A stretch of DNA of 64,000 bases, taken from assembly GCA_963701625.1 (NCBI GenBank), contig CAVPAT010000005.1, positions 3,146 through 67,145 of the forward strand, in the 5' to 3' direction. Of the stretch, positions 1 through 64,000 are shown piece by piece. Positions within the stretch are counted from its first letter, which is position 1. Every line of letters starts with the position of its first letter. This stretch comes from an uncultured Acidimicrobiia bacterium. GTDB lineage: Bacteria; Actinomycetota; Acidimicrobiia; IMCC26256; JAENVU01. A program made the position numbers and the translations under genes. The notes beneath the pieces were generated by a model that worked only from the letters and a program-made list of their open reading frames with translations, ran no database searches and had not been told where the DNA came from.

Positions 1-1184
1 CGGTTTGCCGATGTGGCCCATTTCCTCGACCAGAATGATGGCGGTTTCCTGGTCGAGCACCTGGTTGATGGTCACCATGCTGCCCATCTTCATCAGCGCC
101 TTGATGACTTCGGCGGCCTTGACCGACATCTTGTGGGCCAGCTCGGCCACCGTAATGGTTTCGGGCACCAGCACCTCGCGCACGACCGGCTCGGTCGGTG
201 CATGAAGGTGGTTTCCTCGTTGCTGACTGGATCGGGATTTGCCCTTGCGGCCACGCCAGCCTGTATCGGGTGCGGCGCCGCCACGGGTCTTGAGTCCGCC
301 TTTACGCTTCGCAGCATCGTCTTTCCAGCTGTCGGCTTTTTTGGCTGGCTTTTTGTCGCCTTGGCGCCAGCCGGTTTGTCTGGTTTGTGCAGTGTTTTTT
401 CTGTGGGTGCGGCGGGCGCGGCGGGCGCAGCAGCTTTCTCAGCGGCCGCCAGTTTGGCTGCTTCGCGCGCAGCTTCCGCTTGCTTGCGTAAGGCCTCGCG
501 CTCGGTGCGGGCCTTGGCATCCGCAGCCTGGCGTTCCTGCGCGCCTGGCCACGGCGTTTTTCTTCTTCGCGCCTTGACTTCGGCTTCGTCCAGAATCGAG
601 GCTTTCTTGATACGGGTTGCTTTCTTGACGGCCGTGCAGGCTTCTCCGCTTCTGGCTCTGCGGTCGCTTCCAGGGCGGCCGCAGGGGCTTCAGCGGCGCG
701 CCTCGACCGCAACCGGTTCGACTGCAGCGGGCTCGATCGACTTCAGCTTTCGCCTGAACCGGTTCGGGCGCTGCGACTTCAGCAACCGGTTCGACCACGG
801 GCGCTTCAACCATGGGCTCAACTCTCGACAGGGGCCTGCTCCTCGACCGGAGGGGCGGCTGGCACTTCCGCGCTTGACGTAGACTGCACATCTTGCGCGA
901 CTTCGCACCTGAATAGGTGCGCGCACGCGTTTCCATGATTGGCGGATCCGGTGCTGTCGCTTTGGATTTCACCCGTCTGCTTGCGCGTGATGGTGATCTT
1001 GGTCTTCCGGGCTCGGCTCCACCGCCATGCATCTTGCGCAGATAGTCAAGCAAGTGCGCCTTGTCCGCTTCGGTGACAGGGTCGACGGTACGGTTCCTGT
1101 TTGCTGACACCGCGCCTTGGCAACTGTTCAAGCAACAGCCGGCGGCGGCAGTTTCAGCTCGTACGCAAATTGTTCAACGTTCAT
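1..1184 (-). pseudogene. infB: Translation initiation factor IF-2, N-terminal ~1.2 kb (3' part lies beyond the window start); reading frame broken several times
   Basis: The reverse complement of 1-200 reads [61 protein letters not shown], a typical IF-2 segment before the G domain. The ATG at 1184 gives MNVEQFAYELKLPP. The motif ..EADKAHLLDYLRKMHGG lies in ORF 439..1131. The Ala/Glu/Lys/Pro-rich linker is split over ORFs 302..712, 439..1131 and 690..926, which are in three frames. Confidence 0.85.
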
Positions 1185-2683
1185 GCAATCCTCGTGGCGT
1201 ATCAGCTTCTTGGGCGAACCAGGGCGCGCGCGCGACCATGATCAGTTGTTCGGCGCGTTCGGTTTCCATGGCGGCCATTTCAGTCAGTTCATCCGCTGCC
1301 AGGTCGGCCAGGTCCTCGTGGTGTGGACGCCTTTGCTGGCGAGCTAGCCGCCAGTTTCTGCGTCCATGCCCTCGAGCGACAGCAGGTCGTCCGCGGAGCC
1401 TTCAACCTGCTCCTCGCCCACAATGGCTGCGGTCAGCAGCGCGTTGCGGGCGCGGTTGCGCAGTTCGTTGACCAGTTCTTCGTCGAAGGCCTCGATTTCG
1501 AGCATTTCGTTCAAGCGGAACGTAGGCGACTTCTTCCAGCGTGGAGAAGCCTTCGTCGACCAGAATCTGGGCGACTTCCTCGTCCACATCGAGTTTCTCG
1601 ATGAACAGGGCGAGCGTATTGCCGCTTTCGGTCGACTGCTTCTCTTCGGCCTCTTCGCTCGACATGATGATTGATGGTCCAGCCGGTCAGTTCGGACGCC
1701 AGGCGCACGTTCTGACCGCCGCGGCCGATGGCCATCGCCAGGTTGTCCTCGTCCACCACCACGTCCATGCTGTGCTTGTCTTCGTCCACCACGATGGAGC
1801 TGACTTCGGCCGGCGCCAGCGCGTTGATGACGAACTGCGCCGGATCGGCCGACCAGAGGATGATGTCGACGCGCTCGCCGGCCAGTTCGTTGGTCACCGA
1901 GGTGACGCGCGAACCGCGCAGGCCGATGCAGGTACCGATCGGGTCGATGCGCGGATCGTTCGACACCACGGCGATCTTGGCGCGCAGGCCGGGGTCGCGA
2001 GCGGCGGCCTTGATTTCGAGCAGGCCTTCCTCGATTTCCGGCACTTCCAGTTCGAACAGCTTCATGATGAATTCGGGCGCGGTGCGCGACAGCACCACCT
2101 GCGGGCCGCGGGCACCGCGATCGATGCGCAGCAGGTAGGCGCGCACGCGGTCGCCGACGCGCAGGTTTTCCTTGCGGGATCATCTGGTCGCGCGGCAGGA
2201 AGCCTTCGATGCGACCCGATTCGATGATGGCGTTGCCGCGGTCCATGCGCTTCACGACGCCATTGACCAGATGTTCCTTGCGGTCAAGGAAGTCGTTGAT
2301 GATCTGCTCGCGCTCGGCATCGCGGATCTTCTGCAGGATGACCTGTTTGGCAGCCTGTGCGCCAATACGGCCGAACTCGATGTTTTCCAGCGGCTCCTCG
2401 ATGTAGTCGCCGATTTCGATATCGGGAATCTTGTCCTGAGCGTCGATCAGCAGAATCTGGTAGCCCTCGGATTCCAGTTCGGCTTCGGTCACGACCAGCC
2501 AGCGGCGGAAGGATTCGTATTCACCGGTTTCGCGATCAATCGATACGCGCACGTCGACTCTTCCTTGAAGCGCTTCTTGGTGGCGGAGGCGAGGGCCTGC
2601 TCCAGGGCGCTCGAACACGACTTCCTGTCCACGTTCTTTTCGCGTGCCAGCGCATCGGCCAACATCAACATTTCACGGCTCAT
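1174..2683 (-). pseudogene. nusA: Transcription termination/antitermination factor NusA, with at least 5 frame changes
   Basis: The N-terminus [21 protein letters not shown] is in ORF 2489..2683. The S1 part ..[42 protein letters not shown] is in ORF 1344..2618. The KH domains ..[36 protein letters not shown] are in ORF 1511..2146. C-terminal repeats are in ORFs 1402..1665 and 1344..2618. The last codons ..FAQEADTPRGLHER-TGA overlap the infB ATG. Confidence 0.9.
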
Positions 2684-2704
2684 ATTTCCTCCAGCGCTCG
2701 CTTC

Positions 2705-3123
2705 TTAAACCATGGGTTTGAGGCGAGCAACATCCACATTTCTCAAATCAATCGATACTTCCGATGCCATCGACGATCGTTTCCAGCTGCACCGCATCGT
2801 CCTCCAGACCAACCAACTGGCCGCTGAGGCGCCGCCGGTTATCCATCGGTACCCGCAGTTTCATCCGGGCTCGCCAGCGAAGCGGGCATAGTCCTGTGGC
2901 CTTGACCAGCGGCCGGTCGAGTCCGGGTGAGGACACTTCCAGTCTGTCGTAGTCGATGTTCTCGACGGTGAACCAATGGGTCAGGTGATTGCTCACCTTG
3001 ACGCAGTCGTCAATCGTGATGCCGTCCGGCTTGTCGATGAACAGTCGGATCAGCCCCGCCCGGCACGCTCCAGCATCACCAGCTCGTATCCGAGTCCGGC
3101 CAGAGTCGTTTCAAGCAGCGTGT
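2705..3123 (-). pseudogene. rimP: Ribosome maturation factor RimP, frameshifted
   Basis: The ATG at 3123 gives [22 protein letters not shown] 2748..2996 carries ..[57 protein letters not shown]. The tail DLRNVDVARLKPMV-TAA is in another frame. The gene sits directly upstream of nusA, as in the canonical rimP-nusA-infB operon. Confidence 0.85.
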
Positions 3124-3129
3124 TTAAAT

Positions 3130-3155
3130 CCATGGCCACAAATAAAAAATGGGCG
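3130..3155 (-). terminator. Rho-independent terminator downstream of rluB
   Basis: On the minus strand, the hairpin ATGGGCG-UUU-CGCCCAU (7-bp stem) is followed directly by UUUUUUAUUU. It lies between the rluB stop (3261) and the rimP ATG (3123). It ends only ~7 nt before the rimP start, and no SD sequence is visible for rimP. Confidence 0.6.
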
Positions 3156-3260
3156 AAACGCCCATCTCACGAAAAAGATGCCTCGCCAGAAACGACGAGA
3201 GGAACAAACCCTGTGAATTATAACGAGTTTATTCCCCCCGGTAAATGAATCTGGCTGACT

Positions 3261-4262
3261 TTATGCACCTTCCTGAGGGATCTCCGCCGGTTTTATCATT
3301 TTTTCCAGTTCGCGCATCAAGGCCTTGACTTCAGCCTCGTCCAATTCATGAACCCGGCCCCGTTTCAACTGCGGCGGCAGGCTGAATGGCCCGTAACGAA
3401 CCCGGATCAGACGGCTGACGGTGCACCCCACCGCTTCGATCATGCGGCGCACCTCGCGGTTGCGGCCTTCGAACAGCGTCACGCGATACCAGCGATTGGC
3501 GCCTTCGCCACCGGCATCCGCCAGGCTGGCAAAGCTGGCCGGCTCGTCTTCGAGTTCGATGCCGCTCAACAACTGCTGTTGCGCTTCCAGCGTCAGTTCG
3601 CCGAGCACGCGCACGGCGTAATCGCGCACCAGTTCCACTTGCGCCAGCTTGTTGGCCAGTTCCCCCGAAGTGGTGAATAACAGCAGGCCCGAGGTATTGA
3701 AATCGAGGCGACCGACGGTGATCCAGCGCCCGCCGCGGATACGCGGCAAGGCGTTGAAGACCGAGGGCCGCCCTTCCGGGTCGTCGCGCGAGACGATTTC
3801 CCCCTCTGGCTTCTTGTACATGACGACGCGCGGCGTCCTGGTCGTCGTGAAGCGGACATTCACCAAGCGGCCGCCGATCTTGATCTTGTCGGTCGGCACC
3901 ACGCTCTGCCCGAGATGCGCAGCCACCCCGTTGACGCTGATGCGACCGGCGGCGATCCACTCCTCCATTTCACGCCGCGAGCCGATGCCGGCCTGGGCCA
4001 GCACCTTCTGCAGGCGCTCCGGCTTGGCTTCGGCGAGCGGCCGGCCATCACGGGCGATGCTGCCGCGATTCGCCCGACCGCCGGTATTCGGCGCCGGCTT
4101 GCGGCGTGGTGTTGCTTCCTTTGTCGCCGCTTGGGCAGCGGGCGCCTCGCGGCGCGGTCCGCGACCCCGCGCTGCTTCACCGTTGCGGTTCAACGGCTTT
4201 TCGGCCCGATTTTCGGAACCTGTCGCCTTCGACTGACGAAATGGTGTGCGTTTGGTTTTCAT
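3261..4262 (-). CDS. rluB: 23S rRNA pseudouridine synthase RluB (S4 domain plus RsuA/RluB catalytic domain) with a basic N-terminal extension
   Basis: This is the lower 334 codons of ORF 3261..5099, starting at MKTKRTPF (ATG at 4262, GGAG upstream). It carries ..[31 protein letters not shown].. (S4) and ..[40 protein letters not shown] (pseudouridine synthase motifs). The frame is intact. Confidence 0.9.
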
Positions 4263-4290
4263 TATCCCAGCTCCAGTGTCTGGCTGATGC
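4263..4290. other. Compositional and taxonomic breakpoint (betaproteobacterial-type DNA to actinobacterial-type DNA)
   Basis: Within ~25 nt upstream of the rluB ATG, the thiolase reading frame (..[13 protein letters not shown]) changes to non-homologous HQPDTGAGI and runs into rluB. GC content and codon style change here. Confidence 0.75.
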
Positions 4291-5220
4291 TCGTAGGCGG
4301 CGTGCGCGATGGACTCGCGGTAGCCCCGCTCGGGCGGCGCGACGCCGGCGGCCGAGTCGGTCGCGAAGTCGGGCAGGTCGATGAGCTGGTTCGGATAGCT
4401 CGGGGTGACGGTGCTGACGCCGGTGATGCGCACCGGATCGGTGATGCCGATGGACTTCGCGTAGTCGACGCTGCTGACGATCAGCGCGGCGCCGCCGTCG
4501 GAGGTCGCGCAGATCTCGAGCAGGCGCAGCGGATCCGATACGACCGGCGACGCGGCGACGTCCTCCAAGGTCACGGCCTTGCGGAACCGCGCGTTCGGGT
4601 TCTCGAGACCGTGGCGGGCGTTCTTCACCTTGACCGCGGCGAAGTCCTCCTGGGTCGCACCGAAGAGCTCCATGCGGCGCCGGGCGTAGAGCCCGAAGTA
4701 GGTCGGGTTGGTCGCGCCGAGGAGACGGAAGCGGAGCCAGTCCGGGTCGTCGCCGCGCTCACCCGCGTTCGGGGCGAGGAACCCCTTGGGTGTGGTGTCC
4801 GCACCGACGACCATCGCGACATCGGCCATGCCCGCGAGGATCTGGGCCTGCGCGGATGCCAGTGCAGTCACCCCACTCGCGCACGCGGCGTACGACGACG
4901 AGACCGACGCGCCGTTCCACCCGAGCGCCTTCGCGAACGTCGCGCCGGCGACGTAGCCGGGGTAGCCATTGCGCACGGTGTCCGCGCCGCAGACGAGTTG
5001 GATGTCCTGCCACGCGACGCCGGCATCCGCGAGCGCAGCCTGCGCGGCGGCGACGCCGTACTCGACGAAGTTGCGCCCCCATTTCCCCCACGGGTGCATG
5101 CCGACGCCGAGTACCGCGATCTCTTCGTCCTCTTGCCCCTGCGGGGCGGGCCGGACGGGCCCCGCTGCGCTGGTCCGATCGGCTGCGAGTCCTCGCTCGT
5201 CGCGCTCCGCTCTCGGTCAT
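4283..5220 (-). pseudogene. Thiolase-like / SCP-x type lipid-transfer protein (Ltp-like), 3'-truncated at the breakpoint and frameshifted near the 5' end
   Basis: The upper part of ORF 3261..5099 reads ..[55 protein letters not shown]... It lacks the C-terminal catalytic His/Cys region. The only start (ATG 5220, MTESG..) is in a different frame from the EEIAVLGVG segment. It pairs with the upstream DUF35 gene. Confidence 0.7.
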
Positions 5221-5232
5221 CGCCTGTCCGCG

Positions 5233-5661
5233 TCATTCCATCACCGGCTTCCATTGCCAGACGACGTACTCGTGGTCGTCGTCCTCGTAGAGCGTCCCGA
5301 GGGTGAGTTCGACGTCCGTGCCGACCGCCAGCGTCTCGGGATCGACGCCGGGCGCCAGCGGCCCGAGCACGACCATCTGCTCCTCGAGCAGCTCCACCGC
5401 CAGGACCGTGTACGGCACGAACGGGTCGGGCGCCACGTACGGCTGGGGCGGCTGATAGTGGTTGGTGGTCCAGGACCACACCCGGCCGCGGCGGGACAGC
5501 TCGACCTCGGCCAACTCCTCGGTGGGCGCCGCCGGATTGCGGGAAAAGGCCAGGTTCTTCGGGAAGAAGTAGCTGCCGGTCTCGACGCCCCGGGACGCCA
5601 GCAGCGCCGGTTCGTCGCCCGTGGTGAACCAGCCCTCGACGGCCGGGACTCGTGTCTTCAT
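5233..5661 (-). CDS. DUF35 OB-fold / zinc-ribbon acyl-CoA-associated protein (partner of Ltp-type thiolases)
   Basis: From the ATG at 5661 it reads MKTRVPAVEGWFTTGDEPALLASRGVETGSYFFPKN..RGRVWSWTTNHYQPP..PYTVLAVELLEEQMVVLGPL.., ending WQWKPVME. This is the typical DUF35 layout directly upstream of a thiolase-like gene. Confidence 0.75.
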   Translation of the reverse strand: MKTRVPAVEGWFTTGDEPALLASRGVETGSYFFPKNLAFSRNPAAPTEELAEVELSRRGRVWSWTTNHYQPPQPYVAPDPFVPYTVLAVELLEEQMVVLGPLAPGVDPETLAVGTDVELTLGTLYEDDDHEYVVWQWKPVME

Positions 5662-5720
5662 GGCGGCGCAGCCTAGCGAGGCCCTTCTGGGGACCCACCG
5701 GTCGGGCCGCGCCGAGGGCC

Positions 5721-8700
5721 TTACGCCCCCAGCAGCTCGCGACCCTTCACGACGACCCCGAAGGGGCCGGTCATCCCGATCTCCTCGCCGATGGAGATGG
5801 CAGTCTCCAAGTGGGGCTGGGCGGCGGTCGAGTCGTCGCGGCGCACCAGCATCCGGCCATAGTAGAAGTGGCTGCGCGGAGATAGGCGCGCGCCCCGGCC
5901 CGCTCGCACAGCGCCACGGCGTCCGCGTGATGCCGGTCGGCGTCGTCGGGCCGACCGAGCACCTCGGCCACCGCGGCGAGCCCGGTGTCGTTGCCTTCGC
6001 CGATGGTGCCACCGGTCCAGTTGAAGATCCCGGCGAACGGCAGGAGCGCTTCGTACAGGAACTCCACCATGTTCCGGGGCGTCTCCAGGAGCAGCGCCAT
6101 GCCGCGCCAGGCCGCAGACGTTCACGGGGTACATCACGTCACGCCGGAGCACCGCGCAGTCGTCGGCGACGAGCCAGTCGAAATGCGGTTGGGCCTCGTC
6201 GAACCGGTCGCACTCCGCGAACACGCCGGCGAGCGCGAGTCGCCAGGTCGGCAGCCCTGGCTGGGCGGTGACGAGGTCCTCGATCGCGGGGATCAGCTCA
6301 TCAAGGCGGCCCTGGCCCTGGCGGATCGAATAGAAGAGCGATCCGATCGTCGCACTGACGTTCTCGGGATCGATGCCGGAATCCGTGGATCGGGCCAGCG
6401 CGTCGAGCGTGAGCCGCTCCCCCTCGGCGAGGTCGCCGGCGAATACCGCCTGCTGGGCCTGTTTCCATTGCACGTTCACTCGGACATCACGGCGCCGACT
6501 TCGGTCGCCGAACCGGACGTAGGCCGCGAGGTGCGCATCCGCCTCGGTCCGATCGCCCCTCATCGAAGCCATACTCAGAGCGAACAGCTCGGTCGAGCGC
6601 AGTGCGTCCACGTTCCCGGTCGCCTCGGCGAACGTGGCAGCCTCCGCGTTGAGCCCGCCGAACTCGACGTGCCAGGGCCGCGAGCCGTCGATCATGGCCC
6701 AGCTGCGCAGGAGCACATGACCCAGCGCGACCGGGTCCCCGGTCTCTCGGGCCACGGCAAGAGCCTCTGCGGCGAGCGAGGTTCGCCGTTCGTCGTCGGT
6801 CCCGTGCTGGAGCTCGACCGCGAGCGACGACAGCAGCCGGGCCCGCTCAGGTGACGGATCCGGTCCGAGCGAGGCGAGCGCTTCCTCCATCAGCGATACG
6901 AGTTCGGAGTCGACGTTCCCAGCTCGCTGGCTGACGGCTTCACGCACGAGGACGAGGGCGGCCTGCGCAAGCCGAGCGGTGTCATGGCTCTCGCGAGCGA
7001 TTGACGCGGCGGCGAACGCCGCTTCGCGTTTGCGCTCATCACCGCTGAGAACCAGCGAGTCAGCCCACGCCAGCAGCAGGTCACCGCGGTCGCTCGGTGA
7101 CGCGTCGTCGACGAGCTCCAACGATCCGAGCGCGCGCTCGAAGTGGTTCGCCGCCGACTCGAACGCGAGATCCGCAAGAGCGCGCTCCCCCGCACGACGA
7201 GCAACGTCGGCCGCCTTGGTCGCGTCGCCCGCCAGCGCACCCTCGCCGAAGTGGAACGCCAACTCGTCCAGGTGCTCATCGATCTTCGAGGCGTACCGGG
7301 TCTCCAGCACCTCGCCGATGCGCCAGTGCATGCGCACCCGTCGGTTGGTGGTGAGTTCCTCGTACAGAGACGCCCGCACGAGCGCGTGCGCGAATGCATA
7401 CCGGCCGGGCGCGCCGGGCGCTTCCCGCACGAGCCCGAACTGCGCGGCCTCGTCGAGCGCGTCGAACAGCTCGTCGCCCGCCGGTCCGCCCGCGCCCTCG
7501 ATGGTCGCAAGATCGAACGTCGGGCCGATCACCGCCGCGATCGCGAGCGCCCGGTTCACGGCGTCCGACAGGCGGGAGAGCCGACGGCCCACGACCTCAC
7601 GGACACCCTCAGGAATGCCGAACTCTGCGACCGCGCCCGACGTGGTCCATTGTCCGTCGTCGTCCTGGACGATCGCGCCGGACTCGGCCAGGTGGCGCAG
7701 GACCTCACCGACGAAGAACGGATTCCCCTCGGTCTCGGTGTGGACCGCGACCGCGAGATCCATTCCAGACTCGGTGAGCTCGTGACCGGCGACATTGGCC
7801 ATGAAGCCCGTGATCTCGTCCTGGTCGAGGCCCTGGAGGTCGAGCCGGTCGACGCCGGGTTGACGGCGGAGCTCGCCGAGCACGTCCGAGAGCGGATGAC
7901 TGCGATCGAGGTCCGTGTCCCGGTAGGTGCAGAGAACGAGCACGCGCATGGGCGTCGCCGAGCGGAGCAGGTGGCGGAGCAACACGAGCGAAGGTTTGTC
8001 CGCCCAGTGCAGGTCGTCGAGCACCAGCACGACCGGAGCGGCCGCCGAGATCTCCGAGAGCAGGTCGGCCACCGCGTCGAACAAACGGAACCGCTCGGTT
8101 TCGGCGTCGGCCACCATCGGCTCGGCCAGGCCGGGGACACGGCTGGTGATGTCGGGCACGATGCGCACCAGCTCGCCACCGAGCGCGCCCACCTCGGCGC
8201 GTACCTGGTCCGGTGGCGTCACCGAGACGTAGTGACGAAGCGCCTCCGCGAACGGACCGTACGGAGCACCGAGGTCCTCGTCGCATCGCCCCCACAGCAC
8301 GATCGAGCCGCGGTCGTGCGCGGCCCGGACCGCCTCGGTGACGAGGCGGGTCTTGCCGATGCCCGGCTCACCGGAGACGAGTACCGCCCGGCGAGCGCCC
8401 TCGGCGGTCTCCTTCCACGCGCTGGTCAGCGTCTCGAGGTGCTCCATCCGACCGGAGAACGGGAACGCCGGGTTGGTGTCGACGAACGCGGGGAGCGGCG
8501 TGGCGGTGATCGGGTCGGTGATCTGCCAGGCAACCTCGCACGCGGGGACCGGGTCCGGAAGCCCCTTCAGCTCCAAGCGACACCGAGCGAGCGCAGTTCC
8601 AGATCCGTGCGACTCCCGGCGAGCGCGCGGACGAGATCGTTGGCCAGGATCTGCCCGCCGGCGGCCGCGGCGCAGAGCCGGGCTGCTTCGACGACCGGGG

Positions 8701-9086
8701 TGCCGAACCAGTCGCCGTCCTCGAAGCTCGCGTCCCCCGCGCTGATGCCGATGCGCATCGCGATGGTCTGGCCGTCGGCAAGGCGGCGGTTGTGGCGCTC
8801 GACCGCCCGTTGCATCGTCGCCGCGCCGGTGAGCGCATCCGCGGCGCCGGTGTAGGAGACCATCGAGCGCGTCGCCGATCGTCTTGACCTCGGTCCCGTT
8901 GGTGGCATCGACGGCTTCGCGCAGTGAGGCGAAGTGGTCCCGGCGCATCTCGTCGGCCGCAGGGTCACCGACGCTGGTCGCGTGCGCGGTCGAACCCACG
9001 AGGTCGGTGAACAGAATCGTGATCAGCCCCGACGTACCCACACCAACTCCCTGCAAAGTGAGCGCGGAGCGTACCGCCTCGGTCAC
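5721..9086 (-). CDS. Class III adenylate/guanylate cyclase domain fused to an AAA/STAND ATPase and a TPR-like C-terminal region; two frame-excursion segments (4 indels)
   Basis: N-terminus LITILFTDLVGSTAH..EVKTIGDA. The rest of the cyclase domain (MVSYTGAADAL..IAMRIGISAGDASFEDGDWFGTPVVEAARLCAAA) is in ORF 8567..8968, returning at LELKGLPDPV. The Walker A motif is VLVSGEPGIGKTRLV and the Walker B-like motif is VVLVLDDLHWAD. A long helical repeat region follows. A second excursion at ~6100-5880 is seen in ORF 5771..6100. No C-terminal LuxR HTH was seen. Confidence 0.75.
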   Translation of the reverse strand: MTEAVRSALTLQGVGVGTSGLITILFTDLVGSTAHATSVGDPAADEMRRDHFASLREAVDATNGTEVKTIGDALDGLLHRRRGCAHRRGDDATGGRAPQPPPCRRPDHRDAHRHQRGGRELRGRRLVRHPGRRSSPALRRGRRRADPGQRSRPRARRESHGSGTALARCRLELKGLPDPVPACEVAWQITDPITATPLPAFVDTNPAFPFSGRMEHLETLTSAWKETAEGARRAVLVSGEPGIGKTRLVTEAVRAAHDRGSIVLWGRCDEDLGAPYGPFAEALRHYVSVTPPDQVRAEVGALGGELVRIVPDITSRVPGLAEPMVADAETERFRLFDAVADLLSEISAAAPVVLVLDDLHWADKPSLVLLRHLLRSATPMRVLVLCTYRDTDLDRSHPLSDVLGELRRQPGVDRLDLQGLDQDEITGFMANVAGHELTESGMDLAVAVHTETEGNPFFVGEVLRHLAESGAIVQDDDGQWTTSGAVAEFGIPEGVREVVGRRLSRLSDAVNRALAIAAVIGPTFDLATIEGAGGPAGDELFDALDEAAQFGLVREAPGAPGRYAFAHALVRASLYEELTTNRRVRMHWRIGEVLETRYASKIDEHLDELAFHFGEGALAGDATKAADVARRAGERALADLAFESAANHFERALGSLELVDDASPSDRGDLLLAWADSLVLSGDERKREAAFAAASIARESHDTARLAQAALVLVREAVSQRAGNVDSELVSLMEEALASLGPDPSPERARLLSSLAVELQHGTDDERRTSLAAEALAVARETGDPVALGHVLLRSWAMIDGSRPWHVEFGGLNAEAATFAEATGNVDALRSTELFALSMASMRGDRTEADAHLAAYVRFGDRSRRRDVRVNVQWKQAQQAVFAGDLAEGERLTLDALARSTDSGIDPENVSATIGSLFYSIRQGQGRLDELIPAIEDLVTAQPGLPTWRLALAGVFAECDRFDEAQPHFDWLVADDCAVLRRDVMYPVNVCGLARHGAAPGDAPEHGGVPVRSAPAVRRDLQLDRWHHRRRQRHRARRGGRGARSARRRRPASRGRRGAVRAGRGARLSPRSHFYYGRMLVRRDDSTAAQPHLETAISIGEEIGMTGPFGVVVKGRELLGA

Positions 9087-9118
9087 GCTCCGGGGCGGGA
9101 GCGGCGCGCGTCGGACCT

Positions 9119-9164
9119 CGTTGGCGCGTTGGGCGCCCGTCGGCAGGCCAACGCGCCAATGAAC
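9119..9164. repeat. Palindromic intergenic element, copy A (shares a 19-nt arm with copy B at 45333..45381)
   Basis: The sequence is CGTTGGCGCGTTGG-13 nt-GGCCAACGCGCCAATGAAC. The right arm GGCCAACGCGCCAATGAAC is identical to 45363-45381. It lies downstream of ipdC on the minus strand, in a terminator-like position. Confidence 0.6.
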
Positions 9165-9234
9165 GGCGCAGTGCGCGTCCAGGCGACACGTGATCTGCTC
9201 AGCGACAGCGGCCCAGGAGATCCCGGCGATCGAG

Positions 9235-10296
9235 TTACGGGGCGCCGAGGCGGATGAGCACCCGCTCGGCCTCGGCCATGATCGTCTCGACGATGGACTC
9301 GACCGTCGGGAGCGCGTTGATCACCCCGACCACCTGGCCGGTGGGCAGCACCCCGGCGTCGAGTGACCCGTCGACGAGCGCCGCCTTCGTGAGCATCGGC
9401 GCGTTCGCGGCCATCGCGACCTGCGCCCAACTGAGATCCTGGCTCTTTTTCATCGCGATGCCCTCTTCGGTGAGGTCTCGCAACGACCGGCCCGAGAGAC
9501 TCCGGAACCGCAGCGCGTTGGCGAGCGAACGAGGGAGGGCGGTGAGGCGACCCGAGCCTTCGAGGTGGTCCACCAGTTCGGTCCGGATCACTCTCTGGGG
9601 ATGGCCGTCGATCTGCTTGGTGACGACCGTGTCGGTCACCGTTGCCTCGAGGTAGCGCTGCTTCACCGCGTCCGGGACGTGACTCTCGGCCGACAGCAGG
9701 AAGCGAGTGCCCATCGCGACCCCGGCTGCGCCATAGGCGAGCGCGGCGACGAGCCCGCGCCCGTCGAAGAACCCGCCAGCCGCGATGACGGGGATATCCA
9801 CCGCGTCACACACCTGCGGGATCAGTAACGAGGTCGGGATCGTGCCGGTGTGCCCGCCACCTTCGGCGCCCTGGGCGATGACCGCGTCCACGCCCCACTC
9901 GGCGACCTTCTCCGCGTGACGGCGCGCCCCGACCGTCGGCATCACGACCACACCCTGGTCCTTGAGCGACTTCACCAACCGCTCCCCCGGCGCCTGGGCG
10001 AAGCTCGCGACCTTGACGCCCGTCGCGACCATGAGGTCGATACGCCGATCGATGTCGGGCTGGTCCGACCGCAGGTTCACGCCGAACGGCTTGTCCGTGC
10101 GTTCCTGCACGGACTCGATCGCCGTCGTCAGTTCGGTGAGGTCCATGGTGGCGCTGGCGAGAATGCCGAGGCCGCCGGCCACGCTCGTCGCCGCGGTGAG
10201 GTTCGCCCCCGCGACCCACCCCATGCCGGTCTGCACGATCGGGAACTCGACGCCGAACAGCTCACAGGCCGGGGTTCGCAACGCGGCGTGGGTCAT
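9235..10296 (-). CDS. ipdC: Nitronate monooxygenase-family FMN enzyme, IpdC-like acyl-CoA reductase by context
   Basis: MTHAALRTPACELFGVEFPIVQTGMGWVAGANL..GGLGILASATM..AQGAEGGGHTG..IPVIAAGG is an NMO/2-nitropropane dioxygenase fold. It lies directly downstream of the ipdAB-like genes, as in the mycobacterial KstR2 regulon order echA20-ipdA-ipdB-ipdC. Confidence 0.75.
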   Translation of the reverse strand: MTHAALRTPACELFGVEFPIVQTGMGWVAGANLTAATSVAGGLGILASATMDLTELTTAIESVQERTDKPFGVNLRSDQPDIDRRIDLMVATGVKVASFAQAPGERLVKSLKDQGVVVMPTVGARRHAEKVAEWGVDAVIAQGAEGGGHTGTIPTSLLIPQVCDAVDIPVIAAGGFFDGRGLVAALAYGAAGVAMGTRFLLSAESHVPDAVKQRYLEATVTDTVVTKQIDGHPQRVIRTELVDHLEGSGRLTALPRSLANALRFRSLSGRSLRDLTEEGIAMKKSQDLSWAQVAMAANAPMLTKAALVDGSLDAGVLPTGQVVGVINALPTVESIVETIMAEAERVLIRLGAP

Positions 10297-10423
10297 GGGA
10301 GGAATGCTTCAGCGTCGGCGGCGGGGTGCCGCCACCGAGCGAGTTCGGCTCCGAAGCGAGCCCCGCGAGCGCAGGAACGCATGTCTGAGCGAATGGCGGT
10401 ATCCCGCCGTCGACGCGTCACGA

Positions 10424-11195
10424 TCATGCCGGAGGGACTTCCTTGTCGCGCAGTCCGTGGGGGTCGATGACCTCGCGGATCGAGCGCGAGTTCGTCGGAG
10501 GTGGGGGCGCGGGTCTCGGGCACGGCGTCGGGTACCACGAGATCGAAGCCGGTGGCCTCGACGATCTCGTCGACGGTCACGCCCGGGTGGACGCTCCGCA
10601 GGCGCATGCGATGGTCGGGCGATTCGAAGTCCAGCACGCCGAGGTTGGTGACCACGTGACCGAGTTGGTGGTACCGGCCCGCTGAACCGAGCGCCGCGGC
10701 GCGGTCGTACCCGACACCGGTGACGACATCGACCTTCGGGACGAAGACCCGGGCCGTGTGGCCCGGGATCCAATAGCTCGTGCGGTTGTGGATCGTGTTG
10801 CCGGGCGCACCCCGAAAGCCCAGCAGTTGTGCCTTGGGCTTCTCCCAGTCGCCGACGAAGGCGAAGTTCTGGTTGCCGAACGCATCGATCTGGCTCGCGC
10901 CCATCATCACGTGACGTCGACCGGACCACACGACATCGAACATGGACCGGTAGGGATTCCACGCTTCGACCGTCTTGGTCTGGTCCGTCGGGCCGACCGG
11001 GTACGGACCGCCGATGAACAGCGCCTCACCGTCGGTCATCACGAGATCGGGCTCGAAGCTGGCGCGGGCGAGCCGACCGCCGATCATGGGGATCGTCCCG
11101 ATCGGATTCGCAAGGATCTCGCCGTCGCCACGGAAGCACTCCGCCACCGCGACCACGCAGTACTCCGCCCGGGTGATCAGGTCGGCGGTGTTCAC
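10424..11195 (-). CDS. ipdB: CoA-transferase beta subunit, IpdB-like; one frameshift ~20 codons before the natural stop
   Basis: The GTG at 11195 overlaps the ipdA stop (GTGA). The protein reads VNTADLITRAEYCVVAVAECFRGDGEILANPIGTIPMIGGRLAR..MMGASQIDAFGNQN... After ..APTSDELAL the sequence as given shifts frame. The corrected frame reads IREVIDPHGLRDKEVPPA-TGA (stop at 10424-10426). The annotated ORF runs on to 10293. Confidence 0.75.
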
Positions 11196-12040
11196 AACCC
11201 CACCACCTTCCGGTACTCGGCGTGGTCGCCGCAGTCGAGGTACTTCGCCTTCCAGTCCGCCCACGCCTCGGGCGTCTTGGCACTCGCCGCGTAGGCCTTC
11301 TGGAACTCCTCGTCGCGGGGGTAGTCCGGCACGCACTCGGTGAAGTGGGCCCCGAACGGTGCCTCGACGACGCCGTCGGTCATCAACCGGTTGATCCGCA
11401 GCGTCTGGACCGGACCGGCCGACGCCAGCTCATCGGTCTCCACGACCCGTTCGACGCTCATGAACCGCTGGTCCGCGGCCATGCAGAAGAGGTCGTCGAA
11501 ATAGGGGTCGACGTTGAGGTACTGCCCGTTGCCACCGCGGTCCCCACGGTGCATGTGGATCAGCGCGATGTCCATGTGCAGTGCCGGCGCCGCAACGAGT
11601 TCCTCACCGTCGTCGTACGGGGAAACGACCGTGCGGATCTCGGGCTGACGTTCCACGATGTCCGAGCCCAGACCGACCCGGGTCGGCAGGAACGGCACGC
11701 GCCAGGCGGCGGCCTGGAGTCCGAGCAGGAACATGCCTTCGTCCATCTCGAGTGTGGAGACCGCCCCGGACTGGCGGGCCTGGCGGAAATGCGGCTCGAG
11801 CGGGATCGAGTCCAGCGAACAGAACGCATAGACCGCACGCTTGACCTTGCCCGTCGCACACAGCAGGCCGAGATCCGGACCGCCGTAGGAGATGACGGTG
11901 AGATCCTTCACATCGCTCTGCGCGATCGCGCGCACCATGCTCATCGGCTTGCGGCGCGAGCCCCACCCGCCGATGCCGATGGTCATACCGTCGCGCACCT
12001 CGGCGGCGACCTCGGCTTCGGTCGTGATCTTGTCGGTCAT
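11192..12040 (-). CDS. ipdA: CoA-transferase alpha subunit, IpdA-like
   Basis: From the ATG at 12040 it reads MTDKITTEAEVAAEVRDGMTIGIGGWGSRRKPMSMVRAI..VISYGGPDLGLLC..LEMDEGMFLLGLQAAAWRVPFLPTRVGLGSD.., a glutaconate/3-oxoacid CoA-transferase A-subunit fold. Confidence 0.8.
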   Translation of the reverse strand: MTDKITTEAEVAAEVRDGMTIGIGGWGSRRKPMSMVRAIAQSDVKDLTVISYGGPDLGLLCATGKVKRAVYAFCSLDSIPLEPHFRQARQSGAVSTLEMDEGMFLLGLQAAAWRVPFLPTRVGLGSDIVERQPEIRTVVSPYDDGEELVAAPALHMDIALIHMHRGDRGGNGQYLNVDPYFDDLFCMAADQRFMSVERVVETDELASAGPVQTLRINRLMTDGVVEAPFGAHFTECVPDYPRDEEFQKAYAASAKTPEAWADWKAKYLDCGDHAEYRKVVGL

Positions 12041-12137
12041 CTCGTCCCCTCTTGGCCCTGCGGGCCGGGCCGCTCGGGCCCCGCTCGGCCGGCGCGGGCC
12101 AGGTACGCCGAAGTCGAGGCCTCGCTCACGCTCACGT

Positions 12138-12899
12138 TCACTTTGCGGTATCCGTGTCTCGCTTGGCGACGAAGGCATCACGGTGCTCGTCGGCGACGCC
12201 CGAGAGGTTCAGCTCGAAGGTGAAGCCCTGCTCGAAGCGGTAGGAACGCTTGACGTCGATCGGGTCGATGCCGTTCAGGGACTCCTTCGCCGCCCGGATC
12301 ACCGTCGGACTCTTGGCTGCGATATCCGCGGCGATCTCGAAGGCCCGGTCGCGCAGCTCCGCCCGCGGCACGACGTCGAGCACCGATCCGAAGTGGTGCA
12401 GTTCCTGCGCGGTGATCGTGGCCGCGGTGTACACCATCGCGCGCATGCGGTGCTGGGGCACGAGGCGAGCAAGGTGCGTCGCCGCACCAAGGGCCCCCCG
12501 ATCCACCTCGGGCAGCCCGAAGGTGGCGTCGTCGCTCGCGATCACGATGTCGGCATTGCCCGCCAGCCCCACGCCGCCACCGAGACAGAACCCGTTCACG
12601 GCGGCGATCACCGGCACAGCACATTCGTACACCGCGGCGAAGGCCGCGTAACAGCCCCGGTTGGCGCCGATCAGAGCGTCGAAGCCCTCGGTGTTCTGCA
12701 TCTCCTTGATGTCCACGCCGGCGTTGAACCCTTTGCCTTCGGCGCGCAGGACGACGACCCGGACCTTCGGGTCCTCGCCGAGACCTCGCAGGGTCGTCGC
12801 CAGGTCGAACCAGCCGGCCACCGTGAGGGCGTTCACCGGCGGGTTGTCCATCACCACCTCGGCGATGCCGGAGGCGTGGACGGTCGTGGTCGTGGGCAT
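12138..12899 (-). CDS. echA20: Enoyl-CoA hydratase/crotonase, EchA20-like by context
   Basis: ..VMDNPPVNALT..VVVLRAEGKGFNAGVDIKEM..PVIAAVNGFCLGGGVGLAGNADIVIASDDATFGLPEVDRGALGA.. is a crotonase fold. It is the first gene of the echA20-ipdA-ipdB-ipdC-type string. Confidence 0.8.
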   Translation of the reverse strand: MPTTTTVHASGIAEVVMDNPPVNALTVAGWFDLATTLRGLGEDPKVRVVVLRAEGKGFNAGVDIKEMQNTEGFDALIGANRGCYAAFAAVYECAVPVIAAVNGFCLGGGVGLAGNADIVIASDDATFGLPEVDRGALGAATHLARLVPQHRMRAMVYTAATITAQELHHFGSVLDVVPRAELRDRAFEIAADIAAKSPTVIRAAKESLNGIDPIDVKRSYRFEQGFTFELNLSGVADEHRDAFVAKRDTDTAK

Positions 12900-12908
12900 G
12901 GGCCAGCC

Positions 12909-12954
12909 TCGGGGAAACGACGGAATTCCTGACGGGGCGTCAGATCGGGGAAAC
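12909..12954. promoter_or_regulatory. Repeat-structured divergent promoter region between echA20 and the SDR gene
   Basis: The direct repeat TCGGGGAAAC occurs at 12909-12918 and 12945-12954. It flanks GGAATTCC and the palindrome CTGACG-GGG-CGTCAG (12929-12943), all inside the 63-bp gap between divergent start codons. Confidence 0.35.
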
Positions 12955-12962
12955 TTACAGCC

Positions 12963-13733
12963 ATGACGACTGACTGGGACATGTCGGAGCGCGCGGTGCT
13001 GGTCACGGGCGGCGGACGCGGAATCGGTCGGGGCATCACCGAGGCGTACCTCGGTGCCGGTGCGGAGGTCGTGATCTGCGGCCGCTCCGAGCCGGAGTCA
13101 CTGCCGACGGCCGGAGCTCGGACCGCGTCGTTCGTCGCCACCGATGTACGCGACCCGGATGCCGTGGCCGCGCTCGTCGACGAGACGGTCACCCGTCTCG
13201 GCCGGCTCGACGTGCTGGTCAACAACGCCGGTGGCTCACCCCCGGCCGACTCGGCCACGGTCTCGCCCAAGTTCTCCCGCTCGATCATCGAGTTGAACCT
13301 GCTGGCCCCCCTCGTATGTGCACAGCGCGCCAATGCGGTGATGCAGACCCAGGACACCGGCGGCTCGATCGTCAACATCTCGAGCGTCAGCGCGTCGCGC
13401 GCCAACCCGAACGCTGCGGCCTACGGCGCGGCGAAGGCGGGCCTGATGAATCTCACCCAGACCCTCGCGGTCGAATACGCGCCCAAGGTGCGAGTCAACA
13501 CCGTGAGTGCCGGGCTCATCCGCACCGAGCAGGCGCATCTCTTCTACGGCGACGAGGAGGGCATCGCCCGGGTCGGCGCGACCGTGCCGCTGGGGCGTAT
13601 GGGACTGCCTGCCGACATCGCCAACGCCTGTCTCTTCCTCTCCTCGGATGCGGCGGAGTACATCTCCGGCGCGGACCTGCTCGTGCACGGCGGCGGTGAG
13701 CGTCCCGCCTACCTGGACGCCGCTTCGAGCTGA
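12963..13733 (+). CDS. Short-chain dehydrogenase/reductase (SDR)
   Basis: ..RAVLVTGGGRGIGRGITEAYLGAGAEVVICGR..NNAGG..SSVSASRANPNAAAYGAAKAGL.. shows the TGxxxGxG and YxxxK motifs. Confidence 0.85.
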   Translation: MTTDWDMSERAVLVTGGGRGIGRGITEAYLGAGAEVVICGRSEPESLPTAGARTASFVATDVRDPDAVAALVDETVTRLGRLDVLVNNAGGSPPADSATVSPKFSRSIIELNLLAPLVCAQRANAVMQTQDTGGSIVNISSVSASRANPNAAAYGAAKAGLMNLTQTLAVEYAPKVRVNTVSAGLIRTEQAHLFYGDEEGIARVGATVPLGRMGLPADIANACLFLSSDAAEYISGADLLVHGGGERPAYLDAASS

Positions 13734-13788
13734 CCGACATCGCGCCAGGCGTTGACATGTGCGTCGGGTTGCCAGGAGCATGCGAGCC

Positions 13789-15678
13789 ATGACCCACCCC
13801 CTCGCCATGCTCACGCCGGACGAGATCAGCGCGGCGAGCGCCATCGCACGGGCCGACGAGCGGTTCCCGGACCCGGCGACCTTCGTCCACGTCATCCTCG
13901 ACGAGCCGACCAAGGCCGAACTCGGCGCCGGCCCGGTCGACCGCCGCGCCGCGATCCAACTCGTCAGCGGTCCTGGCGTCGGGGTGACCGAGATCGTGGT
14001 ATCGCTCACGACGTCGACGGTGCTCAGCTGGGAGTTCGTCGCCGGCGTCCGGCCGACGCTGCTGTTCGGTGAAGCCGCCAACGCGATCTTCACCACCCGT
14101 GCCCACCCCGAGTACATCGCCGCCCTGGCACGGCGCGGCATCACCGATCCCGACAGCGTGCAGATCGACCCCTGGCCCGCGGGCGCGTTCGGGTACGACG
14201 CAGAGCAGGACCGCCGGATCGCGCGGTGCATCTCGTTCCTGCGCACCGATCCGCAGGACAACGGCTACGCCCGGCCCATCGAAGGGCTCATCGTGCACTT
14301 CGACCTCGGTCGCAACGAGGTCATCGAGGTCATCGACCACGGTCCGATCACGGTGCCCACCCAGCACGCGCGTTACTTCGCGCCGGACAACGAACCGCTC
14401 CGGACCGACCTCAAGCCGATCGCCATCACCCAGCCCGACGGTCCCAGCTTCACCGTCGACGACAACTTGGTGCGATGGCAGAAGTGGTCGGTCCGCCTCG
14501 GCTTCGACCCCTACGAAGGGCTCGTTCTGCATCAGGTCAGCTACGACGACGCCGGGCGGGAGCGGTCGATCCTGCACCGCGCGTCGATCACCGAGATGGT
14601 CGTGCCCTACGGCGCGCCCGGCGAACTCCAGGGCTGGAAGAACGCGTTCGACGTGGGCGAGTGGGGGCTCGGGCGCATGACGCAATCGCTCACGCTCGGC
14701 TGCGACTGCCTCGGCGAGATCCATTACTTCGACGCCGCCATGGCCAAGGAGGACGGCGAGCCGTACGTGGTCCGCAACGCGATCTGCATGCACGAGGAGG
14801 ACTACGGGATTCTCTGGAAGCACGTGGACCTCTTCGGCGACACGAGCGAAGTGCGCCGGAGCCGCCGCCTCGCCATCAGCAACATCGCGACGGTCGGCAA
14901 CTACGAGTACGGCTTCTTCTGGTACCTCTACCTCGACGGCAACATCCAGCTCGAAGTGAAGCTCACGGGCATCGTGTCGCCGCAGGCGATCGAGCCGGGC
15001 GACGACCCCGAGTTCGCCGGCGTGGTCGCCCCCGGCGTCGCGGCGCCGAACCACCAGCACATGTTCTCGGCCCGCCTGGACTTCGACGTCGACGGCCCGA
15101 CCAACGAGATCTGGGAAGTCGACGCCGAGACGGTGCCGGCCGGACCCGACAACCCCTGGCGCAATGCGTTTCGCGCCAAGCAGACGCGGCTCGACTCCGA
15201 GCAGGTGGCCAAGCGGGAGACGAACAGCGCGACGTCCCGGTCGTGGCGCATCGTCAATCCGCAGACTCGCAACGGCCTCGGCCAGTCCACCGCGTACAAG
15301 CTGATCCCGACGATGAGCACGCCGACCCTGCTCGCCCACCCCGACTCGAGCGTGGGCCAGCGGGCCGGGTTCGCACAGCACAACCTGTGGGTCACGCCCT
15401 ACCAACCCGACGAACGTCGGGCCGCGGGGAACTACCCGAACCAGCACGAGGGCGGCGACGGGCTCCCGCGTTGGACCGCGGCGGACCGCTCACTCGTCGA
15501 CGAGGACGTCGTCGTCTGGTACAGCTTCGGCATCACCCACTTCGTGCGGCCCGAGGACTGGCCAGTGATGCCCGTGGAGTACACGGGGTTCCTGGTCAGC
15601 CCCTACGGCTTCTTCGACCGCAACCCCGCCCTCGACGTTCCCCCGTCGGACGCGTCCCACTGCCATTCCAGCGAATAG
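13789..15678 (+). CDS. Copper-containing primary amine oxidase (topaquinone enzyme)
   Basis: ..IATVGNYEYGFFWYLYLDGNIQLEVKLTGI.. contains the NYEY TPQ precursor motif. ..HQHMFSARLDFDVDG.. and ..VVWYSFGITHFVRPEDWPVMP.. contain Cu-ligand His residues. The start at ATG 13789 lies 10 nt after AGGAG. The ORF track begins at GTG 13759. Confidence 0.9.
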   Translation: MTHPLAMLTPDEISAASAIARADERFPDPATFVHVILDEPTKAELGAGPVDRRAAIQLVSGPGVGVTEIVVSLTTSTVLSWEFVAGVRPTLLFGEAANAIFTTRAHPEYIAALARRGITDPDSVQIDPWPAGAFGYDAEQDRRIARCISFLRTDPQDNGYARPIEGLIVHFDLGRNEVIEVIDHGPITVPTQHARYFAPDNEPLRTDLKPIAITQPDGPSFTVDDNLVRWQKWSVRLGFDPYEGLVLHQVSYDDAGRERSILHRASITEMVVPYGAPGELQGWKNAFDVGEWGLGRMTQSLTLGCDCLGEIHYFDAAMAKEDGEPYVVRNAICMHEEDYGILWKHVDLFGDTSEVRRSRRLAISNIATVGNYEYGFFWYLYLDGNIQLEVKLTGIVSPQAIEPGDDPEFAGVVAPGVAAPNHQHMFSARLDFDVDGPTNEIWEVDAETVPAGPDNPWRNAFRAKQTRLDSEQVAKRETNSATSRSWRIVNPQTRNGLGQSTAYKLIPTMSTPTLLAHPDSSVGQRAGFAQHNLWVTPYQPDERRAAGNYPNQHEGGDGLPRWTAADRSLVDEDVVVWYSFGITHFVRPEDWPVMPVEYTGFLVSPYGFFDRNPALDVPPSDASHCHSSE

Positions 15679-15749
15679 GCACCGGCCCCGGAGCGAGATG
15701 CAATGCCGAAGCGGGGCGGCGGCCTGCGCCGAAAGCGCGAGCGCGGGAG

Positions 15750-16526
15750 TCAAGCGTGTTGGGAGCTGACGCTGACGACTTCGCCGGTCATGTAGCTGGA
15801 GTAGTCCGACGCGAGGAACACAATCACGTTGGCGATCTCCCATGGCGCGGCCGCACGGCCGAACGCCTCCCGGGCGGTGAGTTCCTCCAGCACCTCGTCG
15901 GTCGTGACCTTCGCGAGGAAGGGGTGCATTGCCAGCGACGGCGCGACCGCGTTGATCCGCACGCCGAAGAGCGCGGCTTCCATCGCCGCGCAACGAGTCA
16001 ACGCCATGACCCCGGCCTTGGCCGCGGCGTAGTGGGCCTGACCGCGCTGCGCTCGCCATCCGAGTACCGACGCGTTGTTGACCACGACCCCCGCGTGTCT
16101 CGGCTGCATGTGGCGTAGCGCCGCGCGCACGCAGCGGAAGGTGCCGTTCAGCGTGACGTCGAGGACCTTCGCCCACTGCTCGTCCGTCATGTCCACGACG
16201 TCTGCGGTACCGCCGAGCCCGGCGTTGTTCACCACGATGTCGATCTCGCCCAGTGCGGCGGCCGCCCCGCCGAAGAGCGCTTGGACCTGCTCCTCGACGG
16301 TCACATCGCAAGGCAGCGCGGCCGCGACCCCGTCACCCAGTTGCTCAGCCGACTCGGCCAGGCGGCGTTCGTGAGCGTCGCTGATGACGACCCGCGCCCC
16401 TTCGGCGATACAACGTTCCGCGGTGGCGAACCCGATCCCCGTTCCGGCCGCCGCGGTGACGAGCACCGTCTTGCCGGCGAGCAAGCCGTGCCCGACCAGA
16501 GGTCCGGCGGGCGCTGTGGATTCCAT
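15750..16526 (-). CDS. SDR family oxidoreductase (FabG-like)
   Basis: ..KTVLVTAAAGTGIGFATAERCIAEGARVVISD..NNAGLGG..NNASVLGWRAQRGQAHYAAAKAGVMALTR.. Confidence 0.85.
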   Translation of the reverse strand: MESTAPAGPLVGHGLLAGKTVLVTAAAGTGIGFATAERCIAEGARVVISDAHERRLAESAEQLGDGVAAALPCDVTVEEQVQALFGGAAAALGEIDIVVNNAGLGGTADVVDMTDEQWAKVLDVTLNGTFRCVRAALRHMQPRHAGVVVNNASVLGWRAQRGQAHYAAAKAGVMALTRCAAMEAALFGVRINAVAPSLAMHPFLAKVTTDEVLEELTAREAFGRAAAPWEIANVIVFLASDYSSYMTGEVVSVSSQHA

Positions 16527-16529
16527 GAC

Positions 16530-17715
16530 TCAGACCACCTTCGGTTCGGGCGGCAGGCCGAGGACCCGCTCGCCGATGATGTTGCGCTGGATCTGGTTGG
16601 AGCCGCCGTAGATCGTGTCGGCCCGGGTGTAGAGGAACATTGCCTGCGCGCGGGTCAGCCCGTACGGGAACGACTCCGCCACCTCGGACCACGGCCCGAG
16701 CACCTCCATGGACAGCTCGCCCATCGAGCGATGCAGGTTGGCCCAGAAGAGCTTGCCGATCGACGTCTCGCGAGTCACGTCGCCACGGCTCAGCGCGGTC
16801 AGCCCACGCATCGCGGTGTAGCGCATGATTTCCAACTCGATCCATGTCTGCGCGAGCCGCTGACGTATGACCGGTTCACCCGCGACTCCGCGCTCGCGCG
16901 CGGTCGCCGCGATCTCGTGGAACTCGCTCACGAACCCGAGTTGCTGGCCGAGGGTCAACGCGCCGCGTTCGAATGCGAGCGTGCCCATTGCGACCTTCCA
17001 CCCGCCACCGGGTTCGCCGACCACGAGATCCGCCGCGGTGCGCGCGCCGTCGAAGAACACTTCGTTGAACTCGGAGGTCCCCGTGATCTGTTCGATCGGC
17101 CGGATCTCGATGCCCGGTTGGTCCATCGGCACGAGCAGGTAGCTGATGCCTCGATGCCGAGAGGATGCGCGGTCCGTCCGTGCGAGCACGAAACACCACT
17201 GCGACCAATGGGCCAGTGATGTCCACACCTTCTGCCCGTCGATCACCCACTCGTCGCCGTCGAGCGTGGCCCGGGTCGAGATGTTGGCAAGATCCGACCC
17301 GGCGTTGGGCTCCGAATAGCCCTGACACCACTGTTCCTCGCCGCTCGCAATGCGGGGCAGGAAGCGCGCCCGCTGCTCGTCGGTTCCGAAGTGCAGGATC
17401 GTCGGCCCGATCAGGCCTTCGCCGACCAGCCCGACCCGACCGGGGCCGCCGGCCCGCGCGTACTCCTCGTAGAAGACCACCTGTTCGAGCAACGAAGCGT
17501 CTCGACCGCCGTACTGCTCCGGCCAGGAGAGACACGTCCAACCCGCGGCACCGAGCGCGAGTTCCCATTCGCGTCGCTCCTCGAACAGCGCGTGCTCGAT
17601 CGCCGGGGCCGCCGCGACCACGCACGCCGCGAAACTCGCCCTCGAGCGCGGTGACGAGCCAGTCACGGGCCTCGGCGCGGAACGCGTCGAGTGCAGGGGT
17701 GGAACGGAGGTCCAT
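16530..17715 (-). CDS. Acyl-CoA dehydrogenase, one frameshift near codon ~30
   Basis: The N-terminus MDLRSTPALDAFRAEARDWLVTALEGEF is in ORF 16876..17715. The remainder is in ORF 16530..17666: ..CQGYSEPNAGSDLANISTRA..GQKVWTSLAHW..YTRADTIYGGSNQIQRNIIGERVLGLP. Confidence 0.8.
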
Positions 17716-17718
17716 TCG

Positions 17719-18213
17719 CTAGCGCGGTCGGTAGAAGGGGTTCCACGGATCGGTTCGAGCGACGAGAATCTCCTCCGCGTTGTCCACCGTGCGCTTCCCG
17801 TTGCGCAGTGCCTGGTGCGTCGCCTTGCGGTTGTTCTCGAAGACGGCCTTCGCGTCCGCGGCGTTCGGATCGACCCACACCGCAGTGATCAGCACCAACT
17901 CACCCAGCCAATCACCCGCGATGATCTTGTCGGCGACCGCGTCTGCAACCCCTGCGGCGACGCCCGCCTGCGCGGCGCCCCAGGTCATCTCGGCGTGACG
18001 CTCGGTGCGGATCGCCGACTTGTTCACGAACAGGGTCGGCGGCTGCACCGGCAAGCCCGGGCGTATCACGGCGACGAACGGCGCGTGACCGCGCGACGGC
18101 GAGGCCAGCGCCGAGGCCCAGGCGGTTCCCACCGGCCCGGACCGCTCGCCCAGCACGCTGTTGATGTGCGCGGCTTCCTTGCCCTCGCCGACGTAGCTCT
18201 CCCCGATCTGCAC
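17719..18213 (-). CDS. fae: Formaldehyde-activating enzyme (Fae) family protein
   Basis: (GTG)QIGESYVGEGKEAAHINSVLGERSGPVGTAW..GHAPFVAVIRPGLPVQPPTLFVNKSAI..WGAAQAGVAAGVADAVADKII..LVLITAVWVDPNAADAKAVFENNRKAT..NPFY is collinear with my recollection of Methylobacterium Fae ([25 protein letters not shown].., [44 protein letters not shown]). Confidence 0.7.
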   Translation of the reverse strand: MQIGESYVGEGKEAAHINSVLGERSGPVGTAWASALASPSRGHAPFVAVIRPGLPVQPPTLFVNKSAIRTERHAEMTWGAAQAGVAAGVADAVADKIIAGDWLGELVLITAVWVDPNAADAKAVFENNRKATHQALRNGKRTVDNAEEILVARTDPWNPFYRPR

Positions 18214-18246
18214 GCCCGCATGCTGCCAGAAACCGCGCCGGCCCGG

Positions 18247-18759
18247 TCACTCCGACGCTGCTGAACCGGCGGATGCAGCCCGGCGCGCCCGGGCCAGGAC
18301 GGCGGCGGCGGCGGTCGCCAGCCCGGCACCGGCGGCAATCTCGGTCCGAATGCCCTCGGGTGACTCCCGCTGAATCCGCTTGTGGAAGCGGTCCACCGCC
18401 GGTGGGAGCGGGTTGACCCCGAAGAAGTACTCACCGGGCTTGTCCATGTCGAGGATCGCCGCACCCGCGATCCCCGCGACGAGCGCGGTCCGCGGCGGCA
18501 GCCCGCCGGCGAGCACCAACCCGGCGGCAGCCAAGCCCAACAGACCGTCGCGCCGCGCGACCACAAAGAACCCGTCGCGTCCGAGTTCGGTATTGCCCCA
18601 GTGCGGGGTCAGGTCCATGATCACATGAGTCGCCACTCCGACCGCGAACGCGGCCACCGGGCGCCGACGACACAGCGTGCCCGCGATCGCGCCGGCGAGG
18701 ACGTGGTTCGTGATGAACATTGCCGTCCTTTCGAGGCCCTCCGCGATCGAGTCCGTCAC
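18247..18759 (-). CDS. Small integral membrane protein, possibly a YdjM/DUF457-like metal-dependent hydrolase
   Basis: MFITNHVLAGAIAG..VGVATHVIMDLTPHWG.. with 3-4 hydrophobic segments. The start is uncertain (18759 or ATG 18720). Confidence 0.45.
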   Translation of the reverse strand: MTDSIAEGLERTAMFITNHVLAGAIAGTLCRRRPVAAFAVGVATHVIMDLTPHWGNTELGRDGFFVVARRDGLLGLAAAGLVLAGGLPPRTALVAGIAGAAILDMDKPGEYFFGVNPLPPAVDRFHKRIQRESPEGIRTEIAAGAGLATAAAAVLARARRAASAGSAASE

Positions 18760-18840
18760 GCCTCGGTCTCATCAGGGCGAGGATCGTTCAGCGCCGCGCT
18801 GGGTAGTGTGCCGCGTCCTGCCCGCGATGATGGAGATCCC

Positions 18841-19596
18841 ATGAGTTTCAAGGTCGGTGTCCAACTCCACCCCCAGGTCGGCACCGTGGAAGAGCTGCGG
18901 GCGGCATGGAAAGCGGCCGACGCCATGGGCGCCGACAGCATCTGGATCTGGGACCACTTCTTCCCGCTCTACGGCGACCCGGACGCCAACCACTACGAGG
19001 CGTACACCTTGCTCGCCGCGATGGCGGTGGACACTGAGCACGCGCAGCTCGGGGCCCTCGTCACCTGCAACTCGTACCGCAACCCACAGTTGCTCGCGGA
19101 CATGGCCCGGACGGTTGACCTCCTGAGTGGCGGCCGCTTCGTCCTGGGAATCGGGTCGGGATGGTTCGAGCGGGACTACACCGAATACGGCTACGACTTC
19201 GGCACCGCGCGCTCGCGACTTGCAGATCTCGAAACTGCGCTGCCGCTCATCGCCGATCGCCTCGGCGCGCTCATCCCACCGCCCGCCGGGGACCTCCCGA
19301 TCCTGATCGGTGGCAGCGGCGAGAAGGTCACCTTGCGACTCGTCGCCGAATACGCCGACGCGTGGAACAGCTTCGGTCCACCGGAGAACTTCGCGCACAA
19401 GAACGCGGTGCTCAACGAATGGTGTGAGAAGACCGGACGCGCACCTCGGGAGGTGGAACGCACGGTGGCGATCCAACCCAACGAGGTCGATGCGATCCCG
19501 GCGTACCTCGAAGCGGGCGCCGAGCACTTCATCGTGATGGTCGGCGCGCCCTACGACCTCGGACCCCTCGAGACGCTTGTCGCCGCCCGGGGGTGA
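18841..19596 (+). CDS. LLM-class (luciferase-like) F420-dependent oxidoreductase
   Basis: MSFKVGVQLHPQVGTVEELRAAWKAADAMGADSIWIWDHFFPLYG..LVTCNSYRNPQLLADMARTVDLLSGGRFVLGIGSGWFERDY.. Confidence 0.8.
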   Translation: MSFKVGVQLHPQVGTVEELRAAWKAADAMGADSIWIWDHFFPLYGDPDANHYEAYTLLAAMAVDTEHAQLGALVTCNSYRNPQLLADMARTVDLLSGGRFVLGIGSGWFERDYTEYGYDFGTARSRLADLETALPLIADRLGALIPPPAGDLPILIGGSGEKVTLRLVAEYADAWNSFGPPENFAHKNAVLNEWCEKTGRAPREVERTVAIQPNEVDAIPAYLEAGAEHFIVMVGAPYDLGPLETLVAARG

Positions 19597-20141
19597 CGAG
19601 ACCCACCCTGTTACCACCCGGCGCGCGACCCGGATTCCTCGGAGCCATCGCCATCCCCGGAGATCTCTGGTGGGTCTGCATCGAGCCCACGCCCCTCGCG
19701 GGAATGGCATATCCACGGGCCGACATCTGGGACTCACTCGCCGACGTCGGATTCAGGCACGTGTTCGATCTCACGCGCGACGCGTCACGCTACGACCCGG
19801 CACCGCTGACCGGTCATGCGACCGCGCTCGCCGATCTCGTGGTCCGGCGCCAGCCACCGGACCCGGATCTCGACGAACGCCGCATCCAGCAGGCGGCCGC
19901 GCTCGTCGCCGAACGATGGGCGGCCGGCGAAGGCGTGGTCGTCCACTGCCGCGGCGGGCGTGGCCGCACTGGAGCTGTACTCGGCGCGGCCCTGGTCCGA
20001 CTCGGCCACGAGTCCGAAGCGGTGGTGGACTGGCTGCACCGGGTACAACGCACCCGAGGTCGGCGGGGCTGGCCGGAACAGGCCTGGCAGGCCGACGTCG
20101 TACGCCGGACCGACGCCCGGCCCGAGCCGGCCGCGGACTGA
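19593..20141 (+). CDS. Protein tyrosine / dual-specificity phosphatase-like protein
   Basis: The CX5R P-loop is VVVHCRGGRGRTGAVLGAALV. The GTG start overlaps the preceding stop (GTGA). Confidence 0.7.
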   Translation: MTRPTLLPPGARPGFLGAIAIPGDLWWVCIEPTPLAGMAYPRADIWDSLADVGFRHVFDLTRDASRYDPAPLTGHATALADLVVRRQPPDPDLDERRIQQAAALVAERWAAGEGVVVHCRGGRGRTGAVLGAALVRLGHESEAVVDWLHRVQRTRGRRGWPEQAWQADVVRRTDARPEPAAD

Positions 20142-20272
20142 CCTGCCGACTTCCCCTGCGCGTCCGTACGCGTCCAATGCGACCGTTTGCCGCCTCCCTG
20201 GTCATCGGCTAACAACGCGGTCGGCGGAGTGAAACGGCGCCCCGACCAGGTCGGGGCGTCGACCGGGCCCGA

Positions 20273-20935
20273 GTGCCCGAAGGAGCGTGGGTGGAGACCT
20301 CGGCGAGATCCGGACATGCAGCCCGATTCGCATGGGTCGTGGTCGCGCTCAGCGCGCTATGGGCAATCACCGTCATCGCGGGACCCACCGACAATGCGGC
20401 GCCGGCAGCCAAGGGATCGGCCGCGATCGCGTCGATCAGCCCCGACCCACCCATCACCAGCCGCGCCGCCGCGCTCGGTGCCGACGACGACCCGCGGCTG
20501 CCGACGCCCGAGGCGGTCCCGGCGCCGGAAGTCGTCCGGCCGGTCTCGGTCCTCGGTCGGATTCAGATCCCGACGATCGGACTCGACGCAAACCTGTTCG
20601 ACCAGATCACGACCGCGTCCATCGACCTTGGTCCGTCACACTGGCCGGGCAGCGCGCCGATCGGCGGCATCGGCAACGCCATCATCGCGGGGCATCGCGT
20701 CACTCACAGCGCACCGTTCCACGACCTCGACCGGCTCCGCGCGGGCGACCCCATCACGTTGATGGACTCCGGCGGTACCGCGTACACCTACACCGTGACC
20801 GAGAGCTTCGTCGTGTCGCCGGATTCGCTCTGGATCACCGACCAGACCCCCGAACGCACGCTGACGTTGTTCACCTGCCACCCCCTGCACTCCGCCGAGC
20901 AACGGCTCGTCATCCGCGCCGCCCTCACATCCTGA
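20273..20935 (+). CDS. Sortase (class E/F-like) with N-terminal membrane anchor
   Basis: ..FAWVVVALSALWAITVIAG.. is the transmembrane segment. ..GRIQIPTIGLDANLF..GNAIIAGHRVTHSAPFHDLDRLRAGDPI..TLTLFTCHP..RLVIRA shows the sortase His, TLxTC and Arg motifs. Confidence 0.8.
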   Translation: MPEGAWVETSARSGHAARFAWVVVALSALWAITVIAGPTDNAAPAAKGSAAIASISPDPPITSRAAALGADDDPRLPTPEAVPAPEVVRPVSVLGRIQIPTIGLDANLFDQITTASIDLGPSHWPGSAPIGGIGNAIIAGHRVTHSAPFHDLDRLRAGDPITLMDSGGTAYTYTVTESFVVSPDSLWITDQTPERTLTLFTCHPLHSAEQRLVIRAALTS

Positions 20936-21029
20936 ACGGCCCGGACTCGCATTGCACCAACCAGGAAGACCGGCCCGAGTTGCTTTCGCGGATATGGGTG
21001 CGCACCACCGGATAGGGTCGGTGGCATCA

Positions 21030-21139
21030 CACGGGAGTCCGGTGCGCCGGGCTGAGAGGAGGGCTCGGAGCCCTCGACCGTCCGAACCTGATCCGGGTCA
21101 TGCCGGCGCAGGGAGTTCTGTTCGCAGCGTTCCCGTGTC
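21030..21139 (+). promoter_or_regulatory. TPP (THI-box) riboswitch
   Basis: ..GGGCUGAGAGGAGGGCUCGGAGCCCUCGACCGUCCGAACCUGAUCCGGGUCAUGCCGGCGCAGGGAG.. contains the conserved CUGAGA and ACCUGAUCCGG.UAAUGCCGGCG.AGGGA cores. A P1-like pairing joins ACACGGGA (21030-21037) to UCCCGUGU (21132-21139). The site is immediately 5' of the GAGGAG SD of the TPK gene. Confidence 0.85.
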
Positions 21140-21159
21140 GGCGACCCGAGGAGCGCGCC

Positions 21160-21798
21160 GTGCACGCAGTTGTGATCGCCGGGGGTGACCCACCGTCGTC
21201 CGCGCAACTCGCGGCGATTCCCGCCCGCGCCCTGCTGATCGCGGCCGACTCCGGCATCGGCGCGCTCCATCGCGCCGATCTCGTCCCGCACGCGCTGATC
21301 GGCGACCTTGACTCCGCCGACCCGGCCGACGTGGCTCGTGCCCGCGAACTCGGCGTTCGAATCGAGACCCACCCCGAGGACAAGGATGCAACGGACCTCG
21401 AGTTGGCCCTTGCGTTCGCACGTGACGAAGGCGCTGAGCGAGTGACCGTGCTCGGCCTGGGTGGCGGTCGAGTCGACCACTTCCTCGCCAACATCCTGCT
21501 CCTGGCCCATGACCAGTGGGATCGACTCATCATCGACGCGCACACCGCAGACAGCACCGTGACCGTCGTGCGCGGCACCCGAACCCTCGAGGGAGCGACC
21601 GGCGCGGTCGTGACCCTGCTCGCCCTCAACGGACCCGCCGCCGGCGTGACCACGGTCGGTCTGCGGTGGGCGCTCACCGACGCCACACTCACCCCTGCCT
21701 CCACCCGAGGGGTCAGCAACGAGATCCTGTCGGCACCGGCCAGCATCTCGGTCACCAGTGGGGTGGTCGTCGCCATCGAACCCGCAAGAGCACCGTGA
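21160..21798 (+). CDS. Thiamine pyrophosphokinase
   Basis: (GTG)HAVVIAGGDPP..LLIAADSGIGAL..PHALIGDLDS..HPEDKDATDLELAL..VTVLGLGGGRVDHFLANI... GAGGAG lies 6 nt upstream of the start. The ORF-track start at 21100 falls inside the riboswitch. Confidence 0.8.
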   Translation: MHAVVIAGGDPPSSAQLAAIPARALLIAADSGIGALHRADLVPHALIGDLDSADPADVARARELGVRIETHPEDKDATDLELALAFARDEGAERVTVLGLGGGRVDHFLANILLLAHDQWDRLIIDAHTADSTVTVVRGTRTLEGATGAVVTLLALNGPAAGVTTVGLRWALTDATLTPASTRGVSNEILSAPASISVTSGVVVAIEPARAP

Positions 21799-22850
21799 CA
21801 CCGAGCCGCCGAACCCATCGGCTCCTCGCTGCATTCAGCGTCCTCGCGTTCTTCGCACCAGCGTGTTCCACCGCCGCGGACGATCCCCGAACCGTCACCC
21901 TCGTCACGCACGATTCGTTCGCCGTCTCCAAGCCCGTGCTGCGCGCCTTCACCGAGGAGACCGGCCTGACCGTGAAGGTCGTCCAGAACGGTGACGCCGG
22001 GGCGGCGCTGAACCAGGCGATCCTGACGAAGGGTGCGCCACTGGGCGACGTGCTCTTCGGGGTCGACAACACCTTCCTCACCCGCGCGCTGGACCAGGAC
22101 CTCTTCACGAAATATCGCCCGGACGGACTTGACCAGGTCCCCGAGTCCCTGCGGCTCGACCCCACCGGCCACGCGACACCGATCGACTTCGGCGACGTGT
22201 GTGTGAACGCGGACCGCGAGTACTTCGCCGACCGGTCCGAGTCGCCCCCTCGTTCCCTCGACGACCTCGCCGACCCGAAGTACCGGGACCTTCTCGTCGT
22301 CGAGAATCCGGCGACGTCGTCCCCGGGACTCGCGTTCGTCGCGGCCACGGTGGCGAACTACGGCGACGCGTGGCTCGGCTACTGGGACCGGCTCCGAGCC
22401 AACGGCGTGCTCGTCGTCGACGGCTGGGAGACCGCGTACAACGGCGAATTCTCGGGGGCCGGCGGTGGGGACGGCACCCGCCCCCTCGTCGTCAGCTACG
22501 CCTCGAGCCCGGCCGCAGAGATGTTCTTCGCCGATCCCCCGCCCGACGTTCCACCCACCAGCAACCTGGACACAACCTGCTTCCGGCAGGTCGAGTTCGC
22601 CGGAGTCCTGCGCGGCGCATCGAACCTCGCGGGCGCGCGCAAGCTCGTGGACTTCATGTTGACGCGTCGCTTCCAGGAGGACGTGCCGCTGAATATGTTC
22701 GTGTACCCGGCGGTCGGCGATACCCCGCTGCCGCCGGTCTTCACGAAGTACGCGATGGCGCCGGCCGCGCCGTCGCAACTGTCGCCGGCAGAGATCGGTC
22801 GACACCGCGACGAGTGGATCAAGGCATGGACCGACCGCATGCTCCGCTGA
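21795..22850 (+). CDS. thiB: Thiamine ABC transporter substrate-binding lipoprotein
   Basis: The GTG at 21795 overlaps the TPK stop. The lipobox-like signal is ..LAAFSVLAFFAPAC. ..VTLVTHDSFAVSKPVLRAFTEETGLTVKVV..GAPLGDVLFGVDNTFL.. is family-1 SBP, TbpA-like. Confidence 0.75.
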   Translation: MTPSRRTHRLLAAFSVLAFFAPACSTAADDPRTVTLVTHDSFAVSKPVLRAFTEETGLTVKVVQNGDAGAALNQAILTKGAPLGDVLFGVDNTFLTRALDQDLFTKYRPDGLDQVPESLRLDPTGHATPIDFGDVCVNADREYFADRSESPPRSLDDLADPKYRDLLVVENPATSSPGLAFVAATVANYGDAWLGYWDRLRANGVLVVDGWETAYNGEFSGAGGGDGTRPLVVSYASSPAAEMFFADPPPDVPPTSNLDTTCFRQVEFAGVLRGASNLAGARKLVDFMLTRRFQEDVPLNMFVYPAVGDTPLPPVFTKYAMAPAAPSQLSPAEIGRHRDEWIKAWTDRMLR

Positions 22851-24427
22851 GCGGGCGTGGACCGAGGGTCGGGCTCGCGCTCGTGCCGCTCGGGTTTCTC
22901 GCGGTCTTCTTCGTCTGGCCGGTCGGCACGATCCTGGCGCGGGGCCTCGACAGCACCAACGGCTTCGGGACCGAAACGCTGGCCGCAGTCCTCGGCGACG
23001 CGCGCTTCCGCGAGATCATCTGGTTCACTGTCGTCCAAGCCGCGCTGTCCACGTTGCTGACCCTGGCGATCGGCCTGCCGGTCGCCATGGTGCTCGGTCG
23101 GTACCGATTCCGGGGCCACGGACTCCTTCAAGCGGTCGTCACGGCGCCGTTCGCACTGCCGACCATCGTCGTCGCGCTGGCCTTCACATCCCTCGGCATC
23201 CAACGGTCGCTCGTTGCGATCCTGCTCGCCCACTGCTTCTTCAACGTGGCCGTCGTCGCACGGGTCGTCGGCGGCGCCGCGGAGCGCCTGGACCGCGGGC
23301 CGGCCGACGCGGCGCGGATGCTCGGCGCCGGGAGGGTCGCGACATTCCGGGCCGTGACGTGGCCCGCACTCCGGGGCTCGGTGCTCGCCGCCGCATCCGT
23401 GGTGTTCCTGTTCTGTTTCACCTCGTTCGGGGTGATCCTGGTCCTCGGCGATGCCGGTACCGCGACGATCGAGACCGAGATCTACCGACAGACCGCGCAA
23501 CTACTCGACCTCCAAACCGCGGCCGCGCTCTCCATCATCCAACTCGTCGCGGTCATCGGTGTGCTCGTCGCGGCCGGCGCGTTCGGGCGGCGCGTCGGGG
23601 CCGGCCAACGGGCACCGCACGGCCGCGAACGATTGACGACCCGCCGATCCCGCCTGCTGGCCGCGGTCGCGGTGCTGCCCACGCTGGTGCTCGTCCTCGT
23701 CCCGACCATCGAGTTGCTGCGCCGCGCGGCGGCGAATCGGGCGTACGGCTTCCGTCATCTGACCGACACGCCGACCGGGCTCGCGACCAGCCCGGCGCAG
23801 GCGGTGCTCACGTCAATCGGAATCGCGATCGCCGCAACGGCGATCGCCGCGACCCTCGGGTTGCTGCTGGCGACTGCGCTGACCGGACTGCGTCGTCCCA
23901 GTCGACTCGTCCGGGCCACGGAAGCACTCGTGGTCATTCCACTCGGCGTCTCCGCGGTCACCGTCGGGTTCGGATTTCTCATCACGTTCGACGCGCCACC
24001 GATGAATCTGCGCGCGTCGTGGTGGATCATTCCGATCGCCCACGCGCTGGTCGCGCTGCCGTTCGTCCTGCGCGCCACCGTGCCGGTCCTCCGGACGATC
24101 GACCATCGCCAGCGGGAAGCGGCAACGATGCTCGGCGCCTCCGCGCCATCCGTCTGGCGCGCGGTCGACGCGCCCGTCGTCGCTCGTGCTGCCGCCGTTG
24201 CGTCGGCCTTCGCGTTCGCGATCTCCCTCGGCGAGTTCGGTGCGACGCTGTTCATCGTCCGCCCGACCACAACCACGGTCCCCGTCGCGATCTACCGGCT
24301 GCTCAGCCAGCCCGGTACCACCAACCGCGATCTGGCGATGACCCTCGCTGCGCTCCTCATGCTGCTCACCGGGGCGGTTGCATACCTCAGTACCGTTGTC
24401 GGCGCTCGGCACCGGAGCGCACGCTGA
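22826..24427 (+). CDS. thiP: Thiamine/iron(III)-type ABC transporter permease (duplicated, 12-TM ThiP-like)
   Basis: The ATG at 22826 lies inside ORF 22199..24427. There are two tandem permease halves, each with an EAA-like loop (..DAARMLGAGRVATFRAVTWP.. and ..REAATMLGASAPSVWRAVDAP..). The size of ~533 aa matches ThiP. Confidence 0.75.
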   Translation: MDRPHAPLSGRGPRVGLALVPLGFLAVFFVWPVGTILARGLDSTNGFGTETLAAVLGDARFREIIWFTVVQAALSTLLTLAIGLPVAMVLGRYRFRGHGLLQAVVTAPFALPTIVVALAFTSLGIQRSLVAILLAHCFFNVAVVARVVGGAAERLDRGPADAARMLGAGRVATFRAVTWPALRGSVLAAASVVFLFCFTSFGVILVLGDAGTATIETEIYRQTAQLLDLQTAAALSIIQLVAVIGVLVAAGAFGRRVGAGQRAPHGRERLTTRRSRLLAAVAVLPTLVLVLVPTIELLRRAAANRAYGFRHLTDTPTGLATSPAQAVLTSIGIAIAATAIAATLGLLLATALTGLRRPSRLVRATEALVVIPLGVSAVTVGFGFLITFDAPPMNLRASWWIIPIAHALVALPFVLRATVPVLRTIDHRQREAATMLGASAPSVWRAVDAPVVARAAAVASAFAFAISLGEFGATLFIVRPTTTTVPVAIYRLLSQPGTTNRDLAMTLAALLMLLTGAVAYLSTVVGARHRSAR

Positions 24428-25422
24428 TGCTGCGCGCCCGAGGACTCACGGTCCGCTACGACGAGGTTCTTGCGCTCGACGACGTCGACCTGGATTCCGG
24501 TTCCGGCATCACGGCGGTGATCGGACCAAGTGGGAGTGGGAAGACCACGCTGCTCCGGGCGTTGGCCGGCCTCGAACCGCTCGCGCGCGGCACCATCACC
24601 TGGGGCGACACCGAACTCACGACCATCGCGCCACATCGTCGTGGCCTCGGACTGATGTTCCAGGACCATGCGCTGTTCGAGGGTCGCAACGTCCGCGGCA
24701 ATGTGGACTTCGGGCTGCAGATGGCGAGACACGCGGCGGCGGAACGGCGAGCGCGAACCGACGAGATGCTCGACCTCGTCGGTCTCGCCCACCTCGGCGA
24801 CCGATCCGTCGACCAACTCTCCGGGGGCGAACAGCAACGGGTGGCGCTCGCCCGCGCGCTCGCGCCCGGCCCGCGGTTACTGATGCTCGACGAACCACTC
24901 GCGTCGGTCGACCGCGAACGCCGCGACCAGCTGGCGCGCGACCTCGCTCGCATCCTGCGCAGCGAAGCCATCCCGACGCTCCTGGTCACCCACGACCTCG
25001 ACGAGGCCTTTACCTTGGCCGACTCGGTGGTGATCCTCGATCAGGGACGGGTCATCCAAACCGGCGCGACCGAAACCGTCTGGCGGGCGCCGGCCACCGC
25101 AGCGGTCGGCGGCTTTCTCGGTGTCGTCAACTGGCTCGACCGCCCGGCCGCAGCTGGACAGGTGACGACACCGTGGGGCGCCGTTCCGACCCGACTGGCC
25201 GGCACTGCCCGGGTCGGATTTCGGGCGGCCGATCTGCGTATCGATCCGGCCGGGGAGATCGGGGGATCGGTCACCGCGGTCTGGTTTCGGCGCGACCATT
25301 ACGAGGTGGAGGTCGACTGCACGATCGGAGCGCTCCGGGCGACCGTGCGCACGCGCGTGAGCGTGGGCGAACCCGTGCGGGTCACGGCTGACCTCGCGGC
25401 CGCCGTCGTGGTCGCCGAATAG
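24427..25422 (+). CDS. thiQ: ABC transporter ATP-binding protein with a C-terminal TOBE-like extension
   Basis: Walker A is GPSGSGKTT, the signature is LSGGEQQRVALARAL and Walker B is LLMLDEPL. The ATG overlaps the permease stop. Confidence 0.75.
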   Translation: MLRARGLTVRYDEVLALDDVDLDSGSGITAVIGPSGSGKTTLLRALAGLEPLARGTITWGDTELTTIAPHRRGLGLMFQDHALFEGRNVRGNVDFGLQMARHAAAERRARTDEMLDLVGLAHLGDRSVDQLSGGEQQRVALARALAPGPRLLMLDEPLASVDRERRDQLARDLARILRSEAIPTLLVTHDLDEAFTLADSVVILDQGRVIQTGATETVWRAPATAAVGGFLGVVNWLDRPAAAGQVTTPWGAVPTRLAGTARVGFRAADLRIDPAGEIGGSVTAVWFRRDHYEVEVDCTIGALRATVRTRVSVGEPVRVTADLAAAVVVAE

Positions 25423-25431
25423 GGTCGACCC

Positions 25432-26313
25432 ATGAGCGAGGCTCCTCTGCGCGTCGGGCTGGCCGGTGCAGGGCCGTGGGCCGAGCATGTCCACGCGCCG
25501 CTGCTGGCCGCGGGACCCGAGACCGAACTCGTCGGCATCTGGTCACGGACAGCGGACCACGCGGCGGTTCTCGCATCGAAACACAACGTCGAGCACTTCC
25601 CGACCTACGAAGCCCTCATCGGCGAGGTCGACGCGGTCGCGCTCGCCGTGGTTCCCGCAGCCCAGCCGTCGCTCGCGGTGCAAGCGGCTGACGCCGGCAA
25701 AGCGCTGCTCCTCGAGAAACCGCTCGGACTCGACGTCGCCGCAGCCACGCGGGTCGCGGATGCAGTGGCCGCCAACGGCGTCGGTTCGGTGATGGTGCTC
25801 ACCTACCGCTTCGCCGACGTCGTCCGCGACTTCCTCACCGAGGCCGCGACCATGACTCCGCACGGGGCCCGTGCATGTTTCATTTCCGGCGCATTCCTCG
25901 GCGGAGCGTTCGCCGGCGGCTGGCGCCTCGAACTCGGCGCCATTCTCGACGTCGGACCCCACATCCTCGACCTCGTGGAGGCTGCAGCCGGGCCAGTGGT
26001 CGACGTGCGCGGCTACGGCGATCCCCAGCAATGGGTGTCGCTGCAACTCCGTCACGAGAACGACTGTGTGAGTGACGTCGTACTGTCATGCGCGAGCGCG
26101 ATCGAACCGAGCCGCACCGAGGTCGAGCTGTACTCGTCGGACCGTGCGCTCGCGGTCGATGCCCGAGCGGGCGCCCGCGCCGAATCGTTTTCCCGGTTGC
26201 GCGCCGAGTTCGTTGCGACGGCGCGATCCGGGGACCCACACCCCTGCGACGCCTCCCGCGGTCTCCAGATCCAGCGTTTGGTGGCCCGATCCCAAGCCGC
26301 AGTGTCCCGGTGA
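25432..26313 (+). CDS. Gfo/Idh/MocA family oxidoreductase
   Basis: ..LRVGLAGAGPWAEHVHAPLL..ALLLEKPLGLD.. shows a Rossmann fold plus the EKP motif. Confidence 0.75.
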   Translation: MSEAPLRVGLAGAGPWAEHVHAPLLAAGPETELVGIWSRTADHAAVLASKHNVEHFPTYEALIGEVDAVALAVVPAAQPSLAVQAADAGKALLLEKPLGLDVAAATRVADAVAANGVGSVMVLTYRFADVVRDFLTEAATMTPHGARACFISGAFLGGAFAGGWRLELGAILDVGPHILDLVEAAAGPVVDVRGYGDPQQWVSLQLRHENDCVSDVVLSCASAIEPSRTEVELYSSDRALAVDARAGARAESFSRLRAEFVATARSGDPHPCDASRGLQIQRLVARSQAAVSR

Positions 26314-26741
26314 TCACCGTTCTGGCGATCGGCGTGATCGGGCTCGTCGCCGTCGGCGGGGCGGTCATCGGTGTGCGTCACCTGTACCTGCGCGCCGATC
26401 GGCCGGGCGGGTTCGACTGCTCGTTGCGGGTCGTGGAGGGCAGCGTCGACGGCCTCAGTGCTCGCTTTCGCGCGGGATACGCCGGGCCCGAGCTGGACCG
26501 CCTCCGCTGGCGACGCATCGCTCGGCCGGGACCCGCCGTGGTGTTGCCACCCAAAGGCATCGTGCTCGATGGGGCCCGGTCTCCCCGCGCCGGCGAGCGC
26601 CGATCCATCCCCGCGCGGTTTGTCATCGTTCCGCTCGACATGGATGACCGCACCCGCCTGGAACTCGCGCTCTCGCGCCGGAAGTTCGCGCGCCTCGTCG
26701 ACCTGCTCCAACACCCGCCCGCCGGGCGACCCCGCCGGTAG
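26310..26741 (+). CDS. DUF2550-like small membrane protein
   Basis: The GTG at 26310 overlaps the upstream stop. (V)ITVLAIGVIGLVAVGGAVIGVRHLYLRADRPGGFDCSLRVV..LRWRRI.. has an N-terminal transmembrane helix plus a PH-like domain, the pattern of actinobacterial DUF2550. Confidence 0.5.
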   Translation: MITVLAIGVIGLVAVGGAVIGVRHLYLRADRPGGFDCSLRVVEGSVDGLSARFRAGYAGPELDRLRWRRIARPGPAVVLPPKGIVLDGARSPRAGERRSIPARFVIVPLDMDDRTRLELALSRRKFARLVDLLQHPPAGRPRR

Positions 26742-26751
26742 CGTGCGGCCG

Positions 26752-28362
26752 GTGACCGAACCCCTGGACGTCGTCGTCGTCGGCGGTGGCCACAACGGGC
26801 TCGTGGCAGCCGGACTGCTCGCCAAGCGGGGCGCACGAGTCACCGTGCTCGAACGCCGCGACACCGTCGGCGGGGCAGCCGTCTCCGAACAGCCCTGGGG
26901 ACCGGACTACACCGTGACCGCGCTGTCATACGTCGTGAGCCTGATGCCGCCGACGATCCTGCGGGAGTTGGAACTGGCCCGCCACGGCTACCGGATTCAC
27001 CCACAGGGTCCGTATTTCGCGCCGCGTCCCGACGGGCCGGCGCTGCAGCTCCCTGACGATCCCGCGAGACGGCGGGCGTCGATCTCGCGGTTCTCTGCCC
27101 GGGACGCCGACGCGTTCGACGAGTGGGAGCACTGGCTCGGATCCGTCGCCGGACTCCTGGAGCCGCTCCTGACCCGAACGCCACCGAAACTCGGATCGCA
27201 TCGGCTCGGGGATCTCCGTGACCAGATCGGGCTTGGATGGTCCGCCCGCCGCTGGAACAGCCGCGCGGTCGCGGACATCACCCGCCTGTTCACCATGAGC
27301 ATCGCGGATGTGGTCGAGGATCGCTTCGAATCAGACGCGATGCGCGGCGTGCTGTCGGTCAGCGGCGTCATCGGAACCTGGGCCGGACCCCGCGCAGCCG
27401 GCACCGCCTACGTCATGGCCCACCACAAGGTCGGCGATCTGGGCGATGGCGCGCTCGGCGCGTGGGGGTTTCCCGAAGGCGGGATGGGCGCGGTCACCCG
27501 CGTGCTGGCGGACGCGGCCCGGTCCTTCGGCGCGACCATTCGTACCGGCGTGGGCGTCGCGCGGATTCGGGTCAGCAACGGACGCGTGGTCGGCGTCGTG
27601 ACCGAAGCGGGCGAGGAACTGGCGGCAACGGTCGTGATCGCCGCCACCCATCCTCAGATCACCTTTCTGCAGCAGCTCGACCCGACCGACCTCCCGGACG
27701 ACTTCGTGACTGACATCGAACGCTGGAAGAGTCGGAGCGGCACGGTCAAGATCAACCTCGCGCTCGACCGGCTTCCACAGTTCCGGGGCGTGGACGGATT
27801 CGACCCCGAGGTGCACGGCGGCACGATCGTGCTGGCGCCGAGCCTCGAACATGTCGAGCAAGCGTTCCAAGACGCGGTGGCCGGTCGCGTGGCCGCCGCA
27901 CCGTTCGCCGACATCTGCATCCCGTCCGTCTTCGATCCCACGCTGGCCCCTGAAGGACACCACGTGATGTCGATGTTCACGCAATGGGTACCTGCCGAGT
28001 GGGCCACCGACGAACCGGCCGGCGAACTGGACAGGTACGCCGACCGCGTCATCGCGCAGGTGGAGGCGGTCGCGCCCGGTTTCACCGACTCCGTCCTGCA
28101 CCGCCAGGTCATCGGTCCCTACGCGATGGAGCACACATACGGACTCGTCGGCGGCAACATCTTCCACGGCGAGCTGTCGCCACCCCAGCTGTTCCACCTC
28201 CGTCCCGCGCCCGGATACGCGGACTACCGCACACCGATCCCGGGCCTGTACCAAGCCTCGAGCGCGACCCACGGGGGTGGTGGGGTCACCGGCATTCCCG
28301 GCCTCAAGGCCGTCGAGGCCGTCCTGACCGATCACCGCAAGACCCGACGCCGACGAAGCTGA
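26752..28362 (+). CDS. Phytoene desaturase-family (CrtI-like) NAD(P)/FAD-dependent oxidoreductase
   Basis: (GTG)TEPLDVVVVGGGHNGLVAAGLLAKRGARVTVLERRDTVGGAAVS.. through ..YQASSATHGGGGVTGIPG.. Confidence 0.75.
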   Translation: MTEPLDVVVVGGGHNGLVAAGLLAKRGARVTVLERRDTVGGAAVSEQPWGPDYTVTALSYVVSLMPPTILRELELARHGYRIHPQGPYFAPRPDGPALQLPDDPARRRASISRFSARDADAFDEWEHWLGSVAGLLEPLLTRTPPKLGSHRLGDLRDQIGLGWSARRWNSRAVADITRLFTMSIADVVEDRFESDAMRGVLSVSGVIGTWAGPRAAGTAYVMAHHKVGDLGDGALGAWGFPEGGMGAVTRVLADAARSFGATIRTGVGVARIRVSNGRVVGVVTEAGEELAATVVIAATHPQITFLQQLDPTDLPDDFVTDIERWKSRSGTVKINLALDRLPQFRGVDGFDPEVHGGTIVLAPSLEHVEQAFQDAVAGRVAAAPFADICIPSVFDPTLAPEGHHVMSMFTQWVPAEWATDEPAGELDRYADRVIAQVEAVAPGFTDSVLHRQVIGPYAMEHTYGLVGGNIFHGELSPPQLFHLRPAPGYADYRTPIPGLYQASSATHGGGGVTGIPGLKAVEAVLTDHRKTRRRRS

Positions 28363-28434
28363 GCACCGTTCCACCTCGCGGGCCGGTCGGAGAGGCGGCG
28401 CGAGACACACCCCAACCGACCAACGTTCGAACAG

Positions 28435-29691
28435 TCAGGTCGTCGCGACGAGGGCAGCTTCGAACGCCGCGAGTCCGCGGTCGATCTCGGCCTCGGAGAC
28501 CACCAGCGGCGGCATCCACCGCAGCACATTTCCTGCGGTCCCGGCGCTCATCAGGAGCAACCGGCCTTCCCGTCGACAATGGTCGGCAACCGCGGCCACT
28601 CGGGCCGCGTCCGGCGCGCCACGGCGATCGACCAACTCGCAACCGACCATGAGGCCCGGCCCGCGCACGTGGCCGATCGTCGGATGCGCCCGGGCCTGAT
28701 CCCGGAGTCCGGCACGTAACTGTTCGCCGCGCGCTCGGACGTGCTCGAGCAACCCGGGCTCCGTCAACACGTCGATCGTGGCCAGGGCGGCCGCACACCC
28801 GATCGGGTTGCCGCCGTAGGTACCGCCGTGCGAGCCCTGGGGCCATCGCGCCATCAGGTCCGCGGGCGCGCCGATCGCGGAAATCGGGAACCCCGACGCG
28901 ATCCCCTTGGCCATGACGACGACGTCCGGGATCACCCCCGAGGGTTCGATCGCGAACATCGTGCCGGTGCGCGCGAACCCGGACTGGACCTCGTCAGCGA
29001 CGAACAGGATCCCGTGGTCGGTGCAACGATCGCGCAATCCCTGCAAGAAGGCGGCCGGCGCGGGGACGTAGCCACCTTCGCCGAGCACCGGCTCGATGAC
29101 GATCGCGGCCGTCTCCGCCGGGCCGGACTGGGAGGCCAAGACGAGGTCGAAGGCGGAGAGCGCCCGTTCGATCGCCTCGCCATCGGAGAGACGGTCGCGG
29201 AAGGGATACGGGAACGGCGAGACGAACACCCCGCTCGGCAGCGGCTGGTAACCGGCGCGGTACCCGGTCTTGGAGGTCGTCATCGCCATGGTGAGGTGCG
29301 ACCGGCCGTGGAACGAGCCCTGGAACACCACGATGTTCGGACGCCCGGTCGCCTGCTTGGCCAACTTCACCGCGGCCTCCGTCGCCTCGGCCCCTGAGTT
29401 CGCAAAGAAGAACGTGTCGATGCCCGGCGGGGCGATCTCGGCCAACCGGGCGCCGAGCCGTTCGAGGAGTGGATGCCGATAGCAGTTGACCTGGGCGTGG
29501 ATGAAGCGACCCGCTTGCTCGGCGATGGCCGCGACGACATGGGGATGGCAGTGTCCGGTGCTGGTCACGGCGATCCCGCTGGTGAAGTCCAGGTACTCCG
29601 TCCCGTCGGCGGTCGTGACGGTACAGCCGGTACCGGAAACCACTTCGAGGTCGGTGACCTGGAACCACACGCCGGAGAGATGGGACGTCAT
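28435..29691 (-). CDS. Class III (omega/GABA-type) PLP aminotransferase
   Basis: ..LDFTSGIAVTSTGHCHP..FFANSGAEATEAAVKLA..LFVADEVQSGFARTG..VMAKGIASGFP.. Confidence 0.85.
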   Translation of the reverse strand: MTSHLSGVWFQVTDLEVVSGTGCTVTTADGTEYLDFTSGIAVTSTGHCHPHVVAAIAEQAGRFIHAQVNCYRHPLLERLGARLAEIAPPGIDTFFFANSGAEATEAAVKLAKQATGRPNIVVFQGSFHGRSHLTMAMTTSKTGYRAGYQPLPSGVFVSPFPYPFRDRLSDGEAIERALSAFDLVLASQSGPAETAAIVIEPVLGEGGYVPAPAAFLQGLRDRCTDHGILFVADEVQSGFARTGTMFAIEPSGVIPDVVVMAKGIASGFPISAIGAPADLMARWPQGSHGGTYGGNPIGCAAALATIDVLTEPGLLEHVRARGEQLRAGLRDQARAHPTIGHVRGPGLMVGCELVDRRGAPDAARVAAVADHCRREGRLLLMSAGTAGNVLRWMPPLVVSEAEIDRGLAAFEAALVATT

Positions 29692-29701
29692 CGCACCAAC
29701 G

Positions 29702-30832
29702 CTAGGTCGACGGCCGCAACGTCGTGAGCGGGCGACCTTCCGTCCACGCGGCCGGATCTCCCGGACTCCAACGTCCGCTCCCGAATGGCGAAGCAGCCAG
29801 ACGCCCGCGAGCCAGTCGCTGCGCCGCTCGCCCGGGAGCCACCCGCCATTCGCGTGCAGCCGCGAACACCCTTGCGGTGGTTGCCTCGATCCCGGAGGCG
29901 GCGGCGAGCGCGCGCGGGCGCGAATAGCCGGTGAACTCCTCGGCGATGTTCAGAATCCCACCGGCATTCACCACGAAGTCCGGCGCGTACAGAATCCCCG
30001 CGGCGGCGAGGGCATCGTCGGTCCGGTCGTCGGCGAGCTGGTTGTTGGCTCCGCCGCAGACGATCTCACAGCGCAGGTCCGGAACCCGCCGCTCGTCGAT
30101 CACCGGTCCGAGTGCGCACGGCGCCAAGACGTCCGCGACGACGTCCAACACCTCATCCGCCGCTACGACCGACGCCCCGGCATCGGCCGCGACGCGCGCC
30201 GCTCGATCCGCATCGACATCGGCGACCGTGACCCGAATGCCGTCGTCGCGGAGGATCCGGGCCAACCCGCCGCCGACCTTGCCCGCGCCCTGGATCACCA
30301 CATGCCGACCCGAGAGCGACGGCGAACCCCAACGCTCCCGCGCCGCCGCCCGCATCCCGGCGTACACACCCACTGCGGTCACCGGCGACGGGTCACCCGA
30401 ACCTCCGGCCGACTCACTCACCCCGGTGACCCAGGGCGTCACCGCGGCGATGCCGTCCATGTCGGCGGTGGTCGCGCCGACATCCTCGGCGGCGAGATAC
30501 CGCCCGCCCAGCTCGTGGATGGCCCGCCCGATGACACCGAGTTGCTCTGCGGTGCGCGCTCGGTTCGAGTCGGGCCAGAACACGACGGCCTTCCCGCCAC
30601 CCTGGTCGAGGCCCGCGGCTGCCGCTTTCAACGTCATCGCCTCCGACAACCGCAGCACGTCGGCGACACCGTCGGCCTCGGTGTCGTAATGCCAGAACCG
30701 GATCCCACCGAGCGCCGGTCCGAGCCGGGTCGAGTGGATCGCGATGACGGCCCGAACTTCGACGGCCGGCTCCGCGACGAACACGACCTGCTCGTGACCC
30801 CGAGCACCCATGACCTCGGTGAGTTCCATCAC
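29702..30832 (-). CDS. Leu/Val/Phe-type amino acid dehydrogenase
   Basis: ..IAIHSTRLGPALGGIRFWHY..MTLKAAAAGLDQGGGKAVV..VVIQGAGKVGGGLA.. belongs to the Glu/Leu/Phe/Val dehydrogenase family. Confidence 0.8.
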   Translation of the reverse strand: MMELTEVMGARGHEQVVFVAEPAVEVRAVIAIHSTRLGPALGGIRFWHYDTEADGVADVLRLSEAMTLKAAAAGLDQGGGKAVVFWPDSNRARTAEQLGVIGRAIHELGGRYLAAEDVGATTADMDGIAAVTPWVTGVSESAGGSGDPSPVTAVGVYAGMRAAARERWGSPSLSGRHVVIQGAGKVGGGLARILRDDGIRVTVADVDADRAARVAADAGASVVAADEVLDVVADVLAPCALGPVIDERRVPDLRCEIVCGGANNQLADDRTDDALAAAGILYAPDFVVNAGGILNIAEEFTGYSRPRALAAASGIEATTARVFAAAREWRVAPGRAAQRLARGRLAASPFGSGRWSPGDPAAWTEGRPLTTLRPST

Positions 30833-30845
30833 CCGATGGCGCGTG

Positions 30846-31253
30846 TCAGTCGTCGGGATCGAAGTCGAGCGCGAGTGAGTTCATGCAGTACCGCAACCCG
30901 GTCGGGCGCGGACCGTCCGGGAACACGTGCCCGAGGTGCCCGCCGCAACGGCTGCAGAGAATCTCCGTTCGCGTCATACCGTGGCTGGTGTCCACCCGCT
31001 CCTCCACCGCACTCGGGTCCGCCGCGGCCCAGAACGACGGCCACCCGCTGCCCGAGTGGAACTTCGTGTCCGCGGTGAAAAGGGCGGCACCGCACCCGCC
31101 ACATCGGTACGTCCCTGGATCATCCTTGTCGGTGTACTCACCGGTGAAGGCCCGCTCGGTCGCACCCTCTCGCAGCACCGAGAAGCGCGATGGGTCCAAG
31201 CGTGCCCGCCACTGCTCATCGGTCAGGTTCGTCAGTTCCTCATCGGCAGCCAT
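30846..31253 (-). CDS. msrB: Peptide-methionine (R)-S-oxide reductase
   Basis: ..[58 protein letters not shown]. Both CxxC pairs are present and the catalytic residue is Cys, not a stop codon. Confidence 0.9.
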
Positions 31254-31294
31254 CAGCCCAGGCTAGGGCGCCATCTCCACACAATCTCCACAGG

Positions 31295-32053
31295 ATGGGG
31301 TCCGCGCCCCCATCGGTCGCTTCGTATCCTTCTGGGGTGTCTCCTGCGGTCGCGACCACGCCGACGCCGCGCACCATCCTCGTCGTCGAGGACGAGCGTC
31401 CGATCGCTGATGCGGTCGCGGCTCGGCTGCGCTCCGAGGGCTATCAGGTCGAGATCGCCGGCGACGGGCTCGAGGGCATCACCCGTTGTCAGCAACTCGC
31501 GCCGGACCTCGTCGTCCTCGACCTGATGTTGCCCGGCCTCGACGGGCTCGAGGTGTGTGAACGAATCCAGGCCGAGCGGCCGGTGCCGGTACTGATGCTC
31601 ACGGCGCGAGACAGCGAGCAGGACATCCTCGTCGGGCTCGGCGTCGGTGCGGACGACTACATGACCAAGCCGTTCAGCAGCCGCGAGCTCGTCGCGCGAG
31701 TCCACGCGATGCTCCGTCGAGTCGACCGCGCCCGCGAGTACGCACAGTTGCCGACGAGCCCGTCGGTCATCAGGATCGCGGGCCTGACGATCGACCGGTC
31801 GACTCGACGAGTCGACCGGTCCGGCGAACCGGTGCACCTGACACCGACCGAGTTCGACCTCGCCCTGTTCCTGGCCGAGGCTCCGGGTCGCGTCTTCACC
31901 CGCGAGGACCTCCTCGCCGCGGTATGGGGCTACGACATCGTCGCCGGTGCTCGCACCGTGGATTCCCATGTCGGCGCGTTGCGCCGCAAACTCGGCCCTG
32001 ACGTCATCCGCACCGTCCATGGTGTTGGGTACGCGCTCGAGGCGGGGGCATGA
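31295..32053 (+). CDS. OmpR/PhoB-family response regulator
   Basis: ..RTILVVEDERPIADAV..DLVVLDLMLPGLDG..MLTARD.. is the receiver domain. ..LTPTEFDLALFLAE..VFTREDLL..VDSHVGALRRKL..IRTVHGVGY is the winged helix. Confidence 0.85.
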   Translation: MGSAPPSVASYPSGVSPAVATTPTPRTILVVEDERPIADAVAARLRSEGYQVEIAGDGLEGITRCQQLAPDLVVLDLMLPGLDGLEVCERIQAERPVPVLMLTARDSEQDILVGLGVGADDYMTKPFSSRELVARVHAMLRRVDRAREYAQLPTSPSVIRIAGLTIDRSTRRVDRSGEPVHLTPTEFDLALFLAEAPGRVFTREDLLAAVWGYDIVAGARTVDSHVGALRRKLGPDVIRTVHGVGYALEAGA

Positions 32054-33121
32054 AGCACCGTCCAGTTCCTCACGTCCCGCACGTTCCCGAGCGCCCGCTC
32101 GACGCGCTCAACTCGATCAAGGTCAAGCTCGGCGCGCTCTTCGTCGGCGCCGTGTTCCTCACGGTGTTCGTCTTCTGGTTCGGCGTTCGCATCCTTCACG
32201 TCTGGCCCAGTGTCGCCGGACTGCTTGCCGCGGCGGTTGCGCTACTCATGGTGCGGCGGCTCGCCCGAGGCATGACCTCGCCGCTGCGCGAGATGGCCGC
32301 GGCCTCCCAGGCGATGGCCACGGGCGACTACAGCCAGCGGGTGACGGCCACCTCATCGGACGAAGTCGGAAAGCTGGCGATCGCGTTCAACCGGATGGCG
32401 ACCGAGCTCGCCGAGACCGACCGCGTCCGCCGCGACCTCGTCGCGAATGTCAGCCACGAGCTGCGCACACCGCTCACCGCACTCCAGGCAACTCTCGAGA
32501 ACCTCGTCGACGGCGTCGCCGAGGCGGACCCCGCGACGCTGGCCACGATGCTCACCCAGGTGGAGCGGCTCGGCCGGCTCGTCAGTCAACTCCTCGACCT
32601 CTCCCGACTCGAGGCCGGCACGGTGCCACTCGATCGGCAGCCCTTCGCCGTCGAGCCGCTGCTCGCCCACGCGGTCCGCGAGCAGGAGATGAGCGCTCCT
32701 GGGATCCCCATCGAGATGACCGTGGACGACGCCGATCTCGCTGCCGATGGCGACCCCGAGCGGGTCCACCAGGTGGTGGCGAACCTCTTGGAGAACGCCG
32801 TGCGCCATTCACCCCGGGGTTCGTCGGTCCAGGTGCGCGCGCCGGCACGAGGGCGGCGTCGTCATCGAGGTCCTCGACGAAGGCCCCGGGATCGCCGCCG
32901 ACGACGCGGCGCGAGTGTTCGAGCGCTTCTATCGAGCCGATACCGCAAGAGCTTCCTCCGACGGTGGTGCCGGACTCGGTCTGGCCATCGCTCGATGGAT
33001 CGTCGACCTTCACGGCGGCGACATCCATCCCGAACCGCGTGACCCGCACGGCTGCCGCATGGTCGTGACCTTGCCGCGCAGTACCAATGCCCAACCCGAA
33101 CGTCAGGAGATCACGACATGA
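32050..33121 (+). CDS. Sensor histidine kinase (2 TM, HAMP, HisKA, HATPase), one frameshift at ~32838
   Basis: ..RRDLVANVSHELRTPLTAL.. is the H-box. ..VVANLLENAVRHSPRGSSVQVRA then shifts frame and continues in ORF 32747..33121 as ..HEGGVVIEVLDEGPGIAADDAARVFERFYRAD..GGAGLGLAIARWIVDLHGG. Confidence 0.8.
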
Positions 33122-33759
33122 AGCTCGCCACCATCGAAGAGGCGCTTCGAAGGATCCGCCGAGGGGAAATGGTCCTCGTCGCCGACGATGAGGACCGCGA
33201 GAACGAGGGCGACCTGACCATGGCCGCGGAGTGGGTCACCCCCGAGGCGATCAACTTCATGCTGCGGTGGGCGCGAGGGCTGGTGTGTATGCCGACCCAT
33301 GCCGAGTATCTCGATCGGCTCGACATCCCGCCGATGGTGCCGCCGGGTCGTGCCGGGGCCGATACCGCGTTCTCGATTTCGATCGACCACCGCGACGCCG
33401 GCAGCGGGATCGGTGCAGCCGACCGCGCCTGCACCATTCGGAACTTCCTCCATGCCGACGCCGGGGCCGACGACTTCATCCGGCCCGGCCACGTCTTTCC
33501 GCTCCGAGCGCGTGACGGCGGTGTACTCGAGCGCCGCGGTCACACCGAGGCTGCGGTCGACCTCGCGCGACTCGCCGGACTTCCTCCGGTTGCCGTGATC
33601 TGCGAAGTTCTCCACGACGACGGTTCGCCGGCCCGGGTGCCATTCCTGGAGCTCTTCGCCGAAGAGCATCGGGTCGCCATGATCACCGTCGCCCAGCTCG
33701 TCGAACACCGGGAACGTATCGGCGACACGCAGTCCGGCCGCACGCGCCTGCTGCTCTGA
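33118..33759 (+). CDS. ribB: 3,4-dihydroxy-2-butanone-4-phosphate synthase (stand-alone RibB)
   Basis: MKLATIEEALRRIRRGEMVLVADDEDRENEGDLTMAAEWVTPEAINFM..RGLVCMP..FSISID..PGHVFPLRARDGGVLERRGHTEAAVDLARLAGL... The ATGA overlaps the kinase stop. Confidence 0.85.
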   Translation: MKLATIEEALRRIRRGEMVLVADDEDRENEGDLTMAAEWVTPEAINFMLRWARGLVCMPTHAEYLDRLDIPPMVPPGRAGADTAFSISIDHRDAGSGIGAADRACTIRNFLHADAGADDFIRPGHVFPLRARDGGVLERRGHTEAAVDLARLAGLPPVAVICEVLHDDGSPARVPFLELFAEEHRVAMITVAQLVEHRERIGDTQSGRTRLLL

Positions 33760-33775
33760 ACCCCGGCGGCGCGAG

Positions 33776-34030
33776 TCAGGCGCCGGCGTCCTCGCCGATT
33801 TCCTTGAGCGCCGCGGCCAGGGCGGCCCGCAACCGCCGAGCGGATGTCGGCGCGAGATGGGCGACGAGCCCATACCCCGCTCCGCCCCGCTCCTCCACGG
33901 TCAGACTGACCCGCGGTTCACCGTCGTCGGAGGCATCCGGATCGTCGGTCAGCCCGACCATCCACGACACCGGCGGGCGTTCGTCGTCAGCGGGGTGATC
34001 GTCGAGGGCATCGTCGATGGAGCGGCGCAC
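33776..34030 (-). CDS. Hypothetical small acidic protein
   Basis: An 84-aa ORF with no recognisable motif. Its codon usage is consistent with its neighbours. Confidence 0.3.
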   Translation of the reverse strand: MRRSIDDALDDHPADDERPPVSWMVGLTDDPDASDDGEPRVSLTVEERGGAGYGLVAHLAPTSARRLRAALAAALKEIGEDAGA

Positions 34031-34091
34031 CCGCCCAGCCTAGGGAGGACGGCCGAGAAACGCACCGAATCGGCCCGTCGCACTCGCGCCG

Positions 34092-34721
34092 TCACGTCGT
34101 GAGGGACACGACGAGGAGCGCCTGGGCCACGTGGTAGGTGACGATGATCGTCACCGGCTGCCAACTTCGATGCCGCACGAAGCGGTCCTCGCCGATGAAC
34201 GCATCCGAAGTCATGAAGAACAGCGCGCCGACGATCGCCAGAGCATTCCCTGACGCGATCGCGCTCGCGACCATCACCAGGATGGTCAGCACGTAGGCCA
34301 CCACCGGAGCGACGAGTTCGGGCTGCCCACGGGCCCGGATGCCGCGCACCAGCCGCGCGCCGAGCACCGCGGCGACGACGGCAACCGGAACAACACCGAG
34401 CCAGGATCCGTCGTCCACGCGTGTGAAACCGATGACGTACGCCACGTGAGCGAGCAGAAACGAGCTGAGACCGGCGACGAAGGCGTCGCGGGGCAGCATC
34501 AGGAAGACATCGCCGAGCAACGACAGGACCAACGCGATGACGAACCAGGTCCGAACGTTCGAATCCGTGGGATCGAGCGCAACCGCCGAAGCGGTCATGA
34601 GCACGAGCGTGAGCGGCTTACATACGTAGATTCCGGTCTGCGCGTGGCGCGCCACCGAGATCCAGTTGCCGACCGCGGCGAGTCCGGCGGCGATCAACAG
34701 CGCCGTTGCCAACGTGTTCAT
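34092..34721 (-). CDS. YhhN-family (lysoplasmalogenase-like) membrane protein
   Basis: There are seven to eight hydrophobic segments. ..YVCKPLTLVLM.. and ..LLGDVFLML..FLLAHVAYV.. fit the YhhN pattern. Confidence 0.6.
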   Translation of the reverse strand: MNTLATALLIAAGLAAVGNWISVARHAQTGIYVCKPLTLVLMTASAVALDPTDSNVRTWFVIALVLSLLGDVFLMLPRDAFVAGLSSFLLAHVAYVIGFTRVDDGSWLGVVPVAVVAAVLGARLVRGIRARGQPELVAPVVAYVLTILVMVASAIASGNALAIVGALFFMTSDAFIGEDRFVRHRSWQPVTIIVTYHVAQALLVVSLTT

Positions 34722-34759
34722 CGCCAGACCATCCGAGGCACCGTGTCACGATAGGTGGC

Positions 34760-35554
34760 ATGCCACTCGGCCCGCGGGTTCACCGCGCCTTTGAGACGGC
34801 CGTCGCGGTCCAGCGCCGCTACAGCGCCATCCGGGGCAGCAACCTCGCGGCGGCGATCAGCATGCGAGCATTCCTCGGACTCTTCCCGATCGCGGTCCTC
34901 GCCATCGGCGTCGTCGGAATCGTCGGCGGTGATGCCAGCACCACGAGTGCCGACCTCGCGAGAGCCCTCGGCCTCGGCGGACAATTCAGCGACACCCTTG
35001 CCGCCAGCATTCAGGCCGCCGAGGACAGTCAGATCGCCTCCGGGCTGATCGGGATCGTGGGACTGATCTGGGCCGGCACCGGACTCGCCGGCGCCCTCGC
35101 GGCTGCTTGGGACTCGGCATGGGACCGGCCTGGAGGGTCACTCCGCGGTCGGGGACTCGGCGTCCTCTGGCTCATCGGCGGGCTCGCATTTCTCGCGGCG
35201 ACGGTCGCGACCAGCGTGTTCTTCCACCGCGTCGAGGTGCTGCTGGAGTTCGGGGTGGTCGGTGGCATCGTCGCCAACACTGGATTCCTGCTGTGGACCG
35301 CTTGGCTCCTGCCGACGCGCACCATTGCGTGGCGGGCGATGGTGCGTCCGGCCCTCGTCGGCGGCGTGGCCCTCGAGGCCCTCCGGGCCGTCGGCGCGAC
35401 CGTCGTGCCCGCCCTCGTCCGGCGCTCCTCGACCGCCTACGGCGCGATCGGGGCGACGTTCGCGCTGCTCGTCTGGCTACTGGTCATGGCGCAGGTCATC
35501 GTGGCCGTCGCCGTCTTCGAGCGCTACCGCTGGGAGCAGCGGACTACGGACTGA
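34760..35554 (+). CDS. YihY/BrkB-family membrane protein
   Basis: From the ATG at 34760 it reads MPLGPRVHRAFETAVAVQRRYSAIRGSNLAAAISMRAFLGLFP.., followed by multiple transmembrane segments. Confidence 0.6.
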   Translation: MPLGPRVHRAFETAVAVQRRYSAIRGSNLAAAISMRAFLGLFPIAVLAIGVVGIVGGDASTTSADLARALGLGGQFSDTLAASIQAAEDSQIASGLIGIVGLIWAGTGLAGALAAAWDSAWDRPGGSLRGRGLGVLWLIGGLAFLAATVATSVFFHRVEVLLEFGVVGGIVANTGFLLWTAWLLPTRTIAWRAMVRPALVGGVALEALRAVGATVVPALVRRSSTAYGAIGATFALLVWLLVMAQVIVAVAVFERYRWEQRTTD

Positions 35555-36164
35555 GGCGCTCGATGACCCACGCAGCGTCGACGCCCTCGCGCCGGTACGA
35601 GACGCGGTCGTGCACGCGGTCCGTCCGGCTCCGCCAGAACTCCACCCGCAGCGGGGTGATGCGGTAGCCGCCCCAGTGGGGCGGTCGGGGCACCTCGCCC
35701 GGGAAGCGTCGTTCCACGGCCGCCACCGCGGCCTCCAGTGCGGCCCGATCCTTCACGGGCGCGCTCTGTGCCGAGGCCCACGCACCGATCTGGTGACCGC
35801 GTGGGCGGCCGGCAAAGTATTCGTCGGATTCGGCCTCGGACACCTTCGCGACCGGACCCTCGATCCGAACCTGGGCATCCAACTCCGACCAGTACAGGAC
35901 CGCGGCGGCGTTGGGACTCGCCGCGAGTTCGTGGCCCTTGCTCGAGTCGTAATTGGTGAAGAAGGCGAAGCCTCGCTCATCGAAACCCCGCAGCAGCACG
36001 ACCCGCGCGTGGGGATGTCCGTCCCCGTCCACGGTGGCCACCGTCATCGCGGCAGCACGGTTGGTGGTCGCCACGACGGCGACGTCGTACCAGTGAGCGA
36101 ACTGCACGAAGGGATTCCGATCGACGCCGCGCTCGTCGAGGAGCGACAAGGGATCGGTGGTCAT
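35544..36164 (-). CDS. pdxH: Pyridoxamine 5'-phosphate oxidase
   Basis: From the ATG at 36164: ..NPFVQFAHWYD..MTVATVDGDGHPHARVVLLRGFDERGFAFFTNYDSSKG..YWSELDAQVRIEG..ESDEYFAGRPRGHQIGAWAS.QS..PPHWGGYRI.P..EFW..R.DR.HDR..Y. Confidence 0.9.
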   Translation of the reverse strand: MTTDPLSLLDERGVDRNPFVQFAHWYDVAVVATTNRAAAMTVATVDGDGHPHARVVLLRGFDERGFAFFTNYDSSKGHELAASPNAAAVLYWSELDAQVRIEGPVAKVSEAESDEYFAGRPRGHQIGAWASAQSAPVKDRAALEAAVAAVERRFPGEVPRPPHWGGYRITPLRVEFWRSRTDRVHDRVSYRREGVDAAWVIERLSP

Positions 36165-36226
36165 GGCTGGACGGTAGCGCCTGCCCCCTACTTGCCCCAC
36201 GGCGCGGACTCCGGGAGAATCGGCCC

Positions 36227-36751
36227 ATGGCCTTTCACCACATCGCAATCGCGACCCGCAATCTGGTCGCCGTCGACGCCTTCTACCGGGAGGCGATGGG
36301 ATTCGAACTCGACCGGGTCAGCGTTGCTCCGACCCCCGAGGGCGGTTGGGCCCGGCACGTGTTCTACGACACCGGGAACGGCGAGATGATCGCGTTCTGG
36401 GACCTCCACGACGAGACCATCGGCGACTTCGAGCCGTCCATCTCCCAGGGGCTCGGGCTACCGGAATGGACGAACCACCTTGCGTTCCACGCGGACTCGC
36501 TCGCGGACATCGCGGTGGCGCGTGACCGCTGGCTCGCCCACGGCCACTACGTGTACGAGATCGACCATGGCTGGTGCACCTCGATCTACACCACCGACCC
36601 CAACGGCATCATGGTCGAATGGTGCACGACGACGGTCGCGACGACCGACGCGGTGAGGGAAGAGGCCGCTCGGCTGCTTCACGATCCGAACCCACCGCTC
36701 GAAGACGCGCCCACCGGCACTCTGTACTCCCCGACTCCCGTCGAGGTCTGA
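36227..36751 (+). CDS. VOC/glyoxalase-family protein
   Basis: MAFHHIAIATRNLVAVDAFYREAMGFEL..NHLAFHADS.. Confidence 0.65.
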   Translation: MAFHHIAIATRNLVAVDAFYREAMGFELDRVSVAPTPEGGWARHVFYDTGNGEMIAFWDLHDETIGDFEPSISQGLGLPEWTNHLAFHADSLADIAVARDRWLAHGHYVYEIDHGWCTSIYTTDPNGIMVEWCTTTVATTDAVREEAARLLHDPNPPLEDAPTGTLYSPTPVEV

Positions 36752-36769
36752 GCCGATACCCGCCCAGCG

Positions 36770-37982
36770 TCAGGCGACGACGCCGGCGGCACGCAGCGCG
36801 GCGCGGCGCGCCGCGTCCAGACCGAGGACCGAAGCCAGCACCTCGTCGGTGTGCTGACCGAGCGTCGGGCCCACGGAGCGGATCGCACCAGGAGTGCGCG
36901 CCAGCTTCGGGACTACGCCGGTCATCGGCACCAGATGCTCGAAGCCGGCAGCCAAACGCACGATCATCTCCCGAGCCGCCATGTGGTCGTCGGTCGCGAG
37001 ATCCGGCGCGGTGTTGATCATCCCGGCCGGGATGGAGTGCGCTTCGAGCACCTCGAGCAGGTCGGCCGACGGGATCCCTCTCGTCCAGGCCGCAACCTCG
37101 TCGTCCAGCACTCGTTGCCCGGCGGCGCGCGCCGCGTGGGTCGCGTACCGCTCGGCAAGGTCCGGACGCTCCATCGCCGCCGCGAGCCGCGCGAACACGG
37201 CATCTGCATTCGCGGCGATCACCACATCGCGGCCGTCGGCGGTCGGGTACGAGTTGGACGGGGCGACACCAGGGAGGACTCCTCCGCTGCGCCCACGCGT
37301 CACGCCGCCCAGCTCGAAATCGGCGACCGTCGACTCCATCAAGGCCATCACCGCCTCGTAGATCGCGACGTCGACCTCCTGACCGCGGCTCGACCGATGG
37401 CGCTCATTGACCGCGGCGAGCGCACCGATCACCGCGAAGACCGCCGCAAGTGCATCGCCGAGTGAAACTCCGGCGCGCGGTGGGCGGTCGGTCGGCATCG
37501 CCGGTCGTGTGCCGGATCCCACCCATCGCCTCACCGATTGCGCCGAAGCCCGGTTCGTGGGCCCGCGGTCCGGTCTGGCCGAACCCGGAGACGTGCACGA
37601 CGATCAGCCCCGGGTTGGCGGCCACGAGCGTCTCGTAGCCGAGGCCCCAGCGGGCAAGGGTCCCGGGCTTGAAATTCTCGACCACGATGTCGACGTGCGC
37701 CGCGAGTTCGCGGACCAGATCCCGACCCGCGTCGTGCCGCAGATCCACCACCACCGAGCGCTTGTTACGTGCGATCGCGGGCCACCACAGCGAGCGCCCG
37801 TCGACCGTCACCCCCCAACCGCGCATGGGATCCCCGGCCGGTGGTTCGATCTTGATCACATCCGCACCGAGGTCACCGAGGAGCTGGCCTGCGAACGGAC
37901 CGGCGATGAAGGATCCGAGTTCCAGAACGCGGAGTCCGGCAAGGGGGAGGGAGGCATCGTCCACGACGGACAAGCCTGCCAT
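36770..37982 (-). CDS. Family III CoA-transferase (CaiB/BaiF; racemase-like), one frameshift at ~37480
   Basis: The N-terminus ..LAGLRVLELGSFIAGPFAGQLLGDLGADVIKIEPP.GDP.R.. is in ORF 37404..37982. The gene continues in ORF 36770..37534 as ..RAGVSLGDALAAVFAVIGALAAV.. Confidence 0.8.
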
Positions 37983-38033
37983 CTCGGCCCGGTGCCGACG
38001 GTAGGGTGCGCGTCACGACCTCGGGAGCAACCC

Positions 38034-38927
38034 ATGAAAGTCCGGATCGGATACGGCTTCGGCGCGCAACGCGGCTTCACGGCGGCCGACTTCACGGGCA
38101 TGGTCGACACGCTCGAGGACCTGCGCTTCGACTCGCTCTGGCTGTCCGAGCGCGTGACAGCCGACTCCCCCGACCCGATCATCGGACTCGCGGTCGCGGC
38201 CGGGCGGACCGAGCGCCTCAAGCTCGGCACCAGCGTGCAGGTGTTGCCGGGGCGCAACCCTGCACTCCTCGCAAAGGAGCTCGCCAGCCTCGACGTGTTG
38301 AGCGGTGGGCGATTCCTTCCCGCGTTCGGGCTCGGCATCGTCCACCCGGCCGAGCAGCAGGCCTTCGGCCTCGACCGCAAAGAGCGGGCACCATGGTTCG
38401 AAGAGGCCCTCCCCCTCCTGCGCCGATTCTGGACCGAGGATCGCGTCGAACACGCCGGCGAACGCTTCCGGTATTCCGACCTCGGGGTCAGACCTCGGCC
38501 GGTACAGCGGCCACCTGACATCTGGCTCGGGGGCCGGGCGCCCGCAGAGCTGCGACGCGTCGGTCGGCTCGCCGACGGGTGGCTCGCCTCGTTCTCACTC
38601 CCCGAAGAGTGTGCGGCAGGCAAGGCGACGATCGAAGCGGTGGCCGCGGAGCACGGCCGGACCATCGACCCCGAACATTTCGGCGCCATGATTCTCTACG
38701 CCGACGGTCCGGTGCCCGAGCCCGTACGCACACTCATCGCGTCGCGGTCACCCGACGTGGATCCCGACGTGCTCGTACCCAGCTCGATCCCGGCGATCGT
38801 CGACGCCATCGAGGCCTACGTCGCGTGCGACATCTCGAAGCTCGTCCTGGTCCCGTTGCACGGGCCGACGGATTGGCGAGCCGAGCTGGAACCGATCGCC
38901 ACATCGGTACTGCCGCTGCAGACCTGA
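38034..38927 (+). CDS. LLM-class F420-dependent oxidoreductase
   Basis: MKVRIGYGFG..LRFDSLWLSERVT..LGTSVQVLPGRNPALLAKELASLDVLSGGRFLPAFGLG.. The ATG at 38034 lies inside ORF 37407..38927. Confidence 0.8.
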   Translation: MKVRIGYGFGAQRGFTAADFTGMVDTLEDLRFDSLWLSERVTADSPDPIIGLAVAAGRTERLKLGTSVQVLPGRNPALLAKELASLDVLSGGRFLPAFGLGIVHPAEQQAFGLDRKERAPWFEEALPLLRRFWTEDRVEHAGERFRYSDLGVRPRPVQRPPDIWLGGRAPAELRRVGRLADGWLASFSLPEECAAGKATIEAVAAEHGRTIDPEHFGAMILYADGPVPEPVRTLIASRSPDVDPDVLVPSSIPAIVDAIEAYVACDISKLVLVPLHGPTDWRAELEPIATSVLPLQT

Positions 38928-38931
38928 CGCG

Positions 38932-39819
38932 TCAGGGCGCCGCCGGGGTGATCGGGGGGTGACTCAACTCCGGAGGGACCGCGACGAACGGCGATCGGGC
39001 CAGGCGCACGACCCCGACCACCATGACCGCCACTGCCAGCGCACACACCGAATACTGCAGGACGCCGTGGGCCGCCAGCTGCTCTTCGAACAGCGAGATA
39101 CCGAGGAACGCGCTCAGCATCGGGGTGGTGACCGCGAGCGCCGGCAGCGATGCCGCGAGGTGACCGGCGTTGAAGGCACTCTGATTGAGCACCAGCCCGG
39201 TCACGGCAAAGGCCGCCAGCGCGTAGATCGGCCAGTGGACGAACAGGCCGGCAAACGAGTTCTCCGAGAGCGACTCGACCACCTGCTTGGTCAACGCCGC
39301 GGTGCACGCGTAACCGGCGCCGGTGGCGATCGCGAGTCCCATGGCGCGGTAATGCGAGGCGGCGCGGCGGGTCGTGAGAATCATCGCGGCCATGATCGCC
39401 ACGCAGAATCCGAACGCCGAAATCCACTCGAACGCGGTGGCGTGCGGATTCCCGCCATGAGGTTCGCCGACTGCGAGAAACACCGCAATCCCGATCGCGA
39501 CCGCGGCTGCCGCCATCCAATCCCGCTTTCTCGGCTTGAACGGTGACCCGATCGCCGACAACGGAAGGGCGAACAGGAGCCCGCTCACGAGCAGCGTCTG
39601 GACCAGGAGGATGGAGCCGTTGGCCAGTGCTGCCGCCTCCAGAAAGTACGCCCCGAAGTCGAGCGCGATGCCGAAGATCCAGATCGGATGACGGATGACC
39701 TCGAGGATCAGCGCCGGCCGCAACGACAGGTGCGCGGGCGCCGCAGCCGCGACCTTGTGCTGGAACACCGAAGCGATCGCGTAACAGAGGCCGGCACTGA
39801 GGGCGAAGAAGAACGCCAT
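38932..39819 (-). CDS. DMT-superfamily (EamA-like) membrane protein
   Basis: A 295-aa protein with about ten hydrophobic segments. It begins MAFFFALSAGLCYAIASVFQHK.. Confidence 0.55.
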   Translation of the reverse strand: MAFFFALSAGLCYAIASVFQHKVAAAAPAHLSLRPALILEVIRHPIWIFGIALDFGAYFLEAAALANGSILLVQTLLVSGLLFALPLSAIGSPFKPRKRDWMAAAAVAIGIAVFLAVGEPHGGNPHATAFEWISAFGFCVAIMAAMILTTRRAASHYRAMGLAIATGAGYACTAALTKQVVESLSENSFAGLFVHWPIYALAAFAVTGLVLNQSAFNAGHLAASLPALAVTTPMLSAFLGISLFEEQLAAHGVLQYSVCALAVAVMVVGVVRLARSPFVAVPPELSHPPITPAAP

Positions 39820-39958
39820 GTCAGGCTGGATCGGTCGTCATCGGGCGCCGCATGAGACCGCCGAGCGTAGAGCCCGACCGCCAGAACCTCGGACAGGGGT
39901 TCAGATTGGATTCAGCAAGATCATCGCCCCCGACTGGCGCCAGCTCGGTGCCCGTGCC

Positions 39959-40975
39959 TCACCATCCGAGAATCGCGCCCGCGATCATCCCGAGGATCAA
40001 CAGACCCCCCGCCCGCCGGGTCAGCAGGAACGCGTGCGGCGCGAACCAGAGTGGCCACACCGGGTTGGGCATCGGCGACTCGGCTGGTTTCGGCGCTCCG
40101 AAGGTCTTCCAGACCCGGGCGAACAACGGGTAGGACGCCACAACCACGAGCGTCGCGACCGGGAGCACCCGTGCGATCACGAGTGCGACCACCAGGACGT
40201 AGAACGCGACGAACATCCCGCGCGTCACCTGACGGGCGCGACGGTCACCGAGAATGACCGGCAGGGTGCGGGTGCCGGCGGGGCCGTCCCACGGCGCCTT
40301 GTCGATGTGCTTCCCCATCAGCACGGTCGTGCAGAGGATCGCGTAGGGCAAGCTGGCCAGCAGGACCGCCGCCGGGATGCTGCCCGTCGCGGCGTAGTAC
40401 ACGCCCCCGACCATGAGCGGCCCCCACACCGCGATGACCGTCGGTTCGCCGAGCCCACGCTTCTTCAATCGCAGCGGCGGCGCGGTGTACGCGGCCGAGA
40501 GGACGAACCCACCGAGCGCGAATCCGAGGATCGCCGGGCCGCGCTCGACGGTCAGGCCGATCATGATCGCGAGGCACAGGACGTTCACGGCGAGGGCGTA
40601 GGTCGCCAGGCGCCGGCGCGTGACCGCACCGGAGATCACCGGATGCGGCGAGTAGAGGTTGCGGGGGTAGTCCGCGGTGTCGGTGCCGACCTCGAGGTCG
40701 AAGAGATCGTTCATCAGGTTGTTCGCCATGTGCGCGAGCACGATGCCCAGCGCGGCGAGGGTGAACAGGGCCCAGTCCACATCGGCATCCCTGAAGACCG
40801 CGAGCAGTCCGCCGAGCGCCGCCGCGACCAACGTCATCGGCAGGACCCCGGCGCGGGTCAGCCACAGCCATTTCGAGACAGGGTCGAGGTCCCCAGGTGG
40901 CGGGTTGGTGGTGGCAAGCACATAGAGCCACCGCTTCGGGAGACTCTTCGGCCGCTCGATTGCCGCGTCGGTCAT
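39959..40975 (-). CDS. UbiA-family prenyltransferase
   Basis: ..VLAHMANNLMNDLFDLEVGTD.. is an NxxxDxxxD-type Asp-rich motif. ..YTAPPLRLKKRGLGE.. follows, with 8-9 transmembrane segments. The start at ATG 40975 gives MTDAAIERPK. Confidence 0.7.
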   Translation of the reverse strand: MTDAAIERPKSLPKRWLYVLATTNPPPGDLDPVSKWLWLTRAGVLPMTLVAAALGGLLAVFRDADVDWALFTLAALGIVLAHMANNLMNDLFDLEVGTDTADYPRNLYSPHPVISGAVTRRRLATYALAVNVLCLAIMIGLTVERGPAILGFALGGFVLSAAYTAPPLRLKKRGLGEPTVIAVWGPLMVGGVYYAATGSIPAAVLLASLPYAILCTTVLMGKHIDKAPWDGPAGTRTLPVILGDRRARQVTRGMFVAFYVLVVALVIARVLPVATLVVVASYPLFARVWKTFGAPKPAESPMPNPVWPLWFAPHAFLLTRRAGGLLILGMIAGAILGW

Positions 40976-41064
40976 GGGAGCGACGCTACGCGACCATTGT
41001 GCGCTCATCCACCCATGCGGTGGGCACACGCACAAAGGTCGGCCGCTGACGCACGGATGAGGTG

Positions 41065-41622
41065 CTAACCGCCGTAATTCATCCGGGTGTCCTCCATGCG
41101 GAGCACCTCAGTGGCTTCGTCCTTCAGGAAGCCGCTGTCGACGATCTCGCCGACGAAGAACGTGTGGTTGCCGGCGACGAGCCGATCCCGTACCTCGCAG
41201 TCGAGAAAGGCGACGGACTGAGCGAGAATCGGCGCGCCGGTCGCACGCTCGAGGTACGGGAACCCGTTGAGCGTGCTCGCTGCCAGGTCGACCTCGACGG
41301 GCTTCGTGAACTTTCGGACGATCGCGCGGTCCTCGCGGTCGATCAGGCACACGCTGAACACGCCACCGGCATCGATGAGCTCGTGGGTGAAGGCCTCGAC
41401 CTCGATGCCGACGCCAACCAGCTTCGGTTCGAAGCTGAGCTGCGTGACCCAGTTGGCGGTCATGCCGTTCCGGCGCTGTGCGCCGTCGGTGCTGCCCACG
41501 ACGTAGAGGCCCGACGGCATCTTCCACAACACCCGCCGACGAAGCTTGTCGTAGTCGACCTGCTGATCGTCAGTGGTCACTGCCTCGGGATAGGGGCCGA
41601 CCGGCCCGTCTTTGGTTGCCAT
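41065..41622 (-). CDS. Flavin reductase-like (split-barrel FMN-binding) protein
   Basis: ..GLYVVGSTDGAQRRNGMTANWVTQLSFEPKLVGVGI..GVFSVCLI..HTFFVGEIV.. Confidence 0.75.
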   Translation of the reverse strand: MATKDGPVGPYPEAVTTDDQQVDYDKLRRRVLWKMPSGLYVVGSTDGAQRRNGMTANWVTQLSFEPKLVGVGIEVEAFTHELIDAGGVFSVCLIDREDRAIVRKFTKPVEVDLAASTLNGFPYLERATGAPILAQSVAFLDCEVRDRLVAGNHTFFVGEIVDSGFLKDEATEVLRMEDTRMNYGG

Positions 41623-41735
41623 GGGTGCAGGCTACGAGGCAGACCGTGAGCAGCCGGCGCGAGAAGATGCAACGCTGCGCGAGGAGCCGAGACGGCAGAG
41701 GAGCCGTGCCGGTACGTCAGACCGAGGAGGACACG

Positions 41736-43350
41736 ATGGACCGGGTCAAGATCGCCAGGTGGAGCGAGATCCCGGATCGGGAACCGATCGGCGTCACCGT
41801 CGACGGCATCGACTTGGTCATCATCCGCCAGGACGACGCGGCCTCTGTCCTCTACGGCCGATGTCTGCACCGCGGCGCACTGCTGGCGGACGGAACCATC
41901 GTCGACGACGACCTCATCTGCGGGCTCCACGGCTGGGACTACCGAATCGAGTCGGGGGTCAGCGCCTACAACAACGCCGAGGCGCTCGAGAAGTTCACGA
42001 GCGTCGTCGAGGACGACACACTCTTCGTCGACCAGACCGAGGTCCTTCGCTTCGCGATGAAGCACCCACAGCCTTTCGACGCGGACGTGTATCAGGGTTA
42101 CTACCAGGACCCGCACATGGTCCCGGAGGAGCCGTTCGTCGCGTACATCCACGAGCTCGCAGCGAACGGGCTCACCAAGACCGGCCATCACGGGCCGCTC
42201 GGCGCGATGGGCGTACCGCGCGACGAGCTCCCCAAGTGGGACTCGATCCAGTTCGTCACCGCGCAGCTCGCGCGGCTGCCGAAGCTCGACGATCAGGAAA
42301 TCGGCACCGAAGTGTGCATCGGTCCGAACGCTGACAAACCGCTGTGGCTGGACATCCCACTGTTCGTTTCGGACATGAGCTTCGGTGCGCTCTCCGAGGA
42401 GGCCAAGACCGCACTCGCCCGCGGCGCCGAACTCGCCGGCACCGGCATCTGCTCCGGTGAAGGCGGAATGCTGCCCGAGGAGCAGGCCGAGAACAGTCGC
42501 TACTTCTACGAACTCGCGTCCGCGCGCTTCGGCTGGAGCTTCGACGTGCTCAAGAAGGTGCAGGCCTTCCACTTCAAGGGTGGCCAGGGAGCAAAGACGG
42601 GGACCGGTGGTCATCTTCCCGGCGACAAGGTCATCGGCAAAATCGCACAGGTCCGAGGCCTGCCCGAAGGCACCGCGGCAATCTCGCCGCCACGGTTCCC
42701 GGACTGGGATTCGCTCGACGACTACAAGCGCTTCGCCGGGCAGGTCCGGGAGCAGTCGGGTGGCATCCCGGTCGGGTTCAAGCTGTCCGCGCAGCACATC
42801 GAGGAGGACCTCGACGCCGCATTGGCCGTCGGGGTCGACTACGTGATCCTCGACGGGCGCGGGGGCGGAACCGGCGCCGCGCCGCTGCTGTTCCGGGACA
42901 ACATCTCTGTGCCGACGATCCCGGCATTGGCCCGGGCCCGAGCCCACCTCGATCGTCGCGGGCGGCGCGACATCACGCTCGTGATCACCGGCGGACTCCG
43001 GCACGCCCCGGATTTCGCCAAGGCCCTCGCCCTCGGCGCGGATGCCGTCGCGGTGGCGAACTCGGCCATTCAGGCGATCGGGTGTCTCGGCATGCGGGCC
43101 TGCAACACCAACAACTGTCCCGTCGGCATCGCGACCCAGCAGCCTCACCTCCGGGCCCGGCTGCCGGTCGAGGAGGCCGCGCACCGCTTGGACCGGTTCT
43201 TCCGGGCGACGGTGGAACTCATGCAGGTCCTCGCCCGAGCGTGCGGTCACACGCACCTGCGCGAGTTCACCGCCGACGACCTCACGACGTTCGACCGGGA
43301 GATGGCCCATCTCACCGGGGATCGCCTACGGAGGAGTGATGGCACCGTGA
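41736..43350 (+). CDS. Rieske [2Fe-2S] domain fused to an FMN-binding glutamate-synthase-domain-2-like protein; one +1 insertion near 43318 makes the sequence as given read through into the next gene
   Basis: The ATG at 41736 follows GAGGAGG. The Rieske motif is CLHRG..17 aa..CGLHGW. The GltS-like part reads ..IPLFVSDMSFGALSEEAKTALARGAELAGTGICSGEGGM..KGGQGAKTGTGGHLPG..ILDGRGGGTGAAP..ITGGLR..CNTNNCPVGIATQ... Dropping one G of CCGGGG restores LTGIAYGGVMAP-TGA (stop at 43348-43350). Confidence 0.75.
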
Positions 43351-45295
43351 CCGAGGATCTCGTCTTCTCCAAGGTGGCCGAACTCGACGACCTCCCCGAC
43401 GGTCGCGTGCGGACCGTGCTGGCCGGGCGACGATCGATCGCGCTGACCCGGGTCGGCGACCGGTACGGCGCCCTGGACAACCACTGTCCGCATCAGGGCG
43501 GGCCGCTCGGCGAGGGTTCGATCGAGAAGGGGCTCCTCCGCTGTCCGTGGCACGGCTACGACTACGACCCGCTCACCGGCCAGCCGCCCGCCGGCTTCTC
43601 CGACGCGCCGAGCTGTTTCGCGGTCGAGATCCGCGACGACGGCGTCTACGTCGGACTCCCGGCCGAGTCCGAGCACGAACGGACCGTCTCGGACGTCATG
43701 GTCGAGACCATGGTCGCGTGGGGCGTCACGCATGTCTTCGGCATGGTCGGCCACTCCAACCTCGGCTTCGCCGATGCCATGCGGCGCGCCGAGGAGCGCG
43801 GCGAACTCACCTTCGTCGGGATTCGTCACGAAGGTGCCGGCGCATTCGCCGCCTCGGCCTACGGCAAGCTCACCGGCCGTCCCGCGGCCTGTTTCGCGAT
43901 CGCCGGGCCCGGCTCGACCAATCTGCTCACCGGTCTCTACGACGCCAAGGCGGACCGCGCACCGGTCCTCGCGATCTCAGGTCAGGTTCCGTCCACGGTG
44001 CTGGGCCGGGGTGCGTTTCAGGACGTCGACCTCAACGCCGCCTTCGCAAGCCGTGGCGGCCTACTCCAAGACCGTGCTCCCCGAGTCCGATCACGCCGAG
44101 CTGATGACGCTGGCGCTGAAGCACGGCGACCGTCCAACGCGACGTCGCCCACCTCGTGTTGCCCGACGAGGTCCAGGTCCGCGTCGTGGACGAGGAGTCG
44201 AAACCGTCATCGCCGACCGGCCGCCTCGGCGACGACCGCATCGCGCCACCAGCCGAAGCACTCACGGCCGCAATCGCTGCGATCGATGCTGCGAACCGGC
44301 CCGTCATCGTCGTCGGCCACGGCGTCCGCTTCGACATGGACTCGGTCCGAGAGCTGGCCGAGACCCTCGGCGCTCCGGTGCTCACCACGTTCAAGGCCAA
44401 GGGCCTGATCTCGGACCATCACCCGCTCGGCGCCGGAGTGCTCGGCCGCAGCGGGACCCCGGTGGCGAGCTGGCTGATGAACGAGTCGGACCTGCTCATC
44501 GTGATCGGCGCATCGTTCTCGAACCACACCGGGATCGCGCCGTACAAGCCGATCGTGCAGGTCGACTTCGACCCCATGGCGCTCGGACGCTTCCACCCGG
44601 TCACGGTCCCGGTGCAGGGCCACGCGGGGGTGACCGCGCGTCTCATTTCCGAACGGCTCAAATCTCGCAACGATCGGGCGGACCAACGGACCGACGTCGC
44701 CGCGCGCTGGAAGATCTGGCGATCCGAGAAGGCTCGGCGGCTCGATGACGACCGTCGGCGCGGGGTCTCGTCGGCCGCGATCTTCGACAGCCTGAACCGC
44801 CACGCGCCCGAGGACGCCGTCATCACCGTCGACGTCGGGAACCATGCGTACTCCTTCGGCCGGTACTTCGAATGTGAGCGCCAGTCCATTCTGATGTCCG
44901 GGTACCTCGGATCCATCGGCTTCGGGTTCCCGGCGGCGATGGGCGCGTGGGCCGCGGTCGGCGACACCCGGAAGATCATCGCGGTCACCGGAGACGGAGG
45001 CTTCGGCCAGTACCTCGCCGACCTGACCACGGCGGTGAAGTACGGCATGCCGATCGCCCACGTGCTGCTCGACAACTCGTCGCTCGGCAAGATCACCAAA
45101 GAGCAGCAGGCCGCCGAGTACGACGTGTGGCACACGGACCTCCTCAACCCGGACTTCGCGGCCTACGCAGAGCTGTGCGGCGCGCTGGGGATCAAGGTGG
45201 AGTCACGCGACGAACTCGACGAGGCCCTGGCCCGAGCCGTCAATCACGCGGGTCCAGCCGTGGTGGCGATCCACACCGACCCTGAGCTCGTCTGA
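43347..45295 (+). CDS. Rieske [2Fe-2S] domain fused to a ThDP-dependent enzyme (pyruvate oxidase/acetolactate synthase superfamily); two frameshifts (~44045, ~44125)
   Basis: The GTG at 43347 (GTGA overlap) follows GGAGGA. The Rieske motif is CPHQGGPL..CPWHGYDY. The PYR domain reads ..VMVETMVAWGVTHVFGMVGHSNLGF..IRHEGAGAFAASAYGKLTG..AGPGSTNLLTGLYDA. The middle part is AAYSKTVLPESDHAELMTL then VQRDVAHLVLPDEVQ. The PP domain in ORF 44156..45295 has GYLGSIGFGFPAAMGA..AVTGDGGFGQY. Confidence 0.75.
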
Positions 45296-45332
45296 CCGGC
45301 ACCGCCTCGGGCCCAGCACCGCCATCTTTCCT

Positions 45333-45381
45333 GTTCATCGGCGCGTTGGCCGCCGCACGACCGGCCAACGCGCCAATGAAC
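45333..45381. repeat. Palindromic intergenic element, copy B (bidirectional terminator-like hairpin)
   Basis: GTTCATCGGCGCGTTGGCCG-loop-CGGCCAACGCGCCAATGAAC forms a ~19-bp stem with one mismatch. It lies between convergent genes. The arm GGCCAACGCGCCAATGAAC recurs at 9146-9164. Confidence 0.65.
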
Positions 45382-45401
45382 ACGCCGACGGGACGCGGCC
45401 G

Positions 45402-46577
45402 TCAGTTCAGACGGTGTTGGCTCACCGGCAGGACGTAGAACCAGAACGGCTGGGGTGCCTCCGCGTCCTTCATGGCCTGCTGCGCCTGGTGCAGCATCTT
45501 GCCGGCCGCGGTCTGCTGGGCGAACCAGGTTTCGGCCGAGCGGGCGGCAGGGACGTGCTCGGAGAGTCCGGCCGCGGCCTGCTCGTAGTAGCCGCGGATC
45601 GCGAGACCAGAGGTCACCGGGTTGTCAGGGATCTCGGCCTCCGCCCACGGCGTGCCGTCGGCCACGCGGGAGAAGGCGAACAGGGCAGCCTCGACGACGT
45701 CCGGGTCCACCGCCGCGCGGATGCCGCCGGCGGCGCGGTCAAACGCCTGGCGCAGTCCCCGCATCTCGTCGACCGCCGGCGGGAGCGACGGGTCGAGCCG
45801 GGCCGGCATCGGACACGCAAGTGGGACGTCGACCTCGTCGGTAATCGTCTCGGGATACGTCGCGAGCGTCGGCTCGGTCGCGTCGAGCAACGAAAACGCC
45901 TCGCGCAACACCGCGTGCTGGAAGTCGGGATCACCGGGTCGGCCCAGTGGACGACCGAGCGGGAACTCGCAATAGAGGCCGCGGGGAACGGGCATCCGTT
46001 CAGCGACCTCGTGCATCGAGATGAGCGCGACCGTCGCGATCCCGGCCGCTTCCAGGGTGTACGCGAGCGCACCGACCGTGCGCGTGCACAGCGGTCAGAC
46101 GGGCGTGAGCAGGACGACATCGGTGCCCTGCTCCTTGAGCAGATGCGCAGCTTGGGGCCCGGTGTCCTGGAGAATCGTCGCGAGGTCGAACTGGGCGCCC
46201 ATGAACGACACGTGGTTGGGCGCGACCGATCCGATCGTCCCGTCGGCCGCCAACTCGTCGAGGCGGTCGACGGGGAACACGACATTGCGGTCGAGCATCA
46301 TGCCGCTGCGGTCGAGGTTTTGGCTGTTGTGACTGATCGTCACGTCATCGTGGCCGTGCGGGATCACCCGGAAGCCGGGATCCCCCATCCCGAAGCTCTC
46401 CTCGTCGGTGAGGTGCAACCCCGCCGTGGTGACGATCGCGACTGAGGCGTCAGCGAGCCTGGGCGCCGTCGTGAAGGGATGGTCGGTCAGGTCCGGGACC
46501 GCCAGAGTCGCCATCACCGCCCGCATATCACTGTCGGCACCCACCGGTCTGCTCCCCTTGGCTGCTTGCCTGACCAT
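45402..46577 (-). CDS. GrdB/PrdB-family (reductase selenoprotein B-like) protein with an in-frame TGA at 46095-46097; putative selenocysteine codon
   Basis: ORFs 46095..46577 and 45402..46016 are in the same frame, separated by TGA plus 26 open codons. The join reads ..QGTDVVLLTPV-U-PLCTRTVGALAYTLEAAGIATVALISMHEV... This has the same layout as my recollection of GrdB (..LTSTUGTCTRCGA..E.AGI..). No start or RBS for an independent downstream gene occurs before codon 27. Confidence 0.65.
46067..46083 (-). promoter_or_regulatory. Candidate bacterial SECIS minihelix
   Basis: The mRNA reads UGA-CCGCUGUGCAC (11 nt)-GCGCAC-GGUCG-GUGCGC. This is a perfect 6-bp stem with a GGUCG apical loop, starting 11 nt after the UGA. 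It resembles the fdhF minihelix GGUUGCAGGUCUGCACC, which also sits 11 nt after its UGA (from memory). Confidence 0.5.
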
Positions 46578-46651
46578 CGGAAACTAGTGGGATCGAGCCC
46601 CGACCGTCACCCACACTTGCCCCGCCGAGCGACGCAGGCCACGCTCCGCCG

Positions 46652-47341
46652 ATGGATGCCGATCCCGCGCTGACCCTGGCCGTGCGCGAGAACGCAACGT
46701 GGTGCGACATCGTGTGTCGGCTGCACCGACTCACGCCCCAGGCCGACGCGAACCTGTGGTGGTCCGACCGACGCGCTCCTTCCTGGTATCCGGACGCGAT
46801 CACATTCGACGCTGCGGTGAGCGAGTTCGACGTCCTCAGGCGAATCCACGACGCACCCGGCGCGACGGTCAAGGACTCCTTCAGCACGCTGGACCTCGAG
46901 CCGCATGGGTACCGAGTGCTGGTCGACGCCACCTGGGTCGCGCGCCCGCCCGGGGCGGCCGCCTCGGCGGGGAGGGCAACGCTCGACCCCGTCACCGACA
47001 AGTTCACGTTCAACGCATGGCGGCACGCATGGGGCGGTCCGGCCGACGTCCTCGTCCCCGCCCTGCTGCGAGCGCCCGGGGTGACCGTGCTCGGCACGCA
47101 CGACGGCGACCGCTACCGCGCGGGCGGCGTCGCCCACCAGACCCGCATCGGTGGCGACGAGGTCGTCGGGATCTCGAACGCCTTCGGCGGGATCGTGCCG
47201 CTGGCGGAGGCGGCGGCGGCGCGATACCCCGACGCCTGGGTCGTCGGGTACGAGCACGGTGACGCCCTCACCGCGTTGCTCGATGGCGGCTTCACCGCGC
47301 TCGGCCCGCTGCGGGTCTGGGCCCGAGACCCCGTCGACTGA
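46652..47341 (+). CDS. Hypothetical protein (possibly an acyl-CoA N-acyltransferase-like fold)
   Basis: A 229-aa ORF with good coding character and no motif I can name. Confidence 0.4.
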   Translation: MDADPALTLAVRENATWCDIVCRLHRLTPQADANLWWSDRRAPSWYPDAITFDAAVSEFDVLRRIHDAPGATVKDSFSTLDLEPHGYRVLVDATWVARPPGAAASAGRATLDPVTDKFTFNAWRHAWGGPADVLVPALLRAPGVTVLGTHDGDRYRAGGVAHQTRIGGDEVVGISNAFGGIVPLAEAAAARYPDAWVVGYEHGDALTALLDGGFTALGPLRVWARDPVD

Positions 47342-47375
47342 ACCCACACCTGGTAGCAAGCGCGACACTGCACCC

Positions 47376-47801
47376 GTGGAGATCCGGGAGTTCGTCGAGG
47401 CCGATTCCGACGCCGTCGTCGCGTTGTGGGAAGCCTGCGATCTGGTTCGCCCCTGGAACGATCCGCGCAAGGACATCGCGCGCAAGGTCGCCGTCGCTGA
47501 CGGACTGTTCCTCATCGCAGTCGTCGACGACAGGATCCAAGGCGTCGTCATGGGTGGCTACGACGGACACCGCGGCTGGGTCAACTACCTCGCCGTCGAC
47601 CCGACCATGCAGGGGGCCGGGATCGGTCGCGCCCTGATGGGCTCGGTCGAGGCGCGCCTCCGGGCGCGGGGCTGCCCGAAGATCAACCTCCAGGTGCGCG
47701 ACACGAACCCGGTCGCGCTCACGTTCTACGAACGACTCGGCTTCGCGGTCGACGCGGCCGTCAGCATGGGCAAACGCCTGGAGTCCGACGAGGTGAACTG
47801 A
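47376..47801 (+). CDS. GNAT-family N-acetyltransferase (YpeA-like)
   Basis: (GTG)EIREFVEADSDAVVALWEACDLVRPWNDPRKDI..GVVMGGYDGHRGWVNYLAVDP..QGAGIGRALM..LQVRDTNPVALTFYERLGF. Confidence 0.8.
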   Translation: MEIREFVEADSDAVVALWEACDLVRPWNDPRKDIARKVAVADGLFLIAVVDDRIQGVVMGGYDGHRGWVNYLAVDPTMQGAGIGRALMGSVEARLRARGCPKINLQVRDTNPVALTFYERLGFAVDAAVSMGKRLESDEVN

Positions 47802-47907
47802 CGAGGACGCGGCTCGTGTCGACGCCGCCCGGCGTACGCATCTGCTCGGACCCTTCCGCACCTGGCGGTCCGAGCGGTTGTGATCACGAGCCCGTAGCGT
47901 TGGTGGC

Positions 47908-49206
47908 ATGAGCCCCGAGATCCTCCCTCCGACCGAAGCTGCCGCCCGGCTCGAGGTGCGCGACACGCTCGGCATCCCCCTCGGACCCGGTCAGCCGTCC
48001 GCCTTCCTCCATGCGCTCGACACGCGTGACGACTGGATCGAACTCACGGTGTTCGGCGCGCTCCTCGTGGACCTCTACGGCGTGTTCCTCAAGCCCGGGG
48101 TCCGCTACCTCTCCGGGTTCTTCGGACCGGCTGAGCGCTTCCTGGTGGAGAGCGGCGGCCGAGTCGAGTTCCTCCCAGCCGATTTCCGCCGGTTCACCCG
48201 GATCGCCGAGCAGCTGGCCCCGCGCGTGGTCGCGACCGTCGCGACACCGCCGGACAACGACGGCTACTGCTCCCTGTCGCTCCACGCCGGTGCGACCATC
48301 GGCGCGATCCACAGCGCGGGCGCGGATCCCGATCGACTGCTCGTCGTCGAGACGAACGCGAAGTTTCCGCGCACCTTCGGCCTCGAACCTGACCATCACC
48401 ATCGGGTGCACATCGACGAGATCGACATCCTCGTCGAGTCCGATCGCGATCTCTTCATCCTGCCGGACGCACCGGCCAATACCGCCGACACCGCCATCGC
48501 CGAACACGTCCGTGCGCTGATCCCCGATGGCGCGACGCTCCAGACCGGCATCGGCGGCATTCCGTCCATGGTGGTCGGACTCTTGGCCGACGGCGACGGC
48601 GGCGACTACGGCGTGCACTCGGAGATGTTCACCACTGGGCTCATGCAACTCCACCGCGCCGGGAAGGTGTCGAATGCCCACAAGGGTCAGTTCGACGGCG
48701 TCTCGGTCACGACCTTCGCCGCCGGGACCCAAGAGCTCTATGACTGGCTCGACGGCAACCGGGAGGTTGCGTTTCTTCCGGTCGACATCGTGAACGCGCC
48801 CGAGGTGATCTCGCGGAACAACACGATGATCACCGTCAACGGCGCATTGTCGGTCGACCTCTACGGCCAGGTCGTCGCCGACACGATCGGTGGGCACCAG
48901 TTCTCCGGCATCGGCGGCCACGAGGACTTCATCGCCCAGTCCGGGCTCTCGCTCGAGGACCGGTCGCTCGTGTGCCTGCGGTCCACCTCGAAGGTCGAGG
49001 GCGTACCGATCTCACGAATCGTGCCCGCGCTCCCCGAAGGCTGGATCGTGACCACCCCGCGTCATCAGTTGGATCTCGTCGTCACCGAATACGGCGTGGC
49101 GCGCCTCCGAGGCCGGACCGTGCGGGAGCGGGCACGAGCGCTCGCGGACATTGCCGACCCGCAGTTTCGCGACGCACTCAAGGAACGCGCTGAGCAACTC
49201 AGCTAG
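47908..49206 (+). CDS. Acetyl-CoA hydrolase/transferase family protein (4-hydroxybutyrate CoA-transferase-like)
   Basis: ..GATLQTGIGGIPSMVV..HSEMFTTGLMQLHRAGKVSN..INGALSVDLYGQVVADTIGGHQFSGIGGHEDF.. Confidence 0.8.
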   Translation: MSPEILPPTEAAARLEVRDTLGIPLGPGQPSAFLHALDTRDDWIELTVFGALLVDLYGVFLKPGVRYLSGFFGPAERFLVESGGRVEFLPADFRRFTRIAEQLAPRVVATVATPPDNDGYCSLSLHAGATIGAIHSAGADPDRLLVVETNAKFPRTFGLEPDHHHRVHIDEIDILVESDRDLFILPDAPANTADTAIAEHVRALIPDGATLQTGIGGIPSMVVGLLADGDGGDYGVHSEMFTTGLMQLHRAGKVSNAHKGQFDGVSVTTFAAGTQELYDWLDGNREVAFLPVDIVNAPEVISRNNTMITVNGALSVDLYGQVVADTIGGHQFSGIGGHEDFIAQSGLSLEDRSLVCLRSTSKVEGVPISRIVPALPEGWIVTTPRHQLDLVVTEYGVARLRGRTVRERARALADIADPQFRDALKERAEQLS

Positions 49207-49230
49207 GCCCGACGGCGACATTCCGACTCG

Positions 49231-49258
49231 CGTGCTGCACGCCAGAGTTTGCAGCACG
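49231..49258. terminator. Hairpin between convergent genes (factor-independent terminator candidate without a U-tract)
   Basis: CGTGCTGCA-10 nt-TGCAGCACG forms a 9-bp stem. It lies 25 nt after the stop at 49206 and 22 nt after the stop at 49280. Confidence 0.4.
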
Positions 49259-49279
49259 GGTGCGAGAACACGGGTGGGG

Positions 49280-50146
49280 TCAGTCCGCGACCCGCGCGGC
49301 GAACTCGCCGAGGCGGTCGAGCCACTGTGCGCGGGTCGTGCAACCGTCGAACTGCACCGCGAGCCACTCGACGCCGAGGTCCGCGAACACCGAGTGATCT
49401 GGCGTGTCCGGGAACGGCGCGAAACAGATCGTGAGCGGATCGGTCCGACCGATCTCCACCGCGTACGTACGCGCGGCATCGAGCCGAACTGCGAACTCGT
49501 CCACGCTCGTGATCGCCGGCGTCTTGGTCGCACGCGAGGCCGCCGGGGGGTTCGGGAACGGCGACCAGCCCTGACCGATCTCCACGGCGCGGCGCATCGC
49601 CCGGGTGCTGTTGCCCCCGATCCAGACCGGGATCGGCGCAGGCTGCGGCAATTGGGTGACGCCGCGGGCGATATATCCAGGACCGTCGACGGCGATGCTC
49701 GACTCGGACCAGGCCCGACGCATCAGCGCGATCGTCTCGTCGAGCAGGTCGTTGCGTCGGTCGAAGTCCGCGCCGAGCGCGGCGAACTCGGGCTTGAGGT
49801 ATCCCGCGGCGACACCCAGGATCACCCGACCGCCGGAGAGGTTCTGCAGGGTGGCGACCCCCTTGGCGGCGAGGAACGGGTTGCGGTACGCCGCGACGAA
49901 GACGTGGGTGTGCAGCATCACCCTGCGGGTCGCAGCTGCGGCGACGGCCAACGCCACCATCGGGTCCTGCGCCTGATGACCGCCGCCCTCGAGCCAGCGG
50001 TCGTCCGGCGCGGGATGGTCCGTGACGTACACCGCGTCCAGGCCGGCCGCTTCGACCGCCACCGCCATCTCCGCAACGGCATCGCCGGTCACGAACTCGT
50101 CCTGATGGTCCACGTGATCGACGGGGAGTCCCACGGAGTAGCGCAT
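49280..50146 (-). CDS. LLM-class F420-dependent oxidoreductase
   Basis: MRYSVGLP..AGLDAVYVTDHP..HTHVFVAAYRNPFLAAKGVATLQNLSGGRVILGVAAGYLKPEF.. Confidence 0.8.
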   Translation of the reverse strand: MRYSVGLPVDHVDHQDEFVTGDAVAEMAVAVEAAGLDAVYVTDHPAPDDRWLEGGGHQAQDPMVALAVAAAATRRVMLHTHVFVAAYRNPFLAAKGVATLQNLSGGRVILGVAAGYLKPEFAALGADFDRRNDLLDETIALMRRAWSESSIAVDGPGYIARGVTQLPQPAPIPVWIGGNSTRAMRRAVEIGQGWSPFPNPPAASRATKTPAITSVDEFAVRLDAARTYAVEIGRTDPLTICFAPFPDTPDHSVFADLGVEWLAVQFDGCTTRAQWLDRLGEFAARVAD

Positions 50147-50193
50147 CGGGTCGGCACGCTACCGTCGGGGCAACCCCGCTGGAGGAGAGACCC

Positions 50194-51435
50194 GTGTCGA
50201 TCATCGACGACGTCGCACTGAGCACCCCCGAGTTCTGGGCTGCACCCGACGCCGAGCGCGAAGCCGGATTCCGGCAACTGCGCGAGGACGCTCCGATCAC
50301 CTTCTACCCGGAGCCCGACTACGGCCCCGATATTCCACCGGGACCCGGCTACTGGTCGCTCGCCCGCTTCGAGGACGTGATGTACACCAGCCGGCACCCC
50401 GAGCTGTTCTGTTCCGGTCGGGGCGGTACGAACATCGGCGACCTCCCGGACGGCATCGGCGAGTTCCTCGGCTCCATCATCAACATGGACGACCCGCGGC
50501 ACAAGAAGCTGCGCGGGCTCGTCAACCACGGCTTCACGCCGAAGGCCCTCGGCGCGCTGCTCGAAGGTGTGCGCGAGCGCACGACCGAGGTCATCGATGC
50601 GGTGGCCGAGAAAGGCGAGTGCGACTTCGTCGCCGAGATCGCCGCGCCGATGCCACTGGCGATCGTGTGCGACATGGTCGGTGTACCGCCGTCGCAGCGC
50701 CAGACGGTCTTGGACGCCAGCAACATCATCCTGGGCGTCGGCGACCCCGAGTACGTGCAGACGATGGAAGACCTCATGGCCGCGTTCATGAGCCTGTACC
50801 AGATGGCGATGGAACTCGGCGAGCATCGCCTCGCCAACCCCGCCGACGACATCGCCACCACGCTCATGCAGGCCGAGGTCGACGGTGAGCGGCTGACCGT
50901 CCCCGAGTTCGCGTCATTCTTCATTCTGTTGGTCGTCGCCGGCAACGAGACGACCCGGACCACGATCAGCCACGGCATGTGGGCGCTCCACCAGCACGGT
51001 GAGCAGCGAGCGTTGTGGAGCGCCGACTTCGACACGCACGCGGTGAACGCGGTCGAGGAGATCGTGCGCTGGGCGACGCCGGTGATCCACTTCCGGCGCA
51101 CCGCGACGCAGGACACCGAGATCAACGGCCAGCCGATCGCCGAGGGCGACAAGGTCGTGATGTGGTTCAACTCGGCCAACCGCGACGAGCGCACCTTCGA
51201 CGACCCGTTCCGCTTCGACATCACCCGCTCGCCGAACCCACACCTGGGTTACGGCGGCGGCGGACCGCACTTCTGCCTCGGCGCCAACCTGGCCCGCCGT
51301 GAGATCCGGGTCATGTTCGAGCAACTGTTCCAGCGGCTCCCGGACATCGAGATCACCGCCGAACCGGACCTCCTGCAGTCCAGCTTCATCCACGGCATCA
51401 AGCGGATGCAGTGCGCGTTCACACCGGCGAGGTAG
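50194..51435 (+). CDS. Cytochrome P450 (CYP125/CYP124-like)
   Basis: The I-helix is ..FFILLVVAGNETTRTTISH.., the ExxR motif is ..EEIVRWATP.. and the heme loop is HLGYGGGGPHFCLGANLARRE. Confidence 0.9.
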   Translation: MSIIDDVALSTPEFWAAPDAEREAGFRQLREDAPITFYPEPDYGPDIPPGPGYWSLARFEDVMYTSRHPELFCSGRGGTNIGDLPDGIGEFLGSIINMDDPRHKKLRGLVNHGFTPKALGALLEGVRERTTEVIDAVAEKGECDFVAEIAAPMPLAIVCDMVGVPPSQRQTVLDASNIILGVGDPEYVQTMEDLMAAFMSLYQMAMELGEHRLANPADDIATTLMQAEVDGERLTVPEFASFFILLVVAGNETTRTTISHGMWALHQHGEQRALWSADFDTHAVNAVEEIVRWATPVIHFRRTATQDTEINGQPIAEGDKVVMWFNSANRDERTFDDPFRFDITRSPNPHLGYGGGGPHFCLGANLARREIRVMFEQLFQRLPDIEITAEPDLLQSSFIHGIKRMQCAFTPAR

Positions 51436-51444
51436 GGCAGCGAC

Positions 51445-52305
51445 ATGGCCGATCTCGCGCCGTTCGATCCGGGCTACGGGCCGCTCGTGGATACAACGAT
51501 GCGGGTCGCGGCCTGGAACATCTGGGCGCGGTACGCCGCCTGGGAGGCGCGGGCCCCGGTCATCGAGGCGCAACTCCGGGCGGCGGCGCCCGACGTCTGC
51601 CTGCTCGTGGAGGTGTGGGACGAACCCGGGGTGCGATCCCAGGCCCAGGAGCTGGCGGACGCGCTGGGCGGGTTCGAACATGTGTACGCGTCGAACCTCG
51701 TGTTCCCCGACGGTATCCACGCGGGAAACGCGGTCCTGAGCCGCTGGCCGATCGTCCGCAGCGAGGTGCGCTCGCTTCCCCGGGAGGCGCCGAACGGTTC
51801 GCGTGACGACAACGGCGAGGAACGACTGTGTGTGTTCGCGGAGATCGACGGGCCGCGCGGATTGATCCAGGCGTTCAGCGCGCATCTGTCCTGGCGAGCG
51901 GATCACGGCGCGATCCGCCAGGAGCAAGTCCGCGCGATCTGCGAGTTCGTCCGCGACACTCGACCGCGAGCAATGCCGGCCATCCTCGGGTGCGATCTCA
52001 ACGCTGCGCCCGACACCGACGAGATCCGCATGCTGACCGGTCATGCGGCGGTACCGGTCCCCGGCATCTGGTTCCGCGACGCGTGGCTCCACGGCGGCGA
52101 CGGGCCCGGCATGACCTGGGACAACCGCAACCCCTGGGCGGCAACCAGCCTCGACGTCGACCGGCGGATCGACTACATCCTCGTCGGCCATCCGAAGATC
52201 GGCGGGGTGGGCGACGTCGTGCACGCGGAACTGCTCGGTAACACGCCGATCGCCGGTGTCTACGGCTCCGATCACTTCGGTCTCGTCGCGGACCTGCGCT
52301 ACTGA
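51445..52305 (+). CDS. Endonuclease/exonuclease/phosphatase (EEP) family protein
   Basis: ..RVAAWNIW..DVCLLVEVW..ILGCDLNA..RIDYILV..GSDHFGLVADL. Confidence 0.75.
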   Translation: MADLAPFDPGYGPLVDTTMRVAAWNIWARYAAWEARAPVIEAQLRAAAPDVCLLVEVWDEPGVRSQAQELADALGGFEHVYASNLVFPDGIHAGNAVLSRWPIVRSEVRSLPREAPNGSRDDNGEERLCVFAEIDGPRGLIQAFSAHLSWRADHGAIRQEQVRAICEFVRDTRPRAMPAILGCDLNAAPDTDEIRMLTGHAAVPVPGIWFRDAWLHGGDGPGMTWDNRNPWAATSLDVDRRIDYILVGHPKIGGVGDVVHAELLGNTPIAGVYGSDHFGLVADLRY

Positions 52306-53106
52306 CGCCGGAACCAGTCGCGCGCGACCGCGCTGAACTCGGCCTCGTACAGCACGTATTGCTCGCGCAGCGGCGCGCCGCGCCAATCGCCAGGCAGCAG
52401 TTCTTCAGGAAGCTGAGGATCGGCGCGAATGTGTCGCAGGGTCGCGGCCCCCGCGAGGAACGCCGCCACGATCGCCTCATCACGATTTCCGTGAAGACGC
52501 GCGGTCTCGGCCGTGAGTCGCGCGAGCAGAACCACCGCGGTGCGGTTCCAGCGGTCCGGTGCGAACAGCCGGTTGGCGAGCGCAACGGGGTCGTCGTCGG
52601 GTCGCACATCCAACCATGCGGCCCGCGGATCCTCGACGAGTTCGAGGTTGTCGGGCCGCAGCCACACGCCTTCCCGCCATTCGGCGAGCCTCGCCCGCCG
52701 GAAGGCGGCGCGCATCTCCGCGCGTGCTCGGCGCGGCGCGGGCGGTGCCGACCGCCACCGCCATCCGCCAGCTGCCGGACCAGGCGTGGGACTCGGGGGC
52801 GAGCGAGGCCTGTTGCTCCTCACGCCGCCGGGCGAGGTTGCCGACCAACTCGTAGCGGTCACCGTCCCGCCGAAGCTCGCCGGCGGCGGTCATCCGGTGC
52901 AGCGCCACCCGTGCCGTTCCGGGCGTGATCCCGAACAGTCCACACCACCGGACCAGGTCCCGATTTCGGGCTCCCGCCCGTCGCCCGAGCAACAACGAGG
53001 CCATCACCGAGCGGGCGGAGAGGGGTCGGCCGCCGCCGCCCGTCGGGTCGAGATCGAGCACCGCCGGACGGCGGTCCCGAGTGAGAGCGTTACGTGATTG
53101 CAACAT
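52299..53106 (-). CDS. PaaX-family transcriptional regulator, one frameshift at ~52740
   Basis: The N-terminal winged helix ..SARSVMASLLLG..LVRWCGLFGITPGTARVALHRMTAAGEL.. is in ORF 52480..53106. The C-terminal part ..AAFRRARLAEWREGVWLRPDNL.. is in ORF 52299..52862. Confidence 0.7.
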
Positions 53107-53126
53107 CTGTTGTAATCACCGTAACG
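53088..53126. promoter_or_regulatory. Near-perfect inverted repeat (candidate operator) centred on the PaaX-like start codon
   Basis: CGTTACGTGATTGCAACA-TC-TGTTGTAATCACCGTAACG. The arms match at 17 of 18 aligned positions, with a one-base gap. It sits in the 27-bp gap between divergent start codons at 53106 (minus) and 53134 (plus). Confidence 0.6.
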
Positions 53127-53133
53127 TACCCGC

Positions 53134-54083
53134 ATGGCTGCCACCGTGCTCCCCGAACCGGGACTCCTCGTCGCACCCGATCCCGAAGGCCCCATTGCAC
53201 CGACTGGCAAGCCCAAGCCGGAACTCCGCGAACAGCTCCGAAAGATTCCGACGCTGCGCAACGTCGTGAATGCGATCGTGCTCTACGCGGTGACGATCGG
53301 GATCTTCGTGGTCGTTGCGTGGGCGAAGAACCCGTTCGTGTGGGTCGCCGCGTTCCTCGCGATGGGCCCGATCCACGCCCGCTTCGCGATCTTCATGCAC
53401 GAGGCCGCGCATCGACTCCTCTTCGCGAACCGCAAGGCGAACGACTTCTTCGGCCGCTGGTTCATCGCGTTCCCGCGTTCGTGCCGATCGACCTCTACCG
53501 ACGCGGTCACATGGCGCACCACCGCGAGGAGTTCGGACCAAATGAACCCGACATCCCGCTCTACCGTGGCTACCCGATCCCCCGAGACTCGTTCCGCCGC
53601 AAACTCACCCGCGACGCGATCGGCATCACCGGATGGAGACTGACCAAAGGTCTGTTCCGGGGCGTCGTTGCCCAGGACGCCAAGGTGCGCAGCCAGGCGC
53701 GCGGCATCGTCGCCGTCCAGGTCGTCATGCTGGGACTGTTCACGCTGTTCGGTCACCCGTGGATGTATTTCATCCTCTGGTTCGCGCCTCACCTCACCGT
53801 GTGGCGGGTCATCAACCGGCTCCGCAGCATCGCCGAGCACGGCGGCATGCAGCACTCGGATGATCGCCGCCAGACCACCCACTCCGTGGTCCAGCACTGG
53901 CCGGCGCGGCTGACGATCGTCCCGTACTTCACCGGTTGGCACCTCGCCCATCACGTGGACTCAGGCATCCCGATGCGCAACCTGCCGAAGCTGCACGACG
54001 AGCTGATCCGGTCGGGCTACGTCCAGCCCGGCCTCGAGTACCGCAGCTACCCGGCGCTGTGGAAGGCCCTCGCCAGCGGCTGA
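53134..54083 (+). CDS. Membrane fatty-acid desaturase family protein, one frameshift at ~53470
   Basis: The His boxes are HEAAHRLL (ORF 53134..53643), then HMAHHREE and ..GWHLAHHVD (ORF 53094..54083). Several transmembrane segments are present. Confidence 0.75.
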
Positions 54084-54146
54084 CCGCCCGACCCGGTCAC
54101 TCACTGTCCAACCGCGTCGCGCACGCGATCTCCTAGTGTCCGAGCG

Positions 54147-54849
54147 GTGAAGCTCGGGGTGATCGCCGGTTCGGCGTTACGAGAGAGCGAGTTCGCTCGG
54201 CAGGGAGTGCGCACCGAGCACGCCGGCGTCGCGACGCTCACCATCGGCGACAGCGGTGGTGCTCCAGCGCCACGGTCTCGACACCTGGAGCCCACCCCAT
54301 CGCATCGATCATCGGGCGCACGTTGCCGCTCTCCTCGAGGCCGGAGTCGACCGGATCCTCGCGATCTCGTCGGTTGGCAGCCTCCGGACCGACTGGCCGG
54401 TTGGCACGTGTGTCCTCGTCGACGACTTCTACGCACCCAGCGAGACCACACCCTTCTACGACGACGCTCGGAGCCACATCGTGCCGAATTCGGACCCGAC
54501 CTGGCGGGCCGAGACCCGCACCGCGTGGACCGCGGCCACCCGGACACCGCTGGTCGACGGCGGGGTCTACGCGCAGACCCGTGGCCCCCGGTTCGAGACT
54601 CCGGCTGAGGTACGCGCCCTCGCCAACGTCGCCGATCTGGTCGGCATGACCGTTGCTTCCGAAGCCATGCTCGCGACCGAAGTCGGCATCCCGTACGCGG
54701 CGATCTGCGTCGTCGACAACCTCGCGAACGGCTTGGGCGAGGCGCCGCTCACGATCGAGAAGTTCACCGCCGGCGTCGCGGCCAACCGCACGCGCCTCAT
54801 CAACGACCTCGACGCCGTGATACCGACGCTGACCGGAGCGAAGCCATGA
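54147..54849 (+). CDS. S-methyl-5'-thioadenosine phosphorylase / PNP-family phosphorylase, one frameshift at ~54255
   Basis: MKLGVIAGSAL.. is in ORF 54147..54608. The gene continues in ORF 54256..54849 as ..VVLQRHG..PPHRIDHRAHVAALLEAGVDRILAISSVGSL..YAQTRGPRFETPAEVR..GMTVASEA.LA.E.GI.YAAICVVDN. Confidence 0.75.
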
Positions 54850-56099
54850 GTTCGTGTTTTACCGACGTCGTCCTCGATGGGGAGCGCACCAGCATCCGGG
54901 TCGTCGACGGCACGATTCGGGGCATCGGTCCGGACCTGGCGACCTCGGGCGATCAGATCATCGACGGTGCCGGACTCGCGGTGATTCCAGGACTGGTCAA
55001 CGGACACGGGCACGCCGCGATGACCTTGCTGCGCGGCTACGGCGACGATCTTCCGCTCAAAGCATGGTTGGAAACCCGCATCTGGCCCGCCGAGGCGCGG
55101 CTGACGCCCGAAGACGTCTACTGGGGAACCCGACTCGCGTGCCTCGAGATGATCCGCAGCGGCACCACGCGGTGCTGGGACATGTACTGGCAACCCGCCG
55201 AAGTGGCACGCGCAATGGTCGACGCCGGCATGCGCGCCACCGTCAGCCAGGTGCTGCTGACCACCGGCGACGCGCCCGACGACGCCCGGCCCGACGTCGC
55301 ATCCGATGGGCTCGACCGTCTCGCCGAGTTCGGGGATCTCGTCACCCCGAGCTTGGGGCCCCACGCGATCTACACGGTGGACGAAGGCGCTCTGCGAGTC
55401 GTGGCCGAGCTTTCCGAATCTCGCAACGTTCCCGTGCAGATCCATCTCAGCGAAACCAAGCGTGAGGTCCTCAAGTGCCTCGACGCCTACGGTTGCCGCC
55501 CCGCGCACTTCCTCGACCGGGTCGGGCTCCTCACCCCGCGCACCGTGCTCGCCCACAGTGTCTGGCTCGACGAAGCCGAGGTCGAACTCATCGCCAAACG
55601 CGGCGCAACGATCGTGACCAACCCGGCGTCGAACATGAAGCTCGCAGCCGGTGCCACGTTCGACTATCCGGCCGCGACCGACGCCGGTATCCCGATCGGA
55701 CTCGGCACCGACGGCGCGGCATCCAACAACAGCCTCGACCTTCTCCAGGAAGCCAAGATCCTCGCCCTGCTCCAGAAGCACGCCAACGACGACGCCACGA
55801 TGCTTCCGGCCGCAGAAGCATGGGACATCGTCACTGGCGGTGATGCACCACTGCTGGGCGCCACGCCGCTCGCTGCCGGCGCTCCGGCCGACTTCTGCCT
55901 CGTCGATCAGAACGCGGTGGAGCTCACACCGGCGGCATTGGTCGACGCGTTGATCTATTCCGCGACTGGCGCGGCGGTACAGACCGTGGTCATCGCGGGA
56001 CGCGTCGTCATGCGGGACCGAGTGATCGAAGGCGAAGCCGAGATCCGGGAACGAGCCACCGCCTCTGCAACGCGCATCCGCCAACCAGAACCGAGCTGA
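54846..56099 (+). CDS. mtaD: Amidohydrolase, 5-methylthioadenosine/S-adenosylhomocysteine deaminase-like
   Basis: ..IPGLVNGHGHAAMTLLRGYGDDLPLKAWLETRIWPAE..IHLSET..VLAHSVWL..GLGTDGAASNNSLD.. Confidence 0.8.
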   Translation: MSSCFTDVVLDGERTSIRVVDGTIRGIGPDLATSGDQIIDGAGLAVIPGLVNGHGHAAMTLLRGYGDDLPLKAWLETRIWPAEARLTPEDVYWGTRLACLEMIRSGTTRCWDMYWQPAEVARAMVDAGMRATVSQVLLTTGDAPDDARPDVASDGLDRLAEFGDLVTPSLGPHAIYTVDEGALRVVAELSESRNVPVQIHLSETKREVLKCLDAYGCRPAHFLDRVGLLTPRTVLAHSVWLDEAEVELIAKRGATIVTNPASNMKLAAGATFDYPAATDAGIPIGLGTDGAASNNSLDLLQEAKILALLQKHANDDATMLPAAEAWDIVTGGDAPLLGATPLAAGAPADFCLVDQNAVELTPAALVDALIYSATGAAVQTVVIAGRVVMRDRVIEGEAEIRERATASATRIRQPEPS

Positions 56100-56101
56100 C
56101 C

Positions 56102-56809
56102 ATGACCGACCCGCACACGATCGACGGCGTCACCATCCCGGACATCAGTACCGCGTATGCCGGGGTGCGCACGCGCGTGACTGCACTGATCGAGAGTGCG
56201 ACACCGGATGCGCTCGACGCCGTCGCGCCCGCGACCCCTGCATGGCGCGTGCGCGACGTCCTCGCGCATCTCGTCGGCGTGCCGGCCGATGTGCTGGCCG
56301 GCAACCTCGACGGCGCGGCCTCCGACGCCTGGACCGAGGCCCAGGTCGTTGCGCGTCGGGAGACGCCGGTGGCCGAAATCCTGGCCGAGTGGGCCACCGT
56401 CGGACCGGTCGTCGAGCCGATGGCCCCGGACTTCGGAGTGATGGCAGGCCAGGCGATCCTCGACGCCAACACGCACGAGCACGACATCCGTGATGCGCTC
56501 GGGGCACCGGGGGCCCGAGACTCCGACGCGGTGCACATCGGCAGCGCCTGGGCGGCCCAGTGGATGGGTAAGGCAATGGCCGACGCGGAGGCCGGTCCGC
56601 TACGAATCGAGACCGACCTCTGGCAGCACACCTACGGCGAGGGGGCGCCGGCGACCACGCTGCGGGTCCCGGCGTTCGAGCTGTTGCGCGCCGCCACCGG
56701 TCGGCGCAGCGCGGAGCAGATCGAGGCGTTCGGCTGGGACGGCCCGACCCGCGTCGACGTCGTAGTCCTGCGGATCTTCACACCACGCACCACCGACTTC
56801 TCGGGCTGA
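56102..56809 (+). CDS. Mycothiol-dependent maleylpyruvate isomerase-family (DinB_2) protein
   Basis: ..YAGVRTRVTALIES..PATPAWRVRDVLAHLVGV..DAWTEAQV.. fits the TIGR03083-type N-terminal domain. Confidence 0.7.
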   Translation: MTDPHTIDGVTIPDISTAYAGVRTRVTALIESATPDALDAVAPATPAWRVRDVLAHLVGVPADVLAGNLDGAASDAWTEAQVVARRETPVAEILAEWATVGPVVEPMAPDFGVMAGQAILDANTHEHDIRDALGAPGARDSDAVHIGSAWAAQWMGKAMADAEAGPLRIETDLWQHTYGEGAPATTLRVPAFELLRAATGRRSAEQIEAFGWDGPTRVDVVVLRIFTPRTTDFSG

Positions 56810-56842
56810 GCTCGACGGCGCGCCGGATACGGTGCGCTCCGA

Positions 56843-58131
56843 ATGCCCGAGCCGACCGAGACGCCCGCAAGCACCGAGACCCGCGCCCGCGCGACGAGTC
56901 CATTCGCACCGTTCCGCCACCGCGTCTTCCTCGCGTTCTGGACCGGCGCGTTCCTGTCCAATATCGGGACGTGGATGGAGGCCGTCGGCATCGGGATCTA
57001 CGTCACGACCGAGACCGGACAGGCCGGCTGGACCGGTCTCGTCGCGGCAGCCGGGTTCCTGCCCGGGGGCTGCTCGGTCCGGTCGGTGGCGCGCTGGCCG
57101 ACCGACTCCCCCGCAAGGCGCTGTTGCTCACCACCACCACGGTCCAGGCCGCGCTCGCCGGTTTCCTGACCTTCCTCGCCGCGACCGGTTCCCCGAGCCC
57201 TGCGGTCGTCACCCTGATCGTCTTCGCGAGCGGCTGCGCTCAGGCCATCGGGTTCCCGACGTATCAGTCCGTCCTGCCGGATCTCGTTCCCCGCGAGGAC
57301 CTCATCGGCGCGGTGGCGCTCTCCACCGCCCAGTGGAACCTCGGGCGCGTGATCGGCCCGGCGCTCGCCGGCGTCGTGATCGCGGCCGGCGGGTATCAGT
57401 GGGCGTTCGGCATCAACACTGTGAGCTTCGTCGCCGTCATCATCGCCGTCGCGATGCTGCGGTTGCCGCCGCCCAAACACGATGGGAGCACCATCGTGCG
57501 CGCGGTGAAGCAGGGCGTCGGGTACGTCCGGCGCGACCCTGGACTCCGGGTCGTGATGGGATACATGTGTGTCAACACGTTTCTCGCCGCGCCGTTCATC
57601 GGCCTCGTCTCCTACATGAGCATCGAGGTCATCGGCGCAGGGGAGTCCGGCGCGTCACTGCTGGTCACCGCACAGGGACTCGGTGCGGTCATCATGGCGC
57701 TGGGTCTCGGCAACCTCGCGGCCCGTTACGGAAGCCGACGGGTGATGCTCACCGCGATCTGGACCCTGCCCGGAGCCCTGTCGCTGTACGCCGTGATGCC
57801 CAACATCTGGTCGAGCGCCGCGGCACTGTTCCTGGTCGGGCTGGTGTACTTCGGCGCGCTGTCGAGCTTCATGAGCATCGCCCAACTCCGCGCGCCGGCC
57901 GAGATCCGGGGTCGGGTCGTGAGCATCCTCGCCGTCGTCCTCGGGACGCTGTACCCCTTGGGGTCGGTGCTCCAGGGCAAACTGGCCGACGTCATCGGGC
58001 TCCGAGAGGTCACGCTGATCGCCGCGGGGCTGATGCTCCTCGCGCTGATCGTCATGCAGCTGCGAAATCCCCACTTCGCCGACGCACTCGACGAACCACC
58101 CACCGAGGTTGCAGTACCGTCCCCAGCCTGA
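56843..58131 (+). CDS. MFS transporter (MFS_3/EntS-like), one frameshift at ~57065
   Basis: ..FRHRVFLAFWTGAFLSNIGTWMEAVGIGIYV.. is in ORF 56843..57169. The gene continues in ORF 56971..58131 as ..GPVGGALADRLPRK... There are about 12 transmembrane segments. Confidence 0.75.
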
Positions 58132-58149
58132 ACCAGGAGGTCAGCAAAC

Positions 58150-58918
58150 ATGTCCGCAGTCGAAACCGAACGCATCGGCAAAGTCGGCGTCATCCGACTC
58201 AACCGCCCCGAGGCCCGAAACGCCGTCAACGGCGACCTGGCTCAAGGCGTGGAGGCCGCCCTCGACCAGTTCGAAGCTGACAACGAGGTCCAGGCCGTCG
58301 TCATCACCGGCAACGGCAAGACATTCTGCGCCGGCGCTGACCTCAAGCTCATCGCATCGGGCGGGGGTGCGGAGATGGCGACCGATCGGGGCAACTTCGC
58401 GGGCATCGTCACGCGGAACTACCCCAAGCCGATCATCGCCGCCGTGCACGGTGCCGCACTCGCGGGCGGCTTCGAGGTCATGTTGAGCTGCGACCTCGTC
58501 GTGGCCGCCGACGACGCCAAGTTCGGGTTGCCGGAGGTCAAGCGCGGACTGTTCGCCGCCGCGGGCGGGCTGATCCGGCTGCCCAAGCGCATCCCGATCG
58601 CAGTGGCCACCGAGCTCGCCATCACCGGCGACCCGATCACCGCAGACCGGGCGCTCCAGCTCGGGCTCGTCAACGAGATCGTGCCGGCCGATCAGGTCGT
58701 CGATGCCGCGCTGGCGCTGGCCGGCCGGATCGCCGCCAACGGTCCGCTGGCCATCAAGAACTCGCTGACGATGGTGCGCGAGGCCGCCAACCTGGACGAA
58801 GAAGAGGCGTGGCCCCGCAACATCGAACTCGCGATGGAGGTCGTTCTCGTCGAAGGACTCGATCGAAGGCGCGATGGCCTTCGCCGAGAAGCGCGAACCG
58901 AACTGGACCGGCACCTGA
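58150..58918 (+). CDS. Enoyl-CoA hydratase/isomerase, one frameshift ~25 codons before the stop
   Basis: ..IRLNRPEARNAVN..VVITGNGKTFCAGADLK..PIIAAVHGAALAGGFEVMLSCDLVVAADDAKFGLPEVKRGL... The corrected tail reads FSSKDSIEGAMAFAEKREPNWTGT-TGA. AGGAGG lies upstream of ATG 58150. Confidence 0.85.
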
Positions 58919-58931
58919 CCGACACCGGGGC

Positions 58932-59955
58932 TCACGCGCTCCGACCGGCGACGATGCCCGCGTGAGTCTCGGTCACGAAATCGACGACGGCGCGAGCGGC
59001 GACCGCCGCGGCGATCATCAGGAGTGCGCCAACGGCTGCGACCACGCGGCGTCGCGATCTCGCCGCCGACGGCTGCCGAGACGAACATGAACGGGATCGC
59101 CGCGCTCCCGGCCAGCCACAGGATCCACCAGCGCAGGACCAACGTCCGACCTGGACCACCGACCGGGACGAGGTCTCTCGTGGATTGGTAGGGCCACCAC
59201 AGGTTCAGAATTGGAATGATGAATGACGCGGTGGCCAGACCCGGCCCCCGGCGCGCCGGAAGCCCCGACGCCCACGCGTTGCTGGCCGCCCGGTAGAACC
59301 ACAACAGGAACAGCACGCCGACGACGATCCCGATGAGGCTGCCGAACTGGCCGAACATGATCGTGGCCGTCGCCGGCATGCGCGGCACCGGTCCCGTCGT
59401 GCGGGTCAGGTCGTCCCAATGGTCAGCAAACCACAGTGCCTGCTCGGCGTTGCCGAACATGGCCAGGGCCTGCGCGAAGCCGCCGACCAACAGCGCCGGC
59501 TTGAGGTAGCGGGCCAGGGTCTGTTCCCCGGCAAGGTCGGGAGTCCCCGCGTTCGGTGGACCGCTGACGTGACCGGTCCAGGTCGAGCCGTCCCACCACC
59601 GCAGCGCTGCGAGCCCCCAGGGATCCCGGTGCCATCCCGGCGCGACTGCGGCCTGGCCCTCGACCGGCTGCACCGGGATCGGACCAGCGTCCGTACCGCC
59701 GACCGGGGCCGCGGCCCCACTCGACTCGGAGGGACCGAGCGCCCCACCGGTGGCGACCGGGCCGACCACGCCGACGGTCGGGACCGCGGCCGCTGACGCG
59801 GCCGCCGGAGGATCATCACCAGGCGGCCGGTTCGGCGCTGTCTGGCGACTCCAGGCGCCACCATCGAAATACCGCTCGGCGTCGGTGCCCCAGGGGTCGG
59901 GGTACCAACCGGCAGCACGTGTCTTGTCCACTCCGGCTCCTCGTGTCCGTGCCAT
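58932..59955 (-). CDS. DUF2510 repeat plus DUF4328-like membrane protein, one frameshift near the 3' end (~59060)
   Basis: From the ATG at 59955: ..AAGWYPDPWGTDAERYFDGGAWS.. and ..APGWHRDPWGLAALRWWDGSTWTG.. are two DUF2510-type repeats separated by a Pro/Ala/Gly linker. Transmembrane segments follow, with ..LLWFYRAASNAW..IIPILNLWWPYQ... The tail is in ORF 58932..59159. Confidence 0.65.
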
Positions 59956-60005
59956 GCTCGCGGAGATGTCGCTGCTCACTGCGCACGAGCGGAGGTGGAC
60001 CCGAA

Positions 60006-61010
60006 ATGCGCCCGTCTGATCTGGCCACCCCGGCGCTCGTCGTCGATGGCCCCACCCTCGACGCCAACCTTGCCGCGATGGCCGCAGGCGCTGTCCCGGC
60101 GGGCAGTGTCGGCCCCACGTCAAGGCCCACAAGACCACCGCCCTCGCCCGCTACCAGCGGCGGTCGGTCATCCGGGGCTCACGGCGGCGACCCCACGCGA
60201 GGTCCTCGGGCTCGCCGCGGCCGGCCTCGGCGAGGATCTGCTCCTCGCCAACGAGACCGTCGACGCCCGACCGCCTGCCGCGTCGATGGCCGGTGCGGCG
60301 CCCGGGTGACCGTCGCGGTCGACTCGAACGAGACCGTCGACGCGGCGGCCGACCATGGGCATCCGCGAGGTGCTGATCGACGTGAACGTGGGACTCCCCC
60401 GGTGCGGCTGCGCGCCGACGGACGTCGCCGGAATCGTCGACCGATGCTGCACGCGCACGCGGTCTCCGCGGTGCGGGGCGTCATGGGGTACGAGGGTCAC
60501 GTCTACATCTTCGAGGACCGCGCCGAACGAGCGGCCGCGACCGAGACCGCCATGAAGATTCTCGCCGATGTCCACGCCGAAGGTGGGCGGCGAGTCGTCT
60601 CCGCCGGCGCCACCGGGACCTACGACCTCAACGGTGCCGCCACCGAAATCCAGGCGGGCACCTACGCATTGATGGACGCCACCTACGCTGCCGTTGATCC
60701 CGGAGTTCCAGCCGGCGTTCTGGATCGAGACGACGGTCGTGAGCACGTCTCCGAAGTACGCCGTCGTGGACTGCGGCCTCAAAGCGCTCGGGATGGACCA
60801 CGGCAACCCGACGATCGAGGACGCCGAGGTGCTCATCGTGTCGGACGAGCACATCACCTTCCGGCCTTCGGCCCCCGTGCGAGTCGGTGACCGGATCCGC
60901 GGTGTGGCCGGCTCACGTCGATCCCGACCGTCGCCTACCACGAACGCATGCACGTGACCGACGGCGAACAGGTCGTCGACGAATGGCCGATCGATCTGCG
61001 CGGCTGGTGA
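60006..61010 (+). pseudogene. DSD1-like PLP enzyme (alanine racemase N-terminal fold; D-serine dehydratase / D-threonine aldolase family), at least 8 frameshifts
   Basis: The pieces are spread over all three frames: MRPSDLATPALVVDGPTLDANL, RPHVKAHKTTALAR (PLP-Lys motif), GHPGLTAATPREVLGLAAAGLGEDLLLANE, ARVTVAVDSNETVDAA, IREVLIDVNVGLPRCG, RGVMGYEGHV, VVSAGATGTYD..EIQAGTYALMD, IPEFQPAFWIETTVVS..VVDCGLKALGMD, VWPAHVDP and VAYHERMHV..DEWPIDLRGW. Confidence 0.7.
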
Positions 61011-61040
61011 GCGACGCCGATAGCGTGCCCCGCACGGCCC

Positions 61041-62518
61041 GTGACCGACGTCTCGGATCTGGACGCCGGTCGCGCGAGGCCGAACTGGTCCACGGCGGCG
61101 ACGCGTCCCCGCTGGAAGTTGGTCGACGCCGCGATACACGAATCGAAGTCCCGCAATCCCGGCACTGAACGCCGTCATCCGCGACCGCTTCGAGCAAGCC
61201 CGCCAGGAGCCGTCGCCCCGACCTGCGCCGCCGGGCCGTTTCGCGGCGTGCCGATCCTGTTCAAGGACCTCAGCTGCGAGGTCGAGGGCGAGACGATCTT
61301 CGAAGGCATGCGTTTCCTGCGCGAGGCGAACTACCACGCCACGCACACCGATCGCCTGGCCCAACGTTTCATCGACGCAGGATTCGTCGTTCTGGGCCGG
61401 ACCAACACGCCGGAACTCGGCCTCCTGCCGACGACCGAGCCCGAGACCTACGGGCCGACCCACAATCCGTGGAGGCTCGGGCACACCCCGGGGGGCTCCA
61501 GCGGTGGCAGCGCCGCGGCGGTGGCCAGTGGGATGGTGGCGGTCGCCCACGCCAACGACGGCGGCGGCTCGATCCGGATCCCGGCCGCATGTTGCGGGCT
61601 CGTCGGCCTCAAACCGACGCGTGGCCGGGTACCGCTGTCGGGGCCAGTCAACGAGATCGCCAACTTCCTCATCGCGGACCATGTCGTGACCCGAACCGTG
61701 CGCGACACGGCGGCGCTCCTCGACGTGACCGGAGCTCCCAAGTTGGGCGGGCCGACCCAGGCACCCGCTGCCGGCTCGATCGTTCGCCGCGGAGGTCGGA
61801 CTCGATCCCGGCCGGCTGCGCATCGGGCTCCTCGATCGCGATCCCGACCGGCGGCGTCTCCATCGACCCGGCCTGCGTGACCGCGGTTCGGGACGCGGCC
61901 ACGCTGCTCTCGTCGCTCGGTCACGAGATCGACCAAGCGTTTCCGATCCAGTGGGGGGATCCCGAGGCGATGCTGCGCTTCAGCTCCGTGTGGGCCGCCG
62001 ACTGCGCATACATCGTCGACGACTGGGCGGCCAAGGTCGGCCGCCCCGTCTCCGAAGCCGACGTGGAGCCGCTCACCTGGAGGCTTGCGGCGATGGGCCG
62101 GGGGGTCACCGGCCCACAGTTCATCGCGACCGTGGTCGAGGCGATCGCCGATGCGACCGCGGCAGCCGCGTGGTGGCGCCAGGGAACCGACGGGCCCGGC
62201 TTCGACCTTCTCCTGACCCCGACCCTCGCCTCCCCACCGCCGCCGCTCGGCACCTTTCCCTCGACACCGGACGAACCGCTGACCGGCTTCATCCGGGCAG
62301 GAGAGTTCGTCCCGTTCACCACCCAGTCCAACATCTCCGGCCAACCGGCCATCAGCCTCCCGCTCGGCCAGACCGCGAACGGGCTTCCCGTCGGCGTCCA
62401 ACTCGTTGCCGCGTTCGGTCGCGAGGATCTCCTGATCCGGGTGGCCGCCCAGCTGGAAGCTGCGGCACCATGGGCCGCCCGCCGTCCCCCGACCCACCCC
62501 GAACCGGAGGCTCCGTGA
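61041..62518 (+). pseudogene. Amidase-signature family amidase (paralogue 1), multiple frameshifts (dense at 61060-61260, plus ~61775 and ~61848)
   Basis: ..[64 protein letters not shown].. is in ORF 61041..61880. The C-terminal half is in ORF 61469..62518. N-terminal fragments (ELVHGGDASPLE, VDAAIH, ALNAVIRDRFEQARQE) lie in three frames. Confidence 0.75.
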
Positions 62519-63963
62519 CCGATCCCTCGCTCGCCGCACTCGATGCCACCGCCAGCGCCGCGCTGGTCGCCGAGGGCCAGGTGTCGGCCACCGACCTGGT
62601 CGATGCGGCCATCGCTCGCATCGAAGCCACCAACCCCGAGATCAACGCGGTCATCCATCCGCTCTTCGACCGCGCTCGCCAGGCCGCGGCCGAGCCGCTC
62701 ACCGGACCGTTCGCCGGGGTGCCGATGGTGCTCAAGGACCACGACGGGACCCTGGCCGGCGCGCCGCTGCACCACGGGAACCGCCTGTTGCGAGACCGCG
62801 GTGAGATCGCGACCGACACCTCGGCGCTCTTCGATCGGTTCACGGCGGCCGGTTTCGTGTTCCTCGGCAAGACGAACACGCCTGAGTTCGGTCTCCAGAC
62901 CACCACCGAGCCGCGCGCGTACGGGCCGACTCGCAACCCCTGGAACACGACGAAGGGTACGGGCGGTTCCAGCGGGGGCTCTGCAGCCGCGGTTGCGGCC
63001 GGGATGGTGCCCGTCGGCCACGCGGGCGACGGGGGCGGCTCCATCCGCATCCCCTCGAGCGCATGCGGTCTCTTCGGCCTCAAGCCGTCACGCGGTCGGG
63101 TTTCGACCGGGCCCGAGGACGGCGAAGTCTGGAACGGGCTCGTCGCGCGCCACGTCCTGACTCGATCAGTTCGCGACTCCGCCGCGATCCTCGATCTGGT
63201 CGTGGGCGAGGAGCCGGGCGATCCCTATACCGCCCCGCCGCCGGACCGCCCGTTCCTCACCGAGGTCGGCGCCGACCCGGGTCGGCTGCGCATCGGGATC
63301 CGCACGACCGCGGTCGACAGCATCTGCGACGTGGACCCCGAGTGCGTCGCGGCTGCCGAGGACACCGGGAGCCTGCTCGAATCGCTCGGCCATCACGTCG
63401 AGGTGGCCGGCCCGGCCGCGCTCGACGACGGCGCGCTCATCGGCAGCTTCCTGACCATCGTCGCCGCCAATGCCTGGTGGGACGTCGAAGACCTGGCCCG
63501 CATCGCCGGTCGGGACATCACCGAGGACGACGTCGAGCCGGGCACCTGGGCGCTGGCCGAAACGGGGCGAGCGCTCGGGCTCTCCGCGTTCCGCGACGCC
63601 ATCGGCTCGCTGCACGCGTGGAGTCGGCGCATGTTGGGGTGGTGGCACGACGACGGCTTCGACCTGCTGCTCACCCCGACGCTCGCCGCGCTCCCGCCCG
63701 ATCTCGGCCTGCTCAACCCGACCGAAGGGGACCCGGCGATGGGGACAATCCTGCAGACGCCGTACGCGGCGTTCGCGGCGGCATTCAACGTGACCGGTCA
63801 GCCGGCGATGTCGGTCCCCGTCGCCATGAGCGGCAGCGGTCTGCCGGTCGGCGTGCAGGTCGTCGGCCGCGCCTACGACGAGGCGACGCTGTATCGGATC
63901 GCGGCCCAACTCGAGACGGCCGCGCCGTGGGCCGACCGTCGACCGCCCGTCTTCGCCGGCTGA
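62515..63963 (+). CDS. Amidase-signature family amidase (paralogue 2), intact
   Basis: The GTG at 62515 (GTGA overlap) follows GGAGG. ..[64 protein letters not shown].. Confidence 0.85.
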
Positions 63964-63977
63964 ACCGAGGAGCGCAC

Positions 63978-64000
63978 ATGACCGATGATTTTGCTGAGCT
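63978..64000 (+). CDS. 5' end of an unidentified CDS running off the window
   Basis: ATGACCGATGATTTTGCTGAG.. begins 8 nt after GAGGAG. It is too short to identify. Confidence 0.3.

Follow-up and report, generated by a model that had tools for sequence, protein, structure and literature searches.

We conclude with high confidence that contig C5 begins with 7,432 nt (C5:1-7432) that are foreign to this actinobacterial genome, and that the junction by which they are attached is an assembly artefact, a chimeric contig end. The window, that is, the whole stretch of 64,000 nt that was analysed, corresponds to C5:3146-67145. The assembly consists of 15 contigs and 3.62 Mb with a GC content of about 0.69, and the genome was estimated to be 71% complete and 0.65% contaminated. 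C5 is a contig of 394.5 kb, and the junction lies 7,432 nt from its start. The foreign block comprises window positions 1-4287 together with the 3,145 nt left of the window.

Position of the junction and the fusion reading frame

The preliminary description of this DNA placed an abrupt junction between betaproteobacterial-type and actinobacterial-type sequence at about position 4283. In this study, we determined its position by alignment to contig C10 of the same assembly and to Azonexaceae relatives. Homology to C10 begins at 4288, and homology to the 3' end of Azonexaceae scpB ends at 4288. The overlap of the two sources at the join is 1 nt, the T at 4288. The change is as abrupt as described, and its true position, between 4287 and 4288, is 4-5 nt away from the one first given. 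The features around the junction are as follows.

Between 4287 and 4288 (C5 7432 and 7433), no strand: junction, very probably chimeric, with betaproteobacterial DNA on the left and actinobacterial DNA on the right
3261..5099, minus strand: false 612-aa fusion ORF, made of the N-terminal two-thirds of the thiolase, a 9-residue out-of-frame scpB tail and RluB
4288..5099, minus strand: 5' two-thirds of the lipid-transfer (thiolase-like) gene (NF004715, 460.6 bits, positions 13-285)
4288..4391, plus strand: 104-nt stretch duplicated at the end of C10 (C10:44428-44531 of 44531)
4262..4288, minus strand: last 8 codons and stop codon of a betaproteobacterial scpB, from alignment to the scpB-rluB junction of L016-L020, L030 and L072
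3261..4262, minus strand: intact rluB of Azonexaceae type, 333 aa, foreign segment A (NF007976, 292.6 bits against a cut-off of 290; S4 and PF00849)

Residues 1-271 of the 612-aa ORF matched positions 13-285 of the 399 positions of NF004715 (lipid-transfer protein, thiolase-like), and residues 361-599 matched RluB (NF007976). The Pfam domains found in it were Thiolase_N, S4 and PseudoU_synth_2. Both genes are cut at the join, the thiolase after about 285 of the 399 model positions and scpB down to its last 8 codons. The actinobacterial thiolase loses the last 114 model positions there, in agreement with the earlier observation that its C-terminal third is missing from the join onward. The thiolase gene probably begins upstream of 5099, by a few codons.

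Upstream of the rluB start, the sequence aligned up to window position 4288 with the scpB-rluB boundary in eight Azonexaceae genomes. In the Azonexaceae genomes, the C-terminus of ScpB is …PPLEQISQTLELE followed by a stop codon, and this stop codon overlaps the ATG of rluB. The window retains only ATCAGCCAGACACTGGAGCTGGGATAA of scpB, which encodes ISQTLELG and the stop. The linker HQPDTGAGI of the fusion ORF is this scpB tail read in the thiolase frame, that is, out of frame for scpB, and HQPDTGAGI is likewise present in that frame in Dechloromonas sp. ARDL1. The 612-aa ORF exists because the thiolase frame is free of stop codons through the 27 nt of the scpB tail into the rluB frame. An exact-protein look-up gave no record in public assemblies for the 612-aa fusion protein, and none for the foreign RluB. 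The ORF is a chance in-frame read-through and not a real gene; the suspicion that it was a false fusion was correct, with NF004715 and RluB as its two halves and the rest of the thiolase on C10.

The join is seamless, with neither Ns nor an adapter remnant. A seamless join would also be expected from a real and recent illegitimate insertion, in which a betaproteobacterial fragment entered the thiolase gene in some or all cells and is now decaying. We consider this reading highly improbable. ARAGORN found no tRNA near the join, the repeat scan around it gave only chance-level matches for direct or inverted repeats, and no recombinase or integrase was found at the foreign block, whose ORFs are only rluB, rimP, nusA, infB, rbfA, truB and rpsO. 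The earlier report of no repeats, tRNA, integrase or transposase at the join was thus reproduced, and the lack of an integrase, a tRNA and repeats argues against an insertion. Microhomology at the join was considered as well and was rejected, as 1 nt is common to both sources and a nearby gapped resemblance of 13 of 16 positions is at chance level.

The locus was also compared with genomic islands. It is similar to them in that a block of foreign composition and taxonomy stands beside native DNA and is absent from relatives. However, the block differs from genomic islands in having a single border without integrase, tRNA target or flanking repeats, and its cargo is a core translation operon and not accessory genes. 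The locus further differs in that an intact form of the host gene interrupted here can be found in another part of the assembly.

Continuation of the interrupted gene on contig C10

We searched the whole genome with NF004715. Model positions 252-398 were found at C10:44088-44528, where the match is cut off by the end of the contig. The final 104 nt of C10 aligned to C5 7433-7536 with 102 of 104 positions identical, and it is at this fork that the true neighbour contig is attached. When the C10 tail was virtually joined to C5:7537 onward, one open frame resulted, which ends in …VIVRK and a stop codon. The joined ORF matched positions 4-398 of the 399 in NF004715 with 703.8 bits (cut-off 424). 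A full-length equivalog match was obtained only after C10 and C5 had been joined, whereas the copy on C5 stops at 285. These results show that C5:7433 truly adjoins the end of C10, where the missing C-terminal third of the thiolase is encoded.

The order of C10 and C5 was the same in all four same-genus loci. In G005, G012, G015 and G018, the homologue of the C10 tail abuts the homologue of C5:7433 onward and overlaps it by about 100 nt, and C5:1-7432 had no match at these four loci. The region above the junction is collinear with same-genus relatives. The thiolase fragment had a single full-length match in the plasmid database, from Nonomuraea (66.7%), and the best full-length matches of the 16S rRNA of the genome (on C6) were from Actinomycetota only, at about 85%. 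With these three observations, the assignment of this side of the junction to an actinobacterium was upheld.

A DNA search in 40 relatives (18 of the same genus, 6 of the same family and 16 of the same order) did not find the 7.4-kb block. The matches of the relatives to it were short, 63-77% identical, and confined to conserved core regions of the infB, nusA, truB and rluB genes that these genomes themselves possess. The host has its own nusA-infB-rbfA-truB-rpsO-pnp operon at C1:351.9-366.5 kb as well as an rluB on C6, and the proteins from the C1 operon and C6 rluB are 33-46% identical to Dechloromonas proteins. Since the host already has these genes, the foreign set is redundant. No second border of the foreign block was found, as the block reaches base 1 of C5, and the betaproteobacterial-to-thiolase junction was not found on any other contig.

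The fork between C10 and C5 would also be expected from an insertion polymorphism, for example one in which a minority of cells carries the insertion. Against a real insertion stand the existence of only one junction, at a distance of 7.4 kb from the start of the contig, the nature of the cargo, which consists of essential translation genes already present in the host, and the absence of the block from the 40 relatives. That a subpopulation of this soil actinobacterium carries a betaproteobacterial insertion of at least 7.4 kb in the lipid-transfer gene seems to us exceedingly improbable. If it were true, it would be a case of illegitimate recombination without a mobile element, and the insertion-free cells would give the C10-C5 path.

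Composition and mosaic structure of the foreign block

The GC content above the junction is about 0.68-0.72. Below the junction it is about 0.56-0.65 over most of the block, and in the last approximately 500 nt, the 5' end of rluB, it is about 0.68. The preliminary description, in which the betaproteobacterial side was said to be visibly lower in GC, thus holds for most of this side but not for its last 500 nt or so. In the comparison of tetranucleotide composition, which had been recommended as a check, the windows of C5:1-6000 were among the strongest outliers of 1789 genome windows (z of about 11). The foreign RluB was 88% identical to that of Azonexus sp. SMAG_U15982 and 83-86% identical to those of Dechloromonas MAGs. 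It was 94% identical at the amino acid level to two metagenome contigs, L120 and L121, one of which is from activated sludge, and the DNA of the foreign rluB was 89-100% identical to L121. The rluB side is therefore of betaproteobacterial type, as first proposed.

The foreign block has the same gene order and orientation as the rluB-rimP-nusA-infB-rbfA-truB-rpsO-pnp cluster of Azonexaceae/Rhodocyclaceae (Dechloromonas sp. ARDL1 and L030), and the likeness extends to the scpB stop codon that overlaps the rluB start. In contrast to this cluster, the rimP-infB part of the foreign block comes from a lineage (G281) in which rimP is not preceded by rluB, and all genes of the block except rluB are frameshifted. 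Within the window, the features beyond rluB are as follows.

3103..3104, no strand: second switch point, at about codon 10 of rimP, from Azonexaceae-type (L121-like) to other Burkholderiales (G281-like) sequence at a homologous position
2781..3133, minus strand: mosaic rimP with at least one frameshift
1216..2683, minus strand: G281-like nusA with five 1-nt indels; its frame-intact part is 94% identical to G281 NusA at the amino acid level
1..1138, minus strand: 5' part of a G281-like infB, frameshifted

The 3,145 nt left of the window, which extend to position 1 of C5, contain the remainder of infB, followed by rbfA, truB and the 5' end of rpsO. Along the whole block, the identity to possible sources changes as follows.

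C5 7432 to about 6248 (window 4287 to about 3103), the first approximately 1,185 nt from the junction: scpB tail, rluB, spacer and the first 10 or so rimP codons; 89-100% identical to L121/L120
C5 about 6248 to 1565, the next approximately 4.7 kb: rest of rimP, nusA and infB; 70-85% identical to L121
C5 about 1565 to 830: rbfA and the 5' part of truB; neither source is close (74-80%)
C5 about 830 to 1, the last approximately 830 nt: 3' end of truB and 5' end of rpsO; 93-96% identical to L121

For C5 from about 6248 to 1565, none of 160 Rhodocyclales loci was consistently the nearest relative. When 400 genomes of the GTDB order that includes Dechloromonas were searched, one of them, G281, stood out. 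G281 was 84% identical to this stretch overall and 87-94% identical in the nusA and infB cores, and the next best genome reached 78%. The genes of G281 are intact, and there is no rluB upstream of its rimP. The switch in rimP takes place at homologous positions without a long identical stretch, and the return switch in truB was located from identity windows only.

Raw-read noise was considered as the reason for the low identity of the middle block to Azonexaceae (70-85%) and was rejected, because G281 is 84-94% identical over exactly that stretch. The mismatches of the middle block at codon positions 1, 2 and 3 were 0.20, 0.14 and 0.44, compared with 0.04-0.08, 0.02-0.05 and 0.29-0.40 in most relatives. 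The middle block is a real, different lineage with some errors. These results show that DNA from two or more betaproteobacterial lineages is pieced together in the foreign block, whose ends are of Azonexaceae type and whose middle comes from another Burkholderiales lineage. Counting the host and the two foreign lineages, at least three organisms are represented in the first 7.5 kb of C5. For an insertion, a single transfer would not be sufficient to produce a block in which two or more lineages alternate and the rimP switch lies at homologous positions.

Frameshifts and indels in the foreign block

By comparison with Dechloromonas proteins, the foreign rimP, nusA, infB, rbfA, truB and rpsO were each split over at least two frames, and rluB was in one frame. 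The genes were intact in all reference genomes. Over 6.4 kb of the foreign block, we counted no fewer than 14 frameshifts, a density of about 2.2 per kb. In the host, we found about 4-5 frameshifts in the 22 kb adjoining the junction (about 0.2 per kb) and about 6-7 in the approximately 8 kb of the C1 operon (about 0.8 per kb). The frameshift density of the tail was 3-10-fold that of the host, whose background is itself uneven (0.2-0.8 per kb). A multiple alignment gave 26 one-base and 8 two-base lineage-specific indels, and these were mostly insertions. BLAST gap counts overstate the indel density; by multiple alignment, nusA has 5 single-base events.

The 1.39 kb of foreign DNA nearest to the junction, which contains rluB, had none of these indels, compared with about 5 of 1 nt expected at the density of the remainder. 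Read support therefore seems to be better at the rluB end than in the other parts of the tail. Indels in homopolymers are the classic nanopore signature, and the 1-nt indels in this block showed no clear association with homopolymers. The indels in the tail are of the same error type as those in the rest of the assembly and are denser. Their high density probably reflects lower read support, and their type suggests a long-read platform and assembler for this assembly. The broken rimP-nusA-infB and the intact rluB beside them are parts that differ in both source organism and quality.

An intact rluB beside the join with frameshift-rich genes beyond it would also fit an insertion. However, natural pseudogene decay is deletion-biased, and the indels found here are mostly of 1-2 nt and insertion-biased, as are the other errors of the assembly. 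The decaying insertion of foreign core genes that had been offered as an alternative in the preliminary description is not needed to account for them.

Origin of the junction

A chimeric contig or read had been named from the start as the most likely explanation, and the continuation on C10, the synteny of the relatives, the redundancy of the genes, the mosaic and the tails of C15 and C6 described below all favour it. We propose that a long-read metagenome assembler attached a low-coverage, error-rich betaproteobacterial patchwork to the end of an actinobacterial contig. The join would most probably have been seeded by a chimeric read, in which unrelated DNA fragments were ligated or read as one, because the overlap at the join is 1 nt and each side is cut in the middle of a gene. 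The tail may then have been extended and polished with reads of at least two low-abundance Betaproteobacteria, as the mosaic and the error density suggest. The switch at a homologous position in a conserved operon suggests a merging of reads from different species, and at the internal switches the assembler or polisher may have collapsed reads of different species over the conserved genes. As has been described (bioRxiv 10.1101/2025.09.05.674543, sections 3 and 4.8), long-read metagenome assembly can fail through chimeric reads, which link distinct genomes and give rise to chimeric assemblies.

Long-read chimeric contigs resemble this locus in that taxon and composition change abruptly at the end of a contig, both genes are cut with mobile-element features absent, the true continuation lies on another contig, and the added tail is of low quality. 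There was no difference in kind, except that the artefact is double here, with a non-homologous join and switching at homologous positions.

The artefact may also have arisen without a chimeric molecule, by an error of the assembler or polisher in the form of a wrong graph connection or a scaffolding or gap-filling join. We regard this as very unlikely. The rimP switch at homologous operon positions points to graph or consensus collapse and not to chimeric molecules, and to this extent agrees with such an error. At the actinobacterial/betaproteobacterial join, however, the two sides have 1 nt in common apart from the weak 13-of-16 resemblance, so that no overlap could be computed there, and the join contains no Ns. 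An assembler error differs from a chimeric read only in the origin of the artefact, and the conclusion that the junction is an artefact is unchanged by it.

Other contig ends and consequences for the assembly

C15:12722-13271 aligned to C2:1-552 with 92.5% identity, after which C15 ends in 1.33 kb with a GC content of 0.45-0.50 that encodes low-GC membrane proteins. On C6, there is a drop in GC content at about 87,550, from 0.67-0.70 to 0.35-0.43, and it remains low to the end of the contig (last 1.6 kb). An ORF at this end consists of a low-GC integrase-arm-like peptide fused to GC-rich sequence, and no partner contig was found for the C6 end. Among the 30 contig ends, the foreign tails with forks of C5 and C15 are proven, and C6 is a probable third tail. 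The presence of an unrelated foreign tail with the same fork at one other contig end, and probably of another at a second, further argues against a real insertion at C5. We also considered rRNA operons as the reason for low-GC contig ends; this was rejected, as the sole rRNA operon is internal (C6:64-70 kb).

The chimeric end of C5 matters for data hygiene and not for biology. In the public MAG, C5 begins with at least 7.4 kb of betaproteobacterial DNA, and further tails on C15 and C6 are probable; the contamination estimate of 0.65% flagged none of these tails. In annotation, there is a risk that a spurious 612-aa thiolase-RluB fusion protein is recorded, and that a second, "decaying" rimP-nusA-infB operon is misread as a transfer of core genes across phyla. 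The correction is to trim C5:1-7432 and to join the end of C10 to C5:7433.

Two other regions of low GC content were observed in the assembly. At the end of C1, the final 5.4 kb have a GC content of 0.59-0.65. C2:91-101.6 kb is low in GC as well and contains a serine recombinase, and this region may be a real element.

Additional low-GC contig ends of foreign, probably foreign or possibly mobile DNA

Contig C15 of the assembly (GCA_963701625.1) overlaps contig C2 near its end, with C15:12722-13271 matching C2:1-552 at 92.5% identity with 11 gap openings. Directly past this stretch, the GC content was 0.45-0.50 across C15:13272-14601, which codes for low-GC membrane proteins (a GT2-like C-terminus and a DUF2723/PMT-like protein). 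C15:12722-14601, which lies outside the window, is a second chimeric contig end in the assembly.

On contig C6, the GC content fell from 0.67-0.70 to 0.35-0.43 at about position 87,550 and stayed low through the final ~1.6 kb (to 89,171). The following features were found at this end:

C6:87059-87631, minus strand, fusion ORF of GC-rich sequence and a low-GC integrase-arm-like peptide
Within C6:~87,550-89,171, XRE-type HTH gene and AAA ATPase fragment

The region C6:~87,550-89,171, also outside the window, is probably a third foreign tail.

Two further low-GC contig-end regions (GC 0.59-0.66) were found outside the window, at C1:793,500-798,885 and C2:91,000-101,621. No clean ORF of any length was seen at the C1 end. 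The C2 region carries the following gene and is possibly a genuine mobile element:

C2:96392-98098, minus strand, large serine recombinase

Frame errors and the 23S rRNA gene

The genome's own nusA, infB, rpsO, and pnp genes (C1:351.9-366.5 kb) were each broken across two or three frames, as was a thiolase paralogue at C4:126,742-127,880. These split genes indicate that single-base indel errors are widespread in the assembly, and such errors probably lower its completeness estimate (71%). In addition, a 23S rRNA match at C6:64,634-68,407 (positions 2635-6408 of locus L116) spanned 3,774 nt versus 2,925 nt in the model. The excess points to an insertion of about 850 nt, as either an intervening sequence or intron.

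Foreign rluB and the rluB-rimP spacer

Rhodocyclales-type rluB genes were also found on contigs of two public MAGs, both from PRJNA951521. The copy on JBLNBI010000379.1, in a MAG labelled Actinomycetota, shared 67% amino acid identity with the foreign RluB query, and that on JBLNBM010000022.1, in a MAG labelled Bacteroidota, shared 73%. Both contigs are probably binning contaminants.

The foreign rluB-rimP spacer (window ~3134-3260, ~130 nt) was almost invariant across six Azonexaceae genomes that show 10-25% divergence elsewhere. A TTATAAT box lies within the spacer, and directly ahead of the rimP start there is a GGGCGTTTCGCCC hairpin with a T-run after it; a tRNA search of the spacer found none. 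This conserved sequence may serve the rimP-nusA-infB operon as its leader or as an attenuator.

An apparent dispersed repeat upstream of the thiolase gene

Window ~5119-5217 is intergenic DNA immediately upstream of the thiolase gene. It resembled dozens of 45-100-nt sites (77-95% identity) in the genomes of same-genus relatives, and some of these sites were in tandem. The segment looks like a small, genus-wide dispersed repeat of the REP/MITE type.

Follow-up and report, generated by a model that had tools for sequence, protein, structure and literature searches.

ThDP enzymes of the POX/PoxB type hand their electrons to O2 or to quinones, after a relay Phe has carried them from ThDP to FAD, and FMN enzymes of the glutamate synthase (GltS) type take theirs from ferredoxin or from GltD. 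To our knowledge, all the GltS-family enzymes that have been characterised to date run reductively, their FMN domain being supplied via a [3Fe-4S] cluster. When we analysed a window of 64,000 nucleotides of DNA from an uncultured Acidimicrobiia bacterium, we found that the gene pair at positions 41736-45295 of its plus strand encodes a relative of each of these two kinds of enzymes, each of them with its own N-terminal Rieske domain (Table 1).

Domain composition of the two enzymes

A preliminary description of this locus had read gene 1 as a Rieske domain followed by a GltS-like domain, and Pfam searches bore this out: besides the Rieske and Glu_synthase domains, they returned only FMN_dh, as a weak match that overlaps Glu_synthase, and the CLH/CGLH, GGQGAKTGTGGHLPG, DGRGGGTGAAP and CNTNNCPVGIATQ motifs are all there. 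The best PDB sequence matches of the protein were the FMN domains of GltS large chains (7MFM and 1EA0), and its score against NF008730 was 136 bits, for a cut-off of 1047. The C-x5-C-x4-C-P motif is invariant across homologs, the Lys/Arg residues that bind 2-oxoglutarate in GltS are retained, and the C/H ligands of the Rieske domain are invariant or nearly so in 27 homologs. Orthologs are 535-548 aa long and agree with the C-terminus of gene 1 once its frame is repaired (...HLTGIAYGGVMAP). A structure model of one ortholog (P0122) was of low confidence (pLDDT 49, pTM 0.46), because no available homolog falls below 77% identity.

Gene 2 turned out, as had also been proposed, to encode a second Rieske domain fused to a complete ThDP enzyme, with Pfam matches to each domain and with the CPH/CPWH and GDGGF motifs in place. 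Its Rieske ligands (C47, H49, C66 and H69) show 100% conservation across 123 members of the family, in which RHEG and GDGGF...N are also invariant and align to E50 and D433-N460 of PoxB. An additional Cys of the window copy (C90) is shared by just 57% of the family. By sequence and by fold alike, the ThDP core most resembles three FAD-dependent pyruvate oxidases (LpPOX, EcPoxB and CgPQO): the best NCBIfam match was the pyruvate oxidase family NF006377 (407.6 bits, which is far below the equivalog cut-off of 742), Foldseek gave target-normalised TM scores of 0.88-0.91 to 3EYA and 9EV6, and the model of an 85% identical ortholog (P0002) reached a pLDDT of 90 and a pTM of 0.89. The invariant GVLGRSGT, GASFS and DxDP segments match the FAD-binding segments of PoxB (residues numbered as in UniProt entry P07003) in an ungapped alignment; the enzyme probably binds FAD together with ThDP.

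The position of the relay Phe (PoxB F465/LpPOX F479) aligns to a Lys in gene 2 of the window (LGKI), as it does in all the Rieske-fused members aligned except one with a Glu (P0243), and also in the two nearest rubredoxin-fused relatives; this replacement counts against the electron route that we favour below. Gene 2 ends about 40 residues short of the PoxB C-terminus and is devoid of the lipid-binding membrane peptide of the PoxB/PQO type, so that the enzyme would need another electron outlet. At their N-terminus, relatives from the same ThDP clade have either rubredoxin, as in 4 representative clusters, or a set of CDGSH, Fer4_19 and Rieske domains. ThDP matches of 1080-1190 aa, considered as potential GltS-ThDP fusions, proved to be tandem double ThDP enzymes.

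Table 1. Features of the cassette and of its flanks, with coordinates counted along the window
Feature	Position	Strand	Details
DMT transporter	38932-39819	-	
UbiA prenyltransferase	39959-41035	-	
Flavin reductase PF01613	41065-41622	-	divergent; accompanies the pair in the closest clade alone
Upstream motif TGCAACG-N14-GAGAC	41668..41693	+	~45-70 nt 5' of the gene 1 ATG
Gene 1, Rieske + GltS-like FMN/[3Fe-4S] oxidoreductase	41736..43350	+	Pfam; 537 aa after removal of one G at 43317-43320
Gene 1 Rieske [2Fe-2S]	41745..41966	+	PF00355, aa 4-77, 50.8 bits (cut-off 20.3); ligands CLH 41862-41870, CGLH 41919-41930
Gene 1 Glu_synthase, FMN-binding barrel	42327..43247	+	PF01645, aa 198-504, 291 bits, E 2e-86
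[3Fe-4S] ligand motif C-x5-C-x4-C-P (CLGMRACNTNNCP)	43083..43121	+	aligns to the GltS motif of 7MFM and 2VDC
Frameshift 1	43317..43320	+	extra G, GGGG in ACCGGGGAT; orthologs one base shorter
Gene 2, Rieske + POX/PoxB-type ThDP enzyme	43347..45295	+	Pfam; 648 aa after removal of two bases
Gene 2 Rieske [2Fe-2S]	43371..43583	+	PF00355, aa 9-79, 51 bits (cut-off 20.3); ligands CPH 43485-43493, CPWH 43542-43553
TPP_enzyme_N (PYR)	43683..44033	+	117 bits; catalytic Glu in RHEG
Frameshift 2	44048..44049	+	extra A, GCAAGCC; orthologs one base shorter
Frameshift 3	44125..44126	+	extra G, CACGGCG vs CAC-GCG in orthologs (ortholog alignment)
TPP_enzyme_M (middle domain)	44264..44638	+	113 bits; counterpart binds FAD in POX/PoxB
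TPP_enzyme_C (PP)	44831..45268	+	121 bits; GDGGF...N, GDGGF at 44990-45004
13-bp inverted repeat GGCGCGTTGGCCG ... CGGCCAACGCGCC	45340..45374	.	read from sequence

The junction between the two genes reads GTGA, in which the GTG start of gene 2 overlaps the stop codon that gene 1 acquires after frame repair, as the preliminary description had stated. The three upstream genes that it had named (flavin reductase, UbiA prenyltransferase and DMT transporter) were also found, all on the minus strand, and this neighbourhood is kept in the closest clade only. The window and the 10 closest loci (9 assemblies) each have one copy of the TGCAACG-N14-GAGAC motif, always 5' of gene 1, with an N10 spacer in one of them (L014), making it a candidate promoter or operator; it fits no promoter consensus that is familiar to us, and a sigma-70 promoter scan of positions 41000-45500 found no consensus. 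Downstream, the 13-bp inverted repeat sits between the convergent gene 2 and PrdB-like gene and is a possible terminator, although it went unflagged by a T-tail terminator scan.

State of the window copy and distribution of the pair

The three indels that had been flagged for confirmation are present in the deposited sequence, each adding one base compared to every ortholog aligned. Left unrepaired, the gene 1 frame runs on into gene 2 (ORF 41478-44408) and gene 2 is broken twice, spreading over three frames. Programmed frameshifting was rejected because all the orthologs are single-frame at all three sites. Judging from these alignments, the three single-base insertions are probably sequencing or assembly errors and the copy is probably intact in the organism. 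The alternative, in which the insertions are real and the cassette is a recently inactivated pair of pseudogenes, would fit with the finding of three frameshifts inside the 3.6-kb cassette, compared to two in the remaining ~14.5 kb that were compared (5 in 18 kb), a clustering that is somewhat above what an even error rate would predict. We nevertheless consider it quite unlikely, since the repaired frames are open, without stop codons, and display 82-90% identity to orthologs, similarly to the intact adjoining genes, and since NusA, a CoA-transferase and another gene of the window are frameshifted as well, on a contig with a probable chimeric join; moreover, similar splits are found at two related loci from long-read MAGs (L001 and L086).

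Whether the Rieske fusions themselves were assembly artefacts had been raised as a concern, and they are not: each protein has over 120 homologs that are both intact and full-length, at >=74% identity (range 74-90%), mostly in Acidimicrobiia MAGs and many from short-read assemblies. The pair was found in all the closest species with loci that reach far enough upstream (L004-L015, L011 being too short upstream to be scored), and the two genes adjoin each other in 37 of 80 species genome loci and in 29 of 67 informative metagenome loci. A check of neighbourhood conservation across Actinobacteria had been proposed; the pairing is indeed conserved in relatives, but its range is wider, since it recurs across at least five phyla with varying gene order and frequently with a 4-bp overlap, including in MAGs of Thermoleophilia, Gemmatimonadota, Myxococcota and Acidobacteriota. 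The two genes are frequently paired but not obligatorily so: roughly one locus in two has no partner nearby, for ThDP and GltS genes alike. Three Rieske-GltS homologs were looked up independently and all three had a Rieske-ThDP gene at a 4-bp overlap, in otherwise unrelated flanks. A Mantel comparison of the distance matrix of one protein with that of the other gave a correlation of r = 0.86 (p = 0.001), indicating that the two co-evolve.

Neighbouring genes were also compared. In wider locus sets, the recurrent ones were Rieske-ThDP, DUF5996 and a Na/H exchanger. DUF5996 is a third recurrent partner, either gene being often alone or beside it; it is absent from the window, and searches of PDB, NCBIfam and the literature gave no match for it. 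The neighbours of lone Rieske-GltS genes, judged by eye from translations, were heterogeneous (apparent GGT, Amt and PPDK), and no alternative partner enzyme emerged among them. By the same reading, pirin-like ORFs were their sole recurrent neighbour (4 loci).

Possible electron routes through the pair

We tentatively favour a reading of the cassette as a redox module of two enzymes centred on a 2-oxoacid, in which consecutive dehydrogenases would export electrons via their Rieske domains. An electron-transfer-linked system that processes 2-oxoacids or aldehydes had been suggested from the start, and the rubredoxin or CDGSH, Fer4_19 and Rieske domains found on relatives of the ThDP core support it, pointing to a decarboxylase that oxidises 2-oxoacids and sends the electrons out via a fused iron centre. 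Rubredoxin, CDGSH-type carriers and Rieske domains have potentials that are suited to accepting electrons from flavin, and 2-oxoacids are the metabolite class that is common to GltS-type and POX-type active sites. In the most likely sequence of steps, gene 1, a GltS-like FMN/[3Fe-4S] enzyme that may interconvert amino or imino acids and 2-oxoacids, would turn an amino acid into a 2-oxoacid, and gene 2, as a soluble PoxB/POX-type enzyme, would decarboxylate this 2-oxoacid oxidatively into a carboxylic acid or acyl-phosphate and CO2, with pyruvate as the default guess for its substrate. Gene 2 would then pass two electrons, singly, to its own N-terminal Rieske domain instead of passing them to quinone or O2, and the N-terminal Rieske domain of gene 1 would serve as its one-electron port; from both enzymes, electrons would travel from flavin to Rieske and then to a common partner encoded outside the cassette. 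The oxidative direction of gene 1 is an assumption in this scheme, and the analysis turned up no acceptor for the Rieske domains; both points weigh against it. Each enzyme keeps all its Rieske ligands even where it is encoded alone, which argues for a partner that is generic and common to both, and against an exclusive contact between the two.

This last observation also speaks against a direct donor-acceptor complex, which is possible but, in our opinion, doubtful. The pair would then act as a self-contained reductase of the glutamate synthase kind, driven by a 2-oxoacid and without any need for NAD(P)H or free ferredoxin: electrons might flow from ThDP (FAD) to the Rieske domain of gene 2, then to that of gene 1, to [3Fe-4S] and to FMN, where an imino or oxo acid might be reduced (for example 2-oxoglutarate and NH3 into glutamate). 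The translational coupling of the two genes by a 4-bp overlap, the self-contained nature of the module amid unrelated flanks and the co-evolution of the two proteins would all fit with such a complex, as would the reductive use of the [3Fe-4S] cluster in characterised GltS FMN domains, since gene 1 keeps this motif, and Rieske oxygenase systems provide a precedent for Rieske-to-Rieske electron transfer. On the other hand, either gene is often found without the other, no GltS-like gene adjoins those of the rubredoxin- and CDGSH-fused ThDP relatives, which stand alone, and, set against the potentials of the GltS FMN/[3Fe-4S] centres, Rieske-type ferredoxins, rubredoxin and CDGSH have little reducing power. 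That the cassette would be an oxygen-tolerant, PFOR-independent 2-oxoacid:Rieske oxidoreductase wired cluster-to-cluster to a GltS-like reductase, making glutamate or another amino acid, appears unlikely; if true, this wiring would represent a new reductive amination route in aerobic bacteria, from a 2-oxoacid and ammonia, independent of NAD(P)H and free ferredoxin.

Both Rieske domains could also be electron inputs, supplied by NAD(P)H via the adjoining flavin reductase (PF01613 in the window, FMN_red in other clades), in which case the enzymes would act as reductases or depend on reductive activation. Both the window and nine of the closest loci indeed have a divergent flavin reductase gene beside gene 1 (eight assemblies for the nine loci; L004, L006-L009 and L012-L015), and FMN_red adjoins Rieske-ThDP in ~9 other loci, but such genes are absent from most loci, including the cross-phylum pairs. 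Considering that POX-type ThDP chemistry releases electrons and does not consume them, and that PF01613 enzymes normally release free reduced flavin, we regard such an input as very unlikely.

A Rieske port fused to both enzymes and inherited jointly in different phyla would amount to a new logic of electron transfer in two textbook enzyme families, and the stand-alone GltS-domain proteins, a large unassigned family, would gain a first functional handle. The rubredoxin- and CDGSH-fused relatives suggest that a whole clade of pyruvate-oxidase-like dehydrogenases linked to iron carriers has been overlooked in aerobic bacteria of soils and sediments. Since the cassette proteins are soluble and highly conserved, it should be straightforward to express them heterologously and to test them.

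Comparison with known systems

The preliminary description could assign the cassette to no characterised pathway, and our literature searches led to the same conclusion: nothing was found on a paired Rieske-ThDP/Rieske-GltS system, and the sole related entry was a CDGSH domain survey that names a CDGSH + Glu_synthase fusion at the level of domain architecture (PMC5859297). Like gene 1, that fusion joins a stand-alone GltS-like domain to a small [2Fe-2S] module, but gene 1 carries a Rieske domain instead, and the survey reports the fusion without a function or a ThDP partner (PMC5859297). The name N-methylglutamate synthase (MgsABC), given by JGI to some homologs, does not fit, since MgsC has MgsA and MgsB encoded beside it and no amidotransferase (MgsA-like) or GXGXG (MgsB) neighbour was found in the four Rieske-GltS loci with gene calls and Pfam annotation (L001, L084, L085 and L086).

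The closest described relatives of gene 1 are the FMN domain of the GltS large subunit and the stand-alone "FMN-binding glutamate synthase family", with which it shares the PF01645 barrel, the QGAK...R substrate/FMN motifs and the C-x5-C-x4-C-P motif. Unlike GltS, it has no N-terminal Ntn amidotransferase, no C-terminal GXGXG domain and no GltD partner, and it gains an N-terminal Rieske domain. Those of gene 2, by both sequence and structure, are E. coli PoxB, C. glutamicum PQO and L. plantarum POX, which have the same three-domain PYR/middle/PP fold, catalytic Glu (RHE) and GDG...N ThDP-Mg motif; compared to them, gene 2 adds an N-terminal Rieske domain and has a Lys for the relay Phe, and, compared to PoxB, it lacks the C-terminal membrane-binding peptide.

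The Rieske domains of the cassette, which gave weak NCBIfam matches to HcaC and AndAb, resemble Rieske-type ferredoxins (HcaC, AndAb, BphF) and NirD by their CxH...CxxH ligands, but they are fused to catalytic enzymes rather than being free shuttles as in oxygenase systems, and the cassette encodes no oxygenase. With PFOR/OFOR, the likeness is limited to the proposed function, which is a ThDP-dependent oxidative decarboxylation with electrons leaving via an Fe-S cluster; their fold family is unrelated to gene 2, PFOR uses [4Fe-4S] clusters and CoA, and the cassette proteins had no Pfam matches to POR/PFOR or [4Fe-4S] ferredoxin domains.

Reading frames of the two Rieske genes

As deposited, the plus-strand segment 41736-45295 holds two genes, neither of which lies in one uninterrupted frame. 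Three one-base removals yield two proteins of 537 aa (gene 1, the Rieske-GltS enzyme, with the C-terminus ...HLTGIAYGGVMAP) and 648 aa (gene 2, the Rieske-ThDP enzyme), and intact homologs agree residue for residue with both repaired proteins across the mended sites. Each of the three indels reported in the preliminary description corresponds to one surplus base relative to all aligned orthologs, and the GTGA overlap by which gene 2 was said to begin was borne out once the frames were repaired, its GTG start overlapping the gene 1 stop codon.

Sequencing error is the likelier source of the three cassette frameshifts, since the repaired cassette is free of stop codons and as similar to its orthologs as the intact neighbouring genes are, and since the window contains other frameshifts and a suspected chimeric join. 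Comparison with short-read orthologs located five frameshifts within ~18 kb (37485, 43319, ~44050, ~44125 and 53473), and GC content is lower in window 1-4300 (0.60-0.63 vs 0.69). Near 4250-4300, inside the ORF at 3261-5099, the assembly was probably joined chimerically or the DNA rearranged. Split genes of like kind are also found in related long-read MAG loci. The concentration of three frameshifts in 3.6 kb leaves some room for the insertions being a genuine inactivation of the cassette.

Features of the window
Feature	Position	Strand	Remark
NusA, split/frameshifted	1344-2618	-	
Thiolase N-domain joined to S4 + pseudouridine synthase protein, one ORF	3261-5099	-	At GC step
TPP riboswitch (RF00059)	21021-21131	+	63 bits; sole Rfam match in window
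Family-III CoA-transferase, frameshifted	36770-37982	-	Shift ~37485 vs orthologs
Rieske/GltS-like, then second Rieske + ThDP enzyme start, single open frame	41478-44408	+	ORF listing
Extra G in ACCGGGGAT	43317-20	+	DNA alignment, vs every ortholog aligned
Remainder of ThDP enzyme, two further frames	43732-44748 and 44156-45295	+	ORF listing
Extra A	44048-49	+	DNA alignment, vs every ortholog aligned
Extra G	44125-26	+	DNA alignment, vs every ortholog aligned
PrdB/GrdB-like gene, in-frame TGA at codon 161	45402-46577	-	Motif LLTPV-[TGA]-PLCTRTVGAL
Acetyl-CoA hydrolase/transferase, butyryl-CoA:acetate CoA-transferase-like	47908-49206	+	
Frameshifted gene	53134-53783	+	Shift ~53473 vs orthologs

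Conservation of the pair and its neighbours

That both Rieske fusions are genuine, as had been proposed, was upheld by protein searches, which returned more than 120 full-length homologs of each (74-87% identity for Rieske-ThDP, 77-90% for Rieske-GltS), mainly from Acidimicrobiia MAGs and metagenomes, short-read assemblies included. A scan of species-representative genomes gave 311 related loci, and among the best 80 of these, which we examined, the two genes adjoin in 37; the MAGs with paired loci bear the labels Acidimicrobiia, Thermoleophilia/Solirubrobacterales, Gemmatimonadota, Myxococcota and Acidobacteriota. Rieske-GltS mostly lies directly upstream on the same strand; it is downstream in L046, L049 and L061 and divergent in L066. 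The three Rieske-GltS homologs examined on megabase contigs all adjoin Rieske-ThDP at a 4-bp overlap within otherwise unrelated flanks. Metagenome Rieske-GltS loci comprise 29 with a ThDP partner, 38 with space but none and 16 that were uninformative. Pairwise distances of the two proteins correlate over 46 paired loci (r = 0.86, Mantel p = 0.001). When a neighbour-joining tree is built from 95 Rieske-ThDP proteins, clades are coherent in their state ("paired", "with DUF5996" or "alone"), but there are many switches from one state to another. Altogether, these adjacency counts, correlated distances and switches show that the pair is a frequent, co-inherited yet separable module.

The flavin reductase/UbiA/DMT neighbourhood of the window recurs only in the approximately twelve closest loci (L004-L015). 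In the wider set, only DUF5996 (PF19459) stands out as a further recurrent neighbour; it adjoins Rieske-ThDP in 18 genome loci and lies downstream of Rieske-GltS, or between both genes, in 15 metagenome loci; it was found beside one or both genes in L025, L032, L038, L053, L058 and other genome loci and in metagenome loci such as L116, L119, L139, L146, L156 and L162. DUF5996 is absent from the window and had no match in PDB, NCBIfam or the literature; its WP-x-H-x-D, SPGD and P-x-PY-x-Y motifs recur in a more divergent form. DUF5996 could act in the system as a third component. Lone ThDP loci are frequently flanked by FMN_red, an ECF sigma factor with a zf-HC2 anti-sigma factor, DoxX or an SDR.

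In the window (41668-41693) and L004-L015, TGCAACG-N14-GAGAC occurs in one copy per 22-kb locus, always ~45-70 nt before the start codon of Rieske-GltS, even when no flavin reductase is adjacent, and matched no known promoter consensus. Downstream of the cassette, at a distance of 2-9 kb, the window and its closest relatives have the acetyl-CoA hydrolase/transferase gene; should gene 2 be a pyruvate oxidase, this synteny suggests that the encoded enzyme could serve to recycle acetate. The TGA of the PrdB/GrdB-like gene is kept in the same motif in three other species (L004, L006 and L013), and in Acidimicrobiia its product likely carries selenocysteine (UxxC); the hairpin directly after this UGA did not exceed shuffled sequence in stability. 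The window yielded no tRNA genes.

Possible routes of electrons through the pair

A search of 50%-identity representatives showed that the Rieske-ThDP family is compact (about three full-length clusters) and that, in its closest relatives, the corresponding N-terminal position of a PoxB-like ThDP core is taken by other small iron centres: rubredoxin in P0247, P0251, P0259 and P0268, and CDGSH + Fer4_19 + CDGSH + Rieske in P0242. Of the two contexts examined, those of P0247 and P0242, both show a solitary gene surrounded by housekeeping genes. CDGSH fused to Glu_synthase domains is recorded in a domain survey (PMC5859297). The repeated fusion of one-electron carriers to an anchorless PoxB-like core argues for a core that would decarboxylate oxidatively, with electrons leaving through the fused iron centre.

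In both of the models considered, gene 2 would first oxidise a 2-oxoacid and reduce its own Rieske cluster. We slightly prefer a scheme in which the two enzymes act as consecutive dehydrogenases: the GltS-like enzyme would make or handle the 2-oxoacid, the ThDP enzyme would next decarboxylate it oxidatively, and the Rieske domains of both would pass electrons on to one common partner encoded elsewhere. The substrates that the active sites of GltS-type and POX-type enzymes share as a class are 2-oxoacids. The chief competing model is a reductive GltS-like reaction powered by direct wiring of one Rieske domain to the other, which would fit both the tight translational coupling of the genes and the reductive direction in which GltS is known to run. 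Consecutive dehydrogenases are favoured because neither enzyme loses its intact Rieske domain at loci that lack the other, and because, given their redox potentials, centres of the Rieske, rubredoxin and CDGSH kinds would generally make better electron acceptors for flavins than electron donors for GltS-type FMN/[3Fe-4S].

Comparison with glutamate synthase and pyruvate oxidases

The two-gene combination of Rieske, FMN and ThDP modules described earlier was confirmed, and its cautious reading as an electron-transfer-linked 2-oxoacid/aldehyde-processing system is supported. No characterised member of either fusion, nor of the pair, was found in the literature searched, in keeping with the earlier failure to assign a pathway. 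The two Rieske domains (Pfam: gene 1, aa 4-77, 50.8 bits; gene 2, aa 9-79, 51 bits) share 28% identity, and all four ligands of the gene 2 domain are 100% conserved among 123 family members.

Both enzymes fall within known superfamilies yet lack some of the features that define the named families. Gene 1 contains Glu_synthase (PF01645, aa 198-504, 291 bits), has the FMN domains of GltS large subunits as its best solved relatives (7MFM, 1EA0 and 1LLW), and retains the [3Fe-4S] motif C-x5-C-x4-C-P, the QGAK Lys and a downstream Arg, all invariant among its homologs. Unlike the GltS large subunit, it lacks both the amidotransferase and the GXGXG domain, and it scores 136 bits against NCBIfam GltS, far under the cut-off of 1047. 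Gene 2 contains TPP_enzyme_N, M and C; its top NCBIfam match is pyruvate oxidase (408 bits, under the cut-off of 742), and L. plantarum POX and E. coli PoxB came first in the PDB sequence search (E ~1e-64). The confident AlphaFold model of its ortholog P0002 (85% identical to repaired gene 2; pLDDT 90.4, pTM 0.89) has its nearest folds among the pyruvate oxidases that use ThDP + FAD, namely PoxB, POX and C. glutamicum PQO. Aligned with PoxB, gene 2 retains the catalytic Glu as well as the ThDP/Mg motif, and the FAD-binding stretches of PoxB (residue numbers as in the UniProt entry) match, with no gaps, invariant segments of gene 2 that may bind FAD too. Gene 2 has Lys in place of the relay Phe (F465) and is missing the C-terminal membrane-binding peptide.

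Follow-up and report, generated by a model that had tools for sequence, protein, structure and literature searches.

On the minus strand of the 64-kb window (the whole stretch of DNA analysed), two open reading frames that were called separately, 46095..46577 and 45402..46016, lie in one common frame. This had been claimed in the initial annotation, and it was confirmed at the coordinates given there: the sole stop among the 392 codons of the frame from 46577 to 45402 is a TGA at 46097-46095. The translation across this codon runs ..GTDVVLLTPV, the stop, and then PLCTRTVGALAYTLEAAGIATV.., and the read-through coding sequence (45402..46577, minus strand) comprises 391 codons from the ATG at 46577 plus the stop at 45404-45402. 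The GTG at 46544 is the more likely start and would give a protein of 380 aa. The N-termini of the homologues, including that of the close relative P0001, align at the position of V12, and a probable ribosome-binding site, AAGGGGAG (46559-46552), precedes the GTG (46544-46542) with a 7-nt spacer, so that site and start together would occupy 46542..46559 on the minus strand. The in-frame UGA (46095..46097, minus strand) corresponds to residue 150 counted from the GTG and to residue 161 counted from the ATG, which is the numbering used below.

The coding signal extends over both sides of this codon. GC content at third positions is 0.86-0.87 in this frame on both flanks of the TGA, and 26 codons of conserved coding sequence separate the TGA from the first ATG that follows it. 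The alignment with full-length homologues of 380-420 aa runs through the TGA, and in the relatives protein conservation continues downstream of this codon. TGA is a routine stop codon here: among the 37 coding-like stop-to-stop ORFs that were listed for the window, 29 end with it. The search of the window for other in-frame TGA codons with coding-like composition on both sides led to a sole candidate at 25543-25545 (minus strand), which was judged to be a shadow ORF because it lies beneath a long plus-strand ORF; the latter is located downstream of a TPP riboswitch and a solute-binding-protein gene and was taken as an ABC-transporter gene. Apparent frameshifts were also observed in the neighbouring TPP-enzyme gene (near 44050-44150), pointing to indel errors in the assembly. 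In a library of representatives at 50% identity, a large number of fragments stop at profile position 150 or begin at 158-161, which is the signature of a family that is routinely split at the Sec codon. We read the two ORF calls as one selenoprotein gene of about 380 codons that has been split wrongly at an in-frame UGA.

Homology to PrdB and the selenocysteine column

The encoded protein consists of a PrdB/GrdB-homologous domain (45882..46463, minus strand, residues 39-232; TIGR04483 E = 2e-36, profile positions 25-219 of 238) and a C-terminal extension (45405..45881, minus strand, residues 233-391) that is family-specific and mostly helical. The extension, about 160 residues long, begins where genuine PrdB stops in the alignment, holds an invariant Cys255 and an invariant Trp351, and had no match in Pfam or NCBIfam. 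One representative of 1019 aa (P0256) matches the C-terminal domain alone and carries no Pfam domains; it may be an artefactual ORF. The TIGR04483 (PrdB) model scored 125.6 bits against an equivalog cut-off of 300, and TIGR01918 scored 30.2 against 65.45. Comparison with Pfam GRDB (PF07355), which had been suggested as a check, gave a weak match with a score below the curated cut-off (19.5 against 22). The GrdF, GrdH and GrdB models gave weaker matches, from E = 3e-11 (GrdF) to 2e-6, and tblastn to annotated prdB genes reached E = 2e-21. Since homology is clear yet every curated cut-off is missed, the protein is best regarded as a relative within the superfamily and not as a model-defined member. 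The AlphaFold2 (AF2) model of a full-length relative shows a single compact fold with a mean pLDDT of 94.5, of which the C-terminal extension forms a part, and neither sequence search nor Foldseek with this model returned a significant match in the PDB. The best explanation of these comparisons is a long-form "PrdB-like" branch of the GrdB/PrdB superfamily, in which an N-terminal alpha/beta domain is homologous to the whole of PrdB.

Relatives of the protein occur in at least 542 species genomes. The closest are found in metagenome-assembled genomes of Acidimicrobiia with 83-84% identity, and the host, first described as being of actinobacterial type, is an actinobacterium of Acidimicrobiia type. 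In a MAFFT alignment the TGA falls on U151 of the PrdB proteins of T. glycolicus and P. acidaminophilum, with the Cys at +3 and the Arg at +5 conserved, which bears out the original placement of the UGA in a redox motif (here U-x-x-C-x-R) at a Sec/Cys position. The T. glycolicus reference is encoded in a prdC-prdA-prdB operon, in which a small ORF takes the place of the prdH of C. difficile. In C. difficile PrdB, U151 has been demonstrated to be essential (PMC11229817). The codon of the invariant Cys of the U-x-x-C motif, Cys164, is located at 46086..46088 (minus strand); this residue is invariant in both of our alignments (A1 and A2), is conserved in genuine PrdB, and is proposed to be the resolving cysteine.

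Among 51 homologues of full length from the databases, 38 have Cys in the Sec column, forming a Sec/Cys pair, and both TGC and TGT codons were verified at this column on the DNA. In the 85 loci compared, which comprise the best 80 of the at least 542 species genomes, extra loci and the window, the codon is TGA without exception. The expectation that most homologues outside clostridia carry Cys did not hold, as the best 80 genome matches, mostly from Acidimicrobiia and belonging to several phyla, all have TGA. A close relative (P0001/L085) has TCA (Ser) at this codon, on a contig with a coverage of 1.7x and with the perfect stem of the downstream hairpin kept; because of this low coverage and the intact stem, the TCA is likely to be either an error or a change that happened very recently. 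Natural variants at the Sec column also include Gly (GGG) and Ala (GCT). For Gly, mistranslation of a TGA under genetic code 25 was ruled out, the codon being GGG. Some relatives therefore seem to work, or at least to persist, with neither Sec nor Cys, which makes it less convincing to see the family in purely redox terms.

The homology over the whole length of PrdB and the common U-x-x-C-x-R motif raise the question whether the protein could be a genuine PrdB subunit of a D-proline reductase, or of a glycine-, betaine- or sarcosine-type reductase, with the genes of its PrdA- or GrdE-like and electron-transfer partners at other sites of the genome; PrdB is indeed the label that the family has been given by JGI and in the selenoproteome papers. 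The score of 125.6 against a cut-off of 300 and the extra domain of 160 aa speak against this assignment, and so does the gene neighbourhood. When PrdA and PrdC of T. glycolicus and the small ORF between its prdA and prdB, which was taken as PrdH, were used as queries, tblastn found no match in the window and 90 related loci (691 kb), whereas PrdB matched in 91 of 91. Pfam scans of the neighbouring genes likewise revealed no partner of the PrdA, GrdA or GrdE type, so that the lack of such partners in the window, stated at the outset, was confirmed and, for PrdA, extends to the 90 related loci. Clustering of flank ORFs from 83 loci revealed no widespread conserved neighbour, while in T. glycolicus (pTG1) prdC, prdA and prdB form one cluster. 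The two largest clusters of flank ORFs were ruled out as partners, being antisense shadow ORFs of the selenoprotein gene itself. Genes for luciferase-like monooxygenases, Amidohydro_2 proteins and glyoxalases were seen more than once in the neighbourhood, as an anecdotal observation. Moreover, the gene occurs mostly in aerobic Acidimicrobiia and marine Gammaproteobacteria, which are not known as Stickland fermenters. We consider a genuine PrdB subunit improbable, albeit the strongest of the alternatives to a separate PrdB-like protein; that the protein is a proline reductase is not proven in view of the low TIGR04483 score, the extra domain and the lack of nearby partners.

The hairpin downstream of the UGA

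The 11 nt after the TGA, CCGCUGUGCAC, are followed by GCGCAC-GGUCG-GUGCGC at 46083-46067, that is, by the hairpin with a perfect 6-bp stem and a 5-nt loop that the initial annotation had described. The core (46067..46083, minus strand; stem GCGCAC/GUGCGC, loop GGUCG) starts 11 nt past the UGA, and the extended element (46063..46087, minus strand) adds the outer pairs G46087-C46063 and C46086-G46064, with a 2x2 internal loop between them and the core. Across the relatives 99.8% of the cells of the six core pairs are paired, compared with 5-70% at slid control positions, and double compensatory changes are present in three of the six pairs; the pair types include U-A (46) and C-G (21), A-U (64) and G-C (3), and G-C (64) and U-A (2). 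None of 500 shuffles matched the observed percentage of pairing, the count of double-change cells or the covariation score of the hairpin. RNAalifold recovered the same helix independently, together with the outer pairs at consensus positions 20-44 (G-C in 66 of 67 sequences) and 21-43 (C-G in 53, U-G in 9). The G-U of the loop is invariant across the family. The family consensus of the loop is CGUGA, and the GGUCG of the window belongs to a minority of 9 among 81 distinct sequences, GGUCU variants included. In the forms with Cys (TGC/TGT), Gly (GGG) or Ala (GCT) the stem is degraded and only two to four of the six pairs are left.

The initial annotation had suggested a bacterial SECIS predictor and folding of the region 46040-46100 as checks; comparison with a published SECIS model and the folding differed in outcome. 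The bSECIS model (PMC13188914) describes a loop of 3-9 nt, a stem of 4-16 bp, a G in the first two loop positions, a distance of 16-37 nt from UGA to loop and an energy <= -7.5 kcal/mol. The hairpin lies within every one of these bounds, with a loop of 5 nt, a stem of 6 bp, a spacing of 17 nt and -11.6 kcal/mol for the core, or -13.4 kcal/mol when the outer pairs are included. In contrast, the single-sequence fold of the 61-nt stretch 46040-46100 gave no signal relative to shuffles (z = 0.43), and the minimum-energy fold of this GC-rich region is a competing structure that is more stable than the hairpin. The support for the hairpin is for this reason comparative and not thermodynamic. Rfam searches at gathering and permissive thresholds returned no SECIS family match, which carries little weight, as Rfam contains hardly any bacterial SECIS elements. 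Counted on both strands, the window has 1400 TGA triplets. At seven of them a perfect 6-bp stem closed by a 5-nt loop is present at +11, and of these only the TGA of the Sec codon also has G-U at loop positions 2-3. Taken together, the minihelix behaves as a conserved, covarying SECIS, which is predicted to be bound by SelB.

These observations strongly support the reading of the UGA as selenocysteine; Sec insertion itself we infer from the PrdB Sec column and the covarying SECIS, which likewise favour the original view of a Sec-decoding gene of the GrdB/PrdB superfamily. Neither selA, selB and selD nor a tRNA-Sec were found in the 64-kb window (ARAGORN; Pfam scans of 20 ORFs), and there was no tRNA-Sec in 33 related loci and no sel gene in the fetched flanks of the relatives. 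Sec machinery is documented in Actinomarinales, another order of the Acidimicrobiia (bioRxiv 10.64898/2026.04.03.716425). The soil-type Acidimicrobiia lineage from which the DNA originates almost certainly decodes UGA as Sec.

Decoding of the UGA by a near-cognate tRNA (Trp, Cys or Arg), with the hairpin acting as a mere stimulator of read-through, was considered as another explanation. The UGA is always followed by C, and at UGA-C termination is leaky in E. coli; the invariance of this C also follows from the invariant Pro codon to which it belongs. The position, the size and the loop G-U of the hairpin are those of the SelB-binding SECIS type, and the codon stands where Sec is proven in PrdB. 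Together with the Sec machinery known in the other Acidimicrobiia order (bioRxiv 10.64898/2026.04.03.716425), this makes near-cognate decoding very unlikely.

An even smaller chance is given to two separate genes, with a 160-aa protein ending at the TGA and a 204-230-aa protein initiated downstream of it, which is how present gene callers annotate the locus. Databases do hold many such split calls, including proteins that start with "MCTR..." right after the TGA. The split would, however, fall inside a single domain that is in one piece in PrdB and in the Cys homologues, and the full-length relative was modelled by AF2 as one compact fold (pLDDT 94.5). In addition, the downstream "starts" vary among the relatives (M, V or L, at different codons). 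The concern that the homologues might normally be two genes is thereby answered in favour of read-through, as the one-piece PrdB and Cys homologues span the site.

The idea that the TGA arose by nonsense mutation or by an error of the assembly, in a pseudogene or in place of a mis-sequenced Cys or other codon, could draw on the indel-type frameshifts in the adjoining gene and on the TCA of P0001/L085, but is effectively refuted by the comparative data: the TGA is common to all of the 85 independent sequences, which come from numerous assemblies and phyla, protein conservation continues downstream of it and the covarying hairpin is specific to the TGA forms.

Proposed function and comparison with known systems

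According to our preferred account, to which we assign a probability of roughly 87%, the locus contains one gene for a long-form PrdB-like protein with a SECIS-decoded Sec, acting as a stand-alone enzyme with chemistry of the PrdB/GrdB type. During translation the UGA at 46097-46095 would be read as selenocysteine: the hairpin in the mRNA (6-bp stem, 5-nt loop with G-U, two outer pairs) would serve as a bacterial SECIS, to which SelB-GTP-Sec-tRNA(Sec) would bind and thereby deliver Sec to the ribosome. By analogy with PrdB and GrdB, the selenolate may act as a nucleophile, the invariant Cys three residues downstream may resolve the intermediate to a selenenyl-sulfide, and a cellular dithiol reductant, for example thioredoxin, may reduce the latter again. 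The protein is most likely a stand-alone enzyme with another substrate and not a classical proline reductase subunit, even though the gene of a PrdA-like partner could lie at another site of the genome.

We lean towards the view that the abundant "PrdB" selenoproteins of ocean and soil, present in Acidimicrobiia, Gammaproteobacteria and other largely aerobic lineages, represent a separate family of stand-alone selenoenzymes that combine a PrdB-like domain with a helical domain of about 160 aa and lack a pyruvoyl partner. If this is true, the family is systematically mis-annotated, being either split at the UGA or named PrdB. It is still called "proline reductase" despite the missing partners that define this enzyme. 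At the locus studied here, 45402..46016 and 46095..46577 should be merged as one selenoprotein gene, and hundreds of public database entries that are split in this way need the same correction.

Clostridial PrdB (U152 in C. sticklandii, U151 in C. difficile; TIGR04483) is homologous to our protein over its entire length and has the same Sec column. It differs in an identity of about 35%, in the lack of the roughly 160 additional C-terminal residues, in the sequence of its SECIS and in the motif VPMGANAGEP, where FPLGRPLGRP is found here. Genuine PrdB is a single-domain protein of about 240 aa (the 26-kDa subunit), in contrast to the 380-391 aa of the protein studied here. The selenolate/selenenyl-sulfide chemistry described for PrdB (PMC3091704) is presumably common to both. 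With GrdB, GrdF and GrdH (PF07355, TIGR01918), which are the substrate-specific selenoprotein B subunits of the glycine, sarcosine and betaine reductases, the protein has a superfamily core around the Sec motif in common, in which about 130 residues match. GrdB measures about 435 aa, has an additional region at its N-terminus and carries a UxxCxxC motif (PMC13188914). Proteins of the GrdB type act together with GrdA, GrdE and GrdC, all of which are missing at this locus. As for the SECIS, the element of E. coli fdhF in its minimal form is reportedly a 17-nt minihelix placed 11 nt from the UGA, as described by Liu and colleagues in 1998. The hairpin analysed here resembles it in the 11-nt spacer and the 17-nt stem-loop and differs in the stem sequence and in lacking the bulged U.

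The closest known system is the metagenomic "PrdB" family (Zhang, Fomenko & Gladyshev 2005), which is the same family with the same UxxC Sec motif. In the Sargasso Sea, "Proline reductase PrdB" (UxxC) was the third most abundant selenoprotein family, with 42 genes (PMC1088965), and the GOS selenoproteome contains 235 Sec and 110 Cys forms of it (Zhang & Gladyshev 2008, PMC2398784). The initial annotation had called a selenoprotein of this kind unusual and uncharacterised. The first part has to be withdrawn, since the family was catalogued in both of these selenoproteomes; the second part stands, as no biochemically characterised family member was found in the literature searched. In both reports the family is taken to be PrdB; the long form is not set apart, and the missing PrdA is not commented on (PMC1088965, PMC2398784). 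One sequence of the 2005 Sargasso supplement, AACY01584242, labelled "Proline reductase PrdB", is 48% identical to our protein over 170 aa (E = 4e-49), the C-terminal domain included, has the identical motif around the Sec, and reads VVLLTPVuPLCTRTVG...FPLGRPLGKPGD...PLSCAIPP.... The copy described here differs from those of the surface-ocean reads in its origin from a soil-type Acidimicrobiia genome of about 69% GC. Judged from these sequence comparisons, our finding is not new in kind and adds a member to a selenoprotein family that is already known.

Reading frame and selenocysteine column

The two ORFs called separately on the minus strand form one frame, 46577..45402, of 391 sense codons with a lone TGA inside at 46097-46095 (..GTDVVLLTPV-*-PLCTRTVGALAYTLEAAGIATV..), as the initial annotation had proposed. 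GC content at third codon positions is 0.86-0.87 both 5' and 3' of this TGA in the same frame, and it is the only in-frame TGA of the 64-kb window flanked by coding-like composition, one shadow-ORF case apart. In that case, the rejected candidate at 25543-25545 (-), a long plus-strand ORF (presumed ABC transporter) overlies the TGA, which most likely lies in a shadow ORF. TGA is a normal stop here, terminating 29 of the 37 listed coding-like ORFs of the window. The annotated ATG at 46577 is probably not the true start, which would instead be the GTG at 46544, where the N-termini of homologues coincide; a putative ribosome-binding site with this start lies at 46542-46559 (-) (AAGGGGAG, then a 7-nt spacer, then GTG). 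Initiation there would shorten the protein to 380 aa and make Sec residue 150; residue numbers below are counted from the ATG.

Residues 39-232 of the read-through product match positions 25-219 of the 238-position NCBIfam model of PrdB, the selenoprotein subunit of D-proline reductase (E = 2e-36), and the match therefore crosses the TGA; weaker matches were obtained to the GrdF, GrdH and GrdB models and to Pfam GRDB. A search of 5.8 billion proteins returned some 60 full-length homologues, 380-420 aa long, and roughly as many fragments of 220-240 aa that start right past the TGA site, several of them at 'MCTR...'. As reference we used annotated prdB genes from clostridial plasmids, one of them from Terrisporobacter glycolicus pTG1. 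The TGA aligns precisely to Sec151 of both reference proteins, and the Cys at +3 and the Arg at +5 are conserved as well; the Sec151 column holds Cys in 38, Gly in 10, Ser in 2 and Ala in 1 of 51 full-length database homologues, so that its suggested identity as the Sec/Cys column was borne out. Sec151 of C. difficile PrdB is catalytic and its U151C variant inactive (PMC11229817); the equivalent residue in C. sticklandii is Sec152 (PMC3091704).

The hairpin downstream of the TGA

The predicted minihelix GCGCAC-GGUCG-GUGCGC lies at 46083-46067 (-), starting 11 nt past the TGA, exactly as described from the sequence. Of the window's 1400 TGA triplets, only 46097-46095 has, at +11, a perfect 6-bp stem whose 5-nt loop carries G-U at its second and third positions. 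Folding of the single sequence, which had been proposed as a check, was uninformative (z = 0.43), a rival fold being more stable than the hairpin in this GC-rich context. The element agrees with the published bSECIS model (PMC13188914) in all four constraints: the loop has 5 nt, the stem 6 bp, G stands within the first two loop positions, and the UGA-loop spacing is 17 nt, with a hairpin energy of -11.6 kcal/mol that falls to -13.4 when the outer pairs are counted. An Rfam search of the element gave no family match, as expected because Rfam covers bacterial SECIS poorly.

Across relatives the 11-nt distance is constant and the stem sequences change in compensatory fashion. Among 81 distinct sequences, GCGUAC-CGUGA-GUACGC accounts for 45, GCGCAC...GUGUGC (all loop variants) for 12, the window's own type GCGCAC-GGUCG-GUGCGC for 6, GCGUGU...GCACGC (all loop variants) for 3 and UCGUAC...GUACGA for 2. 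In the 67 of these used for statistics, 99.8% of stem cells are paired, double compensatory changes affect 3 of 6 stem pairs (26 cells), and G-U at loop positions 2-3 is invariant. None of 500 shuffles came up to the real alignment in percentage paired, in the number of double-change cells or in covariation score, and slid-partner controls reached 5-70% paired; RNAalifold recovered the identical helix with two extra outer pairs. The synonymous third position of an Arg codon (CGU/CGC) covaries perfectly with the first position of the codon six downstream, CGU being found with ACG (Thr) and CGC with GCG (Ala) or GUG (Val). RNA-level constraint therefore outweighs protein-level freedom. The stem decays in forms that do not carry TGA: 3, 2 and 4 of 6 pairs are kept in Cys forms with TGC, TGC and TGT, respectively, 4 in a Gly form (GGG) and 3 in an Ala form (GCT), and this decay is the decisive control for the SECIS reading.

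Conservation, Sec machinery and earlier records of the family

A scan with one genome per species found a relative in at least 542 genomes. The best 80 of these, mainly Acidimicrobiia MAGs with some Gammaproteobacteria, Acidobacteriota, Binatia, Myxococcota and Chloroflexota, all carry TGA at the Sec codon (85/85 including earlier loci and the window). P0001 (L085 837), at 72% identity the full-length database homologue nearest to the window protein, has TCA (Ser) there with an intact SECIS stem, on a contig of 1.7x coverage; this TCA is probably a sequencing error for TGA or a very recent change.

A Gly/Ala sub-clade (Gly 10/51, Ala 1/51) comprises P0008, P0010, P0011, P0016, P0021, P0029, P0039, P0042, P0045, P0046 and P0050. 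Its codons are genuine (GGG at L091 3447, GCT at L092 3447) and lack the hairpin; the sequenced examples P0008 and P0042 have an extra Cys at +8 (G/A-P-M-C-x-R-T-V-C). Such proteins may use the C(+3)/C(+8) pair as an alternative, or may have a non-redox role.

No selA, selB, selC or selD was found within the window or the fetched flanks of relatives. Sec machinery has been reported across Actinomarinales, an Acidimicrobiia order (bioRxiv 10.64898/2026.04.03.716425), and a TGA with a covarying SECIS kept over 80 species would be hard to explain without it. On this comparative evidence we predict, with a probability of roughly 0.9, that the gene encodes a selenoprotein with Sec insertion directed by the SECIS.

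The initial annotation had regarded such a selenoprotein as unusual, a view that is not supported, the family having been recorded as a selenoprotein before. The Sargasso Sea data contained 42 genes of 'Proline reductase PrdB', which ranked third there in selenoprotein family abundance (PMC1088965); in the GOS data the family, filed under pfam07355 with motif UxxC, counted 235 members with Sec and 110 with Cys (PMC2398784, with no mention of PrdA); and 'Proline reductase' selenoproteins were listed for non-Stickland bacteria including Anaeromyxobacter and Geobacter (PMC1794560). AACY01584242 of the 2005 supplement (VVLLTPVuPLCTRTVGTLASVLE...FPLGRPLGKPGD...PLSCAIPP...) shares 48% identity with the window protein across 170 aa (E = 4e-49), the match reaching into the C-terminal domain, and the window gene is therefore a further member of a known family. 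In the literature searched, the long partner-less form is nowhere set apart from true PrdB, nor given a biochemical function. A short-form relative, P0211, matches Pfam GRDB and weakly also PF24696 ('UGSC family'); hence the abundant marine 'UGSC-containing' selenoproteins may be distant kin of the GrdB/PrdB core (cf. U-G-T-C in true PrdB).

Genomic neighbourhood and comparison with PrdB

The suggested absence of a reductase partner was upheld: when PrdA and PrdC of T. glycolicus and its small prdA-prdB intergenic ORF (taken as PrdH) served as tblastn queries, none matched in the window and 90 related loci (691 kb), whereas PrdB matched 91/91 loci. Flank-ORF clustering revealed no conserved neighbour gene. 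A convergent Rieske/GltS-like/TPP-enzyme gene lies on one flank; the opposite flank has an unknown ORF in divergent orientation and genes for a GNAT acetyltransferase and an acetyl-CoA hydrolase/transferase. This arrangement is mostly retained on a syntenic 3.8-Mb Acidimicrobiia contig, where the divergent upstream gene encodes a MerR-family regulator.

The convergent neighbour, 41478-45295 (+), is a large Rieske/GltS-FMN/Rieske/TPP-enzyme fusion gene that appears to shift frame twice in about 100 nt at 44040-44160 (0 to 1 near 44046-44050, 1 to 2 near 44125-44145), separating TPP_enzyme_N from TPP_enzyme_M and TPP_enzyme_C. It is either a pseudogene or affected by assembly indel errors, and is fragmented in the syntenic relative L001 too. 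Farther away, a TPP riboswitch at 21021-21131 (+) (RF00059, 63.1 bits) precedes the gene of a solute-binding protein (21516-22850) and long ORFs on the plus strand, which probably make up an operon for a thiamine ABC transporter. The gene at 13759-15678 (+) encodes a copper amine oxidase (Pfam E = 8e-156) and lies among several genes for luciferase-like monooxygenases, acyl-CoA dehydrogenases, CoA-transferases and class-III aminotransferases, which points to a catabolic neighbourhood typical of soil Acidimicrobiia.

Homology to PrdB extends over the entire length of PrdB; the score of 125.6 bits against an equivalog cut-off of 300 and some 160 residues aligned past its C-terminus indicate that the window protein is not a PrdB equivalog. 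The extension has no match in Pfam or NCBIfam and includes invariant Cys255 and Trp351. The closest full-length relative was modelled by AlphaFold2 with very high confidence (mean pLDDT 94.5, pTM 0.93); a structure search of the PDB with this model gave nothing significant (best E = 0.017, TM < 0.35), and a PDB sequence search gave no match. The best reading, by analogy, would be a PrdB-like selenoenzyme that acts stand-alone, without a PrdA, PrdC or PrdH partner, through a Sec161/Cys164 selenenyl-sulfide cycle, a chemistry we infer to be carried over from PrdB and GrdB. The Sec column, Cys +3 and Arg +5 are common to the window protein and clostridial PrdB, whereas the former is longer by about 160 C-terminal residues. 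In T. glycolicus pTG1, prdB stands in a prdC-prdA-prdB operon whose prdA-prdB gap holds a small ORF, in the position that prdH occupies in C. difficile, while the window gene has neither prdC nor prdA beside it.
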